Virus record (IMG/VR): IMGVR_UViG_3300016471_001035
Coordinates: 32,001-96,000 of that record
From: a virus
Strand: one strand, 5' to 3'
Length of the DNA: 64,000 bases
Shown here: piece by piece, positions 1-64,000 of the stretch
Position numbering within the stretch: the stretch's first letter is position 1
Layout: each line of letters begins with the position of its first letter
The notes under the pieces: generated by a model
What the model saw: only the letters and a program-made list of their open reading frames with translations
Database searches by the model: none
Told to the model about the DNA's origin: nothing
Translations under genes and position numbers: made by a program

Positions 1-1936
1 CGCCATCAATATTTACTTCATGCTGACTACCAATATTAACCTGCAGTCCAGTAATGTTTGTCATTGCTCCAGAAATATTAACTACACCAAAGCTTTTCAT
101 GTTTAACCCCCCAGCTCCTACTAGTATATTGAATTTATTACAAACGTTTAGTGAATATGTTCCTCCAGGTAAATCGTCGACCTGAACTTGCTCGATATAA
201 GGTGTAGGTTTTCTTGCACTGTAGGCTCCGTATTTTGATACAGCTACTTCTGATATCAACAATCTACCCTCTAGGTCAACTCTTAATGGTGAAAAATCAT
301 TCATCACTGTACCAATAGTTTCAGTTTTATTTTTTGTAATGTCTATTATCTCGCTTCCTCCTAGTCCCATTTGTCTTTCAAGTTCAGTTAATTCTCCTAT
401 TTTCGATCGAATTAAATCCGGGATTTGTGATTTTTCAGGTGTTTGTGAGAAATTGCCTCCAGCAGAACTAGGACTCGAGCCACTACCACCGCATGTTTCA
501 CATGGACTGCCAAATGCATCACCTGGACCTGATATATATGTACTTCCGTCTGCTGTACCGCCAATTGTATCCATCGGGCTTATATAAACTGGTTCTCCCT
601 GATGTCCTATGCCATTTTCAATATTTGGTGTTAAGCCCCCGGGGCCTGGGCTTTTTAGCCAAGAAGTATTTCCTCTATTAAATGCAGTAGTCCAATTCAT
701 AACTTGCTTAAAGGCCTGACCGTTACCGCCGCTACCAACTGAAGAATTAACAGTAAATCTTTTTTCAAATGGCTTGTTACAAGATGGACATGTGTCTCTA
801 CCTGCTCCTGATGCCCTATCAATATTAAACAAAGTTTTTATTTGATTTATAAGAGAAACCTTTTCTTTCCATTGCTGATGTACTTCTGTATCTAGTTTTC
901 CTATTTTTTTATAAAAATCACCAATTACTATATTATCATAGTCAAAAGCAGTAAATTCATTTCTGTATCCTCTTACTGTTAAATATTGATCTTTTAAAAC
1001 TAATTTCTGATCGTTTCCTGTAGCTAGCTCTATACTTACGCTATTATTAAATTCTTTAAATGACCCCGAATAATGAGTAAATTTTAATACTTCCTTGTTA
1101 TCTGTATTAACAAAAGCTATTGTGCCGCCTTTTTGATTTATAACATACTTATTTCTATATGTTTCGGTATTAATATCTTCTGTTTCATTTTCTTTCTTGG
1201 AAACATTTTCGTAAGTACCTGGATAATCTATACCCTCGTCTAGTTCGCTATTGTCAATAGAATCTTCATCAACTATATCATGTATTCCTTTCCAATCTTC
1301 ACTTCCAAAAGATGCAGCAAATACTACCGGTTTTAAAGGGTCTCCATCATTAAAGAATACCCATACATGCGCTCCAACTCTTATAAGAGGAAATGCTCCC
1401 TTAGCACAATTGCTATAAGCCTCAGGCTTATACATAAATGAAAACTCGTTAGCAGAATTTGCATTTATTTCTGCAGGGTCGCTAAAAGCATCTTTTAATT
1501 TGTAGTAACTTATATCGTAAAGATTGGCAGGCTTTTCCCCTATTCCATCAACATTTTGTGAATCCTCTGTTACTTCGTCTTGATTAGGCTCACATGAGCT
1601 TAGATTAACAAAAGCTGTTTTTATATCATTACTGTCGCTTATTGTTGATGCGTTTTTAGAAGCGTTGAATCTACCACTAGCGCTCTCACCAGCAAGAGGA
1701 GCAGCAAGTTCTGCCCAAGGTAAAATTAATTTTAAATCTTCTAATATTTCAGTAATATCGCTACAAACATTAGCTCCTATAAATTTAAATTTTTTATCCT
1801 TAGATACCTCATTCCATTTATTATAAACTGTTGGTGATATATGGGGTACAAAAACTTTAACTCTACCTCTTTTTGCCGGGTCATTATTTTGAACGACAAT
1901 ACCTAGATAATTCCCGTAATATTTTGGATGATTCAT
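1..1936 (-). CDS. gp5-like baseplate hub/central spike protein (runs off the left edge; absent from ORF track)
   Basis: Hand translation from ATG at 1936: MNHPKYYGNYLGIVVQNNDPAKRGRVKVFVP...LPWAE...GAHVWVFF..GDPLKPVVF, typical of the gp5/VgrG OB-fold; frame open in every segment checked, ending in beta-helix-like GLNMKSFGVVNISGAMTNITG. Confidence 0.8.
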   Translation of the reverse strand, partial: MNHPKYYGNYLGIVVQNNDPAKRGRVKVFVPHISPTVYNKWNEVSKDKKFKFIGANVCSDITEILEDLKLILPWAELAAPLAGESASGRFNASKNASTISDSNDIKTAFVNLSSCEPNQDEVTEDSQNVDGIGEKPANLYDISYYKLKDAFSDPAEINANSANEFSFMYKPEAYSNCAKGAFPLIRVGAHVWVFFNDGDPLKPVVFAASFGSEDWKGIHDIVDEDSIDNSELDEGIDYPGTYENVSKKENETEDINTETYRNKYVINQKGGTIAFVNTDNKEVLKFTHYSGSFKEFNNSVSIELATGNDQKLVLKDQYLTVRGYRNEFTAFDYDNIVIGDFYKKIGKLDTEVHQQWKEKVSLINQIKTLFNIDRASGAGRDTCPSCNKPFEKRFTVNSSVGSGGNGQAFKQVMNWTTAFNRGNTSWLKSPGPGGLTPNIENGIGHQGEPVYISPMDTIGGTADGSTYISGPGDAFGSPCETCGGSGSSPSSAGGNFSQTPEKSQIPDLIRSKIGELTELERQMGLGGSEIIDITKNKTETIGTVMNDFSPLRVDLEGRLLISEVAVSKYGAYSARKPTPYIEQVQVDDLPGGTYSLNVCNKFNILVGAGGLNMKSFGVVNISGAMTNITGLQVNIGSQHEVNIDG

Positions 1937-1937
1937 G

Positions 1938-1966
1938 TTGATCTTATTATTATTTACATTTATAAT
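1938..1966 (+). promoter_or_regulatory. sigma70-type promoter, predicted leaderless start of the dpdA-queF operon
   Basis: TTGATC(1938)-N17-TATAAT(1961)-AGTATT-ATG(1973). Confidence 0.75.
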
Positions 1967-1972
1967 AGTATT

Positions 1973-2803
1973 ATGCTAATGAAAGTATCCCATGAATCTC
2001 CTGTGTCTATTCTAGAATATTCAAAGGAATATAATGATTTTGACTACTGCTTAGTACATCTATTACATCAAAACGCAGGTTCTCCGCAACAATTAGCATA
2101 TAATAATTATTATTCCCATGCCAGATCACTCTATAATAGAGAGGTATTATTAGATAACTCTATTTTCGAGCTCGGAAAAGCTTTCGATCCAGAACAATTT
2201 TATAAATCTGCAATGCTCATCAAACCGAATATGTTTATTGTTCCCGATGTTTTAGAGGATGCAGACGGTACTGTTGAGAGTTGGAACAATTTTGAAGCTA
2301 AGACCGATGATTTAAAGAAAAGTTTTTATACAAAATCGATAGGAGCTGTGCAAGGTAAAACATGGAAAGACTTAGTAGATTGTTATAAGTTTATGTCAGA
2401 TAACGCTGATATGATTGCTATTAGCTTTGATTTTAGTTATTATCAAGCTATAGGGTATGGTAAAACGGAGCTTGAAAGATTCTGCTCAGGTCGTCAGCGC
2501 TTTATTGCGGATTTAATAAATAGTAATGTATGGGATTGGAATAAGCCTCATCATCTTTTAGGATGTTCCCTAGCTAAAGAATTTAGATATTATGTCGATA
2601 GAAACGTTTACAATATTGTCTCTTGTGATACTAGTAATCCTATTGTATGTGCAATATTCGGATTAAAGTATGATGCAGATTACGGTTTAAGTAATAAACC
2701 GAAAGTTAAGTTAGCTGATCTTATTTCTCACGAATTTACTGATGAGCAACTTGATTTAGTAAAATACAATACATCGATGTTTAAAAAAATTATTAGAAGA
2801 TGA
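1973..2803 (+). CDS. dpdA: DpdA-family (TGT-fold, probably DpdA3-like) 7-deazaguanine transglycosylase/ribosyltransferase
   Basis: TGT-like motifs VLLDNSIFELG, IVPDVL, GAVQG, HHLLGC, SCDTSNP; first gene of an operon ending in queF; start moved to 1973 from promoter geometry. Confidence 0.75.
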   Translation: MLMKVSHESPVSILEYSKEYNDFDYCLVHLLHQNAGSPQQLAYNNYYSHARSLYNREVLLDNSIFELGKAFDPEQFYKSAMLIKPNMFIVPDVLEDADGTVESWNNFEAKTDDLKKSFYTKSIGAVQGKTWKDLVDCYKFMSDNADMIAISFDFSYYQAIGYGKTELERFCSGRQRFIADLINSNVWDWNKPHHLLGCSLAKEFRYYVDRNVYNIVSCDTSNPIVCAIFGLKYDADYGLSNKPKVKLADLISHEFTDEQLDLVKYNTSMFKKIIRR

Positions 2804-3369
2804 GACCCTGGGTAACATTTTTTTCGCAAACTGGTACAGAGATTAATAATTTATGTAATGCTTTAGGTATATATCCGGACGCAATTATTACAAACAAACA
2901 GACTACTGATGATATTAATAAGGATTTTTTAACCATTACAACCTTTAGAACACAAAAGCTTAATAGAACAATTTTGTTCACTCTCCCTCACAAACCTAGC
3001 TTAGAGAATTATTTTGAGGTTTTAAGTAAATTTAATAACCCAGTTATAACGTTACATGGCTATTTGAGAATAATACCTAAAGAGATTTGTGAGAAGTATG
3101 AAATCTATAACCTACATCCCGGTTTAATTGACAAATACCCGTCTTTAAAAGGATTTAATCCTCAAGAGAGAGCTTTTATTGGTGGCTATAAGCATGCAGG
3201 ATGTGTTATTCACAAAGTAGTACCTGAAGTTGATGCGGGTGAAATTCTCTTAAGCCAGGGAACAAGTATAGAGGGGTTGACACTTCCACAAGTATACAGC
3301 AAATTACATAATGTTGCATTTGACTTGTGGAAAAGCTTATTTCAAGGGTATAAAATTTTAGGAAAATAA
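2800..3369 (+). CDS. PurN-like formyltransferase (DpdN-like, candidate preQ1 N-formyltransferase)
   Basis: FSQTGT, LHGYLRII, NLHPG, GCVIHKV..EVDAGEI motifs; ATGA-coupled to dpdA. Confidence 0.85.
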   Translation: MRPWVTFFSQTGTEINNLCNALGIYPDAIITNKQTTDDINKDFLTITTFRTQKLNRTILFTLPHKPSLENYFEVLSKFNNPVITLHGYLRIIPKEICEKYEIYNLHPGLIDKYPSLKGFNPQERAFIGGYKHAGCVIHKVVPEVDAGEILLSQGTSIEGLTLPQVYSKLHNVAFDLWKSLFQGYKILGK

Positions 3370-4340
3370 TGGATATATCTTTACATTACGAAAACGTTTT
3401 TTTAAAACCTAATTTTAATAATGTTAAAACTAGGGCAGAGATAAACACTGAAGTAAATTTTTTAGGTAAAGTTTTTCGCTTGCCTGTAATTCCTGCAAAT
3501 ATGAAATGCTGTGTTGATTTTGATATTTGTAACATTTTAGACTCTAGAAATTATTTTTACGTGATGCATCGGTTTGATCATGATATCTTTGGTTTTGTAA
3601 AAGATGCTAATGAAGTGTCATTTAACAATGTTTCAATAAGTGTAGGAATACAAAATAAAGATAAAGCATTAATAACTAATTTAGCTAATAGTAAGTTTAG
3701 AGTAGATTTTATTACTATTGATGTTGCGCACGGTCATCATTCAAAAGTTGCTGATCAAGTAAAATTTATTAAAGATACTCTTCCTAAGACAAGAGTTATT
3801 GCAGGTAATGTTGCTACGCGAAATGGTGTTGAATATTTAGCTGTTGCAGGAGCTGATGCTGTTAAGGTGGGTATTGGTGGGGGGTATGCCTGCACTACAA
3901 AGGATAAAACAGGATTTACCTATCCCATGTTTAGTTGTGTTATGGAATGCGCTAGCACTGAGGCGTCAAATTTTGACATACCTGTTATAGCAGATGGCGG
4001 TGTAAGATGTAACGGAGATATAGCTAAAGCTTTAGTAGCCGGTGCTAAGATGGTTATGTGTGGCTCTATATTTGCAGCCTGCTCTGATAGCCCTGCACCG
4101 GTTGTTAAGGATGTTTCTGGAAGGCGCTTTAAGCAGTACTATGGTTCTGCTAGCGTACATAATAAGATGGATAAAAAGAATATAGAAGGTACAATGAAGC
4201 TTATGGAAACAGATTCATTTACTTATGAAGAAAAAATATTAGAAATAACTCAAGACCTGCAAAGCGCTATAAGTTACGCCGGAGGTTGCAATCTTAATGT
4301 TCTTAATTTAAGTAAAGTTGGTTACGGGGTAAGATTATGA
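3369..4340 (+). CDS. guaC: GMP reductase (Bacillus-type)
   Basis: [51 protein letters not shown]. Confidence 0.9.
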
Positions 4341-4684
4341 ATCCAGACGATGTAGTTAAAGCAGTTGAATCAGCTTACCCTGAGACTTGCGAAGAGTTTA
4401 AAAAGATTCAACAAGAGCAATATGAAGTATTTTGTAAAAAACAATTTGACTACGGTCCTCATAATATTAGCTTGGGGTCAGATTTACATAAAAAAGAGGA
4501 CATTAATGCCTCTATTTCAGCAATAGTCGTACGTCTTAATGATAAGATACAGAGATTGATTAACTTAGTTTTGCGCAAAAAAACTTTTGAATCTGCAAAT
4601 GAACCGATTTTTGACGCTTTTGGTGACACATCAGTTTATTGTATTATAGCAGAAATTGTTAAGAGAAAGAAATGGTGTAAGTAA
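4337..4684 (+). CDS. DUF1599 / nucleotide-modification-associated domain 1 protein (all-alpha NTP-PPase-like)
   Basis: KKQFDYGPHNI...VRLNDKIQRL...FGDTSVYCII pattern. Confidence 0.75.
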   Translation: MNPDDVVKAVESAYPETCEEFKKIQQEQYEVFCKKQFDYGPHNISLGSDLHKKEDINASISAIVVRLNDKIQRLINLVLRKKTFESANEPIFDAFGDTSVYCIIAEIVKRKKWCK

Positions 4685-4830
4685 TGTCGTTATTAGATAT
4701 TTTTAGAAATAAAGTAGATAAAATACGTGAGTTAGAAGAAGAAAATGAAATATTGAGACATGAAGTTTATGTCTTGAAAAACTTACTTTTTAATATAGAA
4801 TTAGATGAGCTAGTTAAGAAGAAAAAATGA
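4684..4830 (+). CDS. 48-aa coiled-coil protein (not in ORF track)
   Basis: MSLLDIFRNKVDKIRELEEENEILRHEVYVLKNLL...; TAATG overlap upstream and ATGA overlap downstream fill the gap exactly. Confidence 0.7.
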   Translation: MSLLDIFRNKVDKIRELEEENEILRHEVYVLKNLLFNIELDELVKKKK

Positions 4831-5411
4831 ATATAACATTTACTGGGCCGCAATGTTCAGGCAAGACTACTTTACTTAAATTAATGAGAAGTAGTGGAGG
4901 TATATTTGATAAGTTTTTTTATATTGACGAAGTTACTAGAAAGATAAGAGATGAATGTAATATACCTATTAATGAAGAGGGTGCAAACGATGTAACCCAA
5001 TTACTAATTATAAACGAGGAACTAAAGAATTTGTTTAATAATAGTAGTATGGATAGTTGGTGTAAAGGTACAGTGCATGATAGGTGTCTGCTAGACGGTT
5101 TAGTTTATACAGAATACTTTTATAGCAAGAAGCTAGTCAGTTATCAGGTTTGGACACAAGCGCACTGGTATTGGCAGAGATTTTTTAGTAAGTATGATAT
5201 AATTTTCTATCCATGTCCTCATGATGTTCAACTAATAGATGATGGTGAAAGAAGTGTTGATACAGAATTTAGAAATTCAATAATTAAACTATATGAGGAT
5301 CACTGGTTAAAACAATTTGAGTGGAAAGATAGGATAACTATTTTAAAGGGAACAGTTGAAGAACGCTTAGAACAGATTAAAATTAAACTACATGAACAAG
5401 GTATTAGATAA
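4827..5411 (+). CDS. P-loop nucleoside/nucleotide kinase-like protein (AAA_28/dNK-like)
   Basis: GPQCSGKTT Walker A, DRCLLD motif, DDGER lid. Confidence 0.75.
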   Translation: MNITFTGPQCSGKTTLLKLMRSSGGIFDKFFYIDEVTRKIRDECNIPINEEGANDVTQLLIINEELKNLFNNSSMDSWCKGTVHDRCLLDGLVYTEYFYSKKLVSYQVWTQAHWYWQRFFSKYDIIFYPCPHDVQLIDDGERSVDTEFRNSIIKLYEDHWLKQFEWKDRITILKGTVEERLEQIKIKLHEQGIR

Positions 5412-6306
5412 CAGTAATATTTCGAAACACTTAGGTAAAGTAACCGGTTATAAGTCAACTTACGACCCTTCTCTTTTAGTCAGAGAACCGAGAATTAATA
5501 ATCGTAAGCATTTAGGTATTACTGATGAAGATGCACCTTTTGGTGGTTATGATATTTGGAACGCATATGAGGTGTCTTGTTTAACAGCTGAAGGTATGCC
5601 TATTGCTGCTATTGCTAAGATTGTATATCCATGCAAAAACCATTATATTGTTGAGTCAAAATCAATTAAACTGTATATGAATTCTTTTAATATGCAAATA
5701 TTTAAAGGTAATATGATTCAAGTATTAAACGAATTACAAAATACTATTGCAAATGACTTATCTAATTTACTTGAAGCTACTGTTAAGGTATATGTAAGGT
5801 CAGCTGCAGCGGTATCAGATGACATATATTATCCTCCAGTCTTTAATAATAAAGACTACCCTACCCTTGAAAATAATATTGATGTTACGATGATACAATC
5901 AAAATCTTACGTAGAGGATCCATCTATTTTATCCGCAATAGAGATCCCTGAAGCTAGGATACAAAGATTTCATTCTGCTTTACTAAAAAGCAATTGTAGA
6001 GTTACATCGCAACCAGATTGGGGCGACGTTTATATACATTATAAAGGTAAGTACGAAATCAATCAAACATCGCTACTACAATATATCGTTTCCTTCAGAG
6101 ACGAATGCCATTTTCATGAAGAGATATGTGAGACCATTTATATGCGCTTATTTAGATTATTTAAGCCTGAAGAGCTTGTTGTAAGTTGTTTATATGTAAG
6201 GCGTGGTGGTATTGATATTAATCCTACTAGAGCTAGTAATTATAGCTTATTAGACAAAGCTCTAATAGATGAGTTTAAATATTTTACTAAGACGGTAAGG
6301 CAGTAA
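5392..6306 (+). CDS. queF: NADPH-dependent preQ0 reductase, bimodular (E. coli YqcD type)
   Basis: YDPSLL, DIWNAYE, VESKSIKLY, LKSNCRVTSQPDWG, HFHEEIC, RRGGIDINP. Confidence 0.95.
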   Translation: MNKVLDNSNISKHLGKVTGYKSTYDPSLLVREPRINNRKHLGITDEDAPFGGYDIWNAYEVSCLTAEGMPIAAIAKIVYPCKNHYIVESKSIKLYMNSFNMQIFKGNMIQVLNELQNTIANDLSNLLEATVKVYVRSAAAVSDDIYYPPVFNNKDYPTLENNIDVTMIQSKSYVEDPSILSAIEIPEARIQRFHSALLKSNCRVTSQPDWGDVYIHYKGKYEINQTSLLQYIVSFRDECHFHEEICETIYMRLFRLFKPEELVVSCLYVRRGGIDINPTRASNYSLLDKALIDEFKYFTKTVRQ

Positions 6307-6672
6307 TTAACCGTTTAAATTCCAGAGTCTCTGTTTTTCAGGGCCTACTGATTCGTAACCATTGAGAGTTAATGTTTGCGCAGTTGTACCGGTATCTACC
6401 GTGAACGTATAGGATGTACCGTCATTTAATAATAATGCCATTACTGTACCATCATAATTATCGGCAACATTTAAATTTGCAGTATTTCCGCCTACTGATA
6501 ATGTAATATTAACATCAGCTAATGTAGGGGTGACAGCATTGAAAAGAACACCCTTTACATTGGTGCTTAATGAATTAGCTGTAACACCGTTATTAACCGT
6601 TGACAGGTTAAATGATGTCGGAAATGTATCAGCCGGATCGGCTACTATATTTGAAAATACTTGTAAAGGCAT
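6307..6672 (-). CDS. small beta-rich virion protein (possible head decoration)
   Basis: T/N/V-rich ORF downstream of MCP; start at 6672 follows AATAAATA-N5. Confidence 0.6.
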   Translation of the reverse strand: MPLQVFSNIVADPADTFPTSFNLSTVNNGVTANSLSTNVKGVLFNAVTPTLADVNITLSVGGNTANLNVADNYDGTVMALLLNDGTSYTFTVDTGTTAQTLTLNGYESVGPEKQRLWNLNG

Positions 6673-6717
6673 ATAATTATTTATTCTTTGCAGGCAATTT
6701 TTTTGTATGAGAACAAT

Positions 6718-6747
6718 AAAAAAGGGCACCGCAAGATGCCCTTTTTT
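6718..6747. terminator. intrinsic terminator after the major capsid gene (bidirectional form)
   Basis: AAAAAAGGGCA-CCGCAAGA-TGCCCTTTTTT. Confidence 0.85.
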
Positions 6748-6806
6748 AAAGATCCTGGGACTTACCAGGTGAAAATTGACTTTCTTTTTGTCATCCGATG
6801 TACTTC

Positions 6807-8330
6807 TTAGAAGTAAACCGACTGTGTTCCAGGAACGAACGGAGTACCGAGGTTCTTGAGAATAATGACGTGGTAGTAAAGATTTGCACCAAAGATGTTG
6901 TCTACTACACCATAACGTGTTAGTAAGCCAACGCGAGGAGCAAAATCATTAGGACCAATTGTTCTCTGAACCATTACCGGGATGTACGGACAATAGATGA
7001 TACCAGTGTCGTAGAATTCCGGGCCCTTGTAACCAAGGAGTGCATACTCGAGGCGTACTTGACGCGAGAAGTTCTGGGTGCCATAAGCTGTTGGCCAGCC
7101 CTGACCCTGGAAATTACCAGGAGGGATGCCACCAGTATTATAAGCTTCAGCCTGAGCTTCTGTGCGAGTATCACGGTAAACGTTGAACCTGCCACCCAGC
7201 GAACCTACTTTTGCAACACCGACGGGCTGTGTATTAACATTACCCTGTACTGGTACCCACTGGAATTCAGGGAGCATTTCTAGGATAGCGCAAACGCGAG
7301 GTGTAGCAACAACGAAGTTGGCAGAACCACGGCGATTACGTACTGCAATACGATTAGCTTCGACGATTAGTCTCTGATAGAAGTCACGATTACGTTCAAC
7401 GAGCCAGCGACCGTCTGCTGATACGGGCGACCAGATTGAATAACCTGTGCCGTAGCCAGCATTGAGTGCTGTCTGGATCATGCGAATGATCATTTCACGG
7501 TCGATTTCGGCCTGTAGCTCATACGACATAGCGTTTGTGAGCTCAGTATCGATATCGATACCGTTCATGTTCTTAAGATCCTGCTCGAGCTCAACTGACC
7601 AGCGAGCGGCGAGACGGCGTGTGCCGGCCTCGACTGCTGTCTTCTCAAAGCTTACAACGACCTGAGGAATGTTTGCATTCAACTCAAACTGGCTGAGTAG
7701 CTGTGCAACACCCTGATCCTGTGTTAGCATTGTGAAGTCGGAATTACCCGACAATTGTGGCTGCTGCGTTCCGGTAAAGCCGGAAGCGAGGAACTGATAC
7801 CCTAGCTCAGGGTTTGTCGACAATGACTGTAAGAACGAGCTAGCATACTTTGTTGTAGAGTTGCTTGCGTCGATCTTGCCATCGGGATTGTAACCTAAGC
7901 TGGTGGGTTCGTACTTATAACGGAGGGCAAAAGCAAGACCTACTGGACCGCTCATGGGCTGAACACCAACGATTTCGTTAGTGATCAACTCAGGGAACGT
8001 ACGGCGAATCATCGGGATGAGGATCTTCGGTAGACGCGCATCGCCTTGGGCGTAAGCAGCATCATTCTGTGAAGGGAACTGGTTACCGTAAGCGCCATTA
8101 TTAATAGAGCCTCCGAATACGCCAGTGTTTCCACCGACTGTGTTGCTAGCCTCAAAGCACCACTTCTCTTGGTTTTCCAAAAGGATAGCGGTGTTTAAGC
8201 GTGTGTGATCGTCTTCGATAGCGCGGACGTTATCGGAAGAGTAATCCAGAACTGGACCCCACTTCTCGAGAAGTACCTTAGCGCGTGACTCATCAATGTA
8301 AGCCTGTGTAGGACGAATTTGTTTAGCCAT
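6807..8330 (-). CDS. gp23: major capsid protein, T4 gp23-like
   Basis: LLEKWGPVL, ILLENQE, GVQPMSGPVGLAFALR, ELEQDLK, LQAEIDRE, YCPYIP, TRYG. Confidence 0.97.
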   Translation of the reverse strand: MAKQIRPTQAYIDESRAKVLLEKWGPVLDYSSDNVRAIEDDHTRLNTAILLENQEKWCFEASNTVGGNTGVFGGSINNGAYGNQFPSQNDAAYAQGDARLPKILIPMIRRTFPELITNEIVGVQPMSGPVGLAFALRYKYEPTSLGYNPDGKIDASNSTTKYASSFLQSLSTNPELGYQFLASGFTGTQQPQLSGNSDFTMLTQDQGVAQLLSQFELNANIPQVVVSFEKTAVEAGTRRLAARWSVELEQDLKNMNGIDIDTELTNAMSYELQAEIDREMIIRMIQTALNAGYGTGYSIWSPVSADGRWLVERNRDFYQRLIVEANRIAVRNRRGSANFVVATPRVCAILEMLPEFQWVPVQGNVNTQPVGVAKVGSLGGRFNVYRDTRTEAQAEAYNTGGIPPGNFQGQGWPTAYGTQNFSRQVRLEYALLGYKGPEFYDTGIIYCPYIPVMVQRTIGPNDFAPRVGLLTRYGVVDNIFGANLYYHVIILKNLGTPFVPGTQSVYF

Positions 8331-8407
8331 ATAAATTATATTTCTCCAATATAATATGTCGACCTTTTATAAACTATTCAGGGGTTAAACCCTCAACAAA
8401 AGCAAAA

Positions 8408-9292
8408 TTAATATTTCGAAAGCTCGCCCATGTAAGTATTAAACATTGGATCTGTTTCATTTACTTCTTGGGGCTGTACAGCTTCTTCAATTACTGGTCT
8501 ATCAACTTGTGCAGATACAGTTTCAGAAACCGCTTCCGTTTTTAATGCTTTTAGCCGCTCTTCTTCTGTCTTTTCAAACAGCTTTAAAGTGTAGTCAAAG
8601 TTCTCTTTAATGAACTCTGCAGACTTACCATTAAGCATTTTCTTCATGTAAGTCTTTTTAGCCTCATCGAGATCAGAAACTTTCTCTTCAAGCATTGCTT
8701 TAGCGGAGAGCTTCTTATTTTCATCGGCGAGTCTTGCTACTTCTTTGGTAGCGGCTTCAAGCTGGCTAGCAGCTTCATCTAGTCTTGTCTTCCCGTCTAC
8801 TACAGCTTCGCGAATATTATCTTTCGCTAAAGCCATATCAACAGAAAGAACTTGGCGTAAATTCTCTAATAGAGAAATAGCCTTTTTATTTTGTACAGCT
8901 TCATTTACAGAAGCTGTTGGTAGTTTTTCTTCTAGATATATATCTAGATATTTACTAATTTCATCAACTAGTGTATTTTTGAAAGATGCTGCTTCGTTAT
9001 TCAACTCTGCTTCATACTTTTCAACTACCGTTTTTAATTTAGCAGCGCGATCAGTATCAATTGCTTCAACAACCTTTTTGAGCTTGTTGGTATGATCTGT
9101 ATCGATTGCTTCAATTAAAGTCTCTAATTTCTTGGAATAATCTGCATCTTGTTCAGCAAGAGCTTTTTCAACATGAATCTGTACCTTTTCATTTACAGAT
9201 GATTCAAATGCTGATTCTAATTCCTTAAGAACGTCCTCAGTTAGGATATCCTTTGTTGCTTCCTTAAGGGTCTTGCTTATGTTTGTTTCCAT
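8408..9292 (-). CDS. gp22: prohead scaffold/core protein, gp22-like
   Basis: acidic coiled coil between gp21 and gp23; YLDIYLEE and C-terminal MFNTYMGEL. Confidence 0.85.
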   Translation of the reverse strand: METNISKTLKEATKDILTEDVLKELESAFESSVNEKVQIHVEKALAEQDADYSKKLETLIEAIDTDHTNKLKKVVEAIDTDRAAKLKTVVEKYEAELNNEAASFKNTLVDEISKYLDIYLEEKLPTASVNEAVQNKKAISLLENLRQVLSVDMALAKDNIREAVVDGKTRLDEAASQLEAATKEVARLADENKKLSAKAMLEEKVSDLDEAKKTYMKKMLNGKSAEFIKENFDYTLKLFEKTEEERLKALKTEAVSETVSAQVDRPVIEEAVQPQEVNETDPMFNTYMGELSKY

Positions 9293-9295
9293 AAA

Positions 9296-9466
9296 TTAAA
9301 AAATTTTTTCTTTTAGAGAATCATTGATCTTTGATTTAATCTTAGAGTCAATGACGCTCTGTAAGTATTTATTAGCTTCAGAATAATTTTTCTGAGAAAT
9401 TGACTTTAAAAACCCAATAATTTCTTTATTTTCATTTATTTTTGAGTTTTTGTTAGCCTTTGTCAT
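9296..9466 (-). CDS. small prohead core protein (gp67/68-like)
   Basis: helical FLKSISQKNYSEANKYL within head cluster; start at 9466 follows TAAATA-N5. Confidence 0.55.
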   Translation of the reverse strand: MTKANKNSKINENKEIIGFLKSISQKNYSEANKYLQSVIDSKIKSKINDSLKEKIF

Positions 9467-9513
9467 AGAATTATTTATTTTGCTCTTGTTATTTTTTTTA
9501 ATACTTTTCATAA

Positions 9514-10185
9514 TTAAGCACTTCTTAGAAACTTAAAAAACGACAAAATTTGCTCTTTGAGATAGGATTGAACGTCCTTTCTAGGAAGATTTTTAATTGA
9601 GTTTTCGAATGCATCAAATATTTCTTCAAGCTCACCCCTAGTATTAAGAATAAATTGCTTGCTCTCAAGAATTCCATTTACAAAAGCCTTTGGACACGAC
9701 GGATCAGCTACACAATCAATAGCTATTAATCTCATATCTGTTACTCTATTAACACCATTATTCTCTTCATTTAACTTACCTAAAGCTCTGCTTGACATAC
9801 CAACCTTTACACCGTCATTGATAAGATTGCGAACTATTTGACCCATGGGGGTCGAGAGAACTTGTGATTTACCAAATACGTGGTTACCTTCGAATTTAAG
9901 ATTTGTTACTAAATGGCATGCTCTTTCGAGATTAACTTCTGCTGATGTAGGATGATTTAACTCTCCCATAGCTCTATTTGTTGTGACCATTTCTTTTACA
10001 TATCTATCGACTTCACGGTGCATATCTTCTTTTTCATAGATGCGTTGATTTTTATTAACTTCATTACAAACCATATACGGGCCTTGAATAAAAAGCTTTG
10101 CAGGTTCTTTAGGGTTTTTTTCCTCTAAAATATATTCAAACTGCTCCTCAGAAGCAGGTGTTTCGACTAAAAGACGAAGCGCCAT
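9514..10185 (-). CDS. gp21: prohead protease gp21
   Basis: NKNQRIY, AMGELNHP, TPMGQIV, GMSSRALG, DCVADPS. Confidence 0.95.
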   Translation of the reverse strand: MALRLLVETPASEEQFEYILEEKNPKEPAKLFIQGPYMVCNEVNKNQRIYEKEDMHREVDRYVKEMVTTNRAMGELNHPTSAEVNLERACHLVTNLKFEGNHVFGKSQVLSTPMGQIVRNLINDGVKVGMSSRALGKLNEENNGVNRVTDMRLIAIDCVADPSCPKAFVNGILESKQFILNTRGELEEIFDAFENSIKNLPRKDVQSYLKEQILSFFKFLRSA

Positions 10186-10186
10186 A

Positions 10187-10648
10187 TTAATATTTATTTA
10201 GACCAAGTTCTTTTTCTGTTAATATTAAGAACTTATAATTCCTTTGGTCGCACCATTTTTTAGCAGCAGCCCACTTAGCCATATTTTGTATATATCTCTT
10301 GTTTTCGTAAATTAAAGTACTATTTTTCTTTTTTCCTGGAACCGGTGCAACTACTTGTGTTGATGGTTTAATTTCTATTATATATTTGTTTATATTATTA
10401 TTTTCTTTAATTGCAATAATACCATCTGTATAGTATCTATGAACTTTGCTATCAAGAGGGTTTAAATACGGGATTACCACAGCTTCGCTTGCCCATTCAA
10501 CTACATTTTCATTTTCATCGCACCATCTAAAAAATCTCAGCTCCCACCCAGATCTATAAACCGGTGGAGTTCTCCCAACATATTTGTTACTATTTCTTGG
10601 ACGAAACAACCCTTGTCTAAATTTATCGTTTTTATTGAGAGGTATCAT
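10187..10648 (-). CDS. gp4: head completion nuclease gp4 (TnsA-like)
   Basis: YRSGWE, WASE, HRYYTD, IEIKP, KWAAA, ILTEKEL. Confidence 0.92.
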   Translation of the reverse strand: MIPLNKNDKFRQGLFRPRNSNKYVGRTPPVYRSGWELRFFRWCDENENVVEWASEAVVIPYLNPLDSKVHRYYTDGIIAIKENNNINKYIIEIKPSTQVVAPVPGKKKNSTLIYENKRYIQNMAKWAAAKKWCDQRNYKFLILTEKELGLNKY

Positions 10649-11724
10649 TATCCAACAAAGAACTGTGGAGGGGCAGCATCACCGAACCCAGGTGCACTTT
10701 CGTATAATTTTTTTTCTAGTTCTTCTTTTTCTCTCAATCCTTGGGAGAGCAAATCATTATAGTTTATAGAACCACCACCAAACATTGTTGTCCCCGTATA
10801 TTTACCTCTAACGTTACCTATAGCTATTTTACTTAAAGCTAAAGCATATTGATAGACCCAAGGCTCTTTAATAATATCTTTAAGTCGTTTTTCTACGTAA
10901 CAGCCAATGATACCATAAAATCTTGATCCTGAACCCGGAGTGCGGGGTTGGGGGTAAAAGGTTAGGTATTGAGTTCTATCGTCGAACGTAAAGTATCTTC
11001 TAATAGCTAAAAGCTTTTCTCTTGTTTCTAGCCAATCTTTAAGCACATACCAGCTTATTAAATCAAACCCATAATTACCCATTGCATAGCTAAAATATGT
11101 TTGTTGAGCTAATGTTTGCTCGATAGTGAATAGCGTGTTAACACCGGTAGAGGAGCCTTCTTCAAAATCAATTATGTCTACTACTTTTCTATAATCCATT
11201 ACATCGTAATCAAAACTATTATTAAATTTTACCTGTGAATTAGAAGATGGTTTAAAATAATCACCTAAAACACCATTAAAATTAATAACTGAAAGATAAT
11301 TTGTTTGTGTTAATATTTGATTTTCAAAAATACCATCTTTATATGTTGATGACAGGGTTGTCGATGTTGTAAAGTAGCTAGAGGGTATAGATGATGTTGC
11401 AACAAAAACGGTTGGTGAAGGTTCAATTGTTTTATTAAAATACGGTGTAATAGTATAAAGCAGATCTAATTTTAAGCCTTTGTTAGATTCATACAAATCA
11501 GAATCAAATACAAGATATTCTTCTGTATACCCTGCAAATTTAGCAAACATTTCACAGGCTATAGAAATATTTTCAAATAGTTGATCATGATGAATTTCTA
11601 AATTCACCATTGGTGCACCTAGTGCTCTAGAAATTCTATCACCTAATCTATTGAATGAATCTATTTTACTGTTAAGATTAGTGCTTTGAAAAGCTGTAAT
11701 TGGTGTTATAGCAGAGCAATCCAT
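10648..11724 (-). CDS. gp13: neck protein gp13-like
   Basis: RALGAPMVNLEI, WVYQYALALSK, GKY..TMFGGGSIN, C-terminal PPQFFVG. Confidence 0.88.
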   Translation of the reverse strand: MDCSAITPITAFQSTNLNSKIDSFNRLGDRISRALGAPMVNLEIHHDQLFENISIACEMFAKFAGYTEEYLVFDSDLYESNKGLKLDLLYTITPYFNKTIEPSPTVFVATSSIPSSYFTTSTTLSSTYKDGIFENQILTQTNYLSVINFNGVLGDYFKPSSNSQVKFNNSFDYDVMDYRKVVDIIDFEEGSSTGVNTLFTIEQTLAQQTYFSYAMGNYGFDLISWYVLKDWLETREKLLAIRRYFTFDDRTQYLTFYPQPRTPGSGSRFYGIIGCYVEKRLKDIIKEPWVYQYALALSKIAIGNVRGKYTGTTMFGGGSINYNDLLSQGLREKEELEKKLYESAPGFGDAAPPQFFVG

Positions 11725-11749
11725 AATAATATTTATGTTATGCTGCTAA

Positions 11750-13552
11750 TTAAGCTGCAGGTGCAGCTCCGGCGGCACCTCCTTGAGCTGGCGTACCGCC
11801 TGCGGTGGCTTCACCGCCCCCGGCGGCAGGGGCTTCAGCAGCACCACCTCCAGCCGCAGCAGGGCCTGGGCCAAACTCCGGAGGAGTTCTAGTAGCAGAA
11901 GCACCACCACCCATACCACCTCCGCCCCCAGCTTCTTGACCGGCTGCTCCTGGTGTTGTCGCGCCAAGCTCTCTCCAATTTGGCCCATTATTAGTAATTT
12001 GATCTAATTCCCATAAAAATTCTCTATCTTTTCTTAAAAATTGTCTATTAGCCATAATATCTACCTCTGACCAGCCAAGATATTTCTTCTGTGCGAACGT
12101 TTTTGAAACTAAATCACTCTGAGTAATGTTATTAAAGTTCTCTGCTTTAAGCTGGAATTTTTGATTTTCTCTTAATTCATAGAAATTAGTAGGTACATTA
12201 AACATTAAATCAATGTCTGTTTCGCGGAGCTTATATTCTTCCCAAATTTTTCTTAATTTAAGATGAGTAATAAATCCATTTTTTAATCCAGCCGCAAAAC
12301 GTTGCTGCTGGCGAATTATAAATCTTGCAAATTTAAGCTCTTCTCTAAGAATATCTGCACCATCTTTAAATACGTCTTCAACATTTAATCGGGTAACTGG
12401 AACTTTTAAAGACTTATAAAGCTTTTGTACAAAGTACATAAGGTCGGTTAGCTCGCCCAAATTTTGACCTCCAGGTAATTGAACCACTTCAGTACCGGTA
12501 GAGCCGGTGCGCTTTGCAAACCAAAAACTATCTAACATACTTTGAGGATTAAATTTTTGTACAGAAGCACCTTGGTCTGCATCATAAGTTCTTCGTGACC
12601 AATAATTTTGCATTAGCTTACGGAGGTATGCTTCTGCTTTAGGAGGAGCCATATTACCAACATCAACATTGAATACAAGTCTTTCTGGGGCTCTTACAAG
12701 CCTATAAATAACAATTGCATCTTCTATTAGAGATAGTTGTCTGTAAGCTCTACGAGCGTTTTCAATAAAAGGTAATCTGACTGTTTTTGTTTCATTCCAA
12801 ATACCAGAGTTAATATAAGTAACTTGATTTATATCCATCGGAACTAATTCAACCTTAGCAATTTTTCCAGGATTCTTAGCATCATAAATATTTTTTCTTA
12901 AAAGATAACCTCTTACAATTTGATTTTGTACATTTTCAAAAACAGGGTCTATAACATCTGAAGGAACAGTTACCACACCTAAAATACCTTCTTCAGGATA
13001 TTTTTTATGAATAATATGTTCCCAATATAGCTCAGCATCAACTAATAATTGTCTAAGATATTCCCACCCTTTGTTTTCTAAATCAAAAAAGCCAATATAT
13101 TTTTGAAATTCTTTTTTTAATTTCTCTTTTTGATCTTCTGATATTGTAGCGGTTTTAAAAAATATTTTTACTATATCACCATTATCATCTTTATTAATAA
13201 ATTCATCGCAAATCTCATCCAACGCATCAGCTACTTCAGCAAACGCAGCCATTACTCTATAGTCCATTAACCTACGGCCTTTATCAGGCTGAAGATTAGC
13301 GTACATAAAGTTGTGGTAATCTTTATTTTGCACTACATTAGCATAAAGATCATCAGTAAAGCTTAAAGATGAAGAAACCGACTGACGAGCAAGGGCCTCT
13401 TCTCTTTGTGTTCCTTTATTAAAGAATTCAGCGTACTTAGGATTAAGCTTGTTTATTTGATCTTCAATACCAAGAGACTGGTAAGGCAGTTTTGAAGATA
13501 TAAACTTTACCAGCTCTCTTCCGAACGTACTCTCTCTATTTGGGTCTGCCAT
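11750..13552 (-). CDS. gp20: portal protein gp20 with G/A/P-rich C-terminal tail
   Basis: IEDAIVIYRLVRAPERLVFNVDVGNM, LPGGQNLGE, ILREELKF. Confidence 0.96.
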   Translation of the reverse strand: MADPNRESTFGRELVKFISSKLPYQSLGIEDQINKLNPKYAEFFNKGTQREEALARQSVSSSLSFTDDLYANVVQNKDYHNFMYANLQPDKGRRLMDYRVMAAFAEVADALDEICDEFINKDDNGDIVKIFFKTATISEDQKEKLKKEFQKYIGFFDLENKGWEYLRQLLVDAELYWEHIIHKKYPEEGILGVVTVPSDVIDPVFENVQNQIVRGYLLRKNIYDAKNPGKIAKVELVPMDINQVTYINSGIWNETKTVRLPFIENARRAYRQLSLIEDAIVIYRLVRAPERLVFNVDVGNMAPPKAEAYLRKLMQNYWSRRTYDADQGASVQKFNPQSMLDSFWFAKRTGSTGTEVVQLPGGQNLGELTDLMYFVQKLYKSLKVPVTRLNVEDVFKDGADILREELKFARFIIRQQQRFAAGLKNGFITHLKLRKIWEEYKLRETDIDLMFNVPTNFYELRENQKFQLKAENFNNITQSDLVSKTFAQKKYLGWSEVDIMANRQFLRKDREFLWELDQITNNGPNWRELGATTPGAAGQEAGGGGGMGGGASATRTPPEFGPGPAAAGGGAAEAPAAGGGEATAGGTPAQGGAAGAAPAA

Positions 13553-13566
13553 AAATTAATAATTAT

Positions 13567-14379
13567 TTACAAATCACTATTAGTATAATCTACATTAGTT
13601 ATTTGAGGATTGCCTGAAAGTGATATTGTCTCTATTTCTGTAATTAACCCAGTACTGACAGGCCAAGAGTACGTGTTGTCAGAAAGTGAATCGTAAGTTG
13701 TTATTAACGAAGATGCAATAAAGTTTGCATCTATATAATAGATATTACCAGCAGGGTTTTGAACATATGGAAATAACCATCCCTTAATAACAAAGCTAGT
13801 ATCTCCTACTATTCTGTATTTTTCAGTCGCCCCTATATCAGTTGGATAGCTTAGCGCGATATTGCCATCCCATAATACTTCGCTCCTTATTTCTTGTAAA
13901 GGCGAAAATGGGCCAGAAGCGAGATCTTCAGGAATTTTCCATGAAATAATTATATATGGGTTAGTATAAGGTACAAAATTAGAAATAATTTGATCCATGT
14001 CTGTTTGAAATTTTGTTAAAATAGACATAGATACATTGATGTTAACGGGAACAGGAGTTCTATAAAAATCTGAATAAAGTCTATAATTATTTTCCTTACC
14101 CCCTCTTGTTATATAAAATCCTGCGTTTTTATTAAAAACTCTTGTCTCGTCTCTGCCTACACCCGTTATGTTAACGGCTACGCAAGGTACTGTTAAGTTC
14201 TGCGCTTTATTAACCAAATCATATATGACCCTTTGTTTTGGGGCATAAACATACCTAACTTGTACTCTATTTTGCGGTACTCTATTTTTATCATATCTTT
14301 TAATAATAATATTATCAAACGCTGCTACAAATTGCGTTAGAACATCTTTTATTTCAAAGTGAAACGTTTGATTCTTCAC
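13567..14379 (-). CDS. gp15: tail terminator/sheath stabiliser gp15-like
   Basis: FVAAFDNIII, YAPKQR, PVPVNI, DMDQII, KGWLF; GTG start at 14379 follows TAAATA-N5. Confidence 0.8.
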   Translation of the reverse strand: MKNQTFHFEIKDVLTQFVAAFDNIIIKRYDKNRVPQNRVQVRYVYAPKQRVIYDLVNKAQNLTVPCVAVNITGVGRDETRVFNKNAGFYITRGGKENNYRLYSDFYRTPVPVNINVSMSILTKFQTDMDQIISNFVPYTNPYIIISWKIPEDLASGPFSPLQEIRSEVLWDGNIALSYPTDIGATEKYRIVGDTSFVIKGWLFPYVQNPAGNIYYIDANFIASSLITTYDSLSDNTYSWPVSTGLITEIETISLSGNPQITNVDYTNSDL

Positions 14380-14390
14380 TATATTATTTA

Positions 14391-16019
14391 TTAGCAAATA
14401 CGCTCAATAAAAGATTTTGGAAGCTTATCTTTTGTTCTCTTTAAAACGCTAACTACATTGCCATCAAGAATGTAGGTTGTAGAAAAGTCATTCTTACTTC
14501 TAGTTGCTCTACCGCATGCTTGTACTAAAGCATTTAACATTTTATTTTCATACCAATTTTTATCATTCTCAAACATTTTTTTAACCCGCTTATTAGATAA
14601 AGATGGGTAAGGAAGCTTTACAATAACTTGAAATCTTGCTAGGTGATCTTTTAAATCAACACCGAATGCAAGAGAAGGTGATACTAAGACACTTGGTGCA
14701 TCGGTATCATAATGCTCTTTTAATATATCTTCATTATTGAATAATTCGTCTCTAAATAAAAACCTACTATCTGATAGTTTATTTTTTAAAAATTTTGTAA
14801 TTTCGTTTGAATGGGTATGAATAATTCCCTTTTCAGTTTTATGATGTTCAGCAATAGTTTTTATTTGTTCACAAATATAAGGCAGCACATTAGTTTGGTT
14901 TTTATAGTTTAACTTATTTTTTGATGAGACGTAGATGGGTGACTTTTGTGGGTCGAAATCGCTATCTACTTCAACATATTCATAATCTTTAATACCTAAA
15001 GTCTTTGCAAAGTTTTTATGATCAATAATCGTTGCAGACATCAATAATACGTTATCTGCGTAATCAAAAATAAATTTTGTTAATTTTTCAGCTTTAAGAG
15101 GTGTAAGGATTACTTTTTTAGAGTCTTTATCAGTTACATACTCCACATCTCTCCACAAACCATCAACAGACGTTAGTGAGTTGTGCATTGTCTTAAGATA
15201 CTGCATCTTTATCTTTTCAGGCTGTGATAACGTTCTATGTTTTTTATTTGCTCTGTTTATTAGAGTGTTTATTTGCTCGCTTATATTAAACAATAATTCA
15301 TACATCCATGCACGAATTTTCGTACGATCCTCCGTTAGTAATGTCTTACACTCTACCCCGTAATTACGGAGTTTATCGTATGTAATTTCTGCAGAAAATC
15401 TTTTAATCAGTTCATCTTCTAATTCTGACGCCTCGTCACAAATGATAAAATTCTTACGCTTGACATGGCTTGGTAACGACATAAACATCTTATAATTTAA
15501 AACTGCAAATTTTGAAAGCAGTGATTTGTTACGCGCATTATAGTATGGACATCTATTTTTCTCCCAACAATCATCTTTTATTTTTGAAACTAAAACACAA
15601 GGAGCCGTTTCAACATCAAAATTATTGTCTATGTCGCACAAATAATTTGTTTTGCCTTTAAGAATATCTGTGTCTGGAAAGAGATTTAAGTATTGATCTT
15701 GTAATGATTTTGTTATAGTTAGAGCAAAGGTACCAAACGGCGGCTGTGATAAACAATCAACTTCATTTATATAGTTGCCAGCGAAATCTTGCTTATAAGC
15801 AGCATACGTATCAATATTATGTTTAAATCGTTCAGTAGGCCCAGAGCTTAAACCAGATAGTGTTTTTGCAAGAAAACTTTTACCGGTACCGGTAGGCGCG
15901 CAGCAAATAACAAATTTCTTTCCATTATTAAATGCTCTCTCGACACCCTTTATAAGTTTAACTTGCTGATTACTAGGATTATATTCTTTTGGAAAATGCG
16001 ATAAATATCTACTAAACAC
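14391..16019 (-). CDS. DinG/Rad3-like SF2 helicase
   Basis: APTGTGKS, ICDEA, MSAT, GVDL, QACGRATR; Cys cluster (C..APC..C..CPYY); leaderless-type promoter upstream of GTG. Confidence 0.9.
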   Translation of the reverse strand: MFSRYLSHFPKEYNPSNQQVKLIKGVERAFNNGKKFVICCAPTGTGKSFLAKTLSGLSSGPTERFKHNIDTYAAYKQDFAGNYINEVDCLSQPPFGTFALTITKSLQDQYLNLFPDTDILKGKTNYLCDIDNNFDVETAPCVLVSKIKDDCWEKNRCPYYNARNKSLLSKFAVLNYKMFMSLPSHVKRKNFIICDEASELEDELIKRFSAEITYDKLRNYGVECKTLLTEDRTKIRAWMYELLFNISEQINTLINRANKKHRTLSQPEKIKMQYLKTMHNSLTSVDGLWRDVEYVTDKDSKKVILTPLKAEKLTKFIFDYADNVLLMSATIIDHKNFAKTLGIKDYEYVEVDSDFDPQKSPIYVSSKNKLNYKNQTNVLPYICEQIKTIAEHHKTEKGIIHTHSNEITKFLKNKLSDSRFLFRDELFNNEDILKEHYDTDAPSVLVSPSLAFGVDLKDHLARFQVIVKLPYPSLSNKRVKKMFENDKNWYENKMLNALVQACGRATRSKNDFSTTYILDGNVVSVLKRTKDKLPKSFIERIC

Positions 16020-16048
16020 AGCTATATTATAATATCTTTTTTGTAAAT

Positions 16049-16396
16049 TTAAAGCGGTGTCAGTGTTATTTTTTTATTAAAAATTTTGGCCGGTTTTTTA
16101 AGCGCTAATTTGTTTATTGGTTTGCTCAATTCGTTGTTTAATTTACAAAATGTGTTTATTGTGTAGTCAAAAATCAGTTTGTCGTTGTTTATATGTAAGT
16201 CAAACGGGTAAGGTATTTCATAAACTATTTTTTTATTTTTCTTTTCTTCACAGAGAAGAGTAAAAACGCAAAAAAAGTCTTTTATACAAAACAAAATTAG
16301 CTTACCTTTCTTTAAAATTTTTGCTTCAATAGAAAAAGTAATCGTTTTTTGAAGATGAGCACTTATAGCCTTTTCTATCTCTAATGGTGATGTCAT
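16049..16396 (-). CDS. hypothetical protein
   Basis: 115-aa ORF ATGA-coupled to upstream gene. Confidence 0.7.
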   Translation of the reverse strand: MTSPLEIEKAISAHLQKTITFSIEAKILKKGKLILFCIKDFFCVFTLLCEEKKNKKIVYEIPYPFDLHINNDKLIFDYTINTFCKLNNELSKPINKLALKKPAKIFNKKITLTPL

Positions 16397-16767
16397 GAAT
16401 TCATAAACCTCGTTTTTTCATTAGCTGACATAAGAGCTAAACGTTGATTAAAAAAATTCCAAAACTGCTTTACAGGAATTACGCTTATTAAATCACACGC
16501 AGCCATATTAATACACCTGTAATCTTGCATTAATATATCCCAAGTAATTAAAACGTTTTTTGCCTCAGGATTAAATTTAGGTCTATTAATAGCTCTCTTG
16601 TAATTTAATGCTATTCTCCCTTCCGGGCTATTTAGCAGCGGTAAAGAGTTTGTACATAGCATTCGTCTGGTAGGAGGCAGCCCAGGCTTGGGTCTTTTCC
16701 TAATAAACTTAATTTCCGCCACGTTGTTTAGAAGAAGATTTTTTAATGTGGCTAGCGACGCTTTCAT
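16393..16767 (-). CDS. WYL-like/Sm-fold (DUF2693-like) protein
   Basis: VAEIKF.RK...RRMLCT...WDILMQDYRCI pattern. Confidence 0.6.
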   Translation of the reverse strand: MKASLATLKNLLLNNVAEIKFIRKRPKPGLPPTRRMLCTNSLPLLNSPEGRIALNYKRAINRPKFNPEAKNVLITWDILMQDYRCINMAACDLISVIPVKQFWNFFNQRLALMSANEKTRFMNS

Positions 16768-17170
16768 TATCTTTTCTTAATGAGCAAATACCAAAAATAC
16801 GCTGCTCATTTAAAAATAATCCCTTTTTAAGTGTTCCATAACCATCTATATCTAAATTTGCTACCGGCACGCCTAAATTATTTGGAAAGCAAACATAATC
16901 GCCTTTTTTAACATGCTTAGCTGTTGGTCCGCATAAAATTACCTCTCCTATTCTCCAAGCACGTGTATCTGCATTAATAGGTACTACTATACCATTTCTT
17001 ACTATAGAAGAGCCATCCTCCGTTTCATCAACATACTTTACTAACAAAACATCATCTAATACTGTTTTTAAATTATAACCAAAAAAAACAGAATTAAATG
17101 AGTTTTTTGGTAGTTCTGATAAATCAATTAAGCTTTTTTGTGTCGGCAGAGTATCTATATCTAGAGGCAT
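16709..17170 (-). CDS. GroES/Cpn10-like co-chaperonin
   Basis: DDVLLVK...NGIVVP...GEVILCGP...VKKGDYVCF...LNEQRIFGI. Confidence 0.8.
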   Translation of the reverse strand: MPLDIDTLPTQKSLIDLSELPKNSFNSVFFGYNLKTVLDDVLLVKYVDETEDGSSIVRNGIVVPINADTRAWRIGEVILCGPTAKHVKKGDYVCFPNNLGVPVANLDIDGYGTLKKGLFLNEQRIFGICSLRKDNESVASHIKKSSSKQRGGN

Positions 17171-17182
17171 GTAGTAATTTAA

Positions 17183-17551
17183 TTACCTGTTTAACGTTTT
17201 CAATGTCTCTATATTCTCTAATATTTCACGCTTAGATATTTCTTTAGATTTTGCTAGAAGATCAATGTTTGATTCATTCTCCTTTTCATCTACTTTTTTG
17301 CGTTTGAAATATGTTATTTTTTTATTTGGCACTTTCGGAAAAACAGCTACAAATAAATTATAAAGATCTTTTTTTGATTCAAAAACCGATAGGTATTTGT
17401 TTATTGTGTTACATGCTTGAATTAAAGAGGGTGAGTACATACTTGCCCATCTATTAACTAGATAAGGAGAGAACTCAGATTCCTCCTCTACAGTATTAAG
17501 AGTCTTTTTTTTTGTGTATAAAATACTGCCTATAAAATCAAATATTGTCAT
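17183..17551 (-). CDS. gp62: clamp loader small subunit gp62-like
   Basis: IFDFIGSILYTKK, FSPYLVNRWASM, ISKRE motifs. Confidence 0.75.
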   Translation of the reverse strand: MTIFDFIGSILYTKKKTLNTVEEESEFSPYLVNRWASMYSPSLIQACNTINKYLSVFESKKDLYNLFVAVFPKVPNKKITYFKRKKVDEKENESNIDLLAKSKEISKREILENIETLKTLNR

Positions 17552-18138
17552 TTACAAATTACTTTTGATGTAGCAATAAAAATATTATCATTCATTGCAT
17601 AGAATAAATTAATTACATCCTTCATAAATTCTTCTGCATCCTTATCAGAGAGATTTGTAGAATATGCAAAAGCAGGAGCTTTTTTACCTGCGATGATATT
17701 AATACCGGTATGGCCTAAAGCAATACCGTTATTCGTATATGTAATGCTAACAGAACATTTACCTTTTGTTTGAGTAATACCCCCCTGATTATGTTCCTTA
17801 TGAACAATGAGATCATCGCCATCAACCTCAATAGGAGACTTTAAATATTTTGAACTTAAAATATTGGCAATTTGTGTATTAAAAAGCCTTTGCCAGGCTA
17901 CTGCTCCAAATGGATCAAGATAAGGTATTTCCCAGCAAAAATTAATTGCATCCTCGCTATATATAAAGTCGTTGTTTATAATATCTTCACTGTCTATCAT
18001 GCCTGCTGCCTCCACTTTCATAGGGGCGCGAAAAGCAACAATATTGCCAATAGGAAGTGTTCTTTCTTTAAAAAATTTGTATGCAAAGCGTGAATGAATT
18101 AGATCGCCGTCATAAACTTTAATATCTTTTAAAATCAT
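17548..18138 (-). CDS. DUF366-like protein (BPL/LplA ligase-like fold)
   Basis: YDG, IVAFRAPM, AVAWQRL, DGDDL, GKCSVSI, HTGINI. Confidence 0.7.
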   Translation of the reverse strand: MILKDIKVYDGDLIHSRFAYKFFKERTLPIGNIVAFRAPMKVEAAGMIDSEDIINNDFIYSEDAINFCWEIPYLDPFGAVAWQRLFNTQIANILSSKYLKSPIEVDGDDLIVHKEHNQGGITQTKGKCSVSITYTNNGIALGHTGINIIAGKKAPAFAYSTNLSDKDAEEFMKDVINLFYAMNDNIFIATSKVICK

Positions 18139-18156
18139 TAAGTAATTATATATTAA

Positions 18157-19041
18157 CTAAATATTAGTTCCAGAGATTATTCTAAGCAAATATTTACATC
18201 TCTCATCATACGTATGCTTACTCAAAGCTGTTTTATGCCCGTGCTCCTCAATTTCTTTTCGTTTGACGGGGTTGTCTAAATAATATTTTATTTTTTCTTT
18301 TAATTCCGGAATGCTATCCCACGTAACCAAGTCTTTATCTATCTCAAATAATTTTTCTAAGCCTGGTGTGTTGCTGGTAATTAAAAATGTCTTACATCCT
18401 AATGTTTCGAAATTTCTATAGTTAATATCTTTGTTTACATCGCTCCAACTTCTATTAAAATGAATTTTATATGAATTTATAGCCTTGACCATATCATTAC
18501 CCAAAACAAAACTATCTATTTTTGGATTAAATTCTTTAAGGTGATTTGTTAATATGTCTACTCTTTCTGGATGCATATTACCGCAAAACCCTAAATCGTA
18601 TTTTTTCTCAACATTATCTATCGGCTGAATAAGGTCTTTTGGATATGCGTTTGGAAACCAATATAAATATTTCGAAAATTCATTAAAATAAGGAAGATAA
18701 AATTCTGTAGAATTTAAATGAATATGAGGCTTAATAGATTTGTTTAGTCCAATATGGTGTGGTAAAGTGCAGTGACTGTCTATACTCCAATATATTTTAA
18801 TTTTTTTACTGTTTAATATTTTTTCTACTGGCAACCAATTAAATGAATAGTTTTCTAGAACAAAAATGACATCGGCCCATTTTTCTAATTCATCGAACTC
18901 ATCAAATAAAGGATAATTTAATCCCCACACTTCTGCAGAATGACCGTCAATTCTGTTCATTGCATTTTTTAGACAAAGATTTTCTCTAAATAACCTATTT
19001 TCGCCATGCGCACCAGCTTCTTGAATAAACAAAAAATTCAT
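18157..19041 (-). CDS. GT-B glycosyltransferase (CgeB/Glyco_trans_1_2-like)
   Basis: LGFCGN, YKIHFN, INYRNFETLGC, HTYDER. Confidence 0.85.
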   Translation of the reverse strand: MNFLFIQEAGAHGENRLFRENLCLKNAMNRIDGHSAEVWGLNYPLFDEFDELEKWADVIFVLENYSFNWLPVEKILNSKKIKIYWSIDSHCTLPHHIGLNKSIKPHIHLNSTEFYLPYFNEFSKYLYWFPNAYPKDLIQPIDNVEKKYDLGFCGNMHPERVDILTNHLKEFNPKIDSFVLGNDMVKAINSYKIHFNRSWSDVNKDINYRNFETLGCKTFLITSNTPGLEKLFEIDKDLVTWDSIPELKEKIKYYLDNPVKRKEIEEHGHKTALSKHTYDERCKYLLRIISGTNI

Positions 19042-19077
19042 TTAGAAACTATTTATTGTGTTTAAATTATTTTCAAC

Positions 19078-19878
19078 TTATGCTAACCAATAGCTTTTAG
19101 TATCATCATAGTCATTGAAATTTCTAAGATATTGGTATACACCGTTATTATTTCCACGGTAGTAGACCGCCCAAATACCACAATTACCTGAATGTGTTAA
19201 AATAGAATTTGTTTTGCTAATAATATTACTTACAGCTAAAATATTAATACCCAATTCTTCGCGTTGACTTGGATCAATACAGTGATGAATAACTTTACTT
19301 CTATCATCATTTACTGTAGGTAATTCCTCAAAATAAAAGGAATTTTTAAATGTTGAAGAAAAAATGTCTCGAAATTCACGAGTATCAGTTTGTATAAAGA
19401 ACTTTTTATCCTTTATGGTATCTGCTTTTCTTAAAAAATCTTCATAGCTTCCTATACGCGTTTCTCTTATTTTATCTAACCCACGGTAGTAGATTGATAC
19501 AGTATTTTCAAAGTCTATCTTGTATGTATCATTAAAAAAAGCTATCTTTTCCATAACTCTATCACTAGGAGAAAAATATTTTTTTATAAAAGGTGCTACG
19601 CCCTCAAAATCTAAAGTTTTATAGTCATGTACTTGATACTCATGACAAGCTCGTACGTCACGCACATAAGGTATGTCACCATCAAGAGTTTTAAAAAAAA
19701 TAGAGGTAACATCTGTATGTGTAGTCTTATACCCCCAAAACTGTGATGTAGCGTCTATACTTTTAGGTAAGCGCTTGTACGTATTAAAGAAGCTAACAAT
19801 GTTATCTAGCTTTACGGAGCAGCAAGAAAAAAAGCCCGCATCATGCTCTATTATTAAGTTATCTTCTACAACTTGCAT
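19078..19878 (-). CDS. NodZ/GT23-like fucosyltransferase-fold protein
   Basis: AGFFSCC, SIYYRGLDK (HxRxxDK-like), FIQTD, SGN. Confidence 0.6.
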   Translation of the reverse strand: MQVVEDNLIIEHDAGFFSCCSVKLDNIVSFFNTYKRLPKSIDATSQFWGYKTTHTDVTSIFFKTLDGDIPYVRDVRACHEYQVHDYKTLDFEGVAPFIKKYFSPSDRVMEKIAFFNDTYKIDFENTVSIYYRGLDKIRETRIGSYEDFLRKADTIKDKKFFIQTDTREFRDIFSSTFKNSFYFEELPTVNDDRSKVIHHCIDPSQREELGINILAVSNIISKTNSILTHSGNCGIWAVYYRGNNNGVYQYLRNFNDYDDTKSYWLA

Positions 19879-19879
19879 T

Positions 19880-20560
19880 TTAATATTTATTTTTCTTGAG
19901 ATGATCGTTTAAAATTTTTAAATGATCAGCATGAATAGGCTTATCATTCTCATCATACTGACACCCTACAAATTTTAATCCGTCTCTCTTGACAGGAAAA
20001 GGTTTCATCTCAAAAAATTCATCATGAACGAACATATCATTTAAAAATAGAGGATAGATTTGTTGTGTTATTATAACTTGATCTGTTCCCCATTTATCGT
20101 ATTTTGGATATTTAAAAATAATATCTTGTATATTTCTTAACTTAGATGCCTTTATACCCCACATTCCGCCTAGCATCATTGCATAAGGGCTAGGACCATG
20201 CCAAGGATGATCTCTCATTATATGAAGACTCTTGCCACTTTTTACCCATTCGTTCACCGCAGCAGCTTCGCGTACATCTACTCGCGAATCAGTATCTCTA
20301 AATATGGCGTATTCAACCTCACTATCTGCGCAAGGAAAATAACGATAATTCATAAAAAAAGCGGAATCATTATCATCAACGTACATTACTTTTGCTCCTA
20401 AGTTTTTTAATTCACGAGCTATATCTTTTTCTATAGAAGGTGAAAGATAAAACCAAGGCTTCCAATCAGGATAAACAGTTTTACAAAGCTCTGCATTTTT
20501 AAGTGCACCGACCTTATAAAAGTTTTTAGTACCGTATAGGCAAAAGCTTATTACTTTCAT
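19880..20560 (-). CDS. GT-A-like glycosyltransferase-associated protein
   Basis: VISFCLYG, FRDTDSR, HIMRDHPWH, GGMWG, DQ motifs. Confidence 0.65.
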   Translation of the reverse strand: MKVISFCLYGTKNFYKVGALKNAELCKTVYPDWKPWFYLSPSIEKDIARELKNLGAKVMYVDDNDSAFFMNYRYFPCADSEVEYAIFRDTDSRVDVREAAAVNEWVKSGKSLHIMRDHPWHGPSPYAMMLGGMWGIKASKLRNIQDIIFKYPKYDKWGTDQVIITQQIYPLFLNDMFVHDEFFEMKPFPVKRDGLKFVGCQYDENDKPIHADHLKILNDHLKKNKY

Positions 20561-21294
20561 GAAGTTATTTTAGTTCTATCACATTTTATTCCTAAGATAT
20601 TTTCCCACATGTCTGCTTCTTTTAAGCGCTCGTCTTTAAGCTTAGGCCACAGCAAATCAGAATTTTCTTTATCTTTACCTTCGTGTTCGCGTAGTTGGCT
20701 GGCTACTCTATCGAATTTACTAGCACCAAATACCCAGTGATTATGTGTTATAGTAATATCTTCTCTATAAACTTTTCTATTAAATGCAGAGTACATATTA
20801 TCAAGCCATTGATCAATCCAATTTCTAGAAAATTCTTCTCTCATAAAATATCCAGTCTTTTCCATGTAAAACCTATGAATAAATAACCAAGACGCGAATT
20901 TATCTTGCCTATGCCCATCAAAGCCACAGACAAGCTTAAATTTATCCGAACAGTTTTTAAACTCTTCAATAATCTTTTCATCCCAATTATCTGTAGTAAA
21001 TACCATATCGTCGCCTAGCATTGAAATAATCTCTTCACTACTATTTCTAGCTAAAGTATTCCAAAAATATCCTAAGCTAAATTTACCAGTCGGATTAGGA
21101 GGTATGATTGTAATTTTTAAATTATTAAAACCTTTAGCAATAGTTTCACATCTTGCGAGAGTAGGATCATCAGGATCTAAACCTAAATACAGGGTATAGT
21201 TTTTAGGATCCTTACATCTCGCAAGTGCTGACATTATAAAACTAATTTTATTATTTAACCGTTCACGGGTAGGTAAAAGTAGGGCTATTTTCAT
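20557..21294 (-). CDS. family-2-like glycosyltransferase
   Basis: LLLPTRER, DPDD, MLGDDM, WIDQW, HNHW. Confidence 0.8.
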   Translation of the reverse strand: MKIALLLPTRERLNNKISFIMSALARCKDPKNYTLYLGLDPDDPTLARCETIAKGFNNLKITIIPPNPTGKFSLGYFWNTLARNSSEEIISMLGDDMVFTTDNWDEKIIEEFKNCSDKFKLVCGFDGHRQDKFASWLFIHRFYMEKTGYFMREEFSRNWIDQWLDNMYSAFNRKVYREDITITHNHWVFGASKFDRVASQLREHEGKDKENSDLLWPKLKDERLKEADMWENILGIKCDRTKITS

Positions 21295-22088
21295 GGTTTA
21301 ATTTCTTTTAAAAAGCTTATTATATCTTCTTGCTTCGTATCAGGCACGGCACCTTGCCATGCTGGTGAATAAACATGCTTCTTTTTAAATAATTCAGCGC
21401 CTTTAATAATATTATCTCGCCAGTCCTCTCTAGGTCTAATAGAACTACTGTTTTCTGAGCATTCTATTTCTTCTAAAAGCTCGTAGCTGTTAGCTAAATC
21501 CGGCCAATTCCAGTAAGGAGTACAAAGTTTGGCTTTTGAAATTCTATAGCTGTGTTCAACATGCTCAAATGCATTAAGAAAATCTTCATCTATTAAGCCT
21601 ACTTTTTGTAGTGCGTTTTTTGAATAGTAACAAAAAGCCCCAACACTATTGGCATTAAAAGCAATTTTTAGTTTTTTGTAATCAATAATAAACCTAGGTG
21701 TTGGCTCGCCTTTGGAAATGCCTCCTCTATTTGCAGGCCCGTGATAACCAAAACAAAAATGCTCTAAACCGGTTAACTTGCTTGCTTCAATATATTTTTT
21801 AAAAACATTCTTATCTTTTACTATAATATCATCCTCTATAATAAAAATATGATCACAATTATTATCTAGCAAATACCTAAACAAAATGTTTTTTGATTTG
21901 CCGACACCTAAATTCATTTTATTGTGAAAATATTGAAACTCTCTTTTTGACTTAAGCTTATCTATATCTTCAAAATCCGAACCATCATTAACAACAACCA
22001 ATAGATAATCTTCAGGTATTGAGTCAAAACACTTTAAAAAGAATTTAGGTCTATTACATGTAACTATACCTATGCCTATTTTATCCAT
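21291..22088 (-). CDS. family-2 glycosyltransferase
   Basis: IVTCNRP, VVNDGS, NLGVGKSKN, IEDD, EHVEHSYR. Confidence 0.85.
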   Translation of the reverse strand: MDKIGIGIVTCNRPKFFLKCFDSIPEDYLLVVVNDGSDFEDIDKLKSKREFQYFHNKMNLGVGKSKNILFRYLLDNNCDHIFIIEDDIIVKDKNVFKKYIEASKLTGLEHFCFGYHGPANRGGISKGEPTPRFIIDYKKLKIAFNANSVGAFCYYSKNALQKVGLIDEDFLNAFEHVEHSYRISKAKLCTPYWNWPDLANSYELLEEIECSENSSSIRPREDWRDNIIKGAELFKKKHVYSPAWQGAVPDTKQEDIISFLKEIKP

Positions 22089-22106
22089 ATAATTTTAATA
22101 TTTTAA

Positions 22107-22114
22107 TATAAATA
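22107..22114 (+). promoter_or_regulatory. T4-type late promoter TATAAATA
   Basis: exact T4 late consensus 6 nt before ATG 22121; gp55 is encoded in the window. Confidence 0.75.
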
Positions 22115-22120
22115 ATAACG

Positions 22121-22822
22121 ATGGCAATTAATACATCCAATAGCAACTACGTAAATATTAGCAATTTACCTCAAATTCAGCAAGTTTTTGAGGAAGATTT
22201 ACTTTTAGTACAAACAGAAAACGGTACAACCACTATTACTTTTGATAATTTTAATGTTGTTAAAACTGATGCTGCGGGTAATGCAACTGTTGTAGGTAAT
22301 ATTTCAGGAGCAGGTACATCACAATTTACTACACTATCTGCATCAGATGATGTAAGAGCTGTAAATTATTTTGCAAACGGTGTAAAGGGTTATTATGGTG
22401 CAAATAATTTTTATAATAAGTTTACTCTTAATGGCGGATTAGTTACTACAGCGTCTTATGTTTTAGGTTCGCCTGAATATGTTAATATTACACAAACGCT
22501 TCTACCGAACTTAACATCATGGCAAAATACACAATACAAGAGAATTTTTGATATTGATGGTACTAGTACTATTGATTTAGGAACTCCTTATAAGGTTGTT
22601 ATTTTTAGTAATTTTTATCAAACAAATACGCAATTTAACTCATCATCATTAAGACCTATACATTTCCTTTGCACCGCTACATCACGCGTTTCTTCCGCTC
22701 CATTTGTTTCAGATATTAATGTAGATAGAACTTCAAGCAATGATCTTTCATTTAGAGTAAATTTAGGATATAATGTGCCGGTAGCTACTATTATTAACTG
22801 GCGAATACTTTATACGTATTAA
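22121..22822 (+). CDS. virion structural/fibre-like protein
   Basis: N-terminal VNISNLP anchor-like motif, T/S/N-rich, late promoter. Confidence 0.6.
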   Translation: MAINTSNSNYVNISNLPQIQQVFEEDLLLVQTENGTTTITFDNFNVVKTDAAGNATVVGNISGAGTSQFTTLSASDDVRAVNYFANGVKGYYGANNFYNKFTLNGGLVTTASYVLGSPEYVNITQTLLPNLTSWQNTQYKRIFDIDGTSTIDLGTPYKVVIFSNFYQTNTQFNSSSLRPIHFLCTATSRVSSAPFVSDINVDRTSSNDLSFRVNLGYNVPVATIINWRILYTY

Positions 22823-23028
22823 CGTACGTGAAACATTAAAGCTTTATTAATTCTTGCTAAAGCTAATTTAGGGTGTAACCCTTCACCAACTAATCTCTTA
22901 TATTCTGATTTAAATGATTTTACAAACTCTTCAGATAGTTTAAAATTTTTAGGATAAAATTCCTTTTTAACAGTTCTTAAATAACCAAAGCTTTCTAAAA
23001 CTTTGTCGTATTCGTTATTAAATCTCAT
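22819..23028 (-). CDS. small late protein with capsid-targeting-like N-terminus
   Basis: MRFNNEYDKVLES; AATAAATA upstream. Confidence 0.6.
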   Translation of the reverse strand: MRFNNEYDKVLESFGYLRTVKKEFYPKNFKLSEEFVKSFKSEYKRLVGEGLHPKLALARINKALMFHVR

Positions 23029-23039
23029 TACATTATTAT

Positions 23040-23777
23040 TTATTTGCCTGTAATGATTTTTTTACGTATACGATCCTCCTGTTTTTCTTCAAACAATGCA
23101 CTTTTCTGTGCTTTTAAAAGTCTTTCCATATCATCTAGATTTTCTTGATCTAAAACACTAGTCTCATCTTCGATTAATTCACCTTTATCATTTAAGTAAA
23201 ATTTTATCATTTCAATTCTTTGCTCGGGATTACCAAAAATTTCTATAATAGGAGGTCTATCATCTTTAGCTAGAAAAGGGCATATACCATTTCTCATAAG
23301 ATTTTTTTCTATTACTTTAAAAATGTTATCTATTTCTTGAATAAACAATATGTCTATTTCACGGCTTTTCTTTTCTTCTATTTTAACAGGTGCAACTTTT
23401 GTAATAGGTAAGAAAAAAACAATATCAATCGATTTCATACTTTCCTGAACTAAAGGAATGCATTTTTCTATAAATTTTTTATCAATATCTGAAGAACCTT
23501 TTTCTTCAGCCCAAAGAGAATATACCAGGTTATCTAGGGGACATCTATCAAAAATAATTTTATCTCCTTTTTGTGTGCTTTGAATATCATCAATAAGGCA
23601 GTTTAAAATCTTCCATTGACTTTCTTGATCAACCTCCTTATTAATTTTTATATTTTCTTCTTTAATAAGCTTTCTATATGATTCATTTGATCTGCTATAT
23701 GTAGGCCAGTATTTTAAAAAATCTTTTACTAGAGTGGTTTTACCTTGACAAGCACTACCAGAAATAGCTATTCTCAT
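23040..23777 (-). CDS. second P-loop nucleoside/nucleotide kinase-like protein
   Basis: MRIAISGSACQGKTT, FDRCPLDN; starts 1 nt after the queE stop. Confidence 0.75.
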   Translation of the reverse strand: MRIAISGSACQGKTTLVKDFLKYWPTYSRSNESYRKLIKEENIKINKEVDQESQWKILNCLIDDIQSTQKGDKIIFDRCPLDNLVYSLWAEEKGSSDIDKKFIEKCIPLVQESMKSIDIVFFLPITKVAPVKIEEKKSREIDILFIQEIDNIFKVIEKNLMRNGICPFLAKDDRPPIIEIFGNPEQRIEMIKFYLNDKGELIEDETSVLDQENLDDMERLLKAQKSALFEEKQEDRIRKKIITGK

Positions 23778-23778
23778 A

Positions 23779-24522
23779 TTATACTTTAAGCGCTTTATCC
23801 CAAATAACAAGCTGTAACCTAGGGCTAAACTTTAAACAATGTTTTTTAGCTAACTCTGCTACAAACGATGCTTTTTCAACATGCTCGGCTCTACTACCAC
23901 AGCATGGCATAAGCCATACTCTTTCACGAGGTACTTGTATATCTTTATTATTAATATACTTTGTAAAAACTTCTTCTAAGTCACGCTCTTCATTTATGAC
24001 AAATTTAAATCCAGAATTGTTTTTAACATGCCATTTTAAAACTTCTGGCTTATATCTTTTTTCTTCCGGGTCACCATTATTAGAAAGTTTAGGTGACGTT
24101 GTAAAAGTTGCTTTCCAGTCTAACCACTGAAAATCAGGAATAATAGTAGCGTTGGTTTCGAAGTCTATCCTCGGAACAAAGCCAAATCTAAAAATAAATT
24201 GATCAACAAGCTCGAGTAGCGCTTTTTGCTGTATTAGCGGTTCACCGCCTGTAATTTTCCATATTGCTCCGTCCTTTAGATTACAGTTAAAACTATTTTG
24301 CGCCATATATTCAAAAATCTGTTCATATGTCATTCTATTTTTAACCGACCAGCTGATAAAGCTATCACAACCATGAGGTGAATCTGATGAAGCAAAACCT
24401 TTACATGTTAAATTACACATAGAAAGACGCATAAAAACAGAGGGGCAGCCAACGTATTCCCCTTCGCCTTCGATTGTATAAAAAATCTTATCATCACTAA
24501 GAAATATAGTTTTTTCACTCAT
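23779..24522 (-). CDS. queE: 7-carboxy-7-deazaguanine synthase (radical SAM)
   Basis: IFYTIEGEG, FMRLSMCNLTC..GCDS, ITGGEPL, FETN, SPKL, KFVI, FSPRLQ. Confidence 0.92.
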   Translation of the reverse strand: MSEKTIFLSDDKIFYTIEGEGEYVGCPSVFMRLSMCNLTCKGFASSDSPHGCDSFISWSVKNRMTYEQIFEYMAQNSFNCNLKDGAIWKITGGEPLIQQKALLELVDQFIFRFGFVPRIDFETNATIIPDFQWLDWKATFTTSPKLSNNGDPEEKRYKPEVLKWHVKNNSGFKFVINEERDLEEVFTKYINNKDIQVPRERVWLMPCCGSRAEHVEKASFVAELAKKHCLKFSPRLQLVIWDKALKV

Positions 24523-24575
24523 AAAAGTATTATTATATGACATAATTTAGTATATTCAAGAATAAATATTAATAG

Positions 24576-25313
24576 ATGTCTAAGAAAGACAGACAGCTAA
24601 AAAAGGCTGCCAGAGACAATAAAGAGCTAATTAAATCTGATATTTTTCTCAATTTTAAAGTAGAGCAGAAATTTCATTTTAACGAGCATCATAAAGCTTT
24701 TGTCGATAAAGCATTTGAAGATAATTCCCATATAATATTTTGTGACGGCCCTGCAGGTTCATCAAAAACCTACTGCGCAACATATGTTGCTCTGTCCATG
24801 TTAAGAGATAAAAAAATAGATGAAATAATCTATATAAGAAGTATTGTAGAGTCTGCTACGCGTAAGCTGGGAAGCCTTCCCGGTGAAGTAGATGATAAAT
24901 TTAAGCCTTGGAGTATCCCATTAATAGAAAAATGTGATGAGTTAGTTGGTAAACAAATAACAAATATGTTATTTGAGAATGAATATCTAAAATGCACACC
25001 TGTCAATTTTCTTAGAGGCGCAACTTTTTCAAATAGCGTTGTAATAGTAGATGAAGCTCAAAACCTAGAGCATAGTGAATTAGTTACTATTTTAACCAGA
25101 TTTGGAAGAAACTGTAAGCTGTTTGTAATAGGTGATTCTTTGCAATCTGACATTCAAAAATCCGGGTTTAAAAATATAATGGGTGGTTTTGATTCACAAG
25201 ACAGTAAAGATCACGGAATAAGCGTTTTTCATTTTACTGAAGATGATATTACGAGAAGTAAGTTACTTAAGTTTATCGTTAAGGTTATTGCTACTATTAA
25301 GCCTAAGCTTTGA
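24576..25313 (+). CDS. phoH: PhoH-family ATPase
   Basis: GPAGSSKT, LGSLPG, FLRGATF, DEAQN, LTRFG, GDSLQSD; AATAAATA upstream. Confidence 0.93.
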   Translation: MSKKDRQLKKAARDNKELIKSDIFLNFKVEQKFHFNEHHKAFVDKAFEDNSHIIFCDGPAGSSKTYCATYVALSMLRDKKIDEIIYIRSIVESATRKLGSLPGEVDDKFKPWSIPLIEKCDELVGKQITNMLFENEYLKCTPVNFLRGATFSNSVVIVDEAQNLEHSELVTILTRFGRNCKLFVIGDSLQSDIQKSGFKNIMGGFDSQDSKDHGISVFHFTEDDITRSKLLKFIVKVIATIKPKL

Positions 25314-25436
25314 CTTTAAAATGCGGTCGTAAATATCACCTAACGAAGGTCTGTTTTCTTTTTTTATTTCCTTGTAATAGTCAGAAATTTCACCACCATA
25401 AAGCTGCTGCCTTATTTCTGGATGATTTTTGTCCAA
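25263..25436 (-). CDS. 57-aa hypothetical protein (TTG start; not in ORF track)
   Basis: MDKNHPEIRQQLYGGEISDYYKEIKKENRPSLGDIYDRILK...; starts immediately after the queD stop and fills the gap, overlapping the phoH 3' end. Confidence 0.45.
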   Translation of the reverse strand: MDKNHPEIRQQLYGGEISDYYKEIKKENRPSLGDIYDRILKSKLRLNSSNNLNDKLK

Positions 25437-26090
25437 TTATGACCCCCAGCTTGTACCGCCAAACAAATTCGAATAGCCTTCAGACTTCGGGCTCTTTAGG
25501 GGTGCGGGCCTCGCACCAGCTTGTGTATTACTCACTGGTATTTGTTTTAAAACATTTGATATAGGTATACCTGTTTCCTTTTCAATTTCATTTATTGTTT
25601 CTCTTATTGGGTTAACCGGTGGTTGAAAAGAAGGGCCTGGTGTTGAGGATGTCTCTACAGTTACTATGCCAGAATTCTTTTCATGCTCCCATACTTCAAC
25701 TCTTTCTACCCAACATCTCTCATTTGTAAGTTTTCTAATGTAAGAGTCTGCTGCATTAAAACACCACTCTGCAGTTTTCTCAATACCCACACCTTCTGGC
25801 ATTATTCTTAAATCACAACCACCGGCTGTATGTAGCGTTTTAAACCCTTCTAGTAAAGGGTCATCACCTGCAACACATAATGTATGATCAAACTGTTTTT
25901 CTAATATATTCTTTAAATCTTTTAAACCACCGAAATCAACAACCCAATTACGCTCGTCTAATGAATGACATGCAAACCAGAATTTAGCTATTAATCTATA
26001 ACCGTGAATAAATTTGCAATGGCTATCAGCTTTCCATTGTCTAAATGCACAAGAACCTAATTCAATAATTTTAGTACTTTTATACGTCAT
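25437..26090 (-). CDS. queD: 6-carboxytetrahydropterin synthase with disordered C-terminal extension
   Basis: SCAFRQW.ADSHCKFIHGY, WVVDFGGLK, QFDHT, VEVWEHEKNS. Confidence 0.92.
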   Translation of the reverse strand: MTYKSTKIIELGSCAFRQWKADSHCKFIHGYRLIAKFWFACHSLDERNWVVDFGGLKDLKNILEKQFDHTLCVAGDDPLLEGFKTLHTAGGCDLRIMPEGVGIEKTAEWCFNAADSYIRKLTNERCWVERVEVWEHEKNSGIVTVETSSTPGPSFQPPVNPIRETINEIEKETGIPISNVLKQIPVSNTQAGARPAPLKSPKSEGYSNLFGGTSWGS

Positions 26091-26123
26091 ATTTCTGGTA
26101 GTAATCTTTTCTATTACCTAAAA

Positions 26124-26153
26124 TATTATAAGGTTTAATTTTTAAAAATCAAC
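26124..26153 (-). promoter_or_regulatory. sigma70-type promoter of queD, followed by a ~30-nt leader
   Basis: minus strand TTGATT-N16-TATAAT then ATTTTAGGTAATAGAAAAGATTACTACCAGAAATATG. Confidence 0.7.
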
Positions 26154-26156
26154 TAG

Positions 26157-26315
26157 TTATTTTACTATTCCGTCAATTTTTTCTTTTTTAATATATTTTT
26201 CTGCTTCTTCTTTTGATTTAAAAAATATGATATTGCCTGATGAATCGGTATAAGCAGTATTATTCTCTAATAAAATATAGTTAAGCGGTTTTTTTATTTT
26301 GTCGATTGCTGACAT
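26157..26315 (-). CDS. 52-aa hypothetical protein (not in ORF track)
   Basis: MSAIDKIKKPLNYILLENNTAYTDSSGNIIFFKSKEEAEKYI...; TAATG-coupled to upstream gene. Confidence 0.7.
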   Translation of the reverse strand: MSAIDKIKKPLNYILLENNTAYTDSSGNIIFFKSKEEAEKYIKKEKIDGIVK

Positions 26316-26515
26316 TATTCAGAAGGCTTAAAGTATTCAGAAAGTATACTATTTACCGTGTCATTAAAAGATTCTTTTTTAAGAAACTTTTTAATTTCTT
26401 TTTTAGGCATCTCTTTGGCGGCTTTTTTTGCTGCGCCAGTTACACTTTTTTGACCTTTTTTAGCGCCCATTACTGCGCCAAAGAATCTTTTCTGTTTTTC
26501 GGATTTTGCAGGCAT
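26315..26515 (-). CDS. small basic protein (DUF3008-like)
   Basis: MPAKSEKQKRFFGAVMGAKKG...AAKEMPKKEIKKF; start after AATAAATA-N5. Confidence 0.7.
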   Translation of the reverse strand: MPAKSEKQKRFFGAVMGAKKGQKSVTGAAKKAAKEMPKKEIKKFLKKESFNDTVNSILSEYFKPSE

Positions 26516-26543
26516 ATAGTTATTTATTAAACTGTTATTGTTT

Positions 26544-27737
26544 TTAAACCTGAAACGCGTAAACTGTATCATTATCTACAGCAGATATCTTATATTTTTT
26601 AATTTTGCCATACCTATCTTCAATATTAAATACATCATTTACCTTAGGTGCAACATTAGCAGCGGAGGGTTGTGAAGGAGTAGGTGCACCTGCTGTTGTA
26701 GGAGCAGTTGTAGCAGCTGATGCCGTACCTGAAGCACTAGCCGGGGTTGCGGTGCCACCGGTAACAGCACCTGGAGCTGAAACCGTACCTGAAGCTGGGG
26801 TACCCGGAGCAGGAGGTGCTGTAGGTGTAACTGTGGTTTGTTGTGCTTGTTGTTGCTGTGCTGCCATTTTTTGCATAGCTTGCTTAACCTTAGCAAGACT
26901 AAACTCTTCAATACCAGGTGGTTCTTTATCAGTAATTTTCCATCCATTTACTTTATTACTATAGTTTAAAACTGCAGCTGAAGGTAATCCTAGAGCTCTA
27001 CCATCAACTTTTTGATTATTTTGATCAAAATAATAAAGCTGTACATTAGGATCCTTAGGATCACCAACACCTACTTTTATTAAACCTATATTTCTATTAT
27101 TATTAATTTGTACATCATATATTGTCATGTTCTGGAATTTTGATGTTTTACCAAATTTAGTTCCCACATTACCGGAAACAGGTATTTTTATACCTACCCC
27201 TGCAGTAGGGTTGCGACCTATTTCAATAGAAAGATTATCACCAGACTTTGGATTTTCTGTTCTTAGCCCTAAAGACTTAGCTGTTCTATCTTGCATTTTT
27301 TTATCAATACCTGCTTGTAACTTACCCAATGCACCAGCAATTTGCTGACTCGGCCTGTCGCCGGTGAAGAAATCTGTTACACCGCGTATTGCCCCCGGTG
27401 CTGCTGCAAGGGCCCCTGGTATTTTTGTAGCTGCTTTACCTATGCCTCTAGCTGCAGCTCCTGCAGCTCCTAAAGCAGCACCTCCCAGTACATCTGCGCC
27501 TTTAGCAACTCCTTTTGCTGCTCCGGTAACTGCAGCTTTAGCAACTTTTTCAGGATCATTAATAATATCCCTTCCAAGCTTTCGGGCTCCAATTCTCGCT
27601 TTTTGTACAGCTCTTTTTAAGGGTTTACCCGCTTTTTGTTTAGCTGTTTGTGCTAGTTTCATAGCATCTTTCATATAATCAGAAAACAGCTTTTCGTTTA
27701 AAGCAAGGTTAGCTAAATTATCAAAATTATTCATCAT
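26544..27737 (-). CDS. hypothetical late protein with A/G/K-rich amphipathic region and P/T/A linker
   Basis: 397-aa ORF; N-terminal FDNLANLALNE. Confidence 0.75.
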   Translation of the reverse strand: MMNNFDNLANLALNEKLFSDYMKDAMKLAQTAKQKAGKPLKRAVQKARIGARKLGRDIINDPEKVAKAAVTGAAKGVAKGADVLGGAALGAAGAAARGIGKAATKIPGALAAAPGAIRGVTDFFTGDRPSQQIAGALGKLQAGIDKKMQDRTAKSLGLRTENPKSGDNLSIEIGRNPTAGVGIKIPVSGNVGTKFGKTSKFQNMTIYDVQINNNRNIGLIKVGVGDPKDPNVQLYYFDQNNQKVDGRALGLPSAAVLNYSNKVNGWKITDKEPPGIEEFSLAKVKQAMQKMAAQQQQAQQTTVTPTAPPAPGTPASGTVSAPGAVTGGTATPASASGTASAATTAPTTAGAPTPSQPSAANVAPKVNDVFNIEDRYGKIKKYKISAVDNDTVYAFQV

Positions 27738-28161
27738 TAGTAATAAAGTTTTTATACAGATCTGCCAGTCTATCCCCTGTATATCCTTTTTGATTAATTA
27801 TTCTCTCAATATCGTTTAAACAATTACTGTTAGATATTTGAAATAAAATAGGATCATTTTCGACAACACCATCTTTTAAGAGAGTTTTAACAACATATTC
27901 TTTTAAACTACAAAATGAATCATAATCTGCTTCATCTGCTATAGCTTCAATAAATTCAATAGGTATATCCTCTATACCCAATTCAGGGTTTATAACTAAA
28001 ATCTTTAAATGACCTTTACCCTCTTCTAGAACATAACCTTCATAACCATCACACTTTGAAAAATCAGCCTCTTTAGTCACTAGAGCAGGATCGACCTTTA
28101 TTCTAATACGCTTTAAAGCTGTTTTTTTTAAGCTTTCTAGAACTAAGTCATTATACTTCAC
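27727..28161 (-). CDS. hypothetical late protein
   Basis: GTG start at 28161 after TAAATA-N5; MKYNDLVLES. Confidence 0.7.
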   Translation of the reverse strand: MKYNDLVLESLKKTALKRIRIKVDPALVTKEADFSKCDGYEGYVLEEGKGHLKILVINPELGIEDIPIEFIEAIADEADYDSFCSLKEYVVKTLLKDGVVENDPILFQISNSNCLNDIERIINQKGYTGDRLADLYKNFITNDE

Positions 28162-28174
28162 ACTATTATTTATG

Positions 28175-28202
28175 TTGATCTCGTTACATCTTATCATATA
28201 AT
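28175..28202 (+). promoter_or_regulatory. sigma70-type promoter of folE
   Basis: TTGATC-N16-TATAAT-N7-ATG. Confidence 0.75.
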
Positions 28203-28209
28203 AGTTAAT

Positions 28210-28863
28210 ATGTTTAAGAAGAAGTTAGCTTTTGCAAATCATAATCACCCTCATACTCAAGAAGAAAGAGAACAAATAATTGAACGGGCAGCTAAAGCAT
28301 ATGAAGCTTACATGGATGCTTTAGGATATGATTGGAGAAACGATCCTAATAGTGATAATACCCCGCATAGAGTTGCTAAGGCGTTTGTAGAGGATTTTGC
28401 TTGGGGCTGCTATAGTAATCCACCTAAAGTAACAGCTTTTGATAATGTAGATAAGTATGATGGAATTGTAGCGCAGACTAATATTAAAGTTACTTCACTT
28501 TGCTCGCATCACCATGCTCCATTTATGGGGTTTGCTCATGTCGCATATATACCTTCTAAGGATGGAAAGGTCATTGGTCTAAGTAAGCTCAATCGAATTG
28601 TTGATTGGTTTGCTCGCCGTCCGCAGGTTCAAGAAAACCTTACAATGCAGATTCACAAGTATATTGATGAGGTCTGTGAAAAGAATAAGGGTGTTGCCGT
28701 AATGATTGAAGCCGCACATACTTGTTGTTCAAATCGTGGTATTAGACATGATTCAACAATGCGTACCGCTAGAATGTCCGGTGCATTTTTAGATGATAAA
28801 GATAATTCTAGAAACGAGTTTTATAAGTTCATTGAGTTTGCGCAAAATAGAAAACTTATTTAA
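28210..28863 (+). CDS. folE: GTP cyclohydrolase I
   Basis: TPHRVAK, SLCSHHHAPF, VIGLSKLNR, RRPQVQE, HTCCSNRG. Confidence 0.96.
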   Translation: MFKKKLAFANHNHPHTQEEREQIIERAAKAYEAYMDALGYDWRNDPNSDNTPHRVAKAFVEDFAWGCYSNPPKVTAFDNVDKYDGIVAQTNIKVTSLCSHHHAPFMGFAHVAYIPSKDGKVIGLSKLNRIVDWFARRPQVQENLTMQIHKYIDEVCEKNKGVAVMIEAAHTCCSNRGIRHDSTMRTARMSGAFLDDKDNSRNEFYKFIEFAQNRKLI

Positions 28864-28881
28864 AAACGACTAAATATTTAT

Positions 28882-29205
28882 GTGAGTCGGTCGCTATTAA
28901 TAAATGGCGATTTAATTAACCCTCCGTCATCAATATCGTGCGTGAGGGATATAACTTTTATTGCACATGAATATCTTGATTTAGACGTAATAATTGAATG
29001 TATAGCTGAGAAAGATTTTTATCATCGTTATCTTAAAAACTTCGGTGCTATGGATTACATAGATGAGTTAACAGCATTCGGTGAAGAGGAAGGTATGAGA
29101 ATTGATAACGACTTTCATTATGACCCAACAATCTATGTTACCGATATAATTGATGCAAGAAACGTACAGTTAATTTTGAGGTGTATTGGGTTCAGAGGAT
29201 TCTGA
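28882..29205 (+). CDS. hypothetical protein
   Basis: 107-aa ORF, GTG after TAAATA-N5. Confidence 0.65.
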   Translation: MSRSLLINGDLINPPSSISCVRDITFIAHEYLDLDVIIECIAEKDFYHRYLKNFGAMDYIDELTAFGEEEGMRIDNDFHYDPTIYVTDIIDARNVQLILRCIGFRGF

Positions 29206-29604
29206 GTTTTTATTAACATCGATAACTGCATTTAATTTCTTAAGAAACGGCTCTCCAACTAAAATAGGATCTTCATTCTCTGTTCTATCTGCTATACTAA
29301 AAGTGACACCGCTATATTGTTTACCATCAACTTTAATATCAAATTCAACAGTTGGCCTTTCTTCTTTTACACCACTTCCAATATGTATCGTAATTGAACC
29401 AGTCTTTGGTTTTGTTATTCTCTTATCGTTAACAGTCGTAAAAGTAACATTTTCACCTTCCTCAGATATATTTACCCCATGTAAAACATTGTAAGCCTCA
29501 TTACCACTATCTACCTTTGCCTTTATTTTGCCAATACCATCTATTTCGATGAGTTCATTTACTCCGAATACTGGTTTATTATAAAAATCTTTGAACGATT
29601 GCAC
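29170..29604 (-). CDS. retropepsin-like aspartic protease (RimK-associated/RimB type)
   Basis: KAKVDSGN, EERPTV, FSIADR, ILVGEPFL. Confidence 0.8.
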   Translation of the reverse strand: MQSFKDFYNKPVFGVNELIEIDGIGKIKAKVDSGNEAYNVLHGVNISEEGENVTFTTVNDKRITKPKTGSITIHIGSGVKEERPTVEFDIKVDGKQYSGVTFSIADRTENEDPILVGEPFLKKLNAVIDVNKNSESSEPNTPQN

Positions 29605-29649
29605 AAAGATATTTATTGATTAATAAGAGGTTTTCATGATAATAGTATT

Positions 29650-30057
29650 ATGGATAACCTATTTAGAAAGTGTACCGAAATTTCTTATGCTTTACTAAAA
29701 AAGCATGGTAATTATCGTTGTAAGCATTTCTCTTTTATTTTTCATAAAAATCGGCTTATTTCTATAGGTATTAATAATCCGAATAAAACACATCCAAAAA
29801 ATTTAGAAATAGGGTTTTATAATAGGCGCGGTGAAGACATATCTCATACAATAGGTGTTCATTCTGAGCTTTCAGCAATACTAAAACTCGGAGAAGAAGA
29901 TTGTTCTAAATTTACACTAGTCAATACACGTATTAACCGTAATCACCAATTAGATTTATCTAAGCCTTGTGACGGCTGTACTTCGTTGTTAGAACAGCTT
30001 AATTTTAAAAAAGTTTACTATTCAACAATTAAAGGTTACCAGTTCTTACAGCTATAA
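29650..30057 (+). CDS. zinc-dependent CMP/dCMP-deaminase-fold protein
   Basis: IGIN, HSE, SKPCDGC, VYYS. Confidence 0.82.
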   Translation: MDNLFRKCTEISYALLKKHGNYRCKHFSFIFHKNRLISIGINNPNKTHPKNLEIGFYNRRGEDISHTIGVHSELSAILKLGEEDCSKFTLVNTRINRNHQLDLSKPCDGCTSLLEQLNFKKVYYSTIKGYQFLQL

Positions 30058-30323
30058 TATTTTGCAGTACCGGGTTTTGCAGAAGAGCATTTATGGCGGG
30101 CTCTAAACGATTTACGTTTTTTAGGGTTAGATTTTTTTATTCTTAAATTTGGATCTCCGTAATGTACACGTTTTAACTTACCATCAACTTTAGCACAACG
30201 CATATATTTTTTATCTGATCTAGTAGAGGCTTGCTGCCCGGTAACTTTAGTACAGCGAGAACCTTTCTTTTCTTCAATTATATCTTGTTCTAATGCATTT
30301 AAAAACGCTTGTTCGAATAACAT
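30036..30323 (-). CDS. small basic viral protein
   Basis: KRVHYGDPNLRIKK.NPKKRKSFRARHKC...YYSCKNW; TATAAATA-N5-ATG. Confidence 0.75.
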   Translation of the reverse strand: MLFEQAFLNALEQDIIEEKKGSRCTKVTGQQASTRSDKKYMRCAKVDGKLKRVHYGDPNLRIKKSNPKKRKSFRARHKCSSAKPGTAKYYSCKNW

Positions 30324-30354
30324 AAAATTATTTATATTTTGAATAAATATTTAT

Positions 30355-30924
30355 ATGTTCGCTAAGGACTATCATTTACTAAATGAAATTTATTCTCAAA
30401 AAATAAATGAGATGAATATAGGTCCAAAAGGTGATAATGAAGGAGTTACACCTACACCAAATCAAATTACAAGAGTTCAATTACCTCCTAAAAGAAAGTG
30501 CGGTGAACAAGCAGAAGAGCCTTCTGAAGATTGTGAAGGACATAACCCCGAAACTTATGACAGTAACGGTACTATGTCTAGACAGCTACTGTTTAGAATT
30601 TTTAAACTTTCAGCAATGCTACATGATATTTTAAATGGTAAAGACAATGTTGAAGCTTGGGTTTTGAGTAAAATAACCAATGCACATGATCAATTAGAAT
30701 CTGTTTTCGGTTATGAAGATTATGAAGCTGCAAAAAACCCTGCACATGGAGCTTGCGGTGCTAATAACTTCGAAGAAAGCAATGAGGAAGACATTTATTC
30801 AGCTATTGCAAAGGGTGGGGATGATATTTTACATCATATTCAAAAAATATTACGTAGAGAATCAAAAGACACTTTAGAAAAAGTTCTGCTTGAAACTATT
30901 TCTTTATTAGAGAAGAAAAATTAA
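30355..30924 (+). CDS. hypothetical late protein
   Basis: DNVEAWVLSKITNAHDQLESVFGY motif; AATAAATA-N5-ATG. Confidence 0.75.
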   Translation: MFAKDYHLLNEIYSQKINEMNIGPKGDNEGVTPTPNQITRVQLPPKRKCGEQAEEPSEDCEGHNPETYDSNGTMSRQLLFRIFKLSAMLHDILNGKDNVEAWVLSKITNAHDQLESVFGYEDYEAAKNPAHGACGANNFEESNEEDIYSAIAKGGDDILHHIQKILRRESKDTLEKVLLETISLLEKKN

Positions 30925-31577
30925 CCTAATTTTTTATTAAACAAATTATAGATACTCTCGTCATATTTACCTAACACCTGTGTAATAATTTGTTTTCTTT
31001 TTTCTGGAGTACTAGTTTTGTACAAATTTCTAAGTTCAGATGCACTAGTAATGTTTTTACCCCCTACACTAAATTTAATAGTACCAGGAGAATAAATGTA
31101 GCCGTGACCTCCTTCTTCTTTGAAAGGCTGCAATTCATTTAAACTCTTAAATGGTTGAAAATATGTTGGTGTACCTTTTTTTGTCATACCAAAAGCAAAT
31201 CTTGGATCATCTTTCATATCTTTTTCACCGACAATATAAATTACCTTTGCAACGTTTTGATCGTAATTTTGTAAAATTTCTACAGGTTTGTACGGCTGCC
31301 TTACCAAAGCAATCTCTTTTTCTGGTATACCCGCAGCTAGCATAATTTGTTTTTTCTCATTATAATTAAAAGGATATCTTTCCGGTTCTTTTAAAGATGC
31401 TTTTTCAGGTATATCGGATGTTGCTATAAAAAAATCTGCACCTGGAAATTTTCTTTTAGCTAAATCGAAAAACTCTTTATGACCTTTATGAAACGGTTGA
31501 AACCGTCCTGGAAAAATAACAATTAAGTTATTTTTTTGCGGCATTAAAATTTCATTTACTAGATCGTCAAATCTCAT
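30921..31577 (-). CDS. HIGH-motif nucleotidyltransferase (cytidylyltransferase-like)
   Basis: FPGRFQPFHKGH, VGEKD, SASELR. Confidence 0.85.
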   Translation of the reverse strand: MRFDDLVNEILMPQKNNLIVIFPGRFQPFHKGHKEFFDLAKRKFPGADFFIATSDIPEKASLKEPERYPFNYNEKKQIMLAAGIPEKEIALVRQPYKPVEILQNYDQNVAKVIYIVGEKDMKDDPRFAFGMTKKGTPTYFQPFKSLNELQPFKEEGGHGYIYSPGTIKFSVGGKNITSASELRNLYKTSTPEKRKQIITQVLGKYDESIYNLFNKKLG

Positions 31578-32785
31578 AACTGTACTCCAGGAGTTTGCAT
31601 TAATTTAGCACCTTCCTTACCATAGGGAGGGTTCGTCTCATAATTATTTGTATTATTAACACGGTTGACATTATTTAAAAATCCCTTAATACCCTCTTCG
31701 TTTTCTTGTTTTCTGAACTTACTTGCCTCTTTACCAGTTATAAAACTACCAGTTATTTTAACAGGATTGCTAGATAAAGAAGGATCTCTTATAACAATAC
31801 CTTCTTGTGTAGTAAGAGACCCTAAAACAGACGATGCTACGTTTTTAATTGCATCACCCATTAAAATTGTAGCTTGATAAAAAACAGCTCCATTGATTGC
31901 TTTTTCTATATCTTTTTTATTATTACCTAAATAATGATCCATAGGAACACCTGCAGAAATATTTTTAAAATTTTCTAGACTCATAGCGCTTATAGTTTTT
32001 CCAGAAGAAAGCTTTATTTTTTCAGCACGAGGATTTTTTGCTTTTAAGAGCCATGTTTTTAATGGTTGTGTAACGCCGTTTTTTGTATCATAATTTACAG
32101 TAAAATTAGAACTTAATGCATCGTTAAAATTAACTTTTTCTTTTAAATTGATAGTAAATTCATGCTCTACATCAAATCCTTGTTTTTTAGCTATAGGGTT
32201 AACTTTTTCTATTAAATTTTGTAATGCAGTTTTATCGTAAGCAATCTCTCTAGAAGCTCTGCTTTCAGAACCTCTTACCGGGCTTTTGATTTTTATAATT
32301 TCATTTAAACCATGAATTGCTAAGAAATTACTAGCATAACCTATAACATTTGTTGATCCTTTAACAAATTCCATATTAAAAAGAATATTGGGATTATCCC
32401 ACATTTTTAATTTTTTTAAATCCTTTTCTATACTTGGTAATGCAGAATTAAATATAGAAAGCACTATCTTACCGGTTTCGAGCATACCATGGCCTTGTGG
32501 AAATCTTTGTCCTAGCCTTTCAATTGTAACGCCTTCTATATCTTCAAGTTTATTTGAGCCCCTATCCATAGCAAACTCTTTTTTACCTTCTTTATTAGTA
32601 ATTAACTTAATAGAAGCATTTACACCATCTATTTTTACTGCAGCTGATTTTTTTGTCAAACTATTAACAGCTTTATTAAAAAAATTAATAAGATCCTTTC
32701 CAGTATTAACGTTAGGCAAATCAAATGGGTGGGCCATATGGCCTGCTACTCCACCTTCAAGTAAGAATTGTTTAAAAGTTATCAT
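31574..32785 (-). CDS. KxDG ligase/nucleotidyltransferase-like protein (DUF6267-like)
   Basis: EGGVAGHMAHPFD, VKIDG, NMEFV, EGIVIR, VKITG. Confidence 0.65.
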   Translation of the reverse strand: MITFKQFLLEGGVAGHMAHPFDLPNVNTGKDLINFFNKAVNSLTKKSAAVKIDGVNASIKLITNKEGKKEFAMDRGSNKLEDIEGVTIERLGQRFPQGHGMLETGKIVLSIFNSALPSIEKDLKKLKMWDNPNILFNMEFVKGSTNVIGYASNFLAIHGLNEIIKIKSPVRGSESRASREIAYDKTALQNLIEKVNPIAKKQGFDVEHEFTINLKEKVNFNDALSSNFTVNYDTKNGVTQPLKTWLLKAKNPRAEKIKLSSGKTISAMSLENFKNISAGVPMDHYLGNNKKDIEKAINGAVFYQATILMGDAIKNVASSVLGSLTTQEGIVIRDPSLSSNPVKITGSFITGKEASKFRKQENEEGIKGFLNNVNRVNNTNNYETNPPYGKEGAKLMQTPGVQL

Positions 32786-34185
32786 ACTATTACGTTAAAC
32801 CCGCCCCTGGCTACGGTTCCTCCTGTACCCGGGTCAACTCGCTCAAATTCAGCCGATTTAGTTATACACATTTTAAGATTATAGTTATAATCATTAGTAA
32901 ATTCACCTATAACTATTTGCTTGTTTGTTATACTATTAAAAAATATAATATAGCTAAATTTTTCTTTAAATTGATAATCTGCAATTTGAATACCCGAAAC
33001 TATCTTAGCAGCGTAATCAGAATTGAAAGCCTGGCCTATACTGGTAATGTAACTTAATATAAACTTTTTATCTACACTATCAGGATAAACTGAAAATTGT
33101 GAAATTTTTTCTGCTAAAACCTTAGGATCCTTTTCATAATTAAAATAATTTCTAAATGTTTTAACCTCTTTACCTTCACTACTTTTCTTATATTCATTAA
33201 TTTTATCTACAAATTGTGTACCAATTTTAGTACCGGTAAGCTTATCACCAGCTAATGCAAAAGCTTTAGTCGCTGTATTTTTGCTAACTATGGAATTTAA
33301 ATCAAAATTACCTGAATTTATTAAATTAGATAAATCAATAAATCGCTTTTGATTTTGTGTTAATCTTGCCCCGGAAAAAGATAATTTATCTTTTAAAGGT
33401 TTAAACAAATCTATAAAATCTCTCTTTAAATTAAAATCCATTTGCGCTCTAAACTTACCATATTCTGCTCTTAATGATGCCATCACTCTACTAGCTGCAT
33501 CAACAACATCTTTTTTCCCCGGTCTTCCCCCTGTATCCTCTTTAGTAGAGCCCTTTAATTCAACTTTTTTTCCGTCTTGAAAAGCTAAATCTCCTACATC
33601 AGGATTAACCATTTCACTGTACAAGGTAGCTAGCACTTCACCCGGTCCTAACGAAACATTACCTTCCGAAAAAACTAAATTTTTTTCTATATCTTTTACT
33701 AAGTTATTACTACTTAATTGTTTTAGTTTAACAGGAAAATTTGTAATAAAACTATTAAAAGTTTTACTAGATAAATTATCTTTAAAGTTATGTAGCGTTT
33801 TTTTGAGTTTTAAAATAGTATTAATATCTTCAATAATTTCTTTTACCACACCTGTATTATTTGTTTTTAAATTTCTCTCTAGTATTGTTATTAATAATGG
33901 TACACCTATGCTAATAGCTACCTGACTCCATCCGCCTGCTTGAAACCATTTACTAACTTCTTGATTAAGATTAGAAGATATTTTTTGCTCTGCTCCTAAA
34001 AGCTTGCTAGCAGTATAATCACTGGTTACTAATTCTTTTACTCTACCATCATCAAAAGTAATCTTTACTTTTGCTTCCCCTAGTATGTTTTGTCTCGGTA
34101 AAAGAGGTATTGGTTTGGCAAACGATTCCTTTAGATAGATATCTGTAAGCGGCTTATACGGCTTCTTATTTTGCTGCTTCGACAT
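32782..34185 (-). CDS. protein with PD-(D/E)xK nuclease-like domain
   Basis: LGPGEV...GDL....KKVELKG. Confidence 0.65.
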   Translation of the reverse strand: MSKQQNKKPYKPLTDIYLKESFAKPIPLLPRQNILGEAKVKITFDDGRVKELVTSDYTASKLLGAEQKISSNLNQEVSKWFQAGGWSQVAISIGVPLLITILERNLKTNNTGVVKEIIEDINTILKLKKTLHNFKDNLSSKTFNSFITNFPVKLKQLSSNNLVKDIEKNLVFSEGNVSLGPGEVLATLYSEMVNPDVGDLAFQDGKKVELKGSTKEDTGGRPGKKDVVDAASRVMASLRAEYGKFRAQMDFNLKRDFIDLFKPLKDKLSFSGARLTQNQKRFIDLSNLINSGNFDLNSIVSKNTATKAFALAGDKLTGTKIGTQFVDKINEYKKSSEGKEVKTFRNYFNYEKDPKVLAEKISQFSVYPDSVDKKFILSYITSIGQAFNSDYAAKIVSGIQIADYQFKEKFSYIIFFNSITNKQIVIGEFTNDYNYNLKMCITKSAEFERVDPGTGGTVARGGFNVIV

Positions 34186-34186
34186 A

Positions 34187-34624
34187 TCATCCTAGTTTTG
34201 GATCATTACTAAATTTTTTCATAGTATTTAAAAGCTGCTTATATTTTGCCATAAAATTATTTTCGTTAATTGAACCGATAAAAGATTTAAAATGAGGATT
34301 TTCTAGTCTAATAATGTTATCTTCTGATGTCTCACTAGTACGTATAGCCGATTGCAATCCCTCTCTTACTGTTGTTGCATTTTCTTTAGTTATTGGTGTG
34401 GTAAAAAGCGTGTCTATTGAGCCTGTAGGTATATTCATTACTAATGCTTTAGCTAGCATTCTAACCATATCAACATAACCCTCTGGGGGAATAGCAGCGG
34501 TTTCTGCTGGCTGAGGTGCAGGAGCAGGTTGCTCTTGGGCAGGTGCTGGGGCTGCAGCATCTTGCGGTTGGTCTTGTTCATTAAACAGACTCATATACTT
34601 AGAAATTTTGTCGTTAAATCTCAT
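34187..34624 (-). CDS. hypothetical late protein with Pro/Ala linker
   Basis: MRFNDKISKYMSLFNEQ..APAPAQ. Confidence 0.7.
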   Translation of the reverse strand: MRFNDKISKYMSLFNEQDQPQDAAAPAPAQEQPAPAPQPAETAAIPPEGYVDMVRMLAKALVMNIPTGSIDTLFTTPITKENATTVREGLQSAIRTSETSEDNIIRLENPHFKSFIGSINENNFMAKYKQLLNTMKKFSNDPKLG

Positions 34625-34659
34625 ATAGATATACTACGTATTTAAATATTTAATAATTT

Positions 34660-35220
34660 TTACACTAAAATAAGCTGTTTTGATTTTAATTGATTAAAGT
34701 AATCTTTATTAAGAAATAACAATCCAAATTTTTTAGTAAACGTCTTTACTTTGCTAAATGTATAATTCTCAAGGCTCACGGTGTCTAAATATGCTCTTAT
34801 GCTATTAATTAATTCTGTGCTTCTACCGTCATTTTTGTGTAACAAATGAGTTAAGAAGTCAAAGGAAATAGTGGAAATAAAGATTTTAATAGGTAATAGC
34901 TTTTTTAATTGCTTAAAAATAACATTTAAAAGGTTTAAAATGTCTTCTTCTTTAAAATATTTTAAAATTTGATAGTTACCCAGTTGGTTATTATTAAAGT
35001 AGATTATACTTTTCTCTTTAATTTTGTTTTGAAGTAATGATTCACAAATTCCTAAAATTATATGATGATAAAAAAACTTCTTTGCATTAGAAGAGATTCT
35101 TTCAGTGAGCAAGCCATGCTTGTGCAAATCATTAATTATATTAAGCTCTATATCTCTAAAAAGATAATTAAAATTAATGATTCTAAAATTATATTGCTTA
35201 AACTCTAAGAACCCTATCAT
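34660..35220 (-). CDS. hypothetical protein (possibly degenerate PIN/5'-nuclease N-terminal fold)
   Basis: 186-aa ORF with TTGAAA-N16-CATAAT-N6-ATG promoter; fold guess is weak. Confidence 0.6.
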   Translation of the reverse strand: MIGFLEFKQYNFRIINFNYLFRDIELNIINDLHKHGLLTERISSNAKKFFYHHIILGICESLLQNKIKEKSIIYFNNNQLGNYQILKYFKEEDILNLLNVIFKQLKKLLPIKIFISTISFDFLTHLLHKNDGRSTELINSIRAYLDTVSLENYTFSKVKTFTKKFGLLFLNKDYFNQLKSKQLILV

Positions 35221-35240
35221 TAATAAATTATGGCTTCAAT

Positions 35241-35660
35241 CTAAATCTTTTCAAGAAAATTCTTAGGCGGACGTCCTATTCTTACGTTGATAATACCATT
35301 ATAATAGTCATCTCTCATTAATACATTATTTTGTATTTGCTCCGAGATTTCAAAATATGCTAATTCCCATTTTGAACCGCATGTTTTTAAAATTTTAAAA
35401 ATAAACTTATCTTTACCATATTTTTTAATATCTTCGTTTAGCTCAGTTGATGAACTTGTATATTCCTTCCAATCAGATTCCTTTATTTCAACACGTTTAT
35501 TTTTTCTGCCTTTTAAAGGCTTGCGCTTTAATTTTGATTTACATTGCTTTTTACCAATGTATTTTCTACCATTAACAGTGTTTATTATTTCATAAATAAA
35601 TCCAAAAGTATCTTTATTTATAGAAACACCTTCTTTTAAAATCCAGTGACCTAAATCCAT
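35241..35660 (-). CDS. single-domain GIY-YIG-family nuclease
   Basis: GFIYEIIN..NGRKYIGKK, ESDWKEYTSS, YFE, YYN. Confidence 0.8.
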   Translation of the reverse strand: MDLGHWILKEGVSINKDTFGFIYEIINTVNGRKYIGKKQCKSKLKRKPLKGRKNKRVEIKESDWKEYTSSSTELNEDIKKYGKDKFIFKILKTCGSKWELAYFEISEQIQNNVLMRDDYYNGIINVRIGRPPKNFLEKI

Positions 35661-35676
35661 ATTATACTTAACAAAA

Positions 35677-35931
35677 TTACATTTCTAATCCAGGAAGCGG
35701 GCGTCTTTGAACTTTTAAAGTTATTTTTTTCTTTTTTTTCTTTGCACCTAAAATTTTAGGAATTCTAGCATCGCCCGGTGCATATGCTTTGTCGTTCTGT
35801 GAGGGAAATTGATTACCGAATTCCCCGGGAGCACCGCTTGTTCCCGCGCCAAAAACACTAGCAGGTCCGCCTGCAACATTTGATTCTAATAATTCTAAAA
35901 ACTTTGCTTTAAATGAAACAATTGATTTCAT
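35677..35931 (-). CDS. 84-aa protein carrying a copy of the MCP N-arm plus poly-Lys tail
   Basis: GNQFPSQNDKAYAPGDARIPKIL vs MCP GNQFPSQNDAAYAQGDARLPKIL; then GAKKKKKK. Confidence 0.85.
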   Translation of the reverse strand: MKSIVSFKAKFLELLESNVAGGPASVFGAGTSGAPGEFGNQFPSQNDKAYAPGDARIPKILGAKKKKKKITLKVQRRPLPGLEM

Positions 35932-35957
35932 ATAACTTTATACTATTATTTAAGTTA

Positions 35958-36350
35958 ATGCAGCTAGAAGATTACATAAAAGAGTTAGAATTAGACTTAA
36001 AAATCAATGAGCTTGAGTTAAAAGATTATCAGCTTAAACTACCCGGAATAAAGCATAAATGGGCAGGGAGATGCATTCGTCACAAGTTGGAGCTTAACGA
36101 TTTACGTAAAAAAAGAGAATTTTTAAAACGAACTTTGGTTGAAAAGCTTCAAGAGCAGAGCCCAGTAAAACTAAACCTACCTGTCGCAGAGAGAACAGTA
36201 GAAAAGCATAGTGAGTTGGCAGAGATGGACGAGCGTATGAAACAATTAGAACTTATAGTAGAACTGCTTGAAAAGTCTGAAAAAACTTTGAGCGCAACGT
36301 CTTATGATTTAAAAAATATTATTGACATAATAAAGCTTGAGACGACATGA
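35958..36350 (+). CDS. uvsY: UvsY-like recombination mediator
   Basis: DLKINE, LPGIKHKW, YDLKNIID; coupled to uvsW. Confidence 0.8.
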   Translation: MQLEDYIKELELDLKINELELKDYQLKLPGIKHKWAGRCIRHKLELNDLRKKREFLKRTLVEKLQEQSPVKLNLPVAERTVEKHSELAEMDERMKQLELIVELLEKSEKTLSATSYDLKNIIDIIKLETT

Positions 36351-37807
36351 TTTCATTTACACTCGACGCCAAGAAAGGTATGGGGATTATTTCTGGTGAT
36401 ATGCTAGAAGATGTACGTGAATTTTTTTCAGTTAAAAATGAAGCTGCTTTTTTTATGCGTAAAAAATATGGCCGGTTTTTACCTCAGCGTACTTATGCAA
36501 TAACGCCTGCAGGTAAATTTGAGCCCGGGCTTTATTTTGAAATTAGAAAATACCTAACTAACAATCAATATGTAGGTAATGTTACTACCGATGAACAGCT
36601 ATTTAACACTATTAGCCCATCTAGAAAATGGACAGACAATCCTCAATTTTCTTCTGACATTATTTCTCTTTCATTACCCCTAAGAGATTATCAAGAGGAA
36701 ATAGTTAAGAAAGCTTTTAATATTGGTAGAGGTACAATTATATTAGCAACTGCAGGGGGCAAGACATTAACTGCTGCATCTCTTTTAACCAAGCTCTTTA
36801 TTTTGTTTGGTACTTCCTTCAAATGTCTTTACATAGTACCTGATCTAGGCCTTGTCGAGCAAACATCTAACGATTTTAAAACCTACAACGTACCTTTCTC
36901 AGTAGGCAAATGGACAGGTAATTCTCCACTAGATAGCGAGATTAAGAATGTTACAGTAGCTAATTTAGGAATTTTACAAAGTAAAAATACAGATTTAACT
37001 TGGATAGAAAATATAGATGCTCTTATTGTTGATGAGGTTCATAAAATTCGTAGAGGTAATGAAGTTAATAAAATTATTAAAAGAATTAAAACTCCAGTGC
37101 GATTTGGCTTTACTGGTACTATGCCAGAAAATCCTCTAGATCAGTGGAATATTATAGGTAAGATAGGGCCTATAATATATGAAAAAAACAGTTATGAATT
37201 AAGATTAGAAAATTTTGTAAGCAATGTACAAGTACAAATTATAAAAATATTATACAAAGAGGATCCCTTTAAAGATTCAATTATCTCTTCTTCTAATTTA
37301 TATAGAGAAGAACTTAGGTTTTTAATGCGTAATAGATTTAGAAATAATGTTATTGGAAAGCTTGGATGTAAATTATCAAACAATTCATTAATACTCGTCG
37401 ACTACATAGAGCATGGTGAAGCTCTTTATAAGACAATTAAAGAAATGTGCCCTGAAAAGCAATGTTATTTTATTAGAGGTGAAGTTGAAGTCACTGAAAG
37501 AGAAAAAATTAGAAAGTTAATGGAAGATCACCATGATGTTGTGGTGGTAGCGATTTCTAAAATATTTTCTACCGGTATTAACATTAAGAATTTACATTAT
37601 ATTATTTTTGCATGCGGTGGAAAAGCAAAAATTAAAATAGTACAATCAATAGGCAGAGGCCTTCGCTTGCATAAGGATAAAGATAAGCTTATAATATTCG
37701 ACATTGCAGATGACTTAAAATATAGTCTTTTGCATGCTGACAAAAGAATACTTTTATATGAAAAAGAAAAAATCAACTACACAATTAAAGAAGTCCAAGA
37801 AAATTAA
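36347..37807 (+). CDS. uvsW: UvsW helicase
   Basis: LRDYQ, ATAGGKT, VDEVH, GFTGT, FSTGINI, QSIGRGLR, DIADD. Confidence 0.95.
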   Translation: MISFTLDAKKGMGIISGDMLEDVREFFSVKNEAAFFMRKKYGRFLPQRTYAITPAGKFEPGLYFEIRKYLTNNQYVGNVTTDEQLFNTISPSRKWTDNPQFSSDIISLSLPLRDYQEEIVKKAFNIGRGTIILATAGGKTLTAASLLTKLFILFGTSFKCLYIVPDLGLVEQTSNDFKTYNVPFSVGKWTGNSPLDSEIKNVTVANLGILQSKNTDLTWIENIDALIVDEVHKIRRGNEVNKIIKRIKTPVRFGFTGTMPENPLDQWNIIGKIGPIIYEKNSYELRLENFVSNVQVQIIKILYKEDPFKDSIISSSNLYREELRFLMRNRFRNNVIGKLGCKLSNNSLILVDYIEHGEALYKTIKEMCPEKQCYFIRGEVEVTEREKIRKLMEDHHDVVVVAISKIFSTGINIKNLHYIIFACGGKAKIKIVQSIGRGLRLHKDKDKLIIFDIADDLKYSLLHADKRILLYEKEKINYTIKEVQEN

Positions 37808-38360
37808 ATCTAAGGGAACTAAGGAGGCTCTAACAGAGGAAAATACTGGCTCTGTTGAAAATGATCCTCAGCTTCAAAAGCTCTTAAAAGAAGGGAAGAT
37901 ACCTCTTGCTGCCGAGCCGGTTAAGAAAGGTAAAGACAAGGTACATTATGTTAACGGTAAAGAATTTGAAGAAGAGATAAGAAGATATTATAAATCAGGC
38001 AACGTTACACAGAAATTAGGCGAAAGCATTACAAAGATTGCACACGGACTATCTTACGCGCCTAACTTTATCAATTATAGTTATAAAGATGATATGATTG
38101 GAGACGCTATAGTAAAAATGTTCTCTGCTTTAAGAAATAAAAAGTTTAAGCTTGATACTGGATTTAGTCCTTTTTCTTATTTTACTACAATTGCTTTCCA
38201 CGCATTTATTAATCGTATTAAAAAAGAAAATAAGCATCACGCAGTATTAAATGAATACAGAGAAAAGGTGTATACCGACTTAATGTTAGATCCTGATGTC
38301 GCAGGAAATGCGCATATCTATGTTGAACCGACAGATGATAATTATAACTCTACTGGGTGA
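37758..38360 (+). CDS. gp55: late-transcription sigma factor gp55
   Basis: HYVNGKEF, PNFINYSYKDDMIGDA, PFSYFTTIAFHAFINRIKKE. Confidence 0.93.
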   Translation: MKKKKSTTQLKKSKKIKSKGTKEALTEENTGSVENDPQLQKLLKEGKIPLAAEPVKKGKDKVHYVNGKEFEEEIRRYYKSGNVTQKLGESITKIAHGLSYAPNFINYSYKDDMIGDAIVKMFSALRNKKFKLDTGFSPFSYFTTIAFHAFINRIKKENKHHAVLNEYREKVYTDLMLDPDVAGNAHIYVEPTDDNYNSTG

Positions 38361-39421
38361 AAGAATTTACATTAAAAACAAATAAAGTATGTTGTATAGC
38401 TGATTTGCACATAGGTGTACATCAGAACAGTATTTTTTGGCATGAAACTGCCTTAAGATGGGCTGAATGGATAAAGGAAGAATTAAACAAAAAGAAAATA
38501 AAAGATATTTTTATACTCGGAGATCTTTATCATTACAGGGATGAAATTGCTGTTAATACAATTCATGTAGTTAATCAAATTTTAAAGTTATGGTCAGAAT
38601 TTAATGTTGTAATTTTAGTAGGCAATCATGATTCATTTTATAAAGATAGGTCAGATGTAAATTCGTTATCTATTCTCGATGGCTGGAAGAACATCCTTGT
38701 TATTAGCGAGCCAACTACTTATACTATATTAGGTAAAACCGCTACGTTTTTACCATGGGGTGCTTCTTTAAAAGATATAGAAAAATCGGATATTTTATTT
38801 GGTCATTTAGAAATTGAGAGCTTTAAAATGAATAGTCATAAGCATTGTGATCACGGAATAAAAACATCTGACCTACTTAAAAAAGCAGATTTAATTATGA
38901 CCGGCCATTTTCATTTACGCGATGAAAGAAAATATGATAAAAAAACTATTTTGTATGTAGGCAATCCTTTTGAAATGGATTTTGGTGATACCGGATCAAC
39001 TAAAGGCTATTATGTGCTTGATGCCTCGAATTTAACGTATGAATTTTTTGAAAACCCCGTTTCGCCAAAACACAAAAAGCTTACTATTACTGAGCTTTTA
39101 AACTTCAAATCTTTGAGCGCTACGGAAGTCAAGGAGTTTGTAAATAATAATATCGTCAAACTGCAAGTAGATAAAAAAATATCTAGTGATAATATTGAAC
39201 TTCTAATACAAAAAATATCAACATATAAACCTTTTAATCTATCCGTTGATTATTCATTATACGATAATTCTATTACTATTAGTGATGATCAAGCTTATGA
39301 TTTATCAGGCGTTGATATGAGTAAAGCAATTGAAGAATTTATCTCTCTTTTAGACATAGAAAAGAAGAATGATATATCAAAATATTGTTTAGATCTCTAC
39401 AAGAAAGCATTACAGAAATGA
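38357..39421 (+). CDS. gp47: Mre11/SbcD-like nuclease gp47
   Basis: ADLHIG, LGDL, GNHD, GHLEI, TGHFH, YVGNP. Confidence 0.93.
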   Translation: MKEFTLKTNKVCCIADLHIGVHQNSIFWHETALRWAEWIKEELNKKKIKDIFILGDLYHYRDEIAVNTIHVVNQILKLWSEFNVVILVGNHDSFYKDRSDVNSLSILDGWKNILVISEPTTYTILGKTATFLPWGASLKDIEKSDILFGHLEIESFKMNSHKHCDHGIKTSDLLKKADLIMTGHFHLRDERKYDKKTILYVGNPFEMDFGDTGSTKGYYVLDASNLTYEFFENPVSPKHKKLTITELLNFKSLSATEVKEFVNNNIVKLQVDKKISSDNIELLIQKISTYKPFNLSVDYSLYDNSITISDDQAYDLSGVDMSKAIEEFISLLDIEKKNDISKYCLDLYKKALQK

Positions 39422-41229
39422 AATATATTACGTTTAATAAGATTAGTATAAAGAATTTTCTTTCTGTAGGCAATCAACCGGTAACCGTAGACTTTAAAAA
39501 AGGCATTCACATTATTACGGGTATTAATAAAGATAAAGAGGATAGGAGAAATGGGGTAGGTAAGTCAACTGTAGCAGATGCTATATATTTTGCGGTGTTT
39601 GGTGAAACATTACGCGATCTTAAAAAAGAAAATATAATTAACAACATCAATAAAAAAAATTGTGAAATTATTCTTGATGCAACTATTTCGAATCTAGATA
39701 ATAAAGAAGAAATACAAATTATTCGTACTCTAGAACCGTCTAAATGTTACGTTTATATTAACGGTGAAGATAAAACAAGGGATAGTATATCTAATACAAA
39801 TGCGTTTATAGCATCAAAATTTAATAGCAATACCGAGGTATTTCAAAATTGCGTTATTATGACTATTAATAATGTAATACCATTCATGGCTAAGAAGAAG
39901 CAGGAAAAGAGAAAGTTTATTGAAGATATTTTTAATCTAGGTGTATTTGGTGAAATGTTAGATATTTTAAAAAGTGATATTAATGAGAATAAAAAAGTTT
40001 TTGATTTAGAAGCAACCAAACACGATGAAATCACTAAGAATATTTTATCTCTTGTAAAACAGCAGGAAAATCTCTCACAAGAGAGATTGCGCAAAAAAGA
40101 AAAATACCTTACCAGACAAACTAGTAATGCTAGCGAAATAAATGATATTGTAAAAAAACTAAATGTATTTGTATTACCGGATATTCAGGAAATTAAAAAG
40201 AATATCTCTGAACAGGAAGCTAATAGCGCAAAAGCTGATAAAAAGCTTCAAGAAATTAGGCATTCTATATCTGAAAATACTACGTTAATATCACAAGCTA
40301 ACAAGAAGCTTTCTTCTGTAGGAACAGACAAAGACGTTTGTCCTACATGCCTGAGAAGCATTCAAGATGTAGATAGAAATCATATTAAAAATGAAAAGAA
40401 AAAGGTTAATTTAGAAATTGAGAGCTGTGAAGATACTATTTTAAAGCTTAAAGAGGATGAAAAGCAATTTATTTCAGTGCAAAATAAAATAGATGAAAAA
40501 ATACAAAAGCTTCGAGATAGCCTTATCTCTTATCAACATAAAGTAAAGGAAAAAGATAATTTAACTTCTCGACTTAATCAACTTAATACATGGCAAAAAG
40601 AATTAGAGCAGGATTTAAAAGAATTAGAAAATGACGGGCTGTCTTTTGATAATGTTATTAAAGAGCAAAAAGATAGACTAGAGCAGGTTAAACTGCAAAT
40701 TGAAAGTATAAAGGATAAACTTGGAATGCTTGATGTAGCTAAATTTGTTGTCTCAGAAGAAGGAGTTAAATCATATATTGTCAAAAAGATGCTTCAACTC
40801 TTTAATAGTAAACTTGCATATTATCTCAAAAAAATGGACGCCAATTGTATATGCACTTTTAACGAGTATTTTGAAGAAGAAATTATTGATAGCAGAGGTA
40901 AGCCCTGCTCATACTTTAATTTTAGCGGTGCGGAAAGAAAAAATATTGATTTAGCTTGCTTGTTTACATTTATGGATATAAGAAGATTGCAAGGAGATGT
41001 AACTTTTAACTTCAGTATTTATGATGAGCTTTTTGATTCGAGTTTAGATGAAAAGGGTGTAGAGCTTGTAATAGGTATTTTGAAAGAAAGAGTTGAGAAA
41101 TATAACGAGTGTATTATGGTAATTAGTCATAGAAAAGAAAGTATTAAAGCTGCGACCGGCGATATTATCTTTTTAGAAAAGTCTAACGGTATTACTAAGA
41201 GAGTTGATTATAAAGAGTATAGCAGTTAA
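39418..41229 (+). CDS. gp46: Rad50/SbcC-like ATPase gp46
   Basis: KNFLSVG, NGVGKST, CPTC hook, FSGAE, YDELFDSSLD, VISH. Confidence 0.95.
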   Translation: MKYITFNKISIKNFLSVGNQPVTVDFKKGIHIITGINKDKEDRRNGVGKSTVADAIYFAVFGETLRDLKKENIINNINKKNCEIILDATISNLDNKEEIQIIRTLEPSKCYVYINGEDKTRDSISNTNAFIASKFNSNTEVFQNCVIMTINNVIPFMAKKKQEKRKFIEDIFNLGVFGEMLDILKSDINENKKVFDLEATKHDEITKNILSLVKQQENLSQERLRKKEKYLTRQTSNASEINDIVKKLNVFVLPDIQEIKKNISEQEANSAKADKKLQEIRHSISENTTLISQANKKLSSVGTDKDVCPTCLRSIQDVDRNHIKNEKKKVNLEIESCEDTILKLKEDEKQFISVQNKIDEKIQKLRDSLISYQHKVKEKDNLTSRLNQLNTWQKELEQDLKELENDGLSFDNVIKEQKDRLEQVKLQIESIKDKLGMLDVAKFVVSEEGVKSYIVKKMLQLFNSKLAYYLKKMDANCICTFNEYFEEEIIDSRGKPCSYFNFSGAERKNIDLACLFTFMDIRRLQGDVTFNFSIYDELFDSSLDEKGVELVIGILKERVEKYNECIMVISHRKESIKAATGDIIFLEKSNGITKRVDYKEYSS

Positions 41230-41237
41230 TATTAGTT

Positions 41238-42458
41238 ATGCAGTCTCTTCCCTTTGCCTCTCCTTTTGTCTCACCCTTTGCAAATCCGATTGTTTCTCCT
41301 TTTGGTAATTTAAACGTACCTAGAGAGCAAAGTCTTCCCCGCCCACCTGAAATGGATTTAAAGAGGGCTATGAACTACTACGCAGATTACAGTGGTTGCG
41401 GTTTCTGGAGAATGATATGGCCGGAGCACGTTTTAAATGCTCATCAAAAGCTAGTTATGCACGGAAGCACGGTAATGTGTTTTGATCCTAATTATTATCG
41501 AGGAACAGAGTGTATTCGAATTCAAAGACAAGCAACTGTTAGCCAATTAAGATTTGTAAAATTTTTAAAAGAATTAAGCTCTAAAGTCGGATTTAGAATG
41601 GTTTATGAAATAGACGATCTGGTTTTTAGCGAAGATATCCCAGAATACAATAAGTTTAAGCCAGCATTTACTGATCCAGAGATAAGAAAAACTGCACAAA
41701 CTATTATGGAGATGTGTGATGAAATTACTGTAACATGTGATTTCATGAAAGAGTATTATTTAGATAAAACTGCAAACAAAAATATAACGGTAATACCAAA
41801 CTATCCACCGAAGTTTTGGATGGGTAATTACTATGATGAAAAAAGGATCTCATCTAATTTTGATGAGTTTTCTAGCAAGCCAAGAATTCTTTATGCGGGC
41901 TCCGGCGCACATTTTGATGTTGATAACCGAGTAGGCCAGAATGATGACTTTTATCATGTAATTGATGCAATAATTAAAACAAGAAAAAAATATCAATGGG
42001 TATTTTTAGGAGCGTTTCCTCTCCCCTTGAAGCCGTATGTTCAAAACGGTGATCTAGAATTTCACACCTGGCAACAGCTTTATTCTTACCCGGAGAAGAT
42101 TTTTAACCTAAAAGTTAATATGATGGTCGCGCCCTTACAAAACAATACCTTTAATAAAGCAAAAAGCGATTTAAAGTATATTGAAGCATGCTGCTACGGG
42201 CTACCTATTGCTTGTCAAGATTTAGTAACATACAGTAACGCACCTATAAAATTTAATACAGGAGACGAAATGATAGGTCAGATAGAAGAAACCTTAGCCA
42301 AAAAAGGTAAATATATGAATATGTGTGCAAGATATCGTAAGGTTGCAGAAGATCGTTGGCTTGAAAATGAAGATAATATAAACAAATATGTAGAACTTTA
42401 TACCTTGCCTTTTGGGCATCCTAATAGAAGTTTATTAAACAAAATTAATAATTTATGA
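41238..42458 (+). CDS. GT-B glycosyltransferase inside the replication cluster
   Basis: SGCGFWRM.WP, YEIDD, VIPN, APLQNNTFNKAKSDLKYIE. Confidence 0.85.
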   Translation: MQSLPFASPFVSPFANPIVSPFGNLNVPREQSLPRPPEMDLKRAMNYYADYSGCGFWRMIWPEHVLNAHQKLVMHGSTVMCFDPNYYRGTECIRIQRQATVSQLRFVKFLKELSSKVGFRMVYEIDDLVFSEDIPEYNKFKPAFTDPEIRKTAQTIMEMCDEITVTCDFMKEYYLDKTANKNITVIPNYPPKFWMGNYYDEKRISSNFDEFSSKPRILYAGSGAHFDVDNRVGQNDDFYHVIDAIIKTRKKYQWVFLGAFPLPLKPYVQNGDLEFHTWQQLYSYPEKIFNLKVNMMVAPLQNNTFNKAKSDLKYIEACCYGLPIACQDLVTYSNAPIKFNTGDEMIGQIEETLAKKGKYMNMCARYRKVAEDRWLENEDNINKYVELYTLPFGHPNRSLLNKINNL

Positions 42459-42634
42459 GAAAGCTGTCAAAAAAAGAGATTAAAAGGTTAGAAGAAGAGG
42501 GGCGCTTAAGAGATTTAGTAGAAATTTGGGTCGATCGACATAATCATAAATTAGAATTGTTAAGAACCTTTACAAGTCTAGTAGCTGCTATTTGTTCAGC
42601 TATAGTACTTTTTAAGATTGTTCTACATTTGTAA
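42455..42634 (+). CDS. 59-aa protein with C-terminal transmembrane helix (not in ORF track)
   Basis: MRKLSKKEIKRLEEEGRLRDLVEIWVDRHNHKLELLRTFTSLVAAICSAIVLFKIVLHL; ATGA overlap with upstream gene. Confidence 0.7.
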   Translation: MRKLSKKEIKRLEEEGRLRDLVEIWVDRHNHKLELLRTFTSLVAAICSAIVLFKIVLHL

Positions 42635-42662
42635 TTGTACTTTTTATTAATGTAGTTATAAT
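42635..42662 (+). promoter_or_regulatory. sigma70-type promoter, leaderless GTG start of DNA polymerase
   Basis: TTGTAC-N16-TATAAT-AGTATT-GTG. Confidence 0.75.
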
Positions 42663-42668
42663 AGTATT

Positions 42669-45257
42669 GTGTATAGAAATGTTGCATATCTTCCTAGAGA
42701 GCAGCTTATGCGGCTATTTACTTGGGATAATGAGGGTAAAAGAGTAGCCCTTGATACAACCTATGAGCCGTACATTTATCTCGAAACAAATAATCATCCT
42801 GACTGTACTAGTATCTTTAACACCAAATTAAAGAAAAAAAGATTTAAAAATCAAGCTGAACGCTCTAGATATTTAAAAGACAATAAAATTGTAAGAGTAT
42901 TTGAAAATCTTAATATTCAACAGCAATTTTTAATTGATAATTTCTGGGAGCACAATGAAAAAGAGGATTTTACTAAACATCAAATAAGAGTTTTGTTTAT
43001 TGATATTGAGACTTACAGTCCCGATGAGTTTCCTAAACCCGACGATCCCACCCATCCCATTAATATTATTACAGTTTATGATACACTAAGAAATAAGTTT
43101 ATTACCTGGGGACTAAAAGCATATCATAAAAATATTGAAAACGGGCTATATATTTATTGTAAAACTGAGAAAGAGTTGTTATCAAAATTTTTAAGTTTTT
43201 TTACTTCTGATTATCCCGATATACTCTCAGGCTGGAATAGTGAATTTTTTGACGTACCTTATATTATTAATAGAATAACCCGAATTCTTGGTGAGGATGA
43301 GACAAAAAAATTATCACCAGTTGGTTATATTAGACCTATTATGTTCAAAGGTAAGTTTGGTAGAGAACAGGTGCACTGGCACATAGAGGGCGTTTCATGT
43401 GTAGATTACCTAGACATTTATAAAAGATTTTGCCCTACATTACGCGAATCATATAAACTTGATTCTATTGGTGAGATTGAATTGGGTGAAAATAAGATTG
43501 ATTACGGTGATACTAATCTTACTAGCCTTGCAGATGATAATTGGGAATTGTTTGTAGAGTATAATATCCAGGACGTTAATTTGCTGGTAAGGTTAGAGCA
43601 AAAACTTCAATATCTTGAATTATTAAGGATGATTGCTTATGCGGGGTTAACTACATTTGAAGGCGCTCTTGGTTCATTATCAGTAATTACGGGTTTATGT
43701 GCTATTAGAGCGAGGTCTCGTAATCAAAGAATCCCTACTTTTAATAAGGAAGTTCACAGCGATGAACAAAATGCTGGTGCGTATGTTGGTGAACCACGCA
43801 AAGGGTTTCAGGAGAATATAGTTTCATTTGACGCTAATAGTCTATATCCAAATGTTATGATAACATTAAACCTCTCTCCTGAAACAAAGGTAGGGGTAAT
43901 CACAGATAAAAATGATAAAGAAATAACTATACAGCATGTAAACGGACAAGAATTTAAATTATCACATCAAAGCTTTGTTGATTTTGTAAAGAAAGAAAAG
44001 ATAGCTATTTCAAAAGCAAAAGTTTTATTTACTCAGAAAGAAAAAGGAATTATACCGGTAACTGTAGATCATTTTTACAAGAAGAGAGTAGAGATTAAAA
44101 GACAGCTTAAACTTTTACAAAAGAAAATTATTTCTATAGAGAAAAACACAGATGAGTATAAGCAACTCAAATTGCAGATAGATAATTTAAATATTACTCA
44201 ACATACTATAAAAATCTTAATTAATACCATATACGGTTATTTCGGTAATAAGCACAGTCCCTTAGGCGATGATCAGCTAGCTGAGAGTATTACTCTTACA
44301 GGCCAAGCTGTAATTAAAGAATCTAATAGATTATTAGAAGAGTATGTAAAAAGTAAGACAGGAATGAGTAATGAAGATATCATAAAAGATACGCCTATAA
44401 TTTACAATGATACTGATAGTTCGTACATTTCTATTAAACATATCGTACAAAAAACAGGATTAAAAATGCTTGATAGTAAGGGTAAAATTACTTCTGAATA
44501 CTATAAAGAGGTACAGTCAATAGAGGACTATCTTAATAAAAATATTGTTGTCTGGGGTCAAACTGCGCTTGGTTCGCAAGATTGTAGGTTAAATTTTAAG
44601 AGAGAAGCTATAGCAGATGCAGGGATTTTTCTACAGAAAAAGAGATATGTACTTCACGTATTAGATGAGGAAGGCATACCATGCAATAAGTTTAAGTATA
44701 CAGGGGTAGAAGTGGTTAGGACTACTATGCCTGCGCCTATAAAGCCCCACGTTAAAAAGATTATTGAGACAATGTTATTAACAAAAGACCTAGCAGCTAC
44801 TAATAAAATTTTTAATGAAACTTATGAAATATTTAAAAACCTTAGCGTAGAAGATATAGCTTTTGTAATGGGCATTAAGGGGTATGAGAAATATTCATCG
44901 ATGTGTGACGGCTTTAAGACAGCAAAACATATGCCTATTCACGTAAAAGCTGCATATTTTTATAATATTTTGCTCGATAGGTTTAATACAGGTAAAAAGT
45001 ATGAAAAGATATCATCTGGAGATAAAGTAAGATATTTTTATGCTAAACAGCCCAACAAATTCGGTATATCTACTATCGGCTATAAGTATTCCTTTCCTAA
45101 AGAATTTAATGATGTGTTCGAACCTGATCACGAATTAATGTTTGAGAAAATTATTTTCTCAGTTATTGAGAGATTTTATGATGCAGTTAATTGGAAGCTT
45201 CAATCCCCAGGGACACAGGTTCAAACTGACCTTTTTGATCTACTAAAAGAAAGTTGA
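42669..45257 (+). CDS. gp43: family B DNA polymerase gp43
   Basis: DIET, GWNSEFFD, YNIQD, SFDANSLYP, KILINTIYG, YNDTDS, KKRY. Confidence 0.97.
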   Translation: MYRNVAYLPREQLMRLFTWDNEGKRVALDTTYEPYIYLETNNHPDCTSIFNTKLKKKRFKNQAERSRYLKDNKIVRVFENLNIQQQFLIDNFWEHNEKEDFTKHQIRVLFIDIETYSPDEFPKPDDPTHPINIITVYDTLRNKFITWGLKAYHKNIENGLYIYCKTEKELLSKFLSFFTSDYPDILSGWNSEFFDVPYIINRITRILGEDETKKLSPVGYIRPIMFKGKFGREQVHWHIEGVSCVDYLDIYKRFCPTLRESYKLDSIGEIELGENKIDYGDTNLTSLADDNWELFVEYNIQDVNLLVRLEQKLQYLELLRMIAYAGLTTFEGALGSLSVITGLCAIRARSRNQRIPTFNKEVHSDEQNAGAYVGEPRKGFQENIVSFDANSLYPNVMITLNLSPETKVGVITDKNDKEITIQHVNGQEFKLSHQSFVDFVKKEKIAISKAKVLFTQKEKGIIPVTVDHFYKKRVEIKRQLKLLQKKIISIEKNTDEYKQLKLQIDNLNITQHTIKILINTIYGYFGNKHSPLGDDQLAESITLTGQAVIKESNRLLEEYVKSKTGMSNEDIIKDTPIIYNDTDSSYISIKHIVQKTGLKMLDSKGKITSEYYKEVQSIEDYLNKNIVVWGQTALGSQDCRLNFKREAIADAGIFLQKKRYVLHVLDEEGIPCNKFKYTGVEVVRTTMPAPIKPHVKKIIETMLLTKDLAATNKIFNETYEIFKNLSVEDIAFVMGIKGYEKYSSMCDGFKTAKHMPIHVKAAYFYNILLDRFNTGKKYEKISSGDKVRYFYAKQPNKFGISTIGYKYSFPKEFNDVFEPDHELMFEKIIFSVIERFYDAVNWKLQSPGTQVQTDLFDLLKES

Positions 45258-45287
45258 TTTTAAATTACTATAACATAATATATCTAC

Positions 45288-45644
45288 ATGAGTAAAGAAA
45301 ATATTGTCACTTTTATCGATCACATTGGTAGAACTATTATTGCAACACATGTTGACCAAGATAAGTCACATTTAACTGTTAAAAACCCTGCCATTATCCA
45401 TGTTCAACCTACGCAGAACGGTCAGCTAAATGTGCAGACAATTCCTTTATTTTTTAGAGAATTTGTTGGTGAAAAATCTAAAGCTACAGGAACTACATGG
45501 AAGTTTAATTTACAAAATATTGTTCTAGGTATTGACATTGACAATGATCCTCGTCTGTTAGAACAATATAATAAGCTTTTTACTTTTGTAGCTCCATCCC
45601 CTGCAAAAGAATCAGCTCCTGTAATTAAGTTGTTCGACGAATAA
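45288..45644 (+). CDS. hypothetical Sm-fold-like protein
   Basis: LTVKNPAII pattern; own TTGATT-N16 promoter. Confidence 0.7.
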   Translation: MSKENIVTFIDHIGRTIIATHVDQDKSHLTVKNPAIIHVQPTQNGQLNVQTIPLFFREFVGEKSKATGTTWKFNLQNIVLGIDIDNDPRLLEQYNKLFTFVAPSPAKESAPVIKLFDE

Positions 45645-45686
45645 TATTTTACTTGTTTTTTATTTTTCAGTCTTTATACTAGTTTT

Positions 45687-46805
45687 ATGAGTAAAGACCT
45701 TAATAAAATATTTGCGTCACTAGATAAGCTTAATAGCGAAGCTTCTTTTTTAAACGAAAATGCACTTAGTAAAGTTGATGAGTGGTTTGATACTGGATGC
45801 TATGCTCTTAACGCTATTCTTGGCGGGAGTTGTCGCAACGGTGGCGTACCTAAGGGAAGAATAACAGGATTCTCTGGACCTAGTCAAACTGGTAAGACTT
45901 TTATTGTAAATAAGATTTTAGCTACTGCTCAAAAAAAAGGTATTACTCCCGTTATATTTGATACTGAAATAGCTATTGATGAAAATAGTACAAAAGGTGT
46001 AGGTTTGGATCCCGAAAATGTAAAATATGTGCCTGTTGACACCATTGATCAGTGTCGTAATCAAGTTAGTGCACTACTCGATAGTATTATAGAAAATGAT
46101 GCTAGAGGTAAATTTATACTTAGTATTGACAGTTTAGGCAATCTTGCTTCACAGAAAGAGCTCGATGACGTAGCTAAAGATAAATCTGCAGCGGATATGG
46201 GTCTTCGTGCAAAGTCTTTAAAGAGTATGTTTCGCACTTTAACCTTTAAGGCTGCAAAGGCTGGCGTTACAATTCTTTTTACCAATCATACGTATGATGA
46301 TCCAGCTGCAATGTTCCCAAGTCTTGTGAAGAATCAAGCCGGTGGCTCAGGCCCTGTATATATGGCAAGTATACTTGTACAGCTTGCCAAGCGCCACGAG
46401 AAGGAGGGCGAAGGTGATTCTATGGATGTAGAGGACAAGAAGCTAGCAGAAGCCAATAAATACAGCGGTACAACACTTCGTGCATTGACTGTAAAGAATC
46501 GCTTCTTGCCTCCGTTTTTAGAGACTGAAATGTATCTTTCTTTTAAAACCGGTCTTAACAAGTACAGTGGATTGCTTGGTATGGCTGCAGTGAGAGGTAT
46601 CGTTGAACAAAACGGTGCCACATACACAGTGGGGATTACAAGCGGTAAGTACAAGAAGGGTGATAAACTAGGGTATGCAAAGACTTTTGCAAAAGATCCT
46701 GCTTTCTACGAGGAATTTATTATTCCTGAGTTAGATAAGAGATTAATAGAGGAATACAAATATAATGCCAACGAAGAAGGTAAAGAAGAAGAACCTATCG
46801 AGTAG
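45687..46805 (+). CDS. uvsX: RecA-like recombinase UvsX
   Basis: DTGCYALN, GPSQTGKT, FDTE, IDSLG, ADMG, TNHTY, KNRF. Confidence 0.95.
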   Translation: MSKDLNKIFASLDKLNSEASFLNENALSKVDEWFDTGCYALNAILGGSCRNGGVPKGRITGFSGPSQTGKTFIVNKILATAQKKGITPVIFDTEIAIDENSTKGVGLDPENVKYVPVDTIDQCRNQVSALLDSIIENDARGKFILSIDSLGNLASQKELDDVAKDKSAADMGLRAKSLKSMFRTLTFKAAKAGVTILFTNHTYDDPAAMFPSLVKNQAGGSGPVYMASILVQLAKRHEKEGEGDSMDVEDKKLAEANKYSGTTLRALTVKNRFLPPFLETEMYLSFKTGLNKYSGLLGMAAVRGIVEQNGATYTVGITSGKYKKGDKLGYAKTFAKDPAFYEEFIIPELDKRLIEEYKYNANEEGKEEEPIE

Positions 46806-47535
46806 GGCTGTAGTCCCTGTTAGTGGTGGCATGGACAGCTCAGTACTGCTTCATTTAGCAGCTGAACGGTATGATAAGATAGTTGCTGTAAGCTTTGCAT
46901 ATGGTCAAAAGCACGGGGTAGAAATAATTTATGCTACACGACAGCTAGGCCAAGTACTTAAAAAAGTGGGCGAAAAAAATATAGTACATAAAATTATTAA
47001 TTTACCGTTTTTTAAGGATGTTTGTCAGGTTTCTTCACTTCTTAACAATAAGATTGCAGTAGCTAAAGCCAAGGACGTAATGGGAGATCCGCAAACAGTA
47101 AACTATGTACCTTACAGAAATACGATGCTGCTAAGTATTGCATTAGCAATAGCTGAAAACTGCGGTGCTTCTACTGTTTTTCATGGTGCTGCGCAGGCTG
47201 ATAGTGTTGCGGGATTTTGGGATGGGAGTGAGGAATTTTTAGAACAAATTAACAAACTTTCATCACTCAATAGACGGAACAAGATAACCGTTCAAGCTCC
47301 TTTAATCAAAAAATCTAAATCAGATATTATTAAATTAGGTATAAAGTTGGGAGTAGATTTTAGTCAAACATGGACTTGTTATGAGGGCGGAGAACAGGCC
47401 TGCGGTGAATGTACTGCGTGTTCTTTGAGAATAAAAGGCTTTATTGACGCTGGTTATATAGACCCGGTAAATTATAAAACATTAATACCTTGGGAAAAAT
47501 ATAAGTGTAAGTTAATCTATAACTCTGCAAAATAA
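46765..47535 (+). CDS. queC: 7-cyano-7-deazaguanine synthase
   Basis: SGGMDS, YGQKH, YVPYRN, TWTCYEG..ACGECTACSLR. Confidence 0.95.
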   Translation: MPTKKVKKKNLSSRAVVPVSGGMDSSVLLHLAAERYDKIVAVSFAYGQKHGVEIIYATRQLGQVLKKVGEKNIVHKIINLPFFKDVCQVSSLLNNKIAVAKAKDVMGDPQTVNYVPYRNTMLLSIALAIAENCGASTVFHGAAQADSVAGFWDGSEEFLEQINKLSSLNRRNKITVQAPLIKKSKSDIIKLGIKLGVDFSQTWTCYEGGEQACGECTACSLRIKGFIDAGYIDPVNYKTLIPWEKYKCKLIYNSAK

Positions 47536-48608
47536 TATAATTTACCGCTTGTTGTCTTAAAATTAGCAGGGGTATGTGTCCAAGTAAAACCGTCTTCAGA
47601 AGTTAAAATTTGATCAAAATTTGAATATCCGGCAGTAGAAACGTTAGTGACCAGAAGCACAAATTTACCTTGACCATAAGTAAAGCTTCTAATTCCTCCA
47701 GAAAATAGATTAGTTGTTACATTTCCAGGAATCATATTAAATGTAGCTCCATTATCAGTAGAATATACTGCTTTCATAGAATCGCCCAACACTACCCATT
47801 TACCGTTTCCATAAGCTATAGATTGAGGATAGGAAAAGGTACTAGTATTAGGCCCACTTGAAGCGGCCCAGGATATCCCATCAGAAGAATAGCAAATACC
47901 ATAAGCAGTGGGATTTACACTGTAACCTGCAGCTAAATATCTATTATTTGCAAATAAAGCTTGAATGTACCACAGGGTAAAAGGAAGAGAGGTTGTTGCC
48001 CAACTAATACCATCATTTGAGTAGACAGCTGTATTTGTTCTAGTAGCCCCTCTACCCGGGCTTGAAGCTACAAATCTATTATTTCCGTAAGTAATAGAAG
48101 AATAATGTGATACTGTAGAGCTTGTTGGTAAAGTTGTCTGTATCCAAGAAGCAGCATTATTATTACTGTATGCGCCTCTTCCTAATTGTGTTGTACTGCC
48201 ACCTACAGCTGAAAAAATTCCGTTACCGTAAACAACATCAACTAGATTTGCTCCTGAATAAAAAACGCCCCCGTTAGACCATGTAATTCCTTTATCAGCG
48301 CTGTAAATTGATTTAGTAGAGCTTATTAGAACTAAAATATTGTTAACACTATTATAAGCTAAAGATCTCCAAGTATCTGACACTGGTAAGGATCTGCTAG
48401 TCCAGTTGGTACCGTCATCAGAAAAATAAATTAAATTTTGGGTAGAACCAACATATATAAATTTACCTACATTTTTGTTATAAACATTTTTCCATACACC
48501 TTCATTTTTTACATATCCTTTTTGAACATCTCTCCATTGACCATTATTCTTTACAAATATATTTTTTACAGCTTTCCATGTACCAGAAGATTTAATATAT
48601 GCAGGCAT
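47517..48608 (-). CDS. beta-propeller (Asp-box/BNR repeat) fibre or receptor-binding protein
   Basis: repeated YSxDGxxW / YGNGxF units; N-terminal YIKSSGTWK..FVKNNGQWR..YVKNEGVWK triplet. Confidence 0.75.
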   Translation of the reverse strand: MPAYIKSSGTWKAVKNIFVKNNGQWRDVQKGYVKNEGVWKNVYNKNVGKFIYVGSTQNLIYFSDDGTNWTSRSLPVSDTWRSLAYNSVNNILVLISSTKSIYSADKGITWSNGGVFYSGANLVDVVYGNGIFSAVGGSTTQLGRGAYSNNNAASWIQTTLPTSSTVSHYSSITYGNNRFVASSPGRGATRTNTAVYSNDGISWATTSLPFTLWYIQALFANNRYLAAGYSVNPTAYGICYSSDGISWAASSGPNTSTFSYPQSIAYGNGKWVVLGDSMKAVYSTDNGATFNMIPGNVTTNLFSGGIRSFTYGQGKFVLLVTNVSTAGYSNFDQILTSEDGFTWTHTPANFKTTSGKLYYFAEL

Positions 48609-48617
48609 ATATTAATA

Positions 48618-48839
48618 TTAAGTTACTTGATAGTATATATCTCCGTCGTTGCCAGTAGTATTTAATGGCGGACCGGCTGCAGTAGATACAGTTATATTTG
48701 GCTTGCCGGTTATACTTGCAAATGAAACAGGTAAGCTTGATATTTCAGCTTTACTAGTAGCAACTCCATTAGAAAAAGGTATTACGCTAGTACTATCTGG
48801 AATAGCAGGGCTTAATTCTGATATAGTAACATCACCCAT
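48618..48839 (-). CDS. short fibre anchor protein
   Basis: MGDVTISEL N-terminus shared with 61060 and 62526; ITGKP; GNDGDIYYQ. Confidence 0.7.
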   Translation of the reverse strand: MGDVTISELSPAIPDSTSVIPFSNGVATSKAEISSLPVSFASITGKPNITVSTAAGPPLNTTGNDGDIYYQVT

Positions 48840-48851
48840 ATAAATCTCTTT

Positions 48852-49754
48852 TTAAGCAGTACTGTACTTGTCAAATTCGTCGAAGCTTCTTCCACCTTTA
48901 TAACCTAGCTCTCTTGCGATTGAAGTAGGCTCGTCTTCTTCAGGATATTCTTCTACCGTTTCCACTTCACCGGTACCTTCGCCTTCTTTTTTCTCAGATG
49001 AAGGTGAAAAACTATTTTTAAATTTTAATGAATCAATAAAGTCCTGTACCATTTCGCTGTCTTTAGCCATCTTTTCATCATAGGCGCGAATAATAGCCTC
49101 TTCTACTTCTTTTTTAAGCTCAGGTGAATTATAAATATCGCTACCACTAGATACAGTTATTTCATCAGGCAATTCATTAAAGATTGGCATCCATTCTTTA
49201 ATAAATCTAACATCGTTTTTTATAAAGGTATTTGTTGTAGAAGCTGGTGTTGCAGGTGATGTACCAGGTGCACCGGGAGCAACTACTTTCTTACCCTCTA
49301 CCCCAGAGGTAACAGCTTGCTTGACTTGTGCTGGGCTAGCTGCTGCACCACCTTCTACATCTACTCTTAAAACGTTTAACAAATTGTCAACTATTCTAGC
49401 AGTGTATCTAGCTTCAGTACCGCCGAGTTTAAGTTCGTTTTTAATTAAATTTTCTAAATCTGTTCTAAATTTCATCTTAGATCCCGGATAATAAAGCTTA
49501 TATTCTTTACCATCTATAGTATGAATTGCGGGTTTAAAGAGCTTTGTCTGTATTGCTTGAAGTAAACGATTTGCAATTTCTGCTTTTGTTTTACCTTCCT
49601 TTGCAGCTGTTTTACCAATACCATACCCCTTGCCAGGCGCTTTTTCAATATCACCGGTATATCCTAGCTCGTCAGCATATATAGGTGCTTCTTTTAAAAC
49701 CCTAGGTTTTTTAGTTAAATAAGCTTCGAAAATAAGCTTTGTATCTTTGTTCAT
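48852..49754 (-). CDS. hypothetical late protein
   Basis: MNKDTKLIFEAY; AATAAATA upstream. Confidence 0.75.
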   Translation of the reverse strand: MNKDTKLIFEAYLTKKPRVLKEAPIYADELGYTGDIEKAPGKGYGIGKTAAKEGKTKAEIANRLLQAIQTKLFKPAIHTIDGKEYKLYYPGSKMKFRTDLENLIKNELKLGGTEARYTARIVDNLLNVLRVDVEGGAAASPAQVKQAVTSGVEGKKVVAPGAPGTSPATPASTTNTFIKNDVRFIKEWMPIFNELPDEITVSSGSDIYNSPELKKEVEEAIIRAYDEKMAKDSEMVQDFIDSLKFKNSFSPSSEKKEGEGTGEVETVEEYPEEDEPTSIARELGYKGGRSFDEFDKYSTA

Positions 49755-49755
49755 C

Positions 49756-49795
49756 TTGAATTATTTATTCTTTATATTATAATAAATCAGGAGGT
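49756..49795 (+). promoter_or_regulatory. sigma70-type promoter plus strong Shine-Dalgarno site
   Basis: TTGAAT(49756)-N16-TATAAT(49778)-AAATC-AGGAGGT(49789-49795)-N7-ATT. Confidence 0.8.
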
Positions 49796-49802
49796 TATAG
49801 CT

Positions 49803-50486
49803 ATTTGCGGTATATTTGGTTCTAAAGACTTTACAACTTATGTAAAGCTTTATAAGAGCAACAAGAAACGTGGTACGTTTTCTTACGGTGGTCTACTGAT
49901 CGGCTCACATATTCACGCTGTTCTCAAGACACCAGGCACTGCCAACCTATCCAATAAGCTAGTTATAGAGTACGGTAAAAAGAGGAGAAACATTACAGAT
50001 TTTGATGTTTTTTTAGGACACACTCAAGCCCCTACATCTGAAAAAAGAACATTTTCACCAAATACATCTCATCCTTTTCAACATAAAGAATGGTTAATTG
50101 CACATAACGGGGTTTTAACAAACGATAAGGAATTAAAAAAGCTTATTAAAGATAAAAAATCTTATAACGTTGTAGATTCATCTGTTATTGCACCGCTTAT
50201 AGCTATGTTTGTTAAAGAGCTAGATGATGAGGTTGCAGGTGTTTGCAAAGCACTATCGCTACTTAAAGGTACGTTTGGCCTTTGGATATATAATCAAAAA
50301 ACTGGTAATATTTTTCTCGCACGATCCGGCAGTACAGTATTCGCAGATTTTCTATCAAACGACTTTTCTTCTTTAAAGGAAAGCGGGTTTGTCCCTCTTG
50401 ACGAAGGTACACTATACCTATTAACTAAGGAAGGGTTAACCTCCGTAGGCGTATTTAAGACTAACTCTCCGTTTTTTACACAATGA
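49803..50486 (+). CDS. class-II (Ntn) glutamine amidotransferase with ATT start codon
   Basis: ATT-TGC-GGT-ATA-TTT-GGT = (M)CGIFG; open frame through GHTQAPT, HPF, HNG, VDS into the track ORF at 50205 (offset 402 nt); 227 aa. Confidence 0.88.
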   Translation: MCGIFGSKDFTTYVKLYKSNKKRGTFSYGGLLIGSHIHAVLKTPGTANLSNKLVIEYGKKRRNITDFDVFLGHTQAPTSEKRTFSPNTSHPFQHKEWLIAHNGVLTNDKELKKLIKDKKSYNVVDSSVIAPLIAMFVKELDDEVAGVCKALSLLKGTFGLWIYNQKTGNIFLARSGSTVFADFLSNDFSSLKESGFVPLDEGTLYLLTKEGLTSVGVFKTNSPFFTQ

Positions 50487-51175
50487 AAACAGCATTTTAT
50501 TTTTGTACAAGAAATTCTAAAGCGCAAGATACTTTTGCATTTAAATCTCTTCAAAGAATTAAACTAGCTACTCTATGGGAGTTTACTATAATTTATAAGG
50601 AAAATAATAATGACGGATTAAGCTTAAATTATAATAGTGTTTTAGAAAAGCATGGTAAAGATTATGATAACATAGTTTTTATACACGATGATGTTTATAT
50701 TGACGATCTTGGAGTGGTAAATAAGCTAGAAAAAGCTCATAATGATTTTGATATTGTAGGTCTTGCTGGGGGGTTAAATCCTGAAATTAAAGCACCCGCC
50801 CTTTGGCATTTAATGTGTGGGGGGTTTAACAGCGGTAATTTGAGAGGAGCAGTAGCCCATAAATTTAATAATGATCAAATTTTTATGACCAATTTTGGCC
50901 CCACACCCGCTAGAGTTGCTATTTTAGATGGACTATTCCTAAGCGTTAAAACCGAATGTTTTTTAAAAAAGGAATTTAAATTTAATGAAAATTATAACTT
51001 CCATCATTATGATATTGCCACCTGTATTGATGCTAATAAAAACAAATTAAAGTTAGGGGTCGTCCCTATATGGGTAGTACATAATTCACCCGGTCTTCTT
51101 AATATCAACGATGCTACATTTAGCGCTAGTCAATCTATATTTTTAAGAGAGTATAGCAGTATTGATTCTGTATAA
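50483..51175 (+). CDS. GT-A glycosyltransferase-like protein
   Basis: SLNYN, FIHDDV, VGLAG, ILDGLFL, FHHYDI; ATGA-coupled to the amidotransferase. Confidence 0.8.
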   Translation: MKTAFYFCTRNSKAQDTFAFKSLQRIKLATLWEFTIIYKENNNDGLSLNYNSVLEKHGKDYDNIVFIHDDVYIDDLGVVNKLEKAHNDFDIVGLAGGLNPEIKAPALWHLMCGGFNSGNLRGAVAHKFNNDQIFMTNFGPTPARVAILDGLFLSVKTECFLKKEFKFNENYNFHHYDIATCIDANKNKLKLGVVPIWVVHNSPGLLNINDATFSASQSIFLREYSSIDSV

Positions 51176-51195
51176 TTTTAATATATCATAAGAGA

Positions 51196-52524
51196 ATGGT
51201 TAAATTAGATCTAGATTTTTTTGAGCTTATTATTGCTTATAAATCATTAACTGATGAAACCTATTTAGCTTCTGTTGTCGACCATATAAAGCCTATTTTC
51301 TTTAAAAATAAAGATATTAAAGTTATTTTTACAATAATAAGAGATTTTTATGAAAAAAGAAATGCATGTCCTACCTTAACAGAAATAAAATCGTATTTAA
51401 CTAACGATGAGCTTAAAAATTCATTTAAGAATGTTGTAACACAGTTTAATAATTTAGATAAAAATTTTAACACAGATGAATTATCTGCTAATACAGAAAC
51501 TTTTATAAAAGAAAAATCCGTATACCATACAATGATGGATGTAGTAGATGATATCAACAAAAATAGTGTCGACACTTCTAAAATTTTAGCTAAATTTGAA
51601 AAAGCTTGTAGTATATCTTTAACCACTGAAATAGGGTTAGATTTGTATGCTAATTTAGATAGAGTAATTGAAGACCTGCATTCTTCAGAAAAATATATTC
51701 CTTCTAAATGGAAATGGCTTGATGATAAAATAGGAGGTGGGTTTCTAGAATCTGGTAGAGCACTCTATTTGTTTGCAGGCGAAACAAATATTGGTAAAAG
51801 TATATTTTTAGGAAATGTAGCTATTAACATAGCTGAGCAAGGAAAGACTGTATTGCTTGTTTCTTTAGAAATGCCAGAAATAATTTATGCTAAAAGACTC
51901 GTTTCAAGTGTATCTAAAATACCATTAAGCCAATTAAAAATAGAGTCTGATTCTTTAAAAAATCAAATTAGCGAGTATTGTATTGAAAATCCAAACGCAA
52001 AAATTATTATAAAGGAGTTTCCTCCCGCAACAATTACGCCCAACCATTTAAAGGCTTTTATTAAAAAATTAATACAAAAAGGTATTAAGATAGATGCCAT
52101 AGTTTTGGATTACGTAAATCTATTACATTCGTCTATGGGTGATTCAAGCTATGAGCGTGTTAAGATTTGTACTGAACAATTAAGAGCTTTATCATATGGG
52201 TTTAATTGCCCTGTTATATCCGCTACTCAGTTAAACCGTGAGGGGTATGAAATAACTGACCCAGGTTTAAAGACAATATCAGAAAGTATAGGGTTGGCTA
52301 TGACAGGTGACGTTATTATGAGTATTTGGCAAGAAGATACAGATAAAGAACTTGGCATTATTAAAATGGGATTAATGAAAAACAGGTTTGGACCTAATTA
52401 CGGTCATTGTGCAATGAGGATAGATTATTCAACACTTACTATTACAGAAGACGAGCATATAAATGACACAGAAGCAAGCACTTCTTCAATTAGTACGTTG
52501 ACAAAATTAGCTATCGACAATTGA
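51196..52524 (+). CDS. gp41: replicative helicase gp41
   Basis: GETNIGKS, SLEM, IKEFP, LDYVNL, SATQLNR, SES, KNRFG. Confidence 0.95.
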   Translation: MVKLDLDFFELIIAYKSLTDETYLASVVDHIKPIFFKNKDIKVIFTIIRDFYEKRNACPTLTEIKSYLTNDELKNSFKNVVTQFNNLDKNFNTDELSANTETFIKEKSVYHTMMDVVDDINKNSVDTSKILAKFEKACSISLTTEIGLDLYANLDRVIEDLHSSEKYIPSKWKWLDDKIGGGFLESGRALYLFAGETNIGKSIFLGNVAINIAEQGKTVLLVSLEMPEIIYAKRLVSSVSKIPLSQLKIESDSLKNQISEYCIENPNAKIIIKEFPPATITPNHLKAFIKKLIQKGIKIDAIVLDYVNLLHSSMGDSSYERVKICTEQLRALSYGFNCPVISATQLNREGYEITDPGLKTISESIGLAMTGDVIMSIWQEDTDKELGIIKMGLMKNRFGPNYGHCAMRIDYSTLTITEDEHINDTEASTSSISTLTKLAIDN

Positions 52525-52549
52525 TTTATCTATTTAGTTAGATAATTAG

Positions 52550-52846
52550 TTGTTGAATGTGAAAGGTTACGATCCTTCTGAGCAATTAACAGATTATGAA
52601 CAAACTCATTTGTTTTTATCTTTCTGTTCGTTTGTAACACTCACTAATACAAAAAAATTAAATCTTGCTAATGTTTTTATTACCCTTCTTAAGAATAAAG
52701 AATTTAGAGAGATTTTTAAAATTTATTGTGATTTAAAAAATGATTTTTCAGCTGTAAAATTTTTCTTGCAATTTGATTCAAGCTTGTATAAAAGTAAATA
52801 TATAATGAAATTTTTAAACTCAAATAAAAAGGCGCTTTTCCTATGA
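52550..52846 (+). CDS. hypothetical protein (start uncertain)
   Basis: 98-aa ORF ATGA-coupled to bS21. Confidence 0.65.
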   Translation: MLNVKGYDPSEQLTDYEQTHLFLSFCSFVTLTNTKKLNLANVFITLLKNKEFREIFKIYCDLKNDFSAVKFFLQFDSSLYKSKYIMKFLNSNKKALFL

Positions 52847-53055
52847 GCAATATTGTTAATGCTTCTGTAACTTTAGATAAGAAGAAATGTACAGATAAAG
52901 TTTATTTTGATAAAGCCTACAAAAGGTTTGCAAGAGAATTTTTAAGGTCGGGTGTGTTAGAGGATTTAAGATTTAAAAGGTGTTATTATAAACCAAGCGT
53001 GTTGCGTAAGTTAAAAAAGCAAGTTGCAAGACAGAAGTGGAAGTTTTACAATTGA
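52843..53055 (+). CDS. rpsU: phage-encoded ribosomal protein bS21 homologue
   Basis: FDKAYKRF.R...SGVLEDLR.KRCYYKPSVLRK matches the bS21 signature (ALRRFKR..GVL.E.R.R..YEKPS..R). Confidence 0.8.
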   Translation: MSNIVNASVTLDKKKCTDKVYFDKAYKRFAREFLRSGVLEDLRFKRCYYKPSVLRKLKKQVARQKWKFYN

Positions 53056-53693
53056 TTACCGAGTTTGAAAAGCACATTTATAATTCTTATTTAAAAGTCA
53101 CTAGATCAAATAGTGAACTACCTTACAAACTTAGAAAAAATTTTGAAAAAGTTGACGATAAGCTTTATGTAGCCTTAAAAAAGCTTTCTTCTTTTTTTAA
53201 GAGATACCCCCATATAAAAATAGAGGATTTTTTTCGCGCGCCTTATTCTCTTTACCCTGACGAAAAATATTTTCCAATAGAATATTTTTATTCACTTAAA
53301 GCTATAAAGTCCTATACTTTGTTTAATAAGCAACAGACAAATCTTGATCCGGATAGCGATGAACAGCTTAATAGCATTAAAAATTCATTAATTTTTATAA
53401 AAAGTTTTTGTAGAGATAATAATTTAAATGTAGAAAATTATATTTTTCACAAAACAAAAAATGAATATTCATTTATTTTGCACTTAAAAGAACATAATGT
53501 CAACGTATATACTTTATTAGGATTTAATAACTTTGAGAAAATTCTTAGAGGCTGTAACCCCGATATTACAAAATTTATTATTGGTGAGGATATATACAAC
53601 AACATCCAGGTATTTAGAACACGTCTTTATAATTCAAAAAAAGCAAGTAAAGTTGTCGAATATGGACTTAAAAAAATATTAGAAAAAGCTTGA
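53052..53693 (+). CDS. putative helicase loader (gp59-like)
   Basis: basic helical protein directly upstream of gp32 as in T4; TTGA overlap with bS21; sequence resemblance weak. Confidence 0.5.
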   Translation: MITEFEKHIYNSYLKVTRSNSELPYKLRKNFEKVDDKLYVALKKLSSFFKRYPHIKIEDFFRAPYSLYPDEKYFPIEYFYSLKAIKSYTLFNKQQTNLDPDSDEQLNSIKNSLIFIKSFCRDNNLNVENYIFHKTKNEYSFILHLKEHNVNVYTLLGFNNFEKILRGCNPDITKFIIGEDIYNNIQVFRTRLYNSKKASKVVEYGLKKILEKA

Positions 53694-53723
53694 TTAAGCA
53701 AATAAAGTTATTATTATTATTCT

Positions 53724-54578
53724 ATGAGTACATTTACCACATCGATGTTTGAAAGTATTAAGGGCGCTTTGACGAAAAATAACGAATCTACTGCTTCGAA
53801 GGTTAAAGACTATCTTCGCTGTGAAGCCGGCAACACATATACAGTTAGACTTATTCCTAATGTAAAAGACCCATCTAAGACGTTTTTTCACTATTATTCA
53901 TACGGCTGGAATAGTTTTGCTACTGGTGAGCTTATTACTGCAGTAAGCCCTACTACATGGAATCAGCGTGATCCTATTGCTGAAGAAAGGTATCGTATTT
54001 TGAGAACAGGTACAGAGAAAGAGAAGGAAAAGGCTTTGGCTATTAAGCGTAGAGAAAATTGGTTAGTTAATGTTTATATTATTAACGATCCCGTAAACTC
54101 TGATAATAATGGGAAGGTAAAGCTCTTACGTTTTGGTCGCCAGCTACATAAAATTATTATGGATGCTATTGAAGGTGAAGAAGCCGCAGAGCTTGGTCCT
54201 CGTATATTTGACCTATCTCCTAAAGGCTGTAACCTTAGAATTAAAGTTGAGAAGCAGGGTGACTACCCCACATACGTTTCATCTAAGTTTTCTACTCCTA
54301 AGGAAATAGAGGGGTTGGACGAAGATGATTATAAGAAAGTTTATAACAGCTCATTTGATCTTGAGTCATATGTTAGTGTTAAGAGCTACGAAGAGCTTAA
54401 AAATCTACTTGATGCGCATTACTATGGCACCAAGGATGTTGAAGAGGACGGCGCTGTTACTGCTGAAGTTAAAGCACCTAAGCCTTCAGTTAATGTAACT
54501 ATTAATTCTAAGAAGGCTGAGACGAAAGAGACTACAGCCGACGATCAGCAAATAGACGAATTACTTAAAGATCTATAA
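53724..54578 (+). CDS. gp32: single-stranded DNA-binding protein gp32-like
   Basis: TVRLIP, DPI, NVYIINDP..NNGKV, IFDL, YVSSKF, acidic tail DDQQIDELLKDL. Confidence 0.9.
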   Translation: MSTFTTSMFESIKGALTKNNESTASKVKDYLRCEAGNTYTVRLIPNVKDPSKTFFHYYSYGWNSFATGELITAVSPTTWNQRDPIAEERYRILRTGTEKEKEKALAIKRRENWLVNVYIINDPVNSDNNGKVKLLRFGRQLHKIIMDAIEGEEAAELGPRIFDLSPKGCNLRIKVEKQGDYPTYVSSKFSTPKEIEGLDEDDYKKVYNSSFDLESYVSVKSYEELKNLLDAHYYGTKDVEEDGAVTAEVKAPKPSVNVTINSKKAETKETTADDQQIDELLKDL

Positions 54579-54976
54579 TGGAAGATACTTTTAGAGAGTT
54601 AACTCCAGAAGAAATTAAACTGGCTACTATCCAGTTTATGGGCCAGCACCTAACTGGAGAAATGAAAGAACTCAATAAAAATATTATCGGCGAAAGCGCT
54701 ACACTTAGATCTTTATCCATAGACCCCTTAAAAGTTATTCAAACAATTCCAGGGGATAAACGTCCATATGCTACAACTGTTAATGCTGGGATAAATATTG
54801 CTCCTAACGCTATTCATCATCCTATTCCAGTACAGCAATCTCAACAACCCACAGTAGATCCTAATCAACTTGAATTTGATTTTGGTAAGTCAAATTTAGC
54901 AAATTCTATTTTAGATCGGTTAGATTCGTTGAGCTCAAAATTAGATAAAGTTATAGCCTTACTTAAAAAAGATTGA
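54578..54976 (+). CDS. hypothetical protein
   Basis: TAATG-coupled; DPNQLEFDF motif and terminal coiled coil. Confidence 0.7.
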   Translation: MEDTFRELTPEEIKLATIQFMGQHLTGEMKELNKNIIGESATLRSLSIDPLKVIQTIPGDKRPYATTVNAGINIAPNAIHHPIPVQQSQQPTVDPNQLEFDFGKSNLANSILDRLDSLSSKLDKVIALLKKD

Positions 54977-55006
54977 TAATTAGTAGTTATATCTTATTAT
55001 AAATGT

Positions 55007-55738
55007 GTGAATTTAAGTATAAAAGATAGAGATAACTTTTTAAATAATTTTGTAATTCCGTTAAGTAAGATAACAGACAGCGCAGTTATAAAAATTGCTC
55101 CAGGCAAGATAACATCTTTAATTTCCACAAGCGATAATACAATTATTGTTAATTCAGAGTATAACGATGATAGTATAAAAGCAGTTAAAACTTTAAACGT
55201 ACCTGACTTAAAGAAGCTTTGCAGAGTTATTTCATGTATAGATGAAACAACTTTTAATTTAGATATATCATCAAATTTTATAGGCTACGATTCTCGTAAT
55301 GTTAGGTTTAAGTATCATTTGTATGACGATGGCATTATTGCATCACCTAAGCTTAGTATAGATAAACTTAATTCTTTAGAATTTGATGGTAAGTTCACCC
55401 TACCTCTCGCCTCTGTCATAAACCTTATCAAAGGCAGCTCCATAAGCACCGAAACAAATAAGATTTATTTGTCTGTTAAAGACAAGCAGATATTTGGTGA
55501 ATTAACAGATAAGACTAGATCTAATATTGATTCATATGGTATTAATATTTCTGATGATTATAGCGGAACTCAGTTTGCAGTTGCTATACCCTTGAATTTT
55601 GAGATATTTAGAATAATTTCTTCTATGAGATTTAAGGAGCTTCAAGCAAACCTAATAACAAAAATGGGCGTATTAACGTTAGACTTAAACTTAGATAATT
55701 CTAAATTTAAGTTTGTTATTTCTGCTCTAGCCAACTAA
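55007..55738 (+). CDS. gp45: sliding clamp gp45-like
   Basis: 243 aa two-domain pattern, LNVPDLKKL, FKYHL, C-terminal FVISAL; replication context. Confidence 0.7.
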   Translation: MNLSIKDRDNFLNNFVIPLSKITDSAVIKIAPGKITSLISTSDNTIIVNSEYNDDSIKAVKTLNVPDLKKLCRVISCIDETTFNLDISSNFIGYDSRNVRFKYHLYDDGIIASPKLSIDKLNSLEFDGKFTLPLASVINLIKGSSISTETNKIYLSVKDKQIFGELTDKTRSNIDSYGINISDDYSGTQFAVAIPLNFEIFRIISSMRFKELQANLITKMGVLTLDLNLDNSKFKFVISALAN

Positions 55739-56101
55739 ATGAGCAAAAATAAAATTAAAACACCTAGCTATTTTGTAAAGCGTTTAAGAGACAACGGCTT
55801 TATAGCTATTAAGTTATTTGGGGTATTTGCTAAGCAAGATCCAAGACAATGGGTAGTTCTTGTCAATCCTAGTGAGGCATCGGTTCTTGTTACCTGTTAT
55901 TTAAACAAGGATAATCTCAATGAAGTTCTATTTGAATTTAATGACGGTGATAGACATATACCTAGAAATTTTTCTATTAAAACTGATTCTATTGAAGTAA
56001 TTATAGACTATTTGCTTAGACACGGTGTTTCTAATAATAAAGATTACCCAGGCCGCGATAGATATTTGTCAAAAAGATTAAATACTTATGATGAAAAATA
56101 A
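55739..56101 (+). CDS. hypothetical protein
   Basis: 120-aa ORF abutting the clamp gene. Confidence 0.7.
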   Translation: MSKNKIKTPSYFVKRLRDNGFIAIKLFGVFAKQDPRQWVVLVNPSEASVLVTCYLNKDNLNEVLFEFNDGDRHIPRNFSIKTDSIEVIIDYLLRHGVSNNKDYPGRDRYLSKRLNTYDEK

Positions 56102-56414
56102 AAATTCATCCAAGGGTAAAGATCAGAATAAAAGCTTTAATCCTAATGAAAATAAAGAAATCAAAGAGCTTACTCATAAAGCACTTTTATCATTTCTTCG
56201 TGATCAAATTAGTGAAAAAAACTCTAATAAAAAAGATATAGAAGCGCTAAATGCTCAAATATTAGAATTTTTAAATTGCTTTATTTTAATTGGATATAAC
56301 TTTAATGGCGAGCCAATATCTATGATATCTGCGCACAACCAGCAAGAAGCAGATTCTCTGGGCACACTTATTAATAAGTTTATATTTAATTCATCTAAAG
56401 ACTCTGGAGAATAG
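56088..56414 (+). CDS. hypothetical protein
   Basis: 108-aa ORF in operon. Confidence 0.7.
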   Translation: MMKNKNSSKGKDQNKSFNPNENKEIKELTHKALLSFLRDQISEKNSNKKDIEALNAQILEFLNCFILIGYNFNGEPISMISAHNQQEADSLGTLINKFIFNSSKDSGE

Positions 56415-56437
56415 TTAGTTTGTTAATATAATATTTT

Positions 56438-57274
56438 GTGGTAAAAGTATTAATACTTGGCAAAGGATTTATAGGTAATAAACTTGCAAAATACTTGCAA
56501 GAAAATAATGTTGATATTTTTCATATAGCACAAAATGAAATAGATTACACTCGCCATACCACTTTAAGCATGCTCTTAAGAGAATATAATTTTTCTCATG
56601 TAGTTAATTGCTGCGGTTATACAGGCAAGCCTAATGTTGATGGCTGTGAAAATAATAAGGAAGATTGCTGGAAGTATAATGTAACAGTTGCTTCTTACAT
56701 AGACAGGCTATGTCATTGCTATGGAAGAAAGATTATACATATTTCAAGCGGTTGTATATACACAGGCTACGAAAAAGAATTTACAGAAACAGACGTCCCA
56801 AACTTCGGTCTTTTTAATCCCAACTCTAGCTTTTATTCTAAGAGCAAACACGCATTAGAATCAGTAGTCAATACAAATTTTTCTACTGTTTTTAGAATAA
56901 GAATGCCATTTACAAATCTGAAAGAAGATAAAAATTATATTTATAAAATATTGAAATATGATAATCTTTTGAGTATGCCAAACAGTCTTACAAGTGTAAC
57001 AGACCTCTGTAGTGTAGTTCAGCAATTTATAGAGGAGCATAGGCCTGGAATTTTTAATGTTGTCAATCCGCAACCGGCTGAAGCTAAGGAGATTGTCACT
57101 CTTCTAAAAAAATATAACCATATTAATCCTAATTGGAAGTTCGTAGAATATAAGGATCTTGACATCATAGCTAATAGATCTAATTGTATTTTAAGCTCTG
57201 ATAAACTTAAGACTATAGGCCTATGTTTACCTGATACATTCGAATCTCTAGAGAAATGTATAAAGGAGTTATGA
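56438..57274 (+). CDS. RmlD/UER1-like NDP-4-keto-6-deoxysugar epimerase-reductase
   Basis: LILGKGFIG, CGYTGKPNVDGCE, ISSGCIY, FYSKSK, RIRMP. Confidence 0.85.
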   Translation: MVKVLILGKGFIGNKLAKYLQENNVDIFHIAQNEIDYTRHTTLSMLLREYNFSHVVNCCGYTGKPNVDGCENNKEDCWKYNVTVASYIDRLCHCYGRKIIHISSGCIYTGYEKEFTETDVPNFGLFNPNSSFYSKSKHALESVVNTNFSTVFRIRMPFTNLKEDKNYIYKILKYDNLLSMPNSLTSVTDLCSVVQQFIEEHRPGIFNVVNPQPAEAKEIVTLLKKYNHINPNWKFVEYKDLDIIANRSNCILSSDKLKTIGLCLPDTFESLEKCIKEL

Positions 57275-57564
57275 AATTTTCATTTTTAAATAAGCACCCC
57301 AAAAAGCGTATTATATATGCTATTACTGGGGGCTATTATTTAGGCGAATTATTTGTTTTTATGGAAAAGACAGATGAAAAATATATATTTCTCTCCCTAC
57401 CTGAAATGCACATTAGAGAGGTGCCAATCGATAAATTTGAGTTTGGATTGAACCAAAACATTATAGATATAGTTAAAAAAATACCAAATTTTGTTTATAA
57501 AGTATGTAAAGCGCAATATACCAAAAATAAAACACGTGACTTACAGTCTTTAAAGGATAAATAG
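57271..57564 (+). CDS. hypothetical protein
   Basis: ATGA-coupled ORF. Confidence 0.65.
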   Translation: MKFSFLNKHPKKRIIYAITGGYYLGELFVFMEKTDEKYIFLSLPEMHIREVPIDKFEFGLNQNIIDIVKKIPNFVYKVCKAQYTKNKTRDLQSLKDK

Positions 57565-57568
57565 TTAT

Positions 57569-57757
57569 ATGGATTTTATTTCACCAAAACCAATCGTGTC
57601 CCCTATTAGCGGTCAAGTAGTAAGACCGGTCTTAAAAACGTATGTTCGTGAAGGCAAAGAAATTGTAGAAGCTGAATATATCGACCCAGCTAGTGGTTCT
57701 TTTATCCGTAAAGGTATTGTTTCTGTAAGAGATTTAAAGAAACCCTCCGAAAAATAA
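57569..57757 (+). CDS. 62-aa protein resembling a Cys-less zinc ribbon
   Basis: SPISG ... DPASG knuckles; TAAATA-N5-ATG. Confidence 0.65.
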   Translation: MDFISPKPIVSPISGQVVRPVLKTYVREGKEIVEAEYIDPASGSFIRKGIVSVRDLKKPSEK

Positions 57758-57793
57758 TCTTGTAAGTTAGTTGTTTTGTACTATAATTAAAAT

Positions 57794-58831
57794 GTGTTAA
57801 TACCGACCGAATATATACTGCAAAAATTTTATCAGTACGCTGGCTATCCTCAATATAAAAAGAGTAGCAACACTTATATTGCAGGGTGCCCTATATGCAG
57901 AGAAGGAAAATCGTGGGGTAAAAAAAGAAGATGCATTTTTATTGTTGAAGACAATGCTATATGCTGTCATAATTGTGGTTGGTATAGTGATGCGGTAAAA
58001 TGGATTTGCGAGGTATCGGGGCTAAATTTTTCTGAAGTACTTAATGAATCTAAAAATTTTGATATCTTACCATTAAACGCATATACTGACGAAACTAAAC
58101 AGGAAAAGCCTAAACCAACACATACACTCCCTACCGACTGTATAAATTTATTTGATAATAATCAAATTGAATTTTATAAAGATAATAAGATTGTTAATGA
58201 CGCTCTTTCTATTGTTATTAATAGAAGACTAGATAGAGCAGTTAATAGACCAGATACATTGTATGTTACCTGTAAAGATAAAATTCATAAAAACAGAATT
58301 GTAATACCTTTTTATGACGATAATAATAATAATATTATTTTTTATCAAACAAGGCTTATTTATAAAAACGATGAAAAGCTGTATCCTAAGTATCTAAGCA
58401 AGGTAAATGGAGAGAAATCCCTATACAATATCAATAAAATAGATCCGCAATTAGAATATATTTTTATTTTTGAAGGCCCTATCGATTCTTTTTTCGTAAA
58501 AAACGGTACTGCTGTTGCAGGTATTCAAGAGAATAGTAGCAATACATTTTCAACACTCCAGGAACAACAACTCATACCTTTTAAGTTTTTTAAAAAGATA
58601 TGGGTGTTAGACAGCCAGTGGGCTGATACAGCAAGTAGAAATAAGACGAGTAAGTTAATTGAAAATGAAGAAACTGTTTTTATATGGCCAGAGGATTTAG
58701 GTAAAAAATATAAAGATATAAATGAGTACTGTGTTAGTAATAAATTAGACAGTATTGATCCAGAGTTTTTAATTAATAATTCTTATTCAGGAATTAAAGC
58801 CAAGCTTTTAATGTCTATTATCTGTCGTTAG
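57794..58831 (+). CDS. gp61: DNA primase gp61
   Basis: CPIC..CHNCG zinc finger, RIVIPF, FEGPIDS, KDINE; TTGTAA-N16-TATAAT-N6-GTG. Confidence 0.93.
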   Translation: MLIPTEYILQKFYQYAGYPQYKKSSNTYIAGCPICREGKSWGKKRRCIFIVEDNAICCHNCGWYSDAVKWICEVSGLNFSEVLNESKNFDILPLNAYTDETKQEKPKPTHTLPTDCINLFDNNQIEFYKDNKIVNDALSIVINRRLDRAVNRPDTLYVTCKDKIHKNRIVIPFYDDNNNNIIFYQTRLIYKNDEKLYPKYLSKVNGEKSLYNINKIDPQLEYIFIFEGPIDSFFVKNGTAVAGIQENSSNTFSTLQEQQLIPFKFFKKIWVLDSQWADTASRNKTSKLIENEETVFIWPEDLGKKYKDINEYCVSNKLDSIDPEFLINNSYSGIKAKLLMSIICR

Positions 58832-59225
58832 CAGAAATTAAATAGCCTTTAAGAGATTCGCTCAAAGAACTAAGCTCTGCTGCTAGTCTTGCTATTTTCT
58901 TTTTCTCGCTTCTAGCAATATCTTCAAAAATAGAATCACAAGCTGCTGTGTGAAGCTGTACCTGCATGCTGCTAGCATCTGTACTATTTAAAAACTTAAT
59001 AAACTCATCTATTTGAGTAATCCAGCCTTTAAGCTTGGAAATCTGCTCTGCTTTTTTATGATCTTGTACTTGCTCTCTTCCTCCCTGAACGTCAAAATCT
59101 TCAGGCTTAGCAGTATCAAGCGTAGATGCCATAGCTTCTTTATCGGTTTGAGGAGCTACAGCTGGAGCAGGTTCCGTCTCATCAGCTTCTAATAATGTGG
59201 TAAACTTACTAACAAAAGAACTCAT
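58818..59225 (-). CDS. hypothetical late protein
   Basis: MSSFVSKFTTLLEAD; TAAATA-N5-ATG. Confidence 0.75.
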   Translation of the reverse strand: MSSFVSKFTTLLEADETEPAPAVAPQTDKEAMASTLDTAKPEDFDVQGGREQVQDHKKAEQISKLKGWITQIDEFIKFLNSTDASSMQVQLHTAACDSIFEDIARSEKKKIARLAAELSSLSESLKGYLISANDR

Positions 59226-59255
59226 ATTATTATTTATTATTGAATAAATATTTTT

Positions 59256-59642
59256 GTGAGAAAAAAGTTAGTTTTTGAAGATATTTTAAATTACAATAAA
59301 TGGGTTTCTGGTATTGCTTCAAGAGAGCTTGCCTCACAAAGAGTTAGCTTAAGAGATTTATTTAACAACCCTTATGTCGATCAAAATCCTAATGATGCTA
59401 GAGCAGAGCCAGTTATGCCATATCCATTGCAAAGCGTGGTACCGCAGATAGGGGACCTTTACATTTATGCATGTAATACTAAAGATTTGTTTAAATCATC
59501 ATTATCAAATCCTCTTGTTGCAAAAAATAAAATTGCCAAAGAAACTGTATTAGATATTGTAAGTAAATTAGATGCTGTTATTGACATTATTAAAGGTATA
59601 ATTGAACAAGCCAATAAACCGGTTGCAAAAAAAGTTAAATAA
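59256..59642 (+). CDS. hypothetical late protein
   Basis: TAAATA-N5-GTG, divergent from 59225. Confidence 0.7.
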   Translation: MRKKLVFEDILNYNKWVSGIASRELASQRVSLRDLFNNPYVDQNPNDARAEPVMPYPLQSVVPQIGDLYIYACNTKDLFKSSLSNPLVAKNKIAKETVLDIVSKLDAVIDIIKGIIEQANKPVAKKVK

Positions 59643-59656
59643 GTTATAATATATTG

Positions 59657-60106
59657 ATGGTAAAGAAAGTAATATCACAATTACTACCTCTTTTAGGCGT
59701 TGCAACGCTTACAAGTTTTTTGCTAGCAACCTGGGGCGTTAATTATTTTATTGGTGCCTTAGTTGGCATTTTAATTCAATTTGTTGCCTTTTATTCATTC
59801 AAAAGCATTCTTATAGCAGTTGTTGCTTTGAGAAATAAAAAACTAGATAATGAGAGAATAAAAGAATTATCTTACCAAGGACTAGAGGTGGTCTGCCCTT
59901 GTTTTAAACAAATTAAGGAATTTGTTCCAATAAAGCTAAATATAGCAAACTACTATAAATGCAGTGAATGTAAAAAAACTATTGGAGTCGTAATTACACC
60001 GGAAACTGCAATTGTAACAGAGCCCGCTGATTCAAGCCAAGAAGCAGTAAATAAACTGCTAGCACAAGGCATTCTGAATGTATCTAAACCAAATGCAAAT
60101 ACCTAA
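59657..60106 (+). CDS. two-TM membrane protein with C-terminal zinc ribbon
   Basis: two hydrophobic helices then CPC...CSEC; TTGCAA-N16-TATAAT-N6-ATG. Confidence 0.75.
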   Translation: MVKKVISQLLPLLGVATLTSFLLATWGVNYFIGALVGILIQFVAFYSFKSILIAVVALRNKKLDNERIKELSYQGLEVVCPCFKQIKEFVPIKLNIANYYKCSECKKTIGVVITPETAIVTEPADSSQEAVNKLLAQGILNVSKPNANT

Positions 60107-60566
60107 TAGCATAAACAATCTTACTGCTGATAAAGCAGCTGATGTATTCTTATCAAATACAAAGCTTCCAGAGATACCTTTAGATGAAATAGTTCTTGCA
60201 ATTAAGAGGTCATTACCGGTAAAAGAACTTGAGTCTTTTGAATTAGGGCTAGCTTACTTTAAAAAGGATGTAGAGATAGATAAAGCTATTATTAAAAATA
60301 TTTTATCTTTAATAAACGAGTCTTTAACTAGAGCTGTAAATGATAGTCAAATTGATATTGAAATAAGGCACTTAATTAACTCACAACTCAAGACAGCAAT
60401 GGAAAGTATGTCTTATAATTTTGACTCTTTTTATAATATATTAAATATTTTAAATAAACAAAAGAATTTACTTGACGTTAAGAACTTTATCCTGATAATA
60501 ATAGGATATGCCATCAGTCTTCTCAAAAAAATACATAACAATACAAACAAGCAAAACAACTCATAA
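60078..60566 (+). CDS. hypothetical helical protein
   Basis: 162-aa ORF in operon. Confidence 0.65.
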   Translation: MYLNQMQIPNSINNLTADKAADVFLSNTKLPEIPLDEIVLAIKRSLPVKELESFELGLAYFKKDVEIDKAIIKNILSLINESLTRAVNDSQIDIEIRHLINSQLKTAMESMSYNFDSFYNILNILNKQKNLLDVKNFILIIIGYAISLLKKIHNNTNKQNNS

Positions 60567-60816
60567 ATTTAAGGCTGAAGAATATGCCAGGTGGCTTTGT
60601 TTAATAGAAGCTTTAGATATTGTTACTCGCGGTGCAGATAGATTTAAAGTCGATCTAAATAACAAAGATATTGATTGGATTAAGCCTCTGTCTTTTCAAA
60701 AATATGTGGCCGAGCGCTTTGAATCAATGATTGATGAGGTGTCGATGAACGAAGGTGTAAAGATAAATATTAAAAAATTACCATGCATTACATCGTCGGA
60801 ACCAGTTTTAGAGTAA
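60508..60816 (+). CDS. hypothetical protein
   Basis: 102-aa ORF in operon. Confidence 0.65.
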   Translation: MPSVFSKKYITIQTSKTTHKFKAEEYARWLCLIEALDIVTRGADRFKVDLNNKDIDWIKPLSFQKYVAERFESMIDEVSMNEGVKINIKKLPCITSSEPVLE

Positions 60817-61058
60817 CACCTAATCCCAAAGCTTTAATTAGGGACAAAAGATTCGAACCACAGCAAATCTATACTTTAATTCATATAGTTAAAAGAGATA
60901 ATAAAGTCACATATACTTTTTTAGGTAATGGAAAAAAAATATTAGTAGACTTTAATAGTTGTAGAGAAGGCGATCAGTTTATTTCAAAATTTAGAAATGA
61001 AAATTTACCTAATTACGAGGCCCAATTATCCCCTGTAACAGATAATATAGCAGATTAA
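60783..61058 (+). CDS. hypothetical protein
   Basis: 91-aa ORF in operon. Confidence 0.65.
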   Translation: MHYIVGTSFRVTPNPKALIRDKRFEPQQIYTLIHIVKRDNKVTYTFLGNGKKILVDFNSCREGDQFISKFRNENLPNYEAQLSPVTDNIAD

Positions 61059-61059
61059 G

Positions 61060-61791
61060 TTACCATTCTAAAATAACACACCCACCTACACCGCTACCGC
61101 TGTTTGCAGATCCGCCAAAACCAAAATTAGAAAATATTTTTCCAGGTAAATTATTTGTACCGTTTAAGATTATTATTCCACCTGATCCGCTACCACCACC
61201 ACCCTGTCCCCCACTGCCTCCAGCAGAATTGTTACCACAATTTTTAAATGCTCCTCCACCGCCATTTCCGCCTGTAGCTACTATGCTGCCTACTGATGTA
61301 GATCCTCCTACTTGACCAGCACCTGCAGTAACGCCACAACCCGTGCTTCCACCACCGCCACCGCCATTTCCAATAGAAATTGATAGCTGTTGCCCAGGTG
61401 TTACATCTAAAATACCTAAACAGCATCCACCCCCACCACCAGCTCCGCCTCCATATGCTCCATAGCTAGAGGATGCACCTCCCCCTGCACCGCCCCCACC
61501 ACCTATACATGTAACTTTTAATTTTGTTATATTAGAAGGTACAGTAAATGTACTGGATGAGGTAAATAGCTGTAAGCCGCTAAACGTAGAAAAAGATGGT
61601 TTATTTAACAAATCGGTGTAACTACCAGTTGTCGCAACAGTAGCTAATGTAGGCTTGTTGGCTATATTAGTATAATCTACTTGTAAAGCTGATAATTGTG
61701 CTTTACCGGTTGTACTTCCATTTGATATAGGGACAACCAGAGAGCCTTGAGGAGTTATATCATTTAATTGAGATATAGTTATATCAGCCAT
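61060..61791 (-). CDS. glycine-rich tail fibre-like protein
   Basis: MADITISQL, LATVATTGSYTDL.NKP, FTVPSNITKLKVTCIGGGGG, GGCVILEW. Confidence 0.8.
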   Translation of the reverse strand: MADITISQLNDITPQGSLVVPISNGSTTGKAQLSALQVDYTNIANKPTLATVATTGSYTDLLNKPSFSTFSGLQLFTSSSTFTVPSNITKLKVTCIGGGGGAGGGASSSYGAYGGGAGGGGGCCLGILDVTPGQQLSISIGNGGGGGGSTGCGVTAGAGQVGGSTSVGSIVATGGNGGGGAFKNCGNNSAGGSGGQGGGGSGSGGIIILNGTNNLPGKIFSNFGFGGSANSGSGVGGCVILEW

Positions 61792-62519
61792 TATTGATAA
61801 CCTCCATATACATCTGAATAATCTGTTTTGCTATAGTCAAAAACATTTTTTGATGCTACATTGACATCGTAGCTATAAGGCTTTTGTGCTCCTGAAGCTG
61901 TAGGCGACGTGGTGTCATCAAATACTTGATCATTTTGCGCTTCTGGCGTTACTCCAGGTTCAAACGAGTATTCGAATCTCTTAGCTTTTATCAACCAAAC
62001 ATAATGACCTGCAAGAGGATTAATTTGTGCTATATCTTGATCTAATCTTTGGGTAATTTCATATATATTACCGTTTCTACCCCCCGGCCTATCATTACCA
62101 TATTCGGTTAATTGAAAAAGATCGCCAGCTTTAGGTTCTGCACCCTGCCCAAAAGTAGCATAAAACGCGCTTATATGAACAAATGCAGTGACTTCGTCAT
62201 CTGATACTAAGCCAAACTTACTTAAAAGCAATGCATTTTCATTTAAATTAATAGCTATAATTAAATCTTGAGGAGGAGAGTATTGTTGTGTTGGCTGCTC
62301 TCCGTAAAGCATGTCTGCACTTAATGTACTAGTATTATTAACTATATAACCAACTTTCTGTCCATAAAGATTAATTTGTTCTCTCCAGTAATTAGATATA
62401 ATGTTTCTTTCGTCTGTATTTTTACTTTTATCTGTAAATCTAAAACAAGTATTATCTACAAAAAAGAAAGGGTATGTCTTAGACTGTTCTAGATTACCTG
62501 TATAATATTCTGTAGACAT
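61791..62519 (-). CDS. gp14: neck protein gp14-like
   Basis: EQINLYGQ, DMLYGE, LLSKFGL, PKAGDL, YEIT, FEYS. Confidence 0.8.
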   Translation of the reverse strand: MSTEYYTGNLEQSKTYPFFFVDNTCFRFTDKSKNTDERNIISNYWREQINLYGQKVGYIVNNTSTLSADMLYGEQPTQQYSPPQDLIIAINLNENALLLSKFGLVSDDEVTAFVHISAFYATFGQGAEPKAGDLFQLTEYGNDRPGGRNGNIYEITQRLDQDIAQINPLAGHYVWLIKAKRFEYSFEPGVTPEAQNDQVFDDTTSPTASGAQKPYSYDVNVASKNVFDYSKTDYSDVYGGYQ

Positions 62520-62525
62520 ATTAAG

Positions 62526-63377
62526 TTAAGAGATTTTGCTTACCCCTAATCCAGTTAGCTTTATCCAATAGTAGCCTTGGCCATTATAAGACCCTGCAGA
62601 TTTGCTTATAACTAAATCTGTATTATCCCAGGTAACCGACCAATTGCCTGCTGTACCATTATTAGAATTGTAATATGTAGTAATATCTTTTATAGACCAT
62701 GGAGCTCCCCCTAGGGCAAAAGCCGCAAAATAAGTACAACCATAAGTATTAACATAACCATAGTGCGAGAATGTTGCTTCAATTTTAAAAGGCCCTCCTA
62801 TTTCAGGTCTTGCTTTATGGGTAATTACTGAATTTCCTGCAGAATACCCTGCCCATGCGAGATCAGAAACACCATCTAGAGAAAAAGATTTTTGTGCAGA
62901 TACAGTACCATAAACTGATAATTGCCCATCCTGTTGTAACGTCATTCTCCTGTAAACTACCGGTGTTTGAAAATTGCTACCTCCACTAGGCCCTTGAATA
63001 AATTGTAAATTACCTGTCAATCCGGTATTATCAGTTAAATTGTCCGGGCTTACAAATATATGCCAACTTCTATAGTTGTTACTATTACTATTTTCAGGAA
63101 ATGTTAACCCTTCATAAGGCCCGGTTTCATTCCAATATAAATTGTTTAAACCTCTTATATCACCGTTATTGAGTTGTAAACAAATAATACCAGGACTACC
63201 AGCGGGAACAGTATCCCAAGTTAACGTAGAACTTAAAAGACTTATTCTAGAAGAATCGCTATAGAGAATAGAAGATACGGGAATGGATTTAGTTGTACCA
63301 CCGTTAGCTACAGGTAATAAAGCATTACCTCTTGTAACCGTTGCTATTGGTAATCCAGATATTGTAACATCTGCCAT
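62526..63377 (-). CDS. fibre/receptor-binding-like protein
   Basis: MADVTISGLP anchor; RMTLQQDGQL; aromatic beta-rich C-terminus. Confidence 0.7.
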   Translation of the reverse strand: MADVTISGLPIATVTRGNALLPVANGGTTKSIPVSSILYSDSSRISLLSSTLTWDTVPAGSPGIICLQLNNGDIRGLNNLYWNETGPYEGLTFPENSNSNNYRSWHIFVSPDNLTDNTGLTGNLQFIQGPSGGSNFQTPVVYRRMTLQQDGQLSVYGTVSAQKSFSLDGVSDLAWAGYSAGNSVITHKARPEIGGPFKIEATFSHYGYVNTYGCTYFAAFALGGAPWSIKDITTYYNSNNGTAGNWSVTWDNTDLVISKSAGSYNGQGYYWIKLTGLGVSKIS

Positions 63378-63378
63378 A

Positions 63379-63699
63379 TTATTTCTCTAAAACCGCCTTT
63401 CCTATTAATGGATCAAATCTAAGACTTATACCCGTATTACCTAGTTTTTTAGGTGTAGTACTAGAATATTTTAAGTTAAATTGATCTTCAACATCTTTTA
63501 TATCAGAACTATTAATAGCAATCTTACCTGTTTTTTTTCTTAATAAGCTTAATACTCTTTGGTTCTTAAGTATTGTTTGATGTGCTTTGGGAACAAACCT
63601 CGCTTGTGAGGGTAGAGTTTCTCCTAAACCCTCATGTCGCTTTTTAACAAAATCTCCTTTTTTGTTGAATTTACGCCAATGATCTTTAAACGTATTCAC
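63379..63699 (-). CDS. basic hypothetical late protein
   Basis: TAAATA-N5-GTG; MNTFKDHW. Confidence 0.65.
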   Translation of the reverse strand: MNTFKDHWRKFNKKGDFVKKRHEGLGETLPSQARFVPKAHQTILKNQRVLSLLRKKTGKIAINSSDIKDVEDQFNLKYSSTTPKKLGNTGISLRFDPLIGKAVLEK

Positions 63700-63713
63700 T
63701 TAAGTATTTAAGC

Positions 63714-63744
63714 AAAAAAAAGGGCCTAATTTGACTTAGGCCCT
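63714..63744 (-). terminator. intrinsic terminator
   Basis: AGGGCCTAA-TTTGAC-TTAGGCCCT stem with an A run on + (U run on -) downstream of the partial gene. Confidence 0.85.
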
Positions 63745-63770
63745 AATTTTTACTATTTTTGACTAATTTA

Positions 63771-64000
63771 TTATTTTAGTCCTGCTAGATAAGCACCTAC
63801 TTTGCTTGTCTTAGAGGCAACTACATTAGCCTTACCCTTTGGAGATGTTGGGGCACCACCCTTAACACCTGCACCTACTAGGGCATGGCCCTTTTCACCA
63901 TCATTACCAACTTTATCCGTTACCTTGCCATCGCCTTCACCGTGAGAAACAAGGCTCTTTGTTACATCACCAACCTTGTTATCTTTCTTTTGAAGGGACT
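63771..64000 (-). CDS. 3' end of a K/G-rich protein (partial; not in ORF track)
   Basis: ...SLQKKDNKVGDVTKSLVSHGEGDGKVTDKVGNDGEKGHALVGAGVKGGAPTSPKGKANVVASKTSKVGAYLAGLK*, followed by a terminator. Confidence 0.7.
   Translation of the reverse strand, partial: SLQKKDNKVGDVTKSLVSHGEGDGKVTDKVGNDGEKGHALVGAGVKGGAPTSPKGKANVVASKTSKVGAYLAGLK

Follow-up and report, generated by a model that had tools for sequence, protein, structure and literature searches.

No other ribosomal protein is encoded by viruses nearly as often as bS21, which is carried by phages with very different hosts and initiation styles (PMC6375957). The bS21 of the phage HTVC008M, which is 54% identical to that of its Pelagibacter host, is incorporated into E. 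coli 70S ribosomes, and such ribosomes translate an SD-led GFP message at ~5% of control (PMC6375957). Both phage bS21 itself and the proposal that it replaces host bS21 to favor phage mRNA have already been published (PMC6375957; PMC9723584; PMC7029224; PMC8163748). Our literature searches found no paper tying phage bS21 to leaderless mRNA and none on a leaderless T4-like phage. To our knowledge, the function of a phage-encoded bS21 has never been demonstrated.

Work on cellular ribosomes connects bS21 to the choice of initiation site. Kasugamycin 61S particles tie bS21 occupancy, anti-SD position, and leaderless translation together. Likewise, E. coli ribosomes without uS2 and bS21 favor leaderless lambda cI mRNA, since bS21, when present, holds the anti-SD in the exit path (PMC10491246). 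In F. johnsoniae, ribosomes containing bS21 do better on SD-less mRNA, and worse on strong-SD mRNA, than ribosomes that lack its C-terminal part, and Tyr54 in this C-terminal part redirects the 16S 3′ tail (PMC9976891).

Here we analyze a stretch of 64,000 nt (the window; coordinates are window positions unless given as contig positions), comprising bases 32001–96000 of a 139,594-bp IMG/VR viral contig from an uncultured freshwater phage. The contig has a G+C content of 33.5% and an estimated completeness of 66% (CheckV). It is a T4-like myovirus and a bona fide phage genome rather than host flank, since genes for a T4-type major capsid protein, portal, DNA polymerase, UvsX, gp41, and gp32 are all present. 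Pfam and PHROG searches placed the following genes:

6807–8330, − strand, major capsid protein (gp23)
11750–13552, − strand, portal
42669–45257, + strand, DNA polymerase
45687–46805, + strand, UvsX

Helicase and portal comparisons put cyanomyophages and Pelagibacter phage HTVC008M closest among cultured phages, at just 28–35% protein identity (only 30% for the portal of HTVC008M), and megablast and tblastn searches of INPHARED with the locus and bS21 as queries returned no cultured relative.

The gene of interest was examined with Pfam PF01165, PHROG 21469, PDB bS21 chains, and dN/dS:

52843–53055, + strand, divergent phage bS21, 70 aa

This ORF matches PF01165 (Ribosomal_S21) at 40.7 bits against a gathering cut-off of 27 (E 2e-10), covering positions 10–53 of the 55 in the profile; the same match appears in a whole-contig search, and the ORF also matches PHROG 21469 "ribosomal protein S21". 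Its product is strongly basic (pI 10.2; 20 K+R vs. 6 D+E) and ends in ARQKWKFYN. A profile of its clade matches the bS21 chains of many solved bacterial ribosomes (PDB; E 2e-7 to 1e-5), and alignment to solved-ribosome and metagenomic bS21s shows the core motif F-x-R...G...E-L-R...Y-K-P-S...R-K-x-K-K to be retained. An AlphaFold model contains three helices (residues 19–36, 38–47, and 51–68; pLDDT 83); in Foldseek it matches a bS21 chain of the chlororibosome best, at just E 6, the protein being very small and extended for such a comparison. Estimates of dN/dS (0.05–0.16) indicate purifying selection, based on only four synonymously unsaturated pairs. Judged by its sequence, the ORF is a functional, genuine, and divergent phage bS21 gene, in agreement with the initial annotation, which had called a divergent bS21 at this position and with this C-terminus.

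Divergence from cellular bS21 is pronounced. Among 1.84 billion representative proteins, just six reach E<1e-9, and ordinary bS21s appear only at E≥2.6e-5. The clade is carried by 82 viral contigs, with 80 related loci, and is marked by an N-terminal extension of ~17 residues, by FAR or FSR in place of the usual FKR, and by an invariant K65-W66 within an aromatic C-terminal tail. We also sought a cellular donor, and no phylum was favored in protein-library, PDB-profile, or metagenomic comparisons. F. johnsoniae Tyr54 maps to residue 64 (Q/R/K) and not to the invariant W66 in an ungapped HMM alignment that is extrapolated at this point, and a Tyr54-type aromatic equivalence in the phage protein is therefore uncertain.

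bS21 had been described as coupled inside a gp41-gp59-gp32 replication block. Its surroundings in the window, with the two promoter-like sites assigned from geometry alone, are as follows:

51162–51189, + strand, sigma70-like promoter TTGATT-N16-TATCAT, with the −10 hexamer ending 6 nt before the gp41 ATG
51196–52524, + strand, gp41-type replicative helicase, first cistron of the operon (DnaB_C E 3.8e-27; phrog_19 E 2e-74)
52550–52846, + strand, orf98, a conserved 98-aa ORF with a TTG start and no Pfam or PHROG family match
53052–53693, + strand, gp59-like helicase loader (orf218), identified by Foldseek, with a probable TTG start
53690–53717, + strand, sigma70-like promoter TTGATT-N16-TATTAT, 6 nt before the gp32 ATG
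53724–54578, + strand, gp32 single-stranded-DNA-binding protein (Pfam gp32 E 1e-16; phrog_224 E 1e-40)

Both outer members of the block, the gp41-type helicase and gp32, are borne out by these matches. The gp59 call fares differently at the two levels of comparison: orf218 has no sequence-level match in Pfam, PHROG, or PDB-profile searches, but T4 gp59 (1C1K) is the top Foldseek match of its AlphaFold model (pLDDT 88.6), over the full length (217 columns, probability 0.99, E 0.08, TM 0.40). Given this modeled fold match plus its position before gp32, it is reasonable to regard orf218 as gp59-like.

The order gp41, orf98, bS21, orf218, gp32 is kept at ~45 loci, among which gp41 identity goes as low as 59%. 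With its ATG, bS21 overlaps the orf98 TGA (ATGA), the upstream sequence reading ...aaataaaaaggcgcttttcctATG, and the bS21 TGA in turn overlaps the TTG opening orf218 (TTGA), a start that we placed there because this junction reads TAATG in more distant relatives. The gp41, gp32, and clamp starts are each preceded by a promoter-like site ending exactly 6 nt ahead of them, and there is no + strand terminator-like site between the gp41 promoter and gp32. From the overlaps at both ends, the promoter at gp41, and the lack of a terminator, we place bS21 inside a replication operon of early/middle type, as a translationally coupled internal cistron. The start of the gp41-orf98-bS21-gp59-like message is predicted to fall on the A of the gp41 ATG. 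bS21 itself is not leaderless in the window, having no promoter at fixed spacing, while gp41, the first gene of its operon, has one. Unlike Bacteroidia-type autoregulated bS21 genes, it also has no extended SD ahead of it.

orf98, which the initial annotation did not mention, is conserved clade-wide, with invariant H20 and C26, KK-x-NLAN, and a C-terminal KSKY-x-MK motif. It is equally conserved in loci without bS21, which rules it out as a bS21 partner. Its 3′ end (52793–52846) contains TAAATA-N4-ATG, with the ATG in frame with orf98; if a late promoter were used there, the message would open with a leaderless mini-ORF of 13 codons, whose end is the ATGA at the bS21 start. The hexamer occurs in 20/31 distinct bS21-plus vs. 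5/16 bS21-minus sequences (Fisher P = 0.04, relatedness ignored). However, it derives from the conserved K-S-K-Y codons, and the N4 spacing is used nowhere else in the genome. We therefore set aside an internal late promoter for bS21 as a weak lead.

The position of bS21 between gp41 and gp59/gp32 at so many loci, combined with its strong sequence divergence, would also suit a role off the ribosome, in which a small basic nucleic-acid binder has been recruited for replication, perhaps to chaperone RNA or ssDNA. This view also draws on the lack of any significant Foldseek match to bS21 chains in ribosomes, but a small helical protein is unlikely to yield such matches anyway, and the core motif contacting 16S rRNA is kept. 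The same clade is moreover found in the head/tail module of a second lineage (lineage B, below), so it is not bound to replication. We consider an extraribosomal role very unlikely.

We next consider how genes start across this genome, using 171 genes of ≥50 codons, crudely called from the first ATG, and with transcription starts inferred from promoter geometry. TTGnnn-N16-TAnnnT is found exactly 6 nt before the ATG of 17 genes, compared to 0.13 expected and 0–2 at neighboring spacings. TAAATA, the core of the T4 late promoter, is found 5 or 6 nt before the ATG at 34 starts (0.19 expected per spacing). A −10 hexamer usually occupies −12 to −7 and the T4 late box −13 to −6, and combining these positions with the N6 and N5/6 spacings predicts +1 at the first base of the ATG. 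Ahead of starts, SD 4-mers are no commoner than background (17% vs. 17.8% in one scan, 12% in a stricter window), no G peak is present upstream of the 171 starts, and SD 5-mers are near chance (12 genes vs. ~8.5 expected). The genes divide into these classes:

65/171 genes, leaderless-type geometry
41/171 genes, start overlapping or abutting an upstream stop
4/171 genes, SD 5-mer, outside the two other classes

The remaining genes mostly have GTG or TTG starts that the gene caller missed. As a pattern in the DNA, the genome-wide SD-free, leaderless-type promoter-to-start geometry is real, and the earlier premise of a leaderless genome holds in this geometric sense.

Two genes had been singled out as SD-bearing, regulated outputs, gat and gp23. 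gat, an amidotransferase-like ORF whose protein begins I-C-G-I-F-G, indeed opens with AGGAGG-N8-ATT-TGC-GGT (49773–49805), and a TATAAT box lies so near upstream of this SD that the message is predicted to start at or just before it. gp23 has just a GGAG, 13 nt upstream of its ATG. With SD 5-mers at about chance frequency, the idea of gat and gp23 as SD-regulated outputs is weak, though the gat site itself stands.

The strongest leaderless geometry belongs to early genes. A cluster of small early genes before the window (contig ~2180–9000) has TTGACT-N16-TATAAT-N6, mostly followed by ATGATG, so that the predicted 5′ end carries the start codon twice. Such early messages, and the message for bS21 itself, would be read before any phage bS21 exists, which implies that host ribosomes already handle leaderless starts. 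If unmodified host ribosomes handle them, phage bS21 could at most enhance such starts or shut off competitors. Two further genes have a GTG exactly 6 nt after TTGAnn-N16-TAnnAT, the clamp gene (55007) and one at contig position 126049 (window coordinate 94049, past the window end). E. coli makes poor use of leaderless GUG starts, and these two leaderless-type GTG starts may inform on the initiation machinery of the host.

Other clues to the host come from the contig itself. Its sole tRNA gene (contig 10751–10825, before the window) has anticodon CAT, a paired 1:72, and no anticodon-stem G-C run; it is therefore not an initiator and should be of the elongator Met or tRNA-Ile2 (lysidine) type. 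We tried to trace the host through this gene, but its 25-nt anticodon-arm word gave only partial matches, scattered over CPR, Planctomycetota, and Verrucomicrobiota MAGs. The phage lacks the hallmark genes WhiB and psbA. Its early promoters are of the TTGACx-N16-TATAAT type, and Bacteroidota promoters are of the −33/−7 type, which argues against a Bacteroidota host.

If bS21 and leaderless-type geometry were functionally linked, the two might be expected to vary together among relatives. The bS21 clade recurs at 45–57% identity in lineage B, where the gene lies beside the portal and a gp3-like tail sheath stabilizer in the head/tail module, under its own late-type promoter TAAATA-N5-ATG (for example in G016, 229.7 kb and 100% complete by CheckV), and lineage B shares the genome-wide leaderless-type geometry. 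On a gp41+gp32 tree, bS21 has left the replication-block site at least four times, and sister pairs with and without bS21 at the block exist (e.g., L122/L124 vs. L126/L128). Most clade contigs are fragments. Even unfiltered HMMER found no bS21 in G004, a 98-kb contig that spans both known sites, or in G001 (76 kb), both contigs being incomplete, so that a copy elsewhere is possible. G004 has TAAATA at N5/6 in 15/109 genes and SD 4-mers at 3%; G001 has them at 18/66 genes and 11%, respectively. By this comparison of sequences, the leaderless-type, SD-free layout in the clade shows no dependence on bS21.

The same question can be put across phages, and the initial annotation had proposed testing whether bS21 presence correlates with leaderless geometry. 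The bS21-bearing phages compared include pelagiphages and an OM43 phage, and IMG/VR was scanned with a closer bS21 alignment, a generic one being too diverse for scanning:

HTVC008M, bS21 present, SD 4-mers 46%, 12 late genes with TAAATA-N5-ATG and a sharp N5 peak
Mosig, bS21 present, SD 4-mers 45%, 6 genes with TAAATA-N5-ATG
Melnitz, bS21 present, SD 4-mers 52%, 3 genes of leaderless type
Kolga, bS21 present, SD 4-mers 67%, no leaderless-type geometry
PA5oct, bS21 present, SD 4-mers 35%, no leaderless-type geometry
22 other bS21-bearing IMG/VR contigs, SD 4-mers 45% pooled (background ~7%), TAnnnT at 5–7 nt not enriched
T4, KVP40, Syn9, and S-MbCM100, bS21 absent, SD 4-mers 23–55%, no leaderless-type geometry
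P-SSM2, bS21 absent, SD 4-mers 23%, 5 genes of leaderless type

With 35–67% SD 4-mers and little or no leaderless-type geometry among the bS21 carriers, carrying bS21 is, at the level of these sequence signatures, no predictor of an SD-free or leaderless genome. A trend between bS21 and geometry is left among T4-like phages only, where it is weak, resting on ~2 independent bS21-plus and 3 bS21-minus lineages. TAAATA-type starts of HTVC008M (NC_020484) include those at 6280, 7562, 11972, 19456, and 49760, and the motif shared with Mosig (MT647606) is (A/T)ATAAATA-N5-ATG. These sites look like T4-type late promoters giving leaderless messages; late promoters had been sought without success in pelagimyophages (PMC7029224).

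These comparisons weigh on the model with which we started, in which phage bS21 makes ribosomes into specialists for leaderless mRNA at the expense of host messages led by an SD, and those phage genes that bear an SD are regulated outputs. Co-occurrence of bS21 and genome-wide geometry in two lineages of the clade is consistent with it, as are the TAAATA-N5-ATG of the lineage B bS21 gene itself and the leaderless-type late genes of bS21-bearing pelagimyophages, the sole other T4-like phages with such late genes (12 in HTVC008M, 6 in Mosig) vs. none in T4, KVP40, Syn9, and S-MbCM100. However, early leaderless messages and the bS21 message would have to be translated by ribosomes not yet modified, the geometry persists in relatives with no detectable bS21, Kolga, PA5oct, Melnitz, and the 22 contigs use SD sites, and the SD of gp23 is doubtful. 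In E. coli, moreover, it is loss and not gain of bS21 that favors leaderless mRNA (PMC10491246), so the model requires phage bS21 to act unlike canonical bS21. The proposed bS21-driven shift from SD-led host mRNA to leaderless phage mRNA is thus not supported by these comparisons and is partly contradicted by SD-using bS21 phages and by leaderless-type relatives with no detectable bS21, and we consider this strong form improbable.

The main rival to the reading that we prefer (below) is simpler. bS21 is loosely bound, assembles late, and is exchangeable, and a phage might top it up as a nonselective spare part during infection, for example when host synthesis has stopped or host bS21 is degraded, with no preference among mRNAs. 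Such a role would fit the status of bS21 as the commonest viral ribosomal protein across hosts and initiation styles (PMC6375957), SD-using phages included. It would also fit its dispensability within the clade and its varying position and timing, in a replication operon here and under a late promoter in lineage B. On the other hand, a protein so far from any cellular bS21, with its own conserved N-terminal extension and KW-aromatic tail, is unexpected for a simple copy of the host protein. We regard the spare-part explanation as possible but on balance unlikely.

Our preferred reading, held tentatively and put at a little short of an even chance, is that phage bS21 is an accessory ribosome-tuning protein that favors SD-independent initiation. 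In this reading, the early/middle-type gp41 promoter would drive bS21 along with the replication genes, and translation of bS21 would be coupled to orf98 through the ATGA. Like other virus-encoded bS21, it would then join the host 30S by taking the exchangeable bS21 position, adjacent to the 16S rRNA 3′ tail. From this position it may tune initiation toward SD-independent starts, that is, leaderless first cistrons and the overlapping, coupled cistrons downstream, probably by keeping the anti-SD tail unavailable, in the manner of Bacteroidia bS21. Its role would be that of an accessory enhancer or an aid to host shutoff, and not of a factor that enables leaderless translation. This tuning role is supported by the identity of the protein, the selection on it, its conserved position and its persistence after relocation in lineage B, the operon layout, the SD-free genome, the invariant K65-W66 and aromatic tail of its C-terminal helix, and the HTVC008M and F. 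johnsoniae data. It is weakened by the departures from the replication-block site, by geometry that persists without detectable bS21, by the extrapolated alignment of Tyr54 to residue 64 and not to W66, and by the full SD of gat. Since other bS21-encoding phages use SD sites, phage bS21 is in general no anti-SD device.

A more specific and distinctly speculative possibility, which we think has little chance of being right, is that this bS21, in which the KW-aromatic C-terminal helix is invariant, evolved in phages as an "anti-SD clamp". At the bS21 site of an SD-using host, it would pin the 16S 3′ tail off the mRNA exit channel, shutting off SD-led host translation and clearing the channel for leaderless and coupled phage messages. 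Some 26–29 kb before the window, at contig 3180–3370 and 5430–5615 (− strand), we also observed early-type promoters (TTGACA-N16-TATACT and TTGACC-N16-TACAAT), each followed after 6 nt by a conserved noncoding start, ACCACCTTAAG...GGC(C/A)GGAGGGGGGAG. The G-rich, super-SD-like early RNA could pair with the 16S anti-SD and, if so, would be relevant to shutoff of host translation; the anti-SD clamp may act jointly with such RNAs. If true, the clamp would be a natural and transferable specialization of the ribosome by the swap of a single protein.

Whichever role applies, the clade is an unusually clean setting, in which nearly all phage starts are SD-independent and the bS21 is unlike cellular ones, and it offers relatives with bS21 in the replication operon, under a late promoter, or without a detectable copy. 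More surprising than bS21 is that a T4-like clade has leaderless-type promoter geometry genome-wide, and this geometry does not appear to depend on bS21.

Comparison with the described systems places these results as follows. The uS2/bS21-deficient ribosomes of E. coli share the theme of bS21 occupancy, the anti-SD, and leaderless initiation, but the direction is opposite, as absence of bS21 helps there and the phage adds it. F. johnsoniae bS21 (McNutt et al. 2023, PMC9976891) provides the working model, in which an aromatic C-terminal part makes ribosomes SD-blind and better on SD-less mRNA; it differs in that the phage gene lacks an extended SD, a residue equivalent to Tyr54 is uncertain, and the pocket partners bS18 and bS6 would be those of the host. 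The freshwater, putatively Bacteroidota-infecting lake phages of Chen et al. 2022 (PMC9723584) likewise have a conserved bS21 C-terminus with an aromatic residue, and their "late-stage" bS21 picture matches lineage B, with its head/tail genes and late-type promoter. In contrast, the phage of the window has bS21 in a replication operon with an early/middle-type promoter, and its clade resembles no particular phylum, whereas the bS21s of those phages resemble Flavobacteriia bS21. HTVC008M (Mizuno et al. 2019, PMC6375957), like the phage described here, is a lytic aquatic T4-like myovirus of >130 kb with a bS21 under purifying selection and a proposed replacement of host bS21, and it too has TAAATA-N5-ATG, at a minority of its late genes. 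However, its bS21 is host-like (65.7 Pfam bits) and its genome uses SD sites (46%), while the bS21 studied here scores 40.7 bits and has no close cellular relative, in a genome with no SD signal. The gene is a further, divergent example of this published gene class.
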